Source of the DNA: Eledone cirrhosa
Lineage: Eukaryota
Length of the DNA: 64,000 nt
Assembly: GCA_964016885.1 (NCBI GenBank)
Contig: OZ024761.1
Span: 26,784,001 to 26,848,000, forward strand
Reading direction: 5' to 3'
Below are positions 1-64,000 of the stretch, one piece after another (position 1 is the first letter of the stretch; each line of letters starts with the position of its first letter). Below the pieces are notes generated by a model that was not told where the DNA came from, made no database searches, and saw only the letters and a list, made by a program, of their open reading frames with translations. The translations under genes were made by a program, and so were the position numbers.

Positions 1-174
1 GTAATGTTAGTTTTAAAAGTTTAGACCTTTTCCCAAGCCTAGAGGTTCATCAGACCAGAGCTTAGACCTCTTTCAATGGCGTTAAGGGGTTTAAGCGAAT
101 AAGAATATAAAACCGTCTCCCAAACAAAACGCCAATCCCTTGTAGTTTAATTTCCACAGGGTGCCGGTAATGTT

Positions 175-430
175 AGTAGTAAAAGTTAAAATCTTTCCCC
201 AAATCCAGGGGCTCGTCAAGCTGGAGCTTATCCCAGCTTCATCAGCGTTAAATGACTGTGAGTACAAGACTCTCCCCTGGACGGGATGCCAATCCACTGT
301 AAGTTTAGTCCCCCTACTAAAACTGGGACACATTTTCACCTGAATTATTTGGAGCCACGGGAAATGATATGTTTTGTTAAAGAACACAATCCGCAACCCA
401 GTACAAGAATCGAAACTATGATATCATGAT
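175..430 (-). mobile_element. Degenerate tRNA-derived SINE; a partial duplicate of its 3' end lies at 1-90
   Basis: Motifs 'ctcccctggacgggatgccaatcc' and 'ggagccacgggaaatgatatgttttgttaaagaacacaa' resemble the reverse strand of mollusc SINE bodies. 'gtaatgttag...aaagtt...ttcccaa' occurs at 1 and 167. Confidence 0.5.
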
Positions 431-775
431 TATAAGCAAAACATTCTAATCCAATACCTATAGCTGTTTTTTTCCATCTTCCATTTTTTTCCTTTTCTTT
501 GTCTCTCTCTCTCTCCAAAATAACTTTCTGTTGTTTCATGCTTTTTTTTCCGATGAAAGACTAGCATACGAAACATCAAAAACTCTTTATTACTTCCTGA
601 AGCTGTGCACTAATATAATATTAAGTATGTTGTCCTCTGGTGTTATTTCGTTTTCGTCCTTATGACTTCTATTATATGAGATTATATGCTATTATAGAAA
701 CCGTTTCACAAACACACGCCTACACACACACACATATATATATATATCGGTCTGAGTATGTATGAATATATATAT

Positions 776-858
<83 letters not shown>

Positions 859-882
859 TATATATATATTCATATATATATA

Positions 883-967
<85 letters not shown>

Positions 968-1099
968 ATTACATACACTAGTTTTTACATTCGGTCTACA
1001 GTTTGGAATGAACCAAAAAGAAGACCAAAAAATACAAAAAAATACGGTGTTAATAAGATGTTAACCGATTGGACTAAAGGCACGTGCTACCTATGAGCA

Positions 1100-1148
<49 letters not shown>

Positions 1149-1622
1149 AAATATAGTATATATATGTAATATATATATATATGTAATATATATAGTATAT
1201 ATAAGTAATATATATATATATAGTATATATATGTAATATGTATATGTAATATATATATAGTATATATATGTAATATGTATATGTAATATATATAGTATAT
1301 ATATGTGATATATATATATATAATGTGTGTGTGTGTATGTAATATTTATGTATGTGATATATATATATGTAATATATATATATATGTATATAAAGATATG
1401 CATACAGATGGGGTGTTTTTTTGCTTTTTCTTCTAAAATATAGCCTTTATGACTTAGAAATGTAGCGTATAGTTATGTTAGCCATCAAATAAACCTATTA
1501 ATATGTCATTGAACGGACAAGCATGGGGTTGTAAAGATGGCACCAGGTTTGGTGAGCGCATAGGGTGACGTTATATGGAAATAAATTGAGATAGAATAAT
1601 AAATACATACATACATATATAT

Positions 1623-1681
<59 letters not shown>

Positions 1682-1714
1682 TAGTTTATGCGTATGTAAG
1701 TATGTACGTGTCTG

Positions 1715-1754
<40 letters not shown>

Positions 1755-1792
1755 TATATGTATTTACATATATATATAACCTAGTTAGAGGG

Positions 1793-1842
<50 letters not shown>

Positions 1843-2018
1843 TTGTGCGTTTATATAAACCTATCTATCTATCTATCTATCTATATATCTATGTATGTGT
1901 ATACAGATCTATATATATGGACATATGTTCATATATCTATATTTATGCAAATGTGCAGTTATAATAATATATTTAAGTATATTAATGTCGACGTATATAT
2001 ATATATTCAGACTTTCTT

Positions 2019-2077
<59 letters not shown>

Positions 2078-2549
2078 AATATATATATATATAATTCAGA
2101 CCGAGGGAGGGGCGTGGGTAATAGTGAAAGCCATAGCCATAGACACTGCCAGAAAAATGGCGAGGCGACATCCAAGGAAATTTTCTCATTTTGTGTTATT
2201 TTGCATTCATATGTGCTCCTTTCAGGATAAGTTATAAGGTAGAGGAAGAAAGATGATAAGAAATTGACTAGCGAATAAAATAGCCTTTCTTCTATCCAAT
2301 AACTGAAGCCAATCGGCATTTTGATAGAAATTATCGGTTTTTTGTCGCCATCACTTACCCAACGGCAGTCCGCCATGTTATTTTCTTGTTTCGTTTTCTT
2401 GGTTGGTAGTAAAGATAAAATAAAGATAAAATAAAAATAAAATAAAAGTAAAATTAAAAGCCCAAAAAAAAACAAACTAACTTCATGGCAAAAAGTCGCA
2501 GCTGACAGTGTTGACAAACTGAGGAGGTAGTGTCGTAGATGGTGTATTG

Positions 2550-2594
<45 letters not shown>

Positions 2595-2617
2595 TTATAT
2601 CTATCTCTATATATATA

Positions 2618-2680
<63 letters not shown>

Positions 2681-2682
<2 letters not shown>

Positions 2683-2782
2683 CGAAGGAAATGTGGTAAG
2701 GAACCAGGTGGACCATAACGCACCAAAGTACTCAATACTTGAGGTAGTAGAGTGGGTAATAGAAAACGGGGTCTTACTGGTT

Positions 2783-2785
<3 letters not shown>
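2681..2785 (-). mobile_element. Penelope-like pLTR fragment, family A (3' terminus)
   Basis: Near-identical to 8473-8551, 41283-41430, 53184-53334, 53400-53535 and 60187-60382. Flanked by (TA)n on both sides. Confidence 0.6.
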
Positions 2786-2826
<41 letters not shown>

Positions 2827-3106
2827 CATACTTATATCTATCTATATATATATATGTATATATACACTTATATCTATCTGTATATATATATATACTTATA
2901 TATATATATATATACTTATATCTATCTGTATATACTTATATCTATCTGTATATATATATATATATATACTTATATCTATCTGTATATATATATATATATA
3001 TACTTATATCTATCTGTATATATATATATATATATATTTACATCTATCTATATATATATATATACACTTATATCTATCTGTATATATATATATATACTTA
3101 TATCTA

Positions 3107-3143
<37 letters not shown>

Positions 3144-3192
3144 TCATATCTATCTGTATATATATATATACTTATATCTGTGTGTTTGTATT

Positions 3193-3245
<53 letters not shown>

Positions 3246-3573
3246 ATATGTACGTATAATACATTCATCTACGTAATTAATCTTTCACACATATATATAT
3301 ATATATACATATGTGTGTATGTCTGTATATATATATATATACATATATATTTATATATATATATATGCATACACATATACATACACCCAACCAATATATT
3401 ACTGTACCAACTGGTGAAGTTTCGTATTGATTGTGTCGTATGTTATTTATAACACCTGGTTCAGTTTTACAAAGAATTGTTTTCAATTATGAAGCAAATG
3501 TAAGGATATATATATAAATAAATATATATATACATATACACACATACATACACACACATATATATATATACGA

Positions 3574-3605
<32 letters not shown>

Positions 3606-4410
3606 ATATATGTATATTTGTATATGTATATATGTATATGTATATATATATATAAATGTGTGTGTGTGTGTGTGTTCCTTAATTGATTATTTTTTCATGT
3701 TCCGTTACGGAACTGATATCTCTTTGTAGATACATACAGATACACACATGCATATATGCATACGTACATACATATATACTTACATACACACATATACGTA
3801 CAGTGGCACACTAATTTCACCATCAATTGGAAGATTCTAGAAATATCTTCATTCTATACAAATGGCTGTAGGTCATGACAATTTTGTTCGGTTGCAAAAT
3901 GGAAGATGCTATAAAAAAAAGCTACAGAACTCCACCGCCTATATACAAGAGTTGATTTCTTGAATCCCTGCGCCCATGCCCTTAAACTCATCTTAAACTC
4001 ATCTTAAATAACTGAAGTAATCTGCCTTTGCAAGATTAATAGAAATTTACCTCCACAGATCCTACACATTGGCCACCGAAATTAAACATCCGCTTTCAAT
4101 TTAATCTTCATTACTAAACTCATTATCATTTTAACTGCCAAGTCTAATTAGATCCCACAGCATTTATTTCCCTTAATTTGCTCATACATTATAATTGTTC
4201 TTCATGGGCTATTTTAAAATCATCAAATTACCTCCCTTGCCTTTATTTACCATCCTATCTATGCAATCATCTCTCTCTCTCACCCTCTCCCTCTATAACA
4301 CACGCTCCCCCCTACAACATACACACACACACACACTCCTACGATAAATAATCTTTTAATGAGCGAAAAATGAAGTACAAGACTATAAATTTGCATAAAA
4401 CCAAACAATA

Positions 4411-4480
<70 letters not shown>

Positions 4481-4517
4481 CACTTTTCAGGCAATATGTG
4501 TATATATGTATGCGTAA

Positions 4518-4561
<44 letters not shown>

Positions 4562-4789
4562 AATTCGGTATAGAAAAATAAGTTGTAAGGAATATAGATA
4601 AGACAGTAGAAATAACAAAAGTACTAAAACAAATAAGTCAACGATTTTAAAGAAAACTAACAAAACTACTAAATCTAATGAAACTACTAAAGCTAATAAA
4701 ACACCTAAAACTAGTAGAAGTGTAATTTCTGCTGATTATTCTGATAAGTGTTTCATGTTATATTGGATAGTCTTTGTGAAACATCTGCA

Positions 4790-5165
4790 TTTTCACTTCT
4801 CGTATCTCCATTTCTCGCCTCTCCACTTCTCGCCTCTCCACTTCTTGTCTCTTCCCTTCTCGTTCTTCCACTTCTCGTATCTCCACTTCTCGCATCTTCC
4901 CTTCTCGTTCTTCCACTTCTCGTATCTCTACTTCTCGCCCCCCCCTACTTCTCGCATCTCGATTTCTCACCTCCCCACTTCTCGTCTTCCCACTTCTCGT
5001 CTCTCCACTTCTCGTCTCTCCACTTCTCGCCTCCCCACTTATCGTCTCTCTACTTCTGTTTCTTTCTTCCGTTCTCGTCTCCCCACTTCTCGCGTCTAGA
5101 CTTCTCGTCCCTCCACCTCCACTTCTCGCATCTTTCCTTCTCATTCTTTCACTTCTTGTATCTCT
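4790..5165. repeat. Imperfect ~15-bp pyrimidine-rich minisatellite (ctccacttctcgNNt)
   Basis: More than 20 recurrences of ccacttctcg/ccacttctcgt. Confidence 0.85.
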
Positions 5166-5310
5166 ACTTGAACTCAGACCGTAATGAGCCATAGCTCTAT
5201 GCCGCTAAGCAAATCAAAGTTTAGTTGAGTCACATCATGTGAGACCACACATTGTTAAGACTATACTCCGAAGAAAGATGTTAATATATTTATATATTCT
5301 TATTAACGTG

Positions 5311-5487
5311 GGTGAATGGGCAGAGGGTTGGAGGCCATGCTTTCTAGCATAGAGTTACGTCTCTTTACGGTCTGAGATAAAATCCCGTCGAGGCTAACTT
5401 TGCCTTTCATCCTTACGGGGGACGATAAAATAAAGTACCAGTAATACACTGGGATAATTGCTGGCCTTGTGCCAAAAGTAGAAACAA
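5311..5487 (+). mobile_element. tRNA-derived SINE (octopus-type) with TSD
   Basis: Body 'gaggctaactttgcctttcatccttacgggggacgataaaataaagtaccag...ggccttgtgccaaaagtagaaac'. Direct repeat ttattaacgtg at 5300-5310 and 5488-5498. Confidence 0.85.
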
Positions 5488-5573
5488 TTATTAACGTGAA
5501 AGCAGTAGAGCGCTTCGGAACATGGTCGTAATCGATGTGTGCTCATGATGTGACTCAACTAAACTTCGATTTG

Positions 5574-5706
5574 ATCTGAGTTCAAATCCCGCTGAGGTTA
5601 ACTTTGTCTTTCATGCTTACAGGGTCGATAAAATAAAGTACCAGTAATGCACTGGGCACTGAGGCGATGATTGCTGGCCTTATGCCAAAAAGTAGAACAA
5701 ATTATT
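5574..5706 (+). mobile_element. 5'-truncated copy of the same SINE
   Basis: B-box-like 'gagttcaaatccc' followed by the family body. Confidence 0.8.
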
Positions 5707-5825
5707 AAAGACCTACCCTGTTTATGTTTCTCTATTCCTAACGTGACCATCACCATCAAACAAAACACATCACATCACAAAGGATATCGCACGATGTACC
5801 ACACTAAATATATATGAGTATATAT

Positions 5826-6005
5826 GGATTGGCAGTATCGGTAGAGGGTCGGACGCCATGCTTTCAAGCATAGTTACGTCCCTTTACGATCTGAGTTCAA
5901 ATCCCGCCGAGGTTGACTTTGCCTTTCATCCTTACGGGGTCGATAAAATAAAGTACCAGTAATGCACTGGGTAATTGCTGGCCTTGTGCCTAAAGTAGAA
6001 ACAAT
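5826..6005 (+). mobile_element. Near full-length tRNA-derived SINE
   Basis: A-box-like 'tggcagtatcggtag' and B-box 'gagttcaaatccc'; same body as the other copies. Confidence 0.85.
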
Positions 6006-6048
6006 ATATAATATGTATATATACACACATATATATATATATATATAT

Positions 6049-6434
6049 CAAGGTTAAACAAGGTTCAATGAATAAATCAAAGAATAAAGTTTTACAATAG
6101 ATTAGAAGCACTCCAGAAGATTGGTTTTCCGGAGTTATTAATATTAATTCAAAATATTAACAAAAATAGACATTTGTGTGATCAAGTATATTTTATTATA
6201 CATATGTCAGAGGTACTGAGCTATCTTCAACAGTACGTCCTCATCAGATAAAATAAGATGATACATGACATACCCTGGCTAACTGAATTTTAACTATCTA
6301 CTTAGACAGGGTATGTCATACATCATCTTATTTTATCTGATGAGGACGTACTGTTGAAGATAGCTCAGTACCTCTGAAATATGTATAATAAAATATACTT
6401 GATCACACGAAAGTCTATTTTTGTTAATATTTTG

Positions 6435-6439
<5 letters not shown>
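6049..6439. mobile_element. Fold-back Penelope-like pLTR element, family B, in (TA)n
   Basis: Inverted arms 6145-6277 and 6307-6439, plus a unique tail 6049-6144. Homologous to 60768-61172. Confidence 0.7.
6329..6395 (+). ncRNA. Type I hammerhead ribozyme (minimal stem III)
   Basis: tattttat-CTGATGA-[gga/tct plus gtactg/cagtac stem II]-GAAA-tatgta-TA-ataaaata; stem I is perfectly complementary. The mirror copy at 6189-6255 (-) has GACA instead of GAAA. Confidence 0.75.
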
Positions 6440-6483
<44 letters not shown>

Positions 6484-6829
6484 TAAACGGAATAGAAAAT
6501 GCTGACAAATTGTTCACAGTGAAAAATAGTTTAATTAGGAATAAGTGAGAATTAGTAATTGTATTGGTTAGTATTCAGTTTTGGTTTTAAGTTTTACCGG
6601 TTGCGCATTTCTAATGCTTTTCAAAAATAATTTTGAGATAGAGCGTCCGTGATGTTTGCTCTGATCTGATATATATAATCTATATATATATGTAATCTAA
6701 TCTCTCTATATATATATAATCTGTATATATAATCTATCTATATTTATATATATTTATATATATAAGCAATTTGTTGGTAATTCAACAAATATAAATGTTA
6801 TATAAATATATATATATATATATATGCCT

Positions 6830-6994
<165 letters not shown>

Positions 6995-7156
6995 CGTCGT
7001 TATCAGATCAAATGTTTTGCCAAGTCCATTATAGAAAGTAATAATAATTGAGATTCTACAATTACCAGGGAGCACAATGTTTGGTGTGTATTACTAACAC
7101 ACAGATATGTTTATATAATGTATATTATGTATGGTGTAGATATAGATATTGTATAC

Positions 7157-7187
<31 letters not shown>

Positions 7188-7568
7188 ATGTATATATATA
7201 TATATATACACATTCTTATAACAATATTTGTTTCGACACACGGTTTCATATCAAAAACCTTGCAAAACAAATATACACAACACACACACATATATATGTA
7301 TATATATATATTTGTATATATATATATGTATATATATTTGTATATATACATATGTATATATATTTGTAAATATATATGTATATATATATTTGTATATATA
7401 ATATATATATATATATATGTATATATATTTGTATATATAATGTATATATATATGTATATATATATGTATATATAATGTATATATATGTATATATATATAT
7501 TTGTATATATAATGTATATATATTTGTATTTTTATATATAATGTATATATATATTTGTATATATAATC

Positions 7569-7599
<31 letters not shown>

Positions 7600-7982
7600 A
7601 TATATATATATATGTGTATATATATATATATGTGTATATATATGTATATATATAATTGTATATATAATATATATATATATATGTATATATATATTTGTAT
7701 ATATAATATATATATATATATGTATATATATATTTGTATATATAATGTATATATATATATAAATAAAATGTATGTATATATTTGTATATATAATGTATAT
7801 ATATATAAATAAAATGTATGTATATATTTGTATATATAATGTATATATATATACATAAAATGTATGTATATATTTGTATATATAATGTATATATATATAC
7901 ATAAAATGTATGTATATATTTGTATATATAATGTATATATATATATAAAAAATGTATGTATATCTTTGTATATATATATTTG

Positions 7983-8013
<31 letters not shown>

Positions 8014-8025
8014 TTGTACACTGTA

Positions 8026-8060
<35 letters not shown>

Positions 8061-8088
8061 TTGTATACTGTATATATATATTTAAAAT

Positions 8089-8143
<55 letters not shown>

Positions 8144-8152
8144 TATGTATAT

Positions 8153-8228
8153 ACAGGCTGTCCCCGAAAAATGTATACACACTTTAATAACATTCTAATC
8201 GGTGTGAGCATACATTTTTGACCCCCCC
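8153..8228. mobile_element. Tc1/mariner-type MITE remnant
   Basis: TA-CAGGCTGTCCCCGAAAAATGTATACAC with a degenerate inverted partner 'gtgagcatacatttttgaccc'. Confidence 0.45.
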
Positions 8229-8472
8229 CCCCCCCACACACAATTTGTTGTCAATTCCTGTTACAATGTCTAAAAGAGAAATAGACTAATAAGGATAATT
8301 TTAACTGATCGATATCTATCCTTGTTATCCTGTTTTTACAATACCCTTTACTATATAAGTGACATTACCTCACTCCCATATATTGTATAACACAGACATA
8401 AATACATAGACACTCATAGACACATGTATATATATATATACACATATGTATATATATATACACACATATATA

Positions 8473-8549
8473 TTTCCCACTCTACCACCCTAAGTATTGA
8501 GTACTCTGGTGCGTTATGGTCCATCTGGTTCCTTACCACAAATCCTTTG

Positions 8550-8551
<2 letters not shown>
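8473..8551 (+). mobile_element. Family A pLTR 3' fragment
   Basis: Reverse complement of 2681-2757; ends into (TA)n. Confidence 0.6.
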
Positions 8552-8614
<63 letters not shown>

Positions 8615-8668
8615 TATTTATACATACATACATATATATATATATATGCATCAACACAACTCGCCATT

Positions 8669-8751
<83 letters not shown>

Positions 8752-8801
8752 AATATATATATGGTTGCATGTATATGAATATGGTTGTATATATATATAT
8801 G

Positions 8802-8858
<57 letters not shown>

Positions 8859-9006
8859 TTGTATGTATATGCATATATATGTTTATTTATACATACATAT
8901 ATATATATATGGTTGTATGTTTATGTATTTATATGTATATGATTGAATGTATATGTATGTATATATCTATGTTTATATATATATGTATATAATTATATTA
9001 TAATTA

Positions 9007-9078
<72 letters not shown>

Positions 9079-9471
9079 GGTGTGTGTGTATACACACAGA
9101 CAGACACATAGACACATATTGTATATCAACCGTTGAAAAGATCTGTCTAGCTCGCTACTAATTATAAAAACAACTTACAACACTGCTTTCCAATAAGTTC
9201 ACAAATTCCCTGGTCCCCAATTCAACACCTGAGTCATACAGAGTTACCTAACTTGGTCCATCATGGAGTGTCTCGCAAATTACTTCATTGTACAACATAG
9301 CATGACCCCTTCACTTGATCTTCAACTGTTGTGTAGTGTCTGTTTGCTAGTAAGAACTTGCCATATAGCTTCCGGTAGTACATAGTATATTATCTTATCT
9401 CTGGTCTCTCTCAATTGTATATATATACTATATATACAATCTTTTGATCTTATATATTATGTATACTCCAT

Positions 9472-9561
9472 TATGTATACTCCAGTCCTACAAACTGTAG
9501 AGTGCTTCTTATCCGATATCTGCATTGCTTTATTGTACTACAATAAAACTCACCTCCTACA
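9472..9561 (+). mobile_element. Short repeat, putative pLTR 3' end, family C
   Basis: Near-identical reverse complement at 46604-46694. Contains the actc...gagtgc hairpin. Confidence 0.55.
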
Positions 9562-9563
9562 TA

Positions 9564-9634
<71 letters not shown>
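9564..9634. repeat. (TATC)n microsatellite at the 5' flank of the Tx1-like element
   Basis: About 17 perfect units. Confidence 0.95.
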
Positions 9635-9873
9635 ATATTAATCTAGCTGTCGTCTGTTCTACAGTGTGGATGTCATTCACTTCGCACAGAAGTTTTGTTC
9701 AAATTTATTGAGGAAATTTTGTGAGTTCAAACTTAATTTTGATACAATTGTGTAGCTTGACCCTCCGTCTGAACTGTCAGGCGGTGGGTCAGCTCATCTT
9801 TACCCCTCCTAGAGGTGAAAAACCTGTTTTAAAAAAAAATTTTTGTGTAAAAAATTTCAATCGTCTAACAGAA

Positions 9874-11751
9874 ATGTTAAACGCAGCGAACGAAAATAGT
9901 GGTGGGGGGACAGCGGTAAGAGTTGTAAGCTCGCACGCTTTAGTCCTCCCTTCCTTCCCAACTAACGTCATAGAGAAGGAAGGAAAAATGAAAATAAAAA
10001 CGGACGAATCTGCGGAGAAAAAATTAAATGACGAAAACAACGAAGAAAAAAAATTTGAAAAATTGCATGACAATACTAATAACACAAACAAAGACACAAC
10101 AAACAAAAAAATAACAGTTGAAAATAACATAATATCAGAAAACAAAGCAGACGACAAGATTTCATTTGCACAGAAAACAAAGAAATCTTTGACTTATATA
10201 GCGGAAAACATTTCAGATGTGGTACGAAGGATCACGGACGCAAAACAATACATAAGTGAAGGTGAGAATGTTATTTTATTGGTAAAAATGCCTCAAGAAT
10301 TCACGAAAGACATTGAAAGCCGAACGGTCAAGTTTCGGACCATCAACAACAGTACAAAAAAACCTGAACAGCCTTCTCAAGCAGATATCAAAACAGTACT
10401 CGCAGAAGTACTGAATGAAACAACTTTCATAAGAAAAGACAGACTGTATGGAAGCCTAGCAATTATCATGAAGAACGAATCGGCGGCAAAAAAATGTGCT
10501 TTGTCACCGATTCGTTCGAAAAATTTCACCTTTTATCCATCTTATATGGGAAAAAAAACTCAACGCATATGGCTGGATGCAATGATGCCAGATGTGGACT
10601 ACTGCTGGCTCATAGCTGGCTTCATCGATCCAGTGAATGACAACGTGATTTCCATTGGGAAAACCACAGGCAATGCGTTCAGTGGAACAGGTATAGAGCT
10701 GGTAGTACAAATGAAGCCTGAACGCATCGCCCAAATACCCGACAGAATCCTATTAGAGGACCACGGGTATATAAACATTAGCGTGGAGGGGAGAAGGCCG
10801 TCCTGCCATATCTGTGCAGGCAGAGGGCACCTGAAGGCCGCTTGTCCCCAACTCAACAAAAAGAAAACCCTGCTACCAACACCAGCTCCACCACCACCAC
10901 CACAACAGATAAACAAACAACAAAACTCAGTCCCACCCAACCCGTCCCTCAGTAACACCACAACACCACCACAACACAAACAGTCACAACACATTACCCC
11001 AAAACAAAATACAGGCCCACCCAACCTCTCACTCAATAAAACAACACAACCACCGCAGACACAACACACAACACAGTCTAACATAGTGACATCCATCTCC
11101 CCCACAAAGAAAACCAACACGGAAACATTACCAGCAAACATACCTCTTCCCTCCAACACTGAAGATAACCCAACGAATTCGGAGGAAGAAACGGAGTCCT
11201 TCAGACAGATTAAAAGGAAAAAAAGAAAACATGTGCAAAACACACAAGGACAAACAACCCCCACCCAAATCGCAACACAATCTAACAAAACAGAAAACAC
11301 CCCTCCAGCAACAAACAAAACCAAACCTGCCCCTCCCCTCTTCGAAACACTCACACCATCGGAAAAAAAGACATTACACTATACTTACATCAACAGAAAC
11401 AATAATAAATTAAATGAACTCATATACAATAATCCTTCGGTACAAACCGAAGGTGTAAACTTTGTTTCATCAGAAAACCACCCACATTTAAAACTAATAA
11501 AAATCCCAATGAACCTCTACCAAAAACTAAAAAAGGATTTTAAGGAGGACGTAGGACCACCCTCTGTCAAACCCATAAACCGCGTCCTACTAAAAAGCTT
11601 TCCCCCTCCCCTTCCCCTCCCCAACACAACTCCAAACACCCCAACCCCACCACACACCGACGACCCCACACCACCACAAGACACCCCTTCACCCAACACC
11701 CCCGACCCCATGGAAGTCGTGCAACCCGAACCCCGGGAAGCGGAAAGGTAG
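9874..11751 (+). CDS. ORF1 gag-like nucleic-acid-binding protein (open from 9721; first ATG at 9874)
   Basis: Single CCHC zinc knuckle CHICAGRGHLKAAC; Pro/Thr/Gln-rich low-complexity C-terminal half; basic patch FRQIKRKKRK; directly upstream of an APE-RT ORF. Confidence 0.85.
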   Translation: MLNAANENSGGGTAVRVVSSHALVLPSFPTNVIEKEGKMKIKTDESAEKKLNDENNEEKKFEKLHDNTNNTNKDTTNKKITVENNIISENKADDKISFAQKTKKSLTYIAENISDVVRRITDAKQYISEGENVILLVKMPQEFTKDIESRTVKFRTINNSTKKPEQPSQADIKTVLAEVLNETTFIRKDRLYGSLAIIMKNESAAKKCALSPIRSKNFTFYPSYMGKKTQRIWLDAMMPDVDYCWLIAGFIDPVNDNVISIGKTTGNAFSGTGIELVVQMKPERIAQIPDRILLEDHGYINISVEGRRPSCHICAGRGHLKAACPQLNKKKTLLPTPAPPPPPQQINKQQNSVPPNPSLSNTTTPPQHKQSQHITPKQNTGPPNLSLNKTTQPPQTQHTTQSNIVTSISPTKKTNTETLPANIPLPSNTEDNPTNSEEETESFRQIKRKKRKHVQNTQGQTTPTQIATQSNKTENTPPATNKTKPAPPLFETLTPSEKKTLHYTYINRNNNKLNELIYNNPSVQTEGVNFVSSENHPHLKLIKIPMNLYQKLKKDFKEDVGPPSVKPINRVLLKSFPPPLPLPNTTPNTPTPPHTDDPTPPQDTPSPNTPDPMEVVQPEPREAER

Positions 11752-11784
11752 GTCTCTACACTCTCCTTTGGCTCTGCCGCCCAC

Positions 11785-14700
11785 ATGGATGTGTTAAGAG
11801 TAGGATGTTTGAATGCACGTGGCCTGGGCTCAACTTGGAAGCAAGCAAAGCTTCTAAATGACCTCAGGTCATGTAGTATAAATGTAATGGTTATCTGTGA
11901 GACTCGAATCAGCGTCATGCGGCAGCTGGCCCCCACCTTCGATGACTTTGAGGTGCATGCATCTCTCTGTCAACCTGGAGGTGGGGGTGGGGTTGTCGTG
12001 CTGCTGCAAAAACACCTGGGTCTTGCCGTACAGGTTGTGCACTCGGACCCGGAGGGTCGTTTGTTGGTGCTAGACGTTGGCAGTAGTGAAAGTGCGGCCT
12101 TGAGACTGGTCGCCGTCTACTCCCCTTTCGGAGCTGAACGGCCCGACTTCTTCCAGCGTTTGGAGACTTTTCTGGGAACGTCGCGTTCCCTGCTTCTAGC
12201 GGGGGATTGGAATGACATCCTGGATGCACGTTGGGACTATGCAGGAGCATGTCCTAATAGAGGGGGGTGTAACAGCCTCAAGGGGTTACTCGACCGTTTT
12301 AACTTGGTCGATAGATATCGACTAGATTTTCCAACTGTGCCTACCTGGACTTGGAGAAACCACAGTGGTCAATCTAGATCGTACTTAGATAGATTCTTAG
12401 TTAGAAGTAAGGATAGGGACATATTAAGCTGTCCAGAAATGCGCACGGTTGGCTACACGGATCACAAATTAGTGACCTGCGTGGTCAATCTCGAGAAAAC
12501 ACATAGACAGGGTCCCGGTTACTGGAAACTTAATTTGTCTTTACCGGCAAAAGAGACTTACAGAAACCGGATTAGCAGATTAGTTAAGGAGAGGTTGACG
12601 GGTGCAATCGTCAACAACCGATGGTGGGCATCTCTCAAAAGAGAGATTAGAACAGAATCAATAAGTTATAGCAAGATGTTAGCTGCCAATAGGAATAGAA
12701 ACGAGAAAGAATTAACAGGTAAATTAGAAGAGGCAATCAAGAGCGAAGATGTGGCCAGAGTGCTGGCATCGAGGACGGCCTTGAACCAGTTTTTCGATGC
12801 AAAGCATGAAGGCTGCGTCATTCGAAGTAAAATACGTGCTCTAGGTAATGAGGGGGCCAAAGCCGTTGGATGGGCCCGCGTGACAGAAGCTAAAAGTGGA
12901 AATCGATCCACCATCCGGTCGTTGCAAGACGAAGATGGACGAGTGATCCGGGAGCCTAAGCAGATGTGCGAGGCCTTTCAAAAGCACTTTGCCCGATTGT
13001 TCGGGGGAGGCGAGGGTCCGGGCCGGGGCGTGGATTTCGGTCCATACTTCGACGGCCTGCCGCGTCTCTCGAACAAAGAGGCAGAGTCCTGCGAGGGACC
13101 AATCTCGGCTGATGAGATCGGAGATGCGCTGAGCCAATGCAGTAGACGCAAATCTCCAGGTCTCGATGGTATACCTTACGAACTTTATTTAGCAATGCCG
13201 GTCTTCTTCTCCGAACTCCTCGAAGCGGTCTACTGCAATTGGCAGCAGAACGGGAGAATTCCTTGTTCTGTAGCCAAGGGCGTAGTCACGCTGGTGAGGA
13301 AGGACGAGAAAAAGGGGGATAGTATAAATAATTTTCGGCCCATAACCCTGCTAAACACAGAGTTAAAGATTTTGGCCAAGGTGTTAGCAAAGAGGTTGGC
13401 GCTGGTCGTGGGTGGCCTGGTGGGAGATGCGCAGACATGTGCTATCCCATCCAGGTCCATTCACGATAACCTCCACCTCATGCGATACATCATAGAGAGG
13501 GTTGGCAACAAACCCGGCTTCGGTGGGGCCCTGATCAACTTGGATCAGTCTAAGGCCTTCGATAGGGTCGACCATGGTTACCTGGATGCGGTGCTAGCGG
13601 CGGCTGGGTTCGGTCCTGTTTTCAGAGGCTGGATCACTGCCCTACATAGCAACCACATCTGTTCTAGGATCAAGGTGAACGGCTACCTTTCGAAGCCGTT
13701 CGAAATCACACGATCCATTCGACAGGGGTGCCCTCTCTCCTCCCTTCTGTACGTATTGACTCTCGAGCCTTTACTGAGGAAGTTGGAGTTGTTGCAGGGT
13801 ATCCCCCTGGAACCAGGATTGAGCAAAGCGGTGTCGGCCTACGCCGATGACGTAACAGTAATGGTATCAACCGACTCGGAGATCGAGGCGATCGGTACCT
13901 TACTGGAGGAGTACGAAAGGTTGTCAGGAGCGAAACTGAACCGGGAAAAATCCATCGGGCTGCAACTCGGAACGTGGAGAGGCAAACCGATGCCTCCTGA
14001 CGGTGTCGTCGGACACTGGACGGAGGGCCCGGTAAAGTTGCTTGGGGTCTGGTTTGGACCGGACCTCCAGGTGGAAAAGAACTGGAACGAGGTTACGAAC
14101 AAGGTGTTTGCACTAACCCAGAAATGGGCCAAGTGTAAGCTGTCCCTAAAAGGCCGGGCGGAGGTGGCGAACATTTACATAGCGTCCGTCACTTACTACC
14201 GCCTGACTGTCGTGCCTTGCCCTAAGGAAACACTCACCACCATGGAACGCATGCTCTTCCAATTTCTTTGGAAGAAGCGTCCTCCTATGGTGAGAAGATC
14301 CATCTGCTGCCAACAACCTTCGAAAGGAGGGCTGGGGATGCCGTGGTTGATGATGCGTAGGCACGCATTAAGGCTACGGCACCTACAGGTATTCCTCACT
14401 GGTCAACCGGTGTGGGCTCCGTTCGTGAAACGAGCCTTTCCGAGACTCGTCTCACTCACCGAGCTACAGTCCTGGGTCAAGCAAAGATCCGGAAAACTGG
14501 GAGACTGGCACACTGAGTGTGCTCAGGCGCTCAGGGCTCTCTGGCAAGCGGGCCGGGCCATCGGTGGAGAATCCACCTCATCATTCTATAGAGGGCTGGT
14601 GGCTAGCAGGGGCGATGACACCCTTGGAGAGTCGCTGGACATGGAAGAAGACGAACTGGCCAGCCTGTTCGGTAGGACTTTCGGCCCAGGACCAATGGAC

Positions 14701-15222
14701 AACTTCCAGAAGTCACTGGCCTGGCAGTGCTACCGGGGGGCTCTACCCGTTCGAGAGAGGCTCTACAGACACGGGCGCCCGGGCAGGGATCCCTCAAAAA
14801 AGATTTGCCCTAGATGCGTGCGTCACGAAGAAACCGTAGCGCACGCATTGGTGCAATGTCCGGGCGTGGCTGATCTGTGGGGCTACGCCGAACAACTGCT
14901 GTCGCGGGTGGCGCCGATTAAATTGACCGCCGAGTCCGTGATGACAATCAAACCGCCTCCCCTCTTCACAAAGGAAGCAAAGGCGGTTTTTCTGTGCGTA
15001 ATAGCCATGTTGAAAGAGGTTGTTTGGTGGACACGATTGAAAGGTCTGAGGTCAGGCAACTTCCTCTCTGGCCATAGTCTGGTCTACTTCTTCCGATATC
15101 ACTTCGGAAGAAGGATAAGAATGGAGAGAGAGGTGCTTGGCCACAGGCAGTTTTATGAAAGGTGGGTGATAGTGGCGAGAATGGCTCGTGTAAATGGGCC
15201 TTCTCTGTATACCATCCTGTAG
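11785..15222 (+). CDS. ORF2 polyprotein: AP-like endonuclease, reverse transcriptase and C-terminal CCHC zinc finger (1145 aa)
   Basis: APE motifs CLNARGL, CET, AGDWN, SYLDRF, TDH; linker GPGYWKLN; RT motifs KSPGLDG, FRPITLLN, LDQSKAFDRV, RQGCPLS, YADD; zinc finger CPRC...ETVAHALVQC. This set is characteristic of Tx1/L1-clade elements. Confidence 0.96.
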   Translation: MDVLRVGCLNARGLGSTWKQAKLLNDLRSCSINVMVICETRISVMRQLAPTFDDFEVHASLCQPGGGGGVVVLLQKHLGLAVQVVHSDPEGRLLVLDVGSSESAALRLVAVYSPFGAERPDFFQRLETFLGTSRSLLLAGDWNDILDARWDYAGACPNRGGCNSLKGLLDRFNLVDRYRLDFPTVPTWTWRNHSGQSRSYLDRFLVRSKDRDILSCPEMRTVGYTDHKLVTCVVNLEKTHRQGPGYWKLNLSLPAKETYRNRISRLVKERLTGAIVNNRWWASLKREIRTESISYSKMLAANRNRNEKELTGKLEEAIKSEDVARVLASRTALNQFFDAKHEGCVIRSKIRALGNEGAKAVGWARVTEAKSGNRSTIRSLQDEDGRVIREPKQMCEAFQKHFARLFGGGEGPGRGVDFGPYFDGLPRLSNKEAESCEGPISADEIGDALSQCSRRKSPGLDGIPYELYLAMPVFFSELLEAVYCNWQQNGRIPCSVAKGVVTLVRKDEKKGDSINNFRPITLLNTELKILAKVLAKRLALVVGGLVGDAQTCAIPSRSIHDNLHLMRYIIERVGNKPGFGGALINLDQSKAFDRVDHGYLDAVLAAAGFGPVFRGWITALHSNHICSRIKVNGYLSKPFEITRSIRQGCPLSSLLYVLTLEPLLRKLELLQGIPLEPGLSKAVSAYADDVTVMVSTDSEIEAIGTLLEEYERLSGAKLNREKSIGLQLGTWRGKPMPPDGVVGHWTEGPVKLLGVWFGPDLQVEKNWNEVTNKVFALTQKWAKCKLSLKGRAEVANIYIASVTYYRLTVVPCPKETLTTMERMLFQFLWKKRPPMVRRSICCQQPSKGGLGMPWLMMRRHALRLRHLQVFLTGQPVWAPFVKRAFPRLVSLTELQSWVKQRSGKLGDWHTECAQALRALWQAGRAIGGESTSSFYRGLVASRGDDTLGESLDMEEDELASLFGRTFGPGPMDNFQKSLAWQCYRGALPVRERLYRHGRPGRDPSKKICPRCVRHEETVAHALVQCPGVADLWGYAEQLLSRVAPIKLTAESVMTIKPPPLFTKEAKAVFLCVIAMLKEVVWWTRLKGLRSGNFLSGHSLVYFFRYHFGRRIRMEREVLGHRQFYERWVIVARMARVNGPSLYTIL

Positions 15223-15598
15223 GTAAAGAAGTAAAGGAGAGGGGAGCACCTTCTCCATGTGCTCCCCGGGCAAAGGATTGCACACTTTTTCGGGGGTGTG
15301 TGCAACCCCCATCACGTCCCCTCCCTTTTGAGGTTATTTTCGATTATTTTCATGTTACACCCTTTTTACTCGATTATATGTAAACTCCCCCTTTGTATTT
15401 GTCCCTTCTTTTTATGCCTTTATGGTAAATAAAGAAATCTATCTATCTATCTATATATATAGACATATGTGCATTCATTACTACATATATACATACAGTA
15501 ATGCAAGTATATATTTATAGTTAATTTATAAGGCAATCAACGTTTATCATTGACTGACCAACAGTTAAAAATACACATATAAATAAATAAATAAATAA

Positions 15599-15683
<85 letters not shown>

Positions 15684-15798
15684 CTTTATCACCTTGAGCG
15701 ACCAGTCTGTCGGGCGCCATTCTTCATTTATTATATATATATCCTATTTGCAACAACACAACTCGTCATTTTTCATACACGCACACACGCGCACACGC

Positions 15799-15860
<62 letters not shown>

Positions 15861-15878
15861 CCCCCCCCACACACACCA

Positions 15879-15909
<31 letters not shown>

Positions 15910-16251
15910 TACACACACACACCACACACACACACACACACACCACACACCGCACACCACACACCACACACCACACACCACACACACCACACACACATAT
16001 ATATATATATATATGAATATATATATACCCCATGTATTGTCTCAGTGCAGTTACGAGTTCATACTATACATAAGTTGTTCTGTTCGCAATATAATAATAT
16101 ATACTGTTTGTGTATATGTGTGTATGTATGTATGTGTGTCTGCTCGTATTCTGCATGTATGTGTGTGTGTGTGTGCTTGTGCATATGTATCAAATAATGT
16201 GTATATGTATGAAAGTGTATGTATGTATGTATGCATGTATGTATATACGTG

Positions 16252-16283
<32 letters not shown>

Positions 16284-16537
16284 TGTATGTACATACATAT
16301 GTGAGTATGTGTGTGAGTTCCTATGTCTTTTAAGACCACCCATGTTTGCAGGTTTCTTGTCACACTCGCTACAACAGACCTACATACGTACGCATGTAGG
16401 TACATATCACTTCTTTCCTTCATGGCTTTTTGATAGATAAAAGGCTATGGGGGTGCTATGGATAGATGTTCTGTTTATAATGCGCCGAAACATCCATGAT
16501 CCGTAGTAAACAGCTGACGAATATATATATATATATA

Positions 16538-16996
16538 TACAATATTAAATAAATGGAAAACTATATTTATAAAACCATATTTATTTCATTATATATATTT
16601 CGGGGATATCATATTAACAATATGCTATGCCTTCATCAGACAAAATACAATATAAACAGTTTTATAGATAAATATATTCGACATACCGTAATAAACATCA
16701 ACTTCATTTGAAGAGGTTCACTGCTAGAGTGAACCTCTTCAAATGAAGTTGATGTTTATTACGGTATGTCGAATATATTTATCTATAAAACTGTTTATAT
16801 TGTATTTTGTCTGATGAAGGCATAGCATATTGTTAATATGATATCCCCGAAATATATATAATGAAATAAATATGGTTTTATAAATATAGTTTTCCATTTA
16901 TTTAATATTGTAAATATACTCCAAGTATTTGTCGAGTGCTTTTATATCAGTTATAAATATTTACTAGTTGTAACCCAACAATTTTAAATATAACTT

Positions 16997-17000
<4 letters not shown>
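16538..17000. mobile_element. Fold-back pLTR-like element, family D: 185-bp-arm palindrome plus 3' tail
   Basis: Arms 16538-16722 and 16728-16912 with a 5-nt loop (gctag); tail 16913-17000; (TA)n on both sides. Related diverged copy at ~41090-41215. Confidence 0.75.
16803..16868 (+). ncRNA. Type I hammerhead ribozyme (mirror copy 16582-16647 on -)
   Basis: tattttgt-CTGATGA-aggcatagcatattgttaatatgatatcccc-GAAA-tatata-TA-atgaaata. Stem I pairs with two G-U; stem II includes catatt/aatatg. Confidence 0.7.
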
Positions 17001-17037
<37 letters not shown>

Positions 17038-17041
<4 letters not shown>

Positions 17042-17195
17042 GTTTCTACTTTTGGCACAAAGCCAGCAATTATTCCAGGGTATTACTGGTACTTTATTTT
17101 ATCGACCCCGTAAGGATGAAAGGCAAAGTTAACCTCGGCGGGATTTGAACTCAGATCGGTAAAGGGACGTAACTGTGCTGCAAAGCATGGCGTCC
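17038..17195 (-). mobile_element. tRNA-derived SINE, 5'-truncated
   Basis: Reverse complement of the 5826-6005 body. Confidence 0.85.
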
Positions 17196-17284
17196 AATAT
17201 ATATATATATATATAATATATATATATATAATATATAATATATATATATAATATATATATATATAATATATATATATAATATAC

Positions 17285-17367
<83 letters not shown>

Positions 17368-17422
17368 GTGAGGTTTTTTTTACAAAATGAAAAATAACCG
17401 AGGTGTCCTACACGAGTGAAAG

Positions 17423-17544
17423 TATAAAGAAAAAGAGATGAAATCGAAAATGCAACTGGAGTCTTATTTAAAAAAAAAAAATATATATTTAAAAAAAAAA
17501 TAAGACTCCAGTTGCATTTTTGATTTCATCTCTTTTTCTTTATA
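17423..17544. repeat. Inverted repeat (~47-bp arms) within a TA-flanked element
   Basis: tataaagaaaaagagatgaaatcgaaaatgcaactggagtcttattt pairs with aaataagactccagttgcatttttgatttcatctctttttctttata. Confidence 0.8.
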
Positions 17545-17559
17545 TATATATATATATAA

Positions 17560-17767
17560 ATGAAGTAATTCCGTCGGAAAAGTCCAGGAAAAAAGAGTGC
17601 TCTATGTAAGCAACAGAGCTTAATTATTATTATGTAATAAACAATATAAGGCAATTATTCCATTTACCAGTGGTTTCTTAAAACTGTCTAGAGGATTGAA
17701 AGCAAAACCTTTTGCTTTTAAGAAACCACTGGTAAATGGAATAATTGCCTTATGTTGTTTATTACAT

Positions 17768-17774
<7 letters not shown>
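17560..17774. mobile_element. Fold-back pLTR-like element, family E (related copy 54073-54238)
   Basis: Arms ~17625-17683 and 17716-17774 contain GAAA-ccactgg-TA (3' half of a hammerhead). The tail has gctc...gagcac on the minus strand. Confidence 0.6.
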
Positions 17775-17802
<28 letters not shown>

Positions 17803-17832
17803 CATATATAAATATATATATACATACACATA

Positions 17833-17868
<36 letters not shown>

Positions 17869-17909
17869 AATACGTATATATATATATATATATAAATACA
17901 TATATATAT

Positions 17910-17978
<69 letters not shown>

Positions 17979-17983
17979 AATAC

Positions 17984-18028
<45 letters not shown>

Positions 18029-18029
18029 C

Positions 18030-18081
<52 letters not shown>

Positions 18082-18162
18082 CATATATATGTATATATGA
18101 GCGTGTGTGTGTGCGCATATGTTTTACTCGTAATATTCACCGTTTCGCCTTGCGGTAATATA

Positions 18163-18287
<125 letters not shown>

Positions 18288-18589
18288 ATAACAGTATTAC
18301 TAACAATAGCCACCTCACCCAATTATTATAAATACAATAATACAATCTGTAATGATATTACTGTTATCAACATTCTCCATTTTCTAGTCTATCAATACTT
18401 GTGTAAAGTCCACCAAAAATACCGTCAACCCCTCGCAGTAATACAACAAACTACAATAACAAATACAGTGAAATAATAGGTGTTGTTGGTGGTGGTGGTG
18501 GTTGTTGTTGTTGTTGTTGTTGTTGTTGAGTTTTTAGATTTATGTTAAACTACCATGAAAATAAACATATCTTCCAATTGACTCTGAGT

Positions 18590-18746
18590 GAAAGAGTGTG
18601 TGTGAGTGAAAGGGAGGGAGAGTGAGTGTGAGAGATAGGGGGTGAGAGAGAGTTGAAGAAAGATAGACTTCAAGAGAGAGAGAGAGAGAGTGCGATGAGA
18701 GAGACTTGAAGAGAGAGAGAAAGTGAAAGAGAGAGAGTGGAAGAGA

Positions 18747-18796
<50 letters not shown>

Positions 18797-19020
18797 TCTT
18801 GAAGAGAGAGAGATAAAGATACTGCCAGAGAGAGAGAGAGGACTAAGATAGAAAAAGAGAGACTTAAAGCGAGAGATAAAGAAAAAGGGGAGAAAGAGAG
18901 AGAGATAAACAGAGACAGAGGGGGAACAGAGAGAGAGAGAGAGTGAGAGAGAGAGAGAAAAGGAAACAAAAAATTAGAAAGAGAGAGAGAGAGGGAAAAG
19001 GAGAGAGAGGAGAGAGACAG
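18590..19020. repeat. Degenerate (GA)n polypurine tract
   Basis: Almost purely A/G over ~430 bp. Confidence 0.9.
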
Positions 19021-19221
19021 AAAAAAATCAGAATAAAATTTAATACATGAATTCACGTGGGGAAGGGGATATGGTGGGGACGGGAGGGGTGGGGGGTTAT
19101 AGGTGGTGGAAAGGGGAGACTAAGAGATCAATGACACTAATGATGTTAGGTTTTAGTCATGCGGAGGCCACCATTTAAATAATATGTATGATGGGGTGGG
19201 AGTTGGTATCTGTCTAGACGG

Positions 19222-19280
<59 letters not shown>

Positions 19281-19319
19281 ATATATATATGTATATATAT
19301 ATATATGTATATATATATG

Positions 19320-19388
<69 letters not shown>

Positions 19389-19410
19389 GTGTATATATAT
19401 ATCTACATAG

Positions 19411-19456
<46 letters not shown>

Positions 19457-19556
19457 ATCTATATCTATATATATAATTGTGTATATATATATATATATAT
19501 TGTAATTGTTTTTGGGCTGGATGTATCTCTACCTATATATATATATATATATTATA

Positions 19557-19596
<40 letters not shown>

Positions 19597-19766
19597 ATAT
19601 ACATGTGTATATGCAAACATATGCACATGTTTAAACATACACAAACATATTTTGTATTTTGTATATACAGTTGCGTCTTTTATATATGTATATTTACATA
19701 ACTACACACAAACAGACACACATTTATATATGTATGTATATATATATATATATATGCACATATATA

Positions 19767-19833
<67 letters not shown>

Positions 19834-19878
19834 ATTTATAATATATATATATATATTTATATATATATATATATATTT

Positions 19879-19909
<31 letters not shown>

Positions 19910-19924
19910 TATATATATATATTT

Positions 19925-19976
<52 letters not shown>

Positions 19977-20280
19977 TATATATATACACACACACAAAGT
20001 CATTACCTTCTATAATATCGTATGCGTGGATATACATATTTTCATATTTACCTAAGTATATAGACATTTTCACCTATGGGCCCACACTCCACTTCCATAT
20101 AATATATATATACTATATATATGTATTAATATACACATACATATATATGTGTAAGTATATGTATATATATATATATATATATATAAGAAAAGTCAACACA
20201 GTAAAAAATTGTTGGAGAAAAACACTACAATAATGGTATATTCATATACCGCTTAATAGAGTTGGAAAACAATCTTAATC

Positions 20281-20315
<35 letters not shown>

Positions 20316-20352
20316 AACGTATATATATATATATATATATTATATATACGTT

Positions 20353-20401
<49 letters not shown>

Positions 20402-20491
20402 TTACACATATATATATATATTCATATAGACACACACACACATATATTTACTTACATATATACACACACAAACATATATTCATATATACAC

Positions 20492-20571
<80 letters not shown>

Positions 20572-20987
20572 GTAAATATATATGTTTGTGTGTGTATATA
20601 TATTCATATATACACACACAAACATATATTCACATTTATATACACAAATACAAACATAAATTTATATATATATATATATATATATAATATATTTATATTT
20701 ATATATATAATATATATTTATATTTATATATATATATATATAGATATATATATAAATATATATAAATATTATTAATATATATATATATATATATAATATA
20801 TATATATATATTAATATATATATATATATATTAATATATATATATATATTAATATGTATATATATATTAATATATATATATATATTAATATATATATATA
20901 TATATAAATATATATAAATATATATATATATATATATTAATATATATATATATTAATATATATATATATATTAATATATATATTAAT

Positions 20988-21025
<38 letters not shown>

Positions 21026-21361
21026 GCATGTATATATATATGTATATATATATACACCCACACACACATACATACACACACATACACACACACACACACA
21101 CACACAGATGGTGGGGAGGTAGTTAGCGAGACAAACAACTCTCCCAATACTATACTAAGTATCAATACATTTCTAATAAATCAAACACAAATTGAAACAT
21201 AACGACAGCAGAGAACAACAAACTCTCTTATCATAGGAACGACGCCATTAACGTGTACAACAACAACAACAACAAGACGATCATTATATTTTTGTTGTAA
21301 CTATAACAATGGTTGCGATCTTTGCCTCAAGAGATGTGACATTACGGAGAAGTTTAATAAT

Positions 21362-22340
21362 TATGGTTTCTTATATAGGCACAAGGCCAGCAATTTTGGT
21401 GGTTTTTTTTTGGGGGGGGAGGGAAAGTCGATTAAATCGACCCCAGTGGGCGACTGGTACTTTATTTTATCGACCCCCGTAAGGATGAAAGGCAAAGTTA
21501 ACCTAGGCGGGACGGGATTTGAACTCAGATCATTAAGTGACGTAACTATATGCTGCTAAGCATGGCGTCCGACCCACCATCGATACTGCCAATCCACCGA
21601 GAAGTTTAATAATAATTGTGTCTACAAGGCCAGCAATTATTCCAGTGTATTACTGGTACTTTATTTTATCGACCCCCGTAAGGATGAAAGGTAAAGTTAA
21701 CCTCGGCGGGACGGGATTTGAACTCAGATCATAAAGTGACGTAACTATATGCTGCTAAGCATGGCGTCCGACCCACCATCGATACTGCCAATCCACCGAG
21801 AAGTTTAATAATAATTGTGTCTACAAGGCCAGCAATTATTCCAGTGTATTACTGGTACTTTATTTTATCGACCCCCGTAAGGATGAAAGGTAAAGTTAAC
21901 CTCGGCGGGACGGGATTTGAACTCAGATCATAAAGTGACGTAACTATATGCTGCTAAGCATGGCGTCCGACCCACCATCGATACTGCCAATCCACCGAGA
22001 AGTTTAATAATAATTGTGTCTACAAGGCCAGCAATTATTCCAGTGTATTACTGGTACTTTATTTTATCGACCCCCGTAAGGATGAAAGGCAAAGTTAACC
22101 TCGGCGGCACGGGATTTGAACCCAGATCATAAAGGGCCGTAACTCTTTGTTGCAAAGCATGGCGTCCGATACTGTGTCTGACGCTCTACCAATTCTGCCA
22201 ATACACCGCCCTAAGTTACTTTAAAATAATGATTTCTACTACTACGCACAAGACCAACACTTTTGAATGGCAAGGGCCGTAACTCTATACGTCAAAGCAT
22301 GGCGTCCGACCCTCTACCGATACTGCCAATCCACCGCGCA
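21362..22340 (-). mobile_element. Head-to-tail SINE array including a 199-bp-period tandem duplication
   Basis: 'gaagtttaataa' junctions at 21348, 21601, 21800 and 21999; units nearly identical; further SINE fragments to 22340. Confidence 0.9.
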
Positions 22341-22364
22341 AAATAATAATAAGAATAAGAATCG

Positions 22365-22525
22365 ACACCAGTTCTAGACTAGTACATCTGTTCTTTTTAT
22401 CGACCGGGAATGGATGAGAGGCAAAGATGACCTCGGCGGGATTTGAACTCAGAGAAGAGAGAGTCGAAACAAATACCACACGGCATTCTATCGGACATTC
22501 TAACGACTCTGACAATTCGCCATCT
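22365..22525 (-). mobile_element. Older or divergent subfamily copy of the SINE
   Basis: 'ggatgagaggcaaagatgacctcggcgggatttgaactcag...ctctaacgactctgacaattcgcc'. Confidence 0.7.
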
Positions 22526-22614
22526 CTAAACTGTTTACGTTTACCAGATTCCACTCATATCGCAACGTTCAGCCTCGGAGCTCCGCTGGAAAATAAAAAA
22601 AATAATTTTCAGAT

Positions 22615-23036
22615 AAAATTCGTTATAACGAATAGCAAATTCGTTATAATGGTACTCGTTATAACGGAATATTACCTGTATACAGTGAAATTCCGCTATA
22701 AGGAAATTCACGGGGCATTAAAATAATTCGTTGTAACGGAAATATCTTTATAACGAGATCGACCGAAACCTAAGTAGCGCGTAGCTTGGGATTGAATAAA
22801 AATTCGTTATACTGAAAAATTCGTTATAATGGTATTTGTTATAACGGAATTTTACCTGTATACAGCGAAATTCCGTTATAACGAAATTCATTGAGTTATA
22901 AAAAATTCGTTGTAACGAAAAATTCTTTATGTGATCGACCGAAATCTATCGAGCGTGTGGCCGAGGATTGAATAAGAATTTGTTATACTGAAAGGTTCGT
23001 TATAGTGGTATTCGTTATAACGGAATTTTACTTGTA
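22615..23036. mobile_element. Tandem Tc1/mariner (pogo/Tigger-like) MITEs: 180-bp period, two full copies and one partial
   Basis: TA|CAGTGAAATTCCGYTATAA...TTATAACGGAATTTTACCTG|TA at 22681-22860 and 22861-23036; internal 'ttcgttataac' subrepeats. Confidence 0.8.
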
Positions 23037-23526
23037 ACACACTCACCTCTATGTGACACGCTTCCAGAAACGAACCTGTAACAACTTCTTTGCAAATTAC
23101 AGTTCTTTGCTTAACCACACATCCAACCATATCCCCTTCTCTCCAATCTTCACTTGATTTCATGTAACACACTTTCTCTTTTTTTTTTTTTACACTATAT
23201 TTCCCAATAACCAGAGGATATACTTGCCTCTAGGACTGATTCGGCTATCGTTTCCAAATTGCCCCATAATCAATAACGCTTCTTTTTTTTTTCTCCTTTT
23301 TCACCCCCTTTTCCCCCCCTCACCTTCATCATCGAAGGAAAGTGAAAAATATATATAAAACGCTGCAAAGAATGGTTGATACAATAGATTAGTTATTGCC
23401 TGGAGTATATCTGAATTTGTGTCTCCAACCAACCCTTGAGATAGTAATATGGTCTTTGAAAGTAGGAAGATGTGAAAGGAATACAGAAATACAGAGGAGA
23501 TATCGATTTGGAAAGAGACATTTTCC

Positions 23527-23560
<34 letters not shown>

Positions 23561-23973
23561 AATGTGTGTATGTGTATATGTGTGTATGTATATGAGCGCG
23601 TGTGTGTACGTGTGTATATATATGTGTGTATGTGTGTATATATATTATATGTGTGTGTGTATGCATGCAATATATATAATATATATATATATAAGTATAT
23701 GTGTGTGTGTGTGTGTATATATATATATTTATGAATATGTATCTTGAATATGTATATATATGTGTATCTTGGATATATATATATATATATACATATATCT
23801 TGGATATGTATATATATGTATATCTTGGATATGTATGTATATATATATATATATATATTATACATATCCAAGATACACATATGTACACACACACACACAC
23901 ATCTATATATATAGATATCCAAGATACCTGTATATACATATATATATATATACACACACTCACACAGACACAC

Positions 23974-24012
<39 letters not shown>

Positions 24013-24402
24013 ACACACATACACATACATACACACACACACATATATACACTCACACACACATTACACATATTATATATATATGTATATATATATATAG
24101 ATATCCAAGATACCTATATCTACATACATACATACACACACCACACATATATATACACACACACACACATATATACACACACACACACACATACACACAC
24201 ATACACACACACATATATATACACATATATATACACGCGCAAACACACACACATACACACACACATATATGTACACATATGTATACACACACAAACACAC
24301 ACACACACACACATATGTATACACATATATATATACACGCGCAAACACACACAGACACACATACACACATATATATATATCAATGATACCAGGTATTATA
24401 GG

Positions 24403-24575
24403 ATGGATTGGTCGGACGCCATGCTTTGACGCATAGAGTTACGGCCCTTGCCATTCTGAGTTCAAATCCCGCCGAGGTTAACTTTGTCTTTCATCCTTAC
24501 GGCGTCGATAAAATAAAGTACCAGTAATTGCACTGGGGTAATTGCTGGCCTTGTGCCAAACGTAGAAACAATTAT
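24403..24575 (+). mobile_element. tRNA-derived SINE
   Basis: Family body with B-box gagttcaaatccc. Confidence 0.85.
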
Positions 24576-24789
24576 TGCCGCAGGGTTTCCTTCGATTAAC
24601 CTTTCAAGAGAAACATATAGTCCCGATTTCTTTCATCACACAACAGATGGGTAGAGAGGTGTATATATATATATATATATAATTATATATATAATATATA
24701 TATATATGTCTATGTATGTATATATATATATATATATATATATACCTCTCTACCTATAGACACATATATACATACATAGACATATATAT

Positions 24790-24839
<50 letters not shown>

Positions 24840-24871
24840 TATGTCATGTATATATGTGTCTATAGGTAGAG

Positions 24872-25018
<147 letters not shown>

Positions 25019-25028
25019 CATACACACA

Positions 25029-25067
<39 letters not shown>

Positions 25068-25099
25068 GATATATACACACACACATATATATATATACT

Positions 25100-25142
<43 letters not shown>

Positions 25143-25209
25143 ATATATATATATATATTATATATATGTCTATGTATCTATGTATGTATATATGTGTCTA
25201 TAGGTAGAG

Positions 25210-25275
<66 letters not shown>

Positions 25276-25367
25276 CTATATATATATAAATAGTCTATGT
25301 ATGTATGTGAGTATGTATGTATATATGTCTAGGTGTGTAAATATATATATATTATATATATGTATGT

Positions 25368-25409
<42 letters not shown>

Positions 25410-25462
25410 GTATGTATGTGAGTATGTGTATGTATATATGTCTAGGTGTATATATAACTATG

Positions 25463-25494
<32 letters not shown>

Positions 25495-25667
25495 GTGTGT
25501 GTGTCTATAGTTATAGTGGCATGTATATATACCTCTTTACCTATCCCTTGTACATACTCACACACATATATATATATATATGTGTGTGAGTTTATATGTA
25601 TACATATATATATATACACACATACTTATATATACGTACTTATATATATAGATGTATATATTTTATA

Positions 25668-26074
25668 GAGATGACCCCTTAGCCTTAGTCAAGGTAGAAT
25701 TCTAGGAGAAGGAAAACTCTGATATAACACCTGCAACCCTGATGATATCCAATGATGTTGACTTGTTCTTCTTTTTGGTAAATATCATCTTGGTTAAGAG
25801 AGTGGGACTGGCTTTGTGCAGTGCCTTTGCTCACTATAAAAGCTTCACGGCACAGGCATTGCTTTATATCTGGAGATCTCTCTGCATTTGTCGTCACATG
25901 GTACCATGGGCCCAGCACTATGTGTCAATAATTGTCACAAGTGTAGTGTTTGTACCAGAGTTTTGAAGTCGCGGGTTAGACTAAAAAGTCACACTCGTTC
26001 AGCGTATCGGTAGGGGTTCTCCTACATGGATATAAAGTAGTGGCCGTACTCGAAAACGAGTTGGCAGCCACCAT
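25668..26074 (+). mobile_element. Non-autonomous RTE-like retroelement, 5'-truncated
   Basis: Near-identical to 62604-63016. Contains the RTE-type 5'UTR motif ctaggagaaggaaaactctg and a remnant C-terminal C2H2 finger (CSVCTRV...LKSHTRS). Tail runs into (AT)n. Confidence 0.7.
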
Positions 26075-26364
26075 ATATATATATATATATATGAATAAAA
26101 ATTCCACTGTCTTAAGATGGAGAGTGCCGTATATATATATAGAGAGAGAGAGGGAGAGTGTGTGTGTGTGTGTGTGTGTTTGGAAACATGGCGGCTAAGA
26201 ATCGTTGGTAGTGTGACTGCGTGCTTAGATGCCTTGAGAAGATCAAGGCTTTGGTTTCCTCTCAGTGTTTGTTGTATCTGGAGAGAGAACTGAGAATATT
26301 CTTTGGTTGAAATATGAACGAACAATTGAAGTAAATATATACATATATGTATATATTTATTGCA

Positions 26365-26416
<52 letters not shown>

Positions 26417-26480
26417 TATATATATACATATATATTCATATACATTCATTCATATATATATATATATTCATATACATTCA

Positions 26481-26559
<79 letters not shown>

Positions 26560-26616
26560 ATATATATAGATATACATTCATATACATTTATATATATATA
26601 TACATATACATATACA

Positions 26617-26674
<58 letters not shown>

Positions 26675-26730
26675 TATATATACATATGCATTCATATACA
26701 TTTATATATATATATATATATACATATACA

Positions 26731-26800
<70 letters not shown>

Positions 26801-26857
26801 TATATATACATATACATTCATATACATTCATATATATATACATATACATTCATATAC

Positions 26858-26912
<55 letters not shown>

Positions 26913-26935
26913 TATATATATATACATATACATTC

Positions 26936-27001
<66 letters not shown>

Positions 27002-27051
27002 TTATATATATATATATATATATACATTTATATATATATATATATATATAC

Positions 27052-27131
<80 letters not shown>

Positions 27132-27135
<4 letters not shown>

Positions 27136-27323
27136 GTAAGGCCCAGGCATTGTAGGTTTGGATATAGAATATAAATGCAAATGCAAAAGATATATTCTAT
27201 ATCCAAACCTGCATTGTCGTGGCCTTCAATAAATTTAAGGTAAAAGACTAATTGTCAACAATATCTTTTGCATTTGCATTTATATTCTATATCCATAGTT
27301 GCATTGTCGTGGTCTTACAACTA
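27132..27323. repeat. Nested inverted repeats (fold-back) adjacent to (TA)n
   Basis: tagttgtaag.../...cttacaacta; ggatatagaatataaatgcaaatgcaaaagatat pairs with atatcttttgcatttgcatttatattctatatcc. Confidence 0.75.
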
Positions 27324-27464
27324 CAAACGGTTATACCTCATTACACAATGCTTCAAGTGAACTATAACTTCCTCCTATATATATATATATATACACACAC
27401 ACACATATACATATATATATATACACATATATATATATATATATACACACACACATATATATAA

Positions 27465-27615
<151 letters not shown>

Positions 27616-27712
27616 CACACACATATATATATACACACACACACATATATATATATATATACACACACACATATATATATATATACACACACACACACAT
27701 ATATATATATAT

Positions 27713-27807
<95 letters not shown>

Positions 27808-27850
27808 CACACACACATATATATATATATATATACACATATATATATAT

Positions 27851-27928
<78 letters not shown>

Positions 27929-28192
27929 ACACACATATATATTATACATATGTATATAAAATAATGAGACATAAAGCAGGCTTTGTTTAGAAAAAGGCTA
28001 GCGAATTTGAAAATAAGGTAGTAACATGTGCTTACGACGTACTTGACTAAATATAATTAGTCTGTTGGGATTAAAAAACCCTCTGAATGAAAAAAAAAAT
28101 GAGGATTGACGTACATGGAACACGAACATTCATCTTTGGTTTGCTGGACTGCACATTGGTCCAGCAAACCAAAGATGTTGTTGTTTTATCTT

Positions 28193-28230
28193 TCCAATAT
28201 TTCGGGACCTAAAATCCCTTCATCAGTGTA
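28193..28230 (-). ncRNA. Hammerhead-like motif (non-canonical PLE-type variant)
   Basis: Minus strand CTGATGA-a-ggga ttttagg tccc-GAAA-tatt; stem I is weak. Adjacent perfect 19-bp hairpin at 28131-28177. Confidence 0.4.
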
Positions 28231-28401
28231 TAAAAAAATTTCAGTTGATAACGTTCCAATTTCCTCTCTTTGGCATGAAATTTTGATTTTTTTTATTTAA
28301 ATTTTTTTAAAGTTGTTTTCGAGCGTTTTTCGGACTTTTTTGTTGCTAAACAACAATAGCACCATAATAATCATCTTTGTACACTAAAACCACAAACATA
28401 A

Positions 28402-28920
28402 GACCACCATCACCACCACCACCACCAATACTACAATCACCACCACTACAACCACCACCACCTTCACCACCACCACTACAACAATCAGCAACACAACCAC
28501 TACATCTCCACTACAACCACTACCAACACCACTACAACCACTACCAACACCACTACAACCACCACCACCACCACTACAACCACCACCACCACCACTACAA
28601 CCACCACCACCTTCACCACCAGCACTACAACAACCACCACCACCAACACCACTACAACAACTACAACTCCACTACAACCACTACCAACACCACTACAACC
28701 ACCACCACCACCACCACTACAACAACCAACACAACCACCACTACATCCACCACACCACCACCACCACCACTACAACCACCACCACCTTCACCGCCACCAC
28801 TACAACAACCACCACCACTAACACTACTACAATAACCACCAACCACCAACAACACTCCTCCCCTCCACCACCTACCGCCGCCCCCTCCACCTAACACCAC
28901 CACCACCACCCCTCCTACCG
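28402..28920. repeat. (CCA/ACA)n degenerate trinucleotide tract
   Basis: Direct inspection. Confidence 0.9.
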
Positions 28921-29093
28921 ACGTCCCCTCCGCCTCCTTTACAACAGTGCTTTAGAATGATGGAAGAGAAAGACTTGGTGAATTAATCAAATATGTCTGA
29001 AATTGTAGGAACAACTCAAATGTGAAATGTTAGATCATGTCATAAATAGAAAGAAAAGTTATATTAACATTGCACACTACACCATAGATATAT

Positions 29094-29124
<31 letters not shown>

Positions 29125-29145
29125 AATATATAGATATATATATAC

Positions 29146-29253
<108 letters not shown>

Positions 29254-29400
29254 ATATATATATGTATATATATATGTGTATATATATGTGTATATATATA
29301 TGTATGTGTATATGTATATATATATGTGTATATATATATGTATGTGTATATGTATATATATATGTGTATATATATATGTATGTGTATATGTATATATATT

Positions 29401-29432
<32 letters not shown>

Positions 29433-29487
29433 TGAATTTATATATATATATACATATATGAATTTATATATATATATACATATATGA

Positions 29488-29538
<51 letters not shown>

Positions 29539-29581
29539 TGAATTTATATATATATATATATATATATGAATTTATAGATAT

Positions 29582-29624
<43 letters not shown>

Positions 29625-29655
29625 TGAATTTATATATATATATATATATATATGA

Positions 29656-29696
<41 letters not shown>

Positions 29697-30098
29697 TGAA
29701 TTTATAGATATATATATATATATACATATATGAATTTATATATATATATATACATATATGTATTTATATACATATTTATATATGTATATATGTGTGTAAA
29801 AATATATATACTTGTATAAGTATATATATATATGTGTGTCTAAATATATATATATTTGTATATGTATGTATGTATATATATGTACATATTTGTATATGTA
29901 TATATGTGTGTGTGTGTATGTGTAAATATATATATATATTTGTATATGTATATATATGTTTATTTGAAAATATATATATATATTTGTATATGTATATATA
30001 TGTGTGTGTGTAAATATATATATATATTTGTATATGTATATATATATGTGTGTGTAAATATATATATATTTGTATATGTATATATATGTGTGTATAAA

Positions 30099-30129
<31 letters not shown>

Positions 30130-30169
30130 GTGTGCGTGTGTGTATAAATCTCTCTCTTTCTCTCTCTCT

Positions 30170-30225
<56 letters not shown>

Positions 30226-30343
30226 GGAGGGAGAGAGAGAATGTGTGTGTATATATGTGTTTATATATGCATATATGTGTTTATATATATATATATATGT
30301 AAGGAAATATTTATGTACGTGTATATATATGTACGCATGACTA

Positions 30344-30429
<86 letters not shown>

Positions 30430-30487
30430 CCTTTCCACAACAGTACACACGTATGTATATACAGATGTGTACTGTTGTGGAAAGGAG

Positions 30488-30521
<34 letters not shown>

Positions 30522-30693
30522 CTCCTTTCCACAACAGTACACACGTATGTATATACAGATGTGTACTGTTAATCGGTTATAAAAAAAGATAGACTGTACT
30601 TTTGTCGCGACTGAGACTTGAACGTGAGTTCAAATTCAGTCTTCTCATGCGATTTAACGTGATTTTTCCCTAGCTGTCACTTTCGTCTCGGCA

Positions 30694-30784
30694 CATCATC
30701 ATCATCACCATCTTCATAATCATCATCATCATAATCAACTAATCGTCATTGTCATTATCACTATCATTATCTTCAACATCATCT

Positions 30785-30827
<43 letters not shown>

Positions 30828-31180
30828 TTTCGTTGTCATAATCATCATCATCATCATCTTTCGTTGTCATAATCATCATCATCATCATCATGAACATCTA
30901 ATCGTCATCATCATCATCATTATCATCTTTATCGTCATCATCATCTAATCGCCATCATCATCATTTAATCGTCATCATCATCATCATCTAATCGCCATCA
31001 TCATCATTTAATCGTCATCATCATCATCATCTAATCGTCATCATCATCATCATTATCATCTTTATCGTCATCATCATCTAATCGCCATCATCATCATTTA
31101 ATCGTCATCATCATCATCATCTAATCGTCATCATCATCATCATCATCATCATCATCACCCTCACCATCATTATTATCATC
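30694..31180. repeat. (ATC)n degenerate trinucleotide tract with higher-order units
   Basis: Direct inspection. Confidence 0.9.
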
Positions 31181-31202
31181 TTCTCTTCGTCGTGAAAAAA
31201 AC

Positions 31203-32085
31203 TTGTTTCTTATATAGGCACAAGGCCAACAATTTTGAGGGAGAGGGAAGTCGATTAAATCCTCCCCTGTACATTACTGGTACTTTATTTTATCGAACTC
31301 GTAAGAATGAAAGACAAAGTTAACCTCCGCGGAATTTGAACTCGGAACGTAAAGGGCCGTAACTCTATGCCGCCAGTCCACAGCCCCGCAATTTCTTTAT
31401 AATGGTTTCTGATTGAGACACAAAGCCATCTGTTTTGGGAGCGAGGGGAAAGTCGATTAAATCTCCCCCAGTGCATTACAGGTATTTTATTTTATCGACC
31501 TTTACGTGAAAATAATAATTGCTTCTACTTTTGGCCAGCAATTAACCCCCGGTACATTACTGGTACCTTATTTTATTGAGCTCGTAAGGATGAAAGGCAA
31601 AGCTAACCGCGGCGGGATTTGAACTAAGAACGTAAAGGGCCATAACTCTATGCTGCAAAGAAGGGTGTCTGACGTTCTACCAATTCTGCCAATACACCGC
31701 CCTAAGTTACTTTAAAATAATTATTTCTACTTTTGGCACAAGGCCAGCAATTATCTCAGTGCATTACTGGTACTTTATTTTATCGACCCCGTAAGGATGA
31801 AAGGCAAAGTTAACCTCGGCGGGATTTGAACTCAGACCATAAAGGGCCGTAACTCTTTGCTGCAAAGCATGGCGTCCGATACTGTGTCTGACGCTCTACC
31901 AATTCTGCCAATACACCGCCCTAAGTTACTTTAAAATAATGATTTCTACTACTAGGCACAAGACCAACACTTTTGGGGACGTCGATTAAATTGACCCCAC
32001 TGCATTACTGGTACTTTATTTTATCGACCTCGTAAGAATGAAAGACAAAGTTAACGGGATTTGAACTCAGAACGTAATGGTCCAT
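31203..32085 (-). mobile_element. Cluster of about five head-to-tail SINE copies or fragments
   Basis: Repeated 'ggtactttattttatcgac...aaggatgaaaggcaaagttaacc'. Confidence 0.85.
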
Positions 32086-32293
32086 AAGATGTGATAATTT
32101 TTTTTTTGTTTTTAGTTTAATCAAATCGTTTTATAATCTTGAACCGCAGCGTTTAAAATTATTTTGAAATAACATTTAGATGTAATATTTTTGCTATAGT
32201 CAATCTTATTTTATATACTTTAACCCTTTTCATACCAAACTACCTGAACATGATTCTACTTCTACTGGACAAAGCTGTCTGTTTTAAAGTATT

Positions 32294-32371
32294 TCATCCT
32301 TACGGGGTCGATAAAATAAAGTACCAGTAATGCACTGGGTAATTGCTGGCCTTGTGCCTAAAGTAGAAACA
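32294..32371 (+). mobile_element. SINE 3' half
   Basis: Matches 5924-6003. Confidence 0.8.
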
Positions 32372-32426
32372 AGTATTTATTGTTATGTTTGGGGAGGGTC
32401 ATATTATTATAATATTGCCAGAAATA

Positions 32427-32615
32427 ATTGTTTCTACTTTAGGCACAAGGCTAGCAATGACCCCAGTGCATTACTGGTACTTTATTTTATCGACCCCGTA
32501 AGGATGAAAGGCAAAGTCAACCTCGGCGGGATTTGAACTCAGATCGTAAAGAGACGTAACTATGCTGGAAAGCATGGCATCCGACCCTCTACCGATATTG
32601 CCAATCCACCGCCCA
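32427..32615 (-). mobile_element. Full-length SINE inserted into another repeat
   Basis: The flanks 32381-32426 and 32616-32666 are contiguous in the uninterrupted copy at 61251-61339. Confidence 0.8.
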
Positions 32616-32859
32616 AAATAATAACAGAGCACACTCACTGTTTGGTTTGGATTGGTTTTCGCTTCTGTATCTTTTATATCCGCATAGTTAATTTATCTGG
32701 CAATCAGTTTATCATTGATTGATAAAAATACAGATATAAATATATATATATATAGTCTATCACAGTTCTTTCGTCACACATCTGTGACATCATCAGTGGT
32801 ACTTTGTTTCCTCCCGTTGTATTGTAATGTCTACGCTATTTTTATCTAATTAAAGTATT

Positions 32860-33700
32860 TAGATTTATATAAAAACCTTCCATCATAATTTTATGTAAGA
32901 ACCTTTGTTAACCCTTTAGCATTTTAACCGGTCGTATCCGGTCAGAATTCTCTCACCGCTTTCCGTTCAAACCAACCGTAACTGGCCGCTCATACTGATC
33001 TTAAGATATTGTTCTCAATATAAGTAACATCAAAATCTCATAGCTTCGATATTATGTGAGATAAAGCAAATACCGTGAAAATACAATAGTAAATATAGAG
33101 TAATGTAAATGCTTAAGGCTTAAGCTATGCCTCAAACACCAGCTTAACTGTAAACCACTCCTGGTTCTACTAGACAAAGTGTTTAGTTTTATATAAGAGC
33201 CTTCCCTCATAATTTTATGTAAGAAACTTTATGTTATGCTCCAAAACACCAACTCAACTGCAAACTGCCCCTGGTGCTACGGTACAAAACAGTTATTTAA
33301 AAAACCCTCCAGCATAACTTTTTGTAAGAAACTTTAAGTTATGCTCCAAGCACTAGCTTAACTGCAAACCACCATTGATTCTATTACACAAATCTTTTTA
33401 TTTAAAAGTGTTTGGATATATATAACCCCCCCCCCCCCCCCAAAAAAAAAGAAAACCTATAATAATTTTATGTTAGAACCTATGTTAAGTTATGTTCCAA
33501 ACACCACCTTCATTGGAAACAGATCATAGTTCAACAATACAAAACGATATTTTAAAATAATTATATTTTTATTAAAAAAAACCCGACTCCCATTATAGAT
33601 TTATGTCAGAAAGTTATGTTCGAAACGCTAGCTTCATAAATTCCTTTAAATTACTAAACATTTAATAAAATATTTGAAAATTATTGGCAATGTCATCCAT
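32860..33700. repeat. Degenerate ~105-145-bp tandem units with a TTAA-CCCTT-starting MITE-like insert at ~32908
   Basis: cataattttatgtaagaa variants near 32885, 33208, 33314, 33460 and 33593, and related ccaaacaccagcttaactg variants between them. Confidence 0.5.
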
Positions 33701-33937
33701 TAATACTATAAGGAAAAGGTAACATTTTTATTTGAGGATGAAAGCTTGACCAACGGTGGGACTAAGACATAAGTTATCTTTTAGTATTTGTTGTCCGTGC
33801 TAGTTTCGACAGACTAAATTAAATTGACACATGGTCTTAAAGTATTGAGTGCTTTGGCTAAAACACACACACACACACACAACCATACGCTAGCAAACAC
33901 ACACACATTCACACTCATATATATGTAGATACACATA

Positions 33938-34043
<106 letters not shown>

Positions 34044-34078
34044 CATACATAGGTATCTAGGTATTGAATAATAATATG

Positions 34079-34106
<28 letters not shown>

Positions 34107-34109
<3 letters not shown>

Positions 34110-34620
34110 CATTGGATACCATCAGGGTTGCAGGTGTTATATCAGAGTTTTCCTTCTCCTAGAATTCTGCCTTGACAAAGGCTAAGGGATCATCTCTCCC
34201 GGTGATTTTGGATGGCCATTGACTCTTAAGAGCTCCTTTGCCCTTTGACAAGTTTTGTTTTTAGTCCTGCAGCATGTCTAAAGTCACCCTCCTCACTACG
34301 AAACCTTGACTTGTTCTTCTTTTTGGTAAATATCATCTTGGTTAAGAGAGTGGGACTGGCTTTGTGCAGTGCCTTTGCTCACTATAAAAGCTTCACAGCA
34401 CAGGCATTGCTTTATATCTGGAGATCTCTCTGCACTTGTCATCACATGGTACCATGGGCCCAGCACTGTGTCAGTAATTGTCACAAGTGTAGTGTTTGTA
34501 CCAGAGTTTTCAAGTCGCTGGCTGGACTAAAAAGTCACACTCGTTCAGCGCATCGGTAGGGGTTCTCCTACATGGATATAAAGTAGTGGCCGTACTCGAA
34601 AACGAGTTGGCAGCCACCAT
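34107..34620 (+). mobile_element. Non-autonomous RTE-like element with inverted 5' segment (34107-34305)
   Basis: 34107-34224 is the reverse complement of 62583-62698; 34306-34620 is collinear with 62700-63016; encodes [25 protein letters not shown]. Confidence 0.8.
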
Positions 34621-34658
34621 ATATATATATATATATGCATACACCCATATACTCGTGC

Positions 34659-34698
34659 ATAGGTGTTTCGATATGAAATATCTACACATGTATGTATA

Positions 34699-34768
<70 letters not shown>

Positions 34769-34803
34769 TATACATACATGTGTAGATATTTCATATCGAA
34801 ACA

Positions 34804-34808
<5 letters not shown>
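34659..34808. repeat. Perfect inverted repeat around a (TA)n core
   Basis: aggtgtttcgatatgaaatatctacacatgtatgtatatctg-(TA)n-cagatatacatacatgtgtagatatttcatatcgaaacacct. Confidence 0.85.
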
Positions 34809-34854
<46 letters not shown>

Positions 34855-35076
34855 ATATATGACTGTCTATAGACAATACTAACACATGTAAATATTGCTT
34901 GTAGCGTTATTTATGTTGAAAGAGGAGGAGGCAGGTGCAGCTGTTTGTAATGGCAGACATGAAATTTGGCCATTTTGAAAAAGGTCAGCCCGGAGAAAGT
35001 TCCATTTGTTTTAAAACGTCTGCTCTAAACACGTACACAGACTCTCACACATACAACATTATTTATGCTTATAGGA

Positions 35077-35118
<42 letters not shown>

Positions 35119-35209
35119 ATATATATATATATATATGTGTATATATATATATGTGTGTGTATATATATATATATGTGTGTATATATATATATATATACAT
35201 ACATATACC

Positions 35210-35250
<41 letters not shown>

Positions 35251-35413
35251 TGCATGTGTATATATATATATATATATATACATACATATACCATGTATAT
35301 ATATATATATATACGTACATATATACATACATATATCCATGTATATATATATATATATACACACATATATGAATGTATATATATATATATATATATACAT
35401 ACATATATGAATG

Positions 35414-35445
<32 letters not shown>

Positions 35446-35458
35446 CATACATATATGC

Positions 35459-35547
<89 letters not shown>

Positions 35548-35619
35548 CATATATGCATGTATATATATATATACATACATATATGCATGTATATATATAT
35601 ATACATATATGTATGTATA

Positions 35620-35655
<36 letters not shown>

Positions 35656-35852
35656 CATACATATATGCATGTATATATATATATACATTCATATATGTAT
35701 ATATATACATACATATATGCATGTATATACACGTATATATATACACACATATGTATGTATGTGTGTATATATAGAAGAGAGATGTATGTGTATGAATCAT
35801 AAATATATTTATATACGTATGTGTACATATATTGTATGTACAAAAAAAGTTT

Positions 35853-37340
35853 GTGGTGGTGGTGGTGGTGGTGGTGTTAGTGGTGGTGGTGTTGGCGGTG
35901 TTGGTGTTGGTGTTGGCGGTGTTGGTGGTGGTGGTGGTGTTAGTGGTGGTGGTGTTGGCGGTGTTGGTGGTGGTGGTGGTGGTGTTGGTGGTGGTGGTGG
36001 TGTTAGTGGTGGTGGTGTTGGCGGTGTTGGTGGTGGTGGTGGTGGTGGTGGTGTTAGTGGTGGTGGTGTTGGCGGTGTTGGTGTTGGTGTTGGTGGTGTT
36101 GGTGGTGGTGGTGGTGTTAGTGGTGGTGGTGTTGGCGGTGTTGGTGGTGGTGGTGGTGGTGTTGGTGGTGGTGGTGGTGTTAGTGGTGGTGGTGTTGGCG
36201 GTGTTGGTGGTGGTGGTGGTGGTGGTGGTGTTAGTGGTGGTGGTGTTGGCGGTGTTGGTGTTGGTGTTGGTGGTGTTGGTGGTGGTGGTGGTGTTAGTGG
36301 TGGTGGTGTTGGCGGTGTTGGTGGTGGTGGTGGTGGTGGTGGTGTTAGTGGTGGTGGTGTTGGCGGTGTTGGTGTTGGTGTTGGTGGTGTTGGTGGTGGT
36401 GGTGGTGTTAGTGGTGGTGGTGTTGGCGGTGTTGGTGGTGGTGGTGGTGGTGGTGGTGTTAGTGGTGGTGGTGTTGGCGGTGTTGGTGTTGGTGTTGGTG
36501 GTGTTGGTGGTGGTGGTGGTGTTAGTGGTGGTGGTGTTGGCGGTGTTGGTGGTGGTGGTGGTGGTGGTGGTGTTAGTGGTGGTGGTGTTGGCGGTGTTGG
36601 TGTTGGTGGTGGTGGTGTTGGAGGTGGTGGTGTTGGTGGTAGCGGCGGCAGTGGAGGCAGTGGGGGGTAATGGTGGCAGTGTTAGTGGTGGCATTGTTGG
36701 TGGTATTGGTGGTGGTGTTGGCGGTGGTAATGGGGACAGTGTTGGTGGTGGCGGCGGCAGTATGGGGGGGGGGGGGGGTAAAGGTGGTAGTGTTAGCGGT
36801 GGTAATGGTAGCAGTGTTAGTGGTGGCAATGTTGGTGGCAGTGGTGGTGGTGGTAAGGGTGGCAGTGGTGGTGGCAGTCATGGTGGAGCTAATGGTATCA
36901 GTGATGGTGGTGTTGGTGGTGGTAATGGCGACAGTGGTGGCAGTCGGGGCAGAGGTAATGGTATCAGTGATGGCAGTGGCAGTGGCAGTGGTGGAAATGG
37001 TGGCAGTGGTGATAATGGCAGTGGTTGTAATGGCGGCAGTGGTGATGGTGCTGGCGTGGTAATGGTGGCAGTGGTGATAATGGCGGCAGTGGTGGTAATG
37101 GCGGCAGTGGTGATGGTGCTGGTGGTGGTAATGGTGGCAGTGGTGATAATGGCGGCAGTGGTGGTAATGGCGGCAGTGGTGATGGTGCTGGTGGTGGAAA
37201 TGGTGGCAGTGGTGATAATGGCGGTATGTGGTGCTGGTGCTGGTGGTGGTAATGGTGGCAGTGTTGGTTGTAATGGCGGCAGTGGTGGTGATGGAAATGG
37301 TGGCAGTGGTGGTGGTAGCAGTGGTAGTAATGGCGGTGCT
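35853..37340. repeat. (GGT)n-based minisatellite with higher-order units grading into a degenerate GGN tract
   Basis: Recurring unit gttagtggtggtggtgttggcggtgttggt.... Confidence 0.9.
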
Positions 37341-37489
37341 GGAAGTCTGTGTCGTATGTGAAAATGTCAACCTAATTAAAACTAGTTTAACAATTCATCT
37401 TGAACAAAATATCCAAACATTTTTCTCTCTTACTTAACTTCCATTTTAGTCTCATATTTTCTTTACTCGCGTCTCTTCTCTCTTTGTTT

Positions 37490-37590
37490 TTCTGCTTTCT
37501 CTCTTTCTTTCTTTCTATCTGTCTGTCTGTCTGCCCTTTTTCTTTCTTTCTTTCTTTTTTCTTTCTTTCTTTCTGTCTGTCTGTACTTTC

Positions 37591-37673
<83 letters not shown>

Positions 37674-37761
37674 TTTTTCTTTCTTTCTTTCTTTTTTCTT
37701 TCTTTCTTCTTTCTTTCTTTCTTTCTTTTTTCTTTCTATCTTTCTGTCTGTCTGTCCTTTT

Positions 37762-37796
<35 letters not shown>

Positions 37797-38420
37797 GTCT
37801 TTCTATCTCTCATTTTTTCTTTCTTTCTATCTCTTTCACCCCTCTCTATCTCTCACACTGATTCTGCGTGTTTCTCCCCCTGTCTCTGTGTTTCTATGGC
37901 TTTCTTCCCCTCTCTCTCGTTCTTCCTCTCTCTCCCCCCTCTCTCGTTCTCTCTCTCACATTCGCTCTCTCTCTCTCTTCCCCGTTTTCTATCTCTCTCT
38001 CTTATTTCCATACCACAATGAAAAATAAGTTTTTTTCCTCTCCCCTCCTCTCATCTCCGCCCTATCCCTCCCCTCCTCTCCTCTTCTCCTCTCTCCTCCT
38101 CTCTCCTCTTCTCCTCTCTCCCCCTCTCTCCTCCTCTCTCCTCTTCTCTCCTCTTCTCTCCTCTTCTCTCCTCTCCTCATATGTCCCTTCCTCTCCTCTC
38201 ATGTCCCTTCCTCTCCTCTCCCTTCCTCTCCTCTCCTCTCCCTTCCTCTCCTCTCCTCTCATCTCCCTTCCTCTCCTCTCCTCTTCTCTCCTCTTTCCTC
38301 TCCTCTTCTCTCCTCTTTCCTCTCCTCTCCTCTTCTCTCTTCTCCCCTCTCCTCTCCACCTCCCTTCCTCCCCCTATCCCTCTTCTCCGCTCCCCTCTCC
38401 TCTCCTCTCATCTCCTTCCT
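37490..38420. repeat. Polypyrimidine tract ((TTTC)n, (TCTG)n, (CTCCT)n)
   Basis: Direct inspection. Confidence 0.9.
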
Positions 38421-38714
38421 CTTCCACGAGATTTGTCCATTAGATTCGTTGATAATGCTATTCCAATCTTCTTCTTTTACCCCGTGGCATTTGTGAAAAA
38501 TCTTTTAAAAACTTACAATTTTTCTATCTGCAAATTTATTTTGATGTTTGTTGCAGCAGATTTTTCACGTTTTTTTCCATTCAATTCTATTCTTTTCTCC
38601 TCTCATTCTTCTGAACTCAAGACTTCATTATACAATAACCTTTTCGTGTACGCAACTTTTACTTTCGTAGGAAATATCTCTAGACAAACTAGTCTCCGTC
38701 ACCCAAGAAAAATA

Positions 38715-38746
<32 letters not shown>

Positions 38747-38865
38747 GTATATATATATGTATATATATATATGTATATATATATATGTATGTATATGTAT
38801 ATGTATATATATATATGTGTATATATATATGTATATATATATATGTGTATATATATATGTATATA

Positions 38866-38906
<41 letters not shown>

Positions 38907-39069
38907 ATATATATATATATGTATATATATGTATATATATGTATATATATATATATGTATATATATATATGTATATATATATATGTATATATATATATGT
39001 ATATATATATATGTATATATATATATGTATATATATGTATATATATATATGTATATATATATATGTATA

Positions 39070-39174
<105 letters not shown>

Positions 39175-64000: not shown

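What the first reader, a model, noticed from the sequence alone, without database searches (positions are those of the whole stretch)
9617..15458. Intact Tx1-like retrotransposon inserted at an (ATCT)n/(AT)n junction: candidate new microsatellite-specific family
Seen: both ORFs are uninterrupted. An identical 22-bp direct repeat (atctatctatctatctatatat) flanks the element at 9617-9638 and 15437-15458. There is no poly(A) tail beyond aataaagaa. Established: Tx1-clade elements often have sequence-specific APE endonucleases, for example Kibi at (TC)n, Koshi at (TTC)n, Keno at U2, Mutsu at 5S and Dewa at tRNA arrays. Inference: a young, potentially active element specific for (GATA/TATC)n, a target I do not recognise among those families.
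Basis: partly seen in the sequence, partly recalled or inferred. Interest (0 to 1): 0.75.

Follow-up and report, generated by a model that had tools for sequence, protein, structure and literature searches.

The report
Octopod retrotransposon targeting GATA repeats
An intact copy of a young jumping-gene family, with about 1,700 copies in what is probably an octopus genome, sits in a GATA/TATC repeat as most of its relatives do, likely because its DNA-cutting enzyme recognises a short TATC motif; repeat-seeking elements of this kind are known from fish and crocodiles, and this target was not in the papers I could search.

Summary
Observation confirmed; interpretation largely right, with three corrections. 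The element (9639-15439) has intact ORF1 (625 aa) and ORF2 (endonuclease, reverse transcriptase, zinc knuckle). The genome holds 1,664 exact 3' ends; 1,615 continue ATNTAT and 1,035 ATNTATCTATCT. TATC also lies on the 5' side (54 of 63 full-length copies; background 0.7%), so it is a target, not only a tail.
Corrections: (1) the first 3 nt after AATAAAGAA are element-encoded (ATC or ATA, inherited with subfamily), so the duplication here is about 19 bp, not 22; (2) the target is a short motif, (A)TC^TATCT, with no preference for (ATCT)/(AT) junctions; (3) it is one of several sister families sharing the target and stacking head to tail.
Placement in the L1/Tx1 group is solid; a link to the named fish Tx1 families is weak. 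The target was absent from the papers searched; Repbase could not be checked. This scan found the same group before on other DNA of this genome and in another. Side lead: ORF2 is bracketed by splice-like signals and a predicted RNA zipper, with no splicing shown. Verdict: new member of a known kind.

The parts
9469..9562 (+). 3' fragment of an unrelated short repeat family; its other copies are followed by (AT)n, not TATC
9564..9638 (+). (TATC)n target array, ending in ATATAT
9620..9638 (+). 5' copy of the target-site duplication, 19 bp (left end inferred from other copies)
9639..9873 (+). 5' UTR; 57 of 63 full-length copies start at element position 1-3
9874..11751 (+). ORF1, 625 aa; one CCHC zinc knuckle (about 10801-10851, weak Pfam hit), likely RNA-binding domains before it, low-complexity T/P/N-rich C-terminal half
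11746..11753 (+). splice-donor-like motif AG|GTAGGT overlapping the ORF1 stop; GT(AAG/GAG/AGG)T in 25 of 26 sister copies, in all three ORF1 frames
11785..15222 (+). ORF2, 1145 aa: APE endonuclease (about 11785-12500), reverse transcriptase (about 13309-14049, YADD at 13840), C-terminal zinc knuckle (about 14710-14880)
11740..11809 (+). 5' arm of a predicted long-range RNA pairing with the ORF2 stop region
15190..15264 (+). 3' arm of that predicted pairing; holds the acceptor-like TGTAG|G at the ORF2 stop
15223..15436 (+). 3' UTR ending AATAAAGAA, no poly(A)
15437..15439 (+). element-encoded 3-nt tail (ATC in the youngest subfamily, ATA in an older one)
15440..15458 (+). 3' copy of the target-site duplication, 19 bp

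Best explanation
This is a full-length, intact copy of a young L1-group, probably Tx1-type, non-LTR retrotransposon whose copies sit at the short motif (A)TC^TATCT, mostly inside (TATC)n/(GATA)n arrays, likely because its APE endonuclease nicks that motif. Shown: structure, copy number, flanks, duplications of 16-24 bp (median 19) and a 3-nt element-encoded tail. Inferred: the endonuclease nicks the GATA strand at about 5'-AGATA^GA-3'; the freed 3' end primes reverse transcription on an RNA that ends in ...AATAAAGAA-ATN, perhaps plus a few target-like bases that pair with the primer; a second nick about 19 bp away gives the duplication. Each insertion leaves a fresh TATC site at the element's 3' end, so the family and its sisters stack head to tail.
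For: Genome-wide: 1,615 of 1,664 3' ends continue ATNTAT and 1,035 of 1,664 ATNTATCTATCT. 289 minus-strand 5' ends have CTATCTATC within 22 nt upstream, against 348 minus-strand 5' ends counted with a pattern one base longer, so at most 83%. Sample of 99 copies: 54 of 63 full-length copies have TATCTATC within 40 nt upstream; background 0.7%. In 35 duplications anchored on non-repeat sequence, target and 3' flank agree in 27, 31 and 20 of 35 at the first three positions and in 35, 34 and 34 of 35 at the next three. Tail type tracks body variants: at 15358, 55 of 59 ATC copies against 6 of 21 ATA copies carry the window base, p = 2e-8. 13 of 16 ATA-tailed copies landed where the target reads C at that position, so this base need not match. 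TAT(C/A)T is about 50 times commoner than CTAT(C/A)T in the window, yet only 10 of 99 copies continue TATAT. Sister families with other tails (ATT, AGT, AAT) are followed by TATCT in 13 of 18. The endonuclease loop that probes the target in L1 and Tx1L (PMC1950540, passages) is nearly constant among the sisters and differs in the next-closest proteins.
Against: No biochemical test. 14 of 36 5'-truncated copies show no duplication, and only 18 of 36 have TATCTATC upstream; I read these as deletions across the 5' end but did not see their empty sites. 5 of 18 sister 3' ends are not followed by TATCT, two being in (TACC)n. ATNTAT alone is weakly informative: 10% of background positions match it. 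The TAT after the tail could be read by the enzyme or by RNA pairing; these data cannot separate the two. Survival bias (insertions in repeats tolerated better) may add to the enrichment. No empty allele of this locus was found. Only 1 of 35 position-picked full-length copies had both ORFs intact.
Confidence: 0.8

Rival explanations
1. Target choice comes mainly from RNA-DNA pairing: the transcript runs into TATC repeats, a loosely specific endonuclease nicks AT-rich DNA, and only nicks that can pair with the RNA end are extended (as in the L1 snap-velcro model).
For: The 3' flank starts in phase with TATC in 86 of 99 copies; there is no poly(A); pairing contributes to L1 target choice (PMC4014453, abstract only).
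Against: The C just before the nick is present in the target in 30 of 35 sites whether the tail is ATC or ATA; it lies on the side of the nick that RNA pairing cannot select. In the anchored loci the TATC run after the element matches the upstream copy, so no extra units were added.
Confidence: 0.12
2. The TATC repeat is an element-made tail that seeds microsatellites; 5' arrays are tails of older neighbours.
For: 31 of 99 copies have a family or sister 3' end within 160 nt upstream; 14 truncated copies have TATC on the 3' side only or no duplication.
Against: Duplications that run on into unique sequence contain the TATCT on both sides (e.g. L132, L158, L182); 68 of 99 copies have no such neighbour; the window array follows a repeat whose other copies end in (AT)n.
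Confidence: 0.04
3. Random insertion with selective survival in microsatellites.
For: The genome is very rich in microsatellites.
Against: Base-exact phase at the 3' junction in 97% of 1,664 ends, the same bias in copies 99-100% identical to the window, and scarcity in the far commoner (AT)n.
Confidence: 0.02

Closest known systems
Kibi (TC)n and Koshi (TTC)n of teleosts (PMC4494074 passages and section 15; PMC3812793 passages)
   Same: APE-type Tx1 elements that insert into a microsatellite
   Different: Target unit TATC/GATA; host probably an octopod; the RT region is only 34-36% identical to BAC82605, BAC82606 and BAC82609, which I recall, unconfirmed by any search, as proteins of the Kojima and Fujiwara 2004 families; not nested among them
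Crocodilian Tx1 families on (TTCC)n/(TTTC)n (PMC4494074 section 15)
   Same: Tetranucleotide microsatellite target; preference rather than strict specificity; several families share a target
   Different: Their targets are pure pyrimidine strands; this one is mixed purine/pyrimidine; no sequences were on hand for comparison
Waldo (ACAY), Mino (AC), Dong (TAA), Togen (TG) (PMC3812793, PMC4640811 passages)
   Same: Microsatellite-targeting non-LTR elements
   Different: Other clades and other repeat units
Human LINE-1 (PDB 8sxt; PMC1950540 passages; PMC4014453 abstract)
   Same: Two ORFs, APE-RT layout, short nicking consensus, target duplications
   Different: No poly(A) here; CCHC-type ORF1; narrow duplication length; a high share of full-length copies (715 exact 5' ends to 1,664 exact 3' ends)
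Active L1-Tx1 families of Octopus vulgaris (PMC13282606, first third read plus term search)
   Same: 13 recently active L1-Tx1 families, 421 near-full-length insertions; may include these families
   Different: The main text never uses the word 'target'; its library and supplements were not seen

Membership tests
L1 group of non-LTR retrotransposons | ORF2 with N-terminal APE endonuclease followed by RT, catalytic residues intact | tested here: met
L1 group of non-LTR retrotransposons | Separate ORF1 for a nucleic-acid-binding protein | tested here: met
   625-aa ORF; CCHC knuckle below Pfam cut-off (E 0.32); Atlas look-alikes with zf-CCHC at 0.91-0.92
L1 group of non-LTR retrotransposons | Target-site duplications and 5' truncation | tested here: met
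   16-24 bp in 35 anchored loci; 36 of 99 copies truncated
Tx1 clade | RT phylogeny groups with described Tx1 families | tested here: inconclusive
   Quick tree: sister to the fish TX1-labelled group at SH-aLRT 88, unstarred. Careful tree: own lineage at 100/100, link to fish group unresolved. Identity 34-38% to fish TX1-labelled proteins against 29-33% to a set of three that score higher on human L1. No Xenopus Tx1L, Keno or mammalian L1 row was available.
Tx1 clade | Frequent sequence-specific insertion into a repeated target | tested here: met
Target-specific family by the rule of PMC4494074 | More than 20% of flanks are one type of sequence | tested here: met
   1,035 of 1,664 3' flanks; 54 of 63 5' flanks
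Kibi / Koshi | Target (TC)n or (TTC)n | tested here: not met
   Target (A)TC^TATCT
Kibi / Koshi | RT nested in that lineage | tested here: not met
   Separate clade from BAC82605/06/09; identity of those accessions as Kibi/Koshi is recalled, not confirmed
Tx1 clade | Endonuclease nicks the target in vitro | not testable with these tools
   needs a bench assay
Already catalogued Repbase/Dfam family | Match to a named consensus with a stated target | not testable with these tools
   no such library on hand

The most novel reading that the evidence does not exclude
A cephalopod Tx1 radiation that not only targets GATA repeats but carries its whole ORF2 as an intron: a donor at the ORF1 stop and an acceptor at the ORF2 stop, brought together by a 3.4-kb-range RNA zipper, would give an ORF1-only mRNA that in this family rebuilds the same last codon and a stop, a copia-like way to set the ORF1:ORF2 ratio that I did not find described for LINEs (listing only).
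Probability: 0.2. Interest if true: 0.7.

Novelty: new member of a known kind. Interest (0 to 1): 0.42.

Why it matters
It adds a mixed purine/pyrimidine repeat, GATA/TATC, to the list of Tx1 microsatellite targets, in a family with more than a hundred intact ORF2 frames. The tail variants act as a natural experiment that separates the element's 3' end from the target: the base before the nick is chosen even when the tail does not match it, which points to the endonuclease. That makes the endonuclease-versus-RNA-pairing question testable in one system. In practice, GATA microsatellite markers in this animal are insertion hot spots, and automated annotation will misplace the element's 3' boundary. 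The principle itself (repeat-targeting Tx1) is established.

Tried and rejected
Preference for the (ATCT)/(AT) junction: nick positions are spread evenly in 35 arrays of 32 nt or more; upstream and downstream run lengths do not differ (79 loci, p = 0.67); TATA follows the run in 27 of 87. Rejected.
Stop-codon readthrough between the in-frame ORFs: the gap from ORF1 stop to ORF2 start is 24, 33, 40, 41, 43 or -4 nt in sisters, so the frame is not kept. Rejected.
Spliced genomic copies: 0 matches to a junction pattern for this family and 0 to a degenerate one for sisters; none of 7 internal deletions in the sample matches the predicted intron.
Reads: no RNA holder listed. No donor-to-acceptor joint among those shown for X1, X2, X5, X6 (15 of 70 joints shown) or for X1 and X6 at higher stringency; these runs are contigs of unknown or DNA type, so this says nothing on splicing or expression.
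Empty allele of the window locus: none in the assembly.
Metagenome loci (31 of 108 candidates confirmed) were distant (25-32% identity in the 9 inspected); none of those 9 showed a TATC end. The targets of the next-closest unnamed ENA proteins (48-53% RT identity) could not be seen.
Literature: ten searches gave no GATA/TATC-targeting Tx1. Kojima and Fujiwara 2004 and the Fujiwara 2015 review are not held. The supplement and the figure of PMC4494074, which list targets of further Tx1 families, could not be seen and may bear on novelty. No structure was predicted.
Full report
Observation. The 22-bp direct repeat is at the stated coordinates and no poly(A) follows aataaagaa. ORF1 runs 9874-11751 (625 aa) and ORF2 11785-15222 (1145 aa from the ATG), in one frame with a single TAG between them. 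ORF2 carries Pfam Exo_endo_phos, RVT_1 and zf-RVT and aligns over 850 residues to human L1 ORF2p with the catalytic residues in place. ORF1 has one CCHC knuckle below Pfam's cut-off and resembles CCHC proteins in the Atlas.

Host and family size. The window lies in a 3.0-Gb assembly. The closest named protein is from Argonauta hians, 67% identical over the RT region, so the host is probably an octopod; the species was not determined. A 20-letter 3' end occurs 1,664 times and a 24-letter 5' end 715 times. All 40 scored matches to the last 300 bp were 100% identical. Of the 150 best endonuclease matches, 129 lie in a 1156-aa open frame (counted by hand). Position-picked copies are 92-100% identical to the window, median 97% (59 copies), and only 1 of 35 full-length ones had both ORFs intact. 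So the family has a long tail of older copies and a recent burst, to which the window copy belongs.

Target or tail. Genome-wide, 1,615 of 1,664 3' ends continue ATNTAT and 1,035 ATNTATCTATCT. The first motif matches 10% of background positions because of (AT)n, the second 0.04%. On the 5' side, 289 minus-strand ends have CTATCTATC within 22 nt (plus-strand matches were counted several times and not used) against 348 counted with a pattern one base longer. I fetched 100 loci: 40 chosen for a perfect 3' match, so biased to young copies, and 60 taken in order along contig 1, the first 60 of 80 listed. After dropping 4 rows at locus edges, 1 duplicate and 1 without alignment, 99 copies had both junctions in view. 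Of 63 full-length copies, 54 have TATCTATC in the 40 nt upstream (background 0.7%). Of 36 truncated copies, 18 do, and 14 show no duplication.

Where the element ends. The duplication search forced a TAT start, so I repeated it anchored only on non-repeat sequence: 36 of 99 copies could be anchored and 35 were used (L040, a tandem duplication, left out; L158 and L159 are a duplicated pair, both kept). Target and 3' flank agree in 27, 31 and 20 of 35 at the first three bases after AATAAAGAA, then in 35, 34 and 34 of 35. Those three bases are ATC in 67 and ATA in 32 of 99 copies; ATC copies are younger (median identity 99.3% against 95.6%), and the tail type tracks five variants in the 3' UTR (best p = 2e-8, 80 copies). 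So they are part of the element. Duplications measured from the fourth base are 16-24 bp, median 19. The window fits: tail 15437-15439, duplication 15440-15458 and 9620-9638. The pre-insertion consensus is (A)TC^TATCT; the C before the cut is there in 13 of 16 ATA-tailed and 17 of 19 ATC-tailed copies.

Motif, not junction. After the tail, 61 of 99 copies read TATCTATC, 25 TATCT only, 10 TATAT and 3 otherwise. Nicks are spread evenly along arrays, and 24 of 79 sites have 8 nt or less of pure TATC. The (ATCT)/(AT) junction in the window is incidental.

Sister families. Several families with different UTRs, 80-90% identical in RT, share the ending AATAAA..GAA plus a 3-nt tail; one degenerate pattern finds 2,844 more 3' ends (controls 7). 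Of 18 sister 3' ends picked by their own sequence, 13 continue TATCT after tails such as ATT, AGT or AAT, 2 lie in (TACC)n and 3 in other sequence; 8 of 8 distinct 5' ends of one sister family follow TATCTATC. 31 of 99 copies sit within 160 nt of a family or sister 3' end. The endonuclease hairpin loop that probes target DNA in L1 and Tx1L (PMC1950540, passages) is nearly constant in the sisters and differs in the next-closest proteins.

Mechanism. Shown: the anatomy above. From established knowledge: APE-type LINEs insert by target-primed reverse transcription, and Tx1L has a sequence-specific endonuclease (PMC1950540). Inferred: a nick on the GATA strand near AGATA^GA, priming on an RNA that ends in ATN or a few bases further, and a second nick about 19 bp away. 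Whether the TAT after the cut is read by the enzyme or paired with RNA, as in the L1 snap-velcro model (PMC4014453, abstract), is open; the C on the other side of the cut favours the enzyme. I put 0.8 on endonuclease-led targeting.

Placement. The octopod sequences form a clade (100/99) with a group of unnamed ENA proteins as sister (100/100) (42 rows). The link to fish proteins labelled TX1 and to BAC82605/06/09 had SH-aLRT 88 in a quick tree (58 rows) and was unresolved in the careful tree. Those accessions are, from recall only, proteins of the Kojima and Fujiwara 2004 families. Tx1 is likely, not proven; it is not Kibi or Koshi.

Novelty. Published microsatellite targets that I saw: (TC)n, (TTC)n, (TTCC)n, (TTTC)n for Tx1 (PMC4494074, passages and section 15), ACAY, AC, TAA (PMC3812793, passages), TG (PMC4640811, passages). 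Octopus papers report active L1-Tx1 families without targets (PMC13282606, first third plus term search) or an RTE element with no mention of Tx1 (PMC9115989, passages). PMC10294476, PMC11203168, PMC9004415 and PMC2684134 (passages) added nothing on targets. Ten searches found no GATA/TATC-targeting Tx1, but the two key reviews, the supplement and figure of PMC4494074, and Repbase were out of reach. This scan noted the group before (e1-9510316, e1-9593200 in this genome; e1-9514738 in another); those notes are not independent support.

Side lead. A donor-like GT(AAG/GAG/AGG)T lies at the ORF1 end in 25 of 26 sister copies, in all three frames, against 3 occurrences in the 26 x 1,200 nt upstream. 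ORF2 ends in TAG in 29 of 32 sisters, followed by G in 30 of 32. Joining the two sites in the window would rebuild Arg-stop; in at least one sister family it would not. No spliced genomic copy was found. After note e1-8673698 I tested pairing of the ORF2 start and stop regions: z from -4.6 to -11 against shuffles in 9 of 9 elements, own pair better than the mean of foreign pairs in 9 of 9 but better than the best foreign pair in only 5 of 9; in the window the stop region is the best partner (-56.1 kcal/mol; best elsewhere -51.9). The zipper may explain the acceptor-like sequence without splicing, or may help splicing. I give the intron reading 0.2.

Verdict. Real, well supported and of a known kind: new member, interest 0.42.

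Noticed in passing
L238, L241-L244, L250, L257-L259, L264 (sister family), ORF2 start: ORF2 begins with ATA, not ATG, and the ORF1 stop TAG overlaps it (gap -4). This would fit AUG-independent reinitiation as recalled for human L1.
   Followed up: partly
L263, L265 3' ends: Two AGT-tailed sister copies sit in (TACC)n arrays, hinting at a relaxed or shifted target in that family.
   Followed up: no
L034, L039, L063, L165, L183, L187, L190, upstream flank: A palindromic, MITE-like repeat ends next to a TATC array that received an insertion in 7 of the loci held; it may be a reservoir of targets.
   Followed up: partly
window 9469-9562: 3' fragment of another short repeat with AATAAAA, with copies up to 100% identical elsewhere that are followed by (AT)n.
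   Followed up: partly
L040/L041 (G000:C1:348917500-348935000): Three tandem copies; the first two spacers and the 5' junction share the same odd 18 letters, suggesting tandem duplication or an assembly repeat rather than three insertions.
   Followed up: no
window 21453-22169: 3.6 tandem copies of a 199-bp unit, 97% alike, which looks like a SINE-type repeat (label from recall).
   Followed up: no
window 35849-37316 and 28403-28910: Long (GGT)n and (ACC)n trinucleotide arrays with higher-order periods of 63, 114 and 177 bp in the first.
   Followed up: no
window 10901-11075: An 84-bp tandem duplication inside ORF1; copies differ in length here.
   Followed up: no
runs X5, X6 (organisms B, C): Contigs of other coded organisms cover most of the element with few differences, so close relatives carry near-identical families.
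   Followed up: partly
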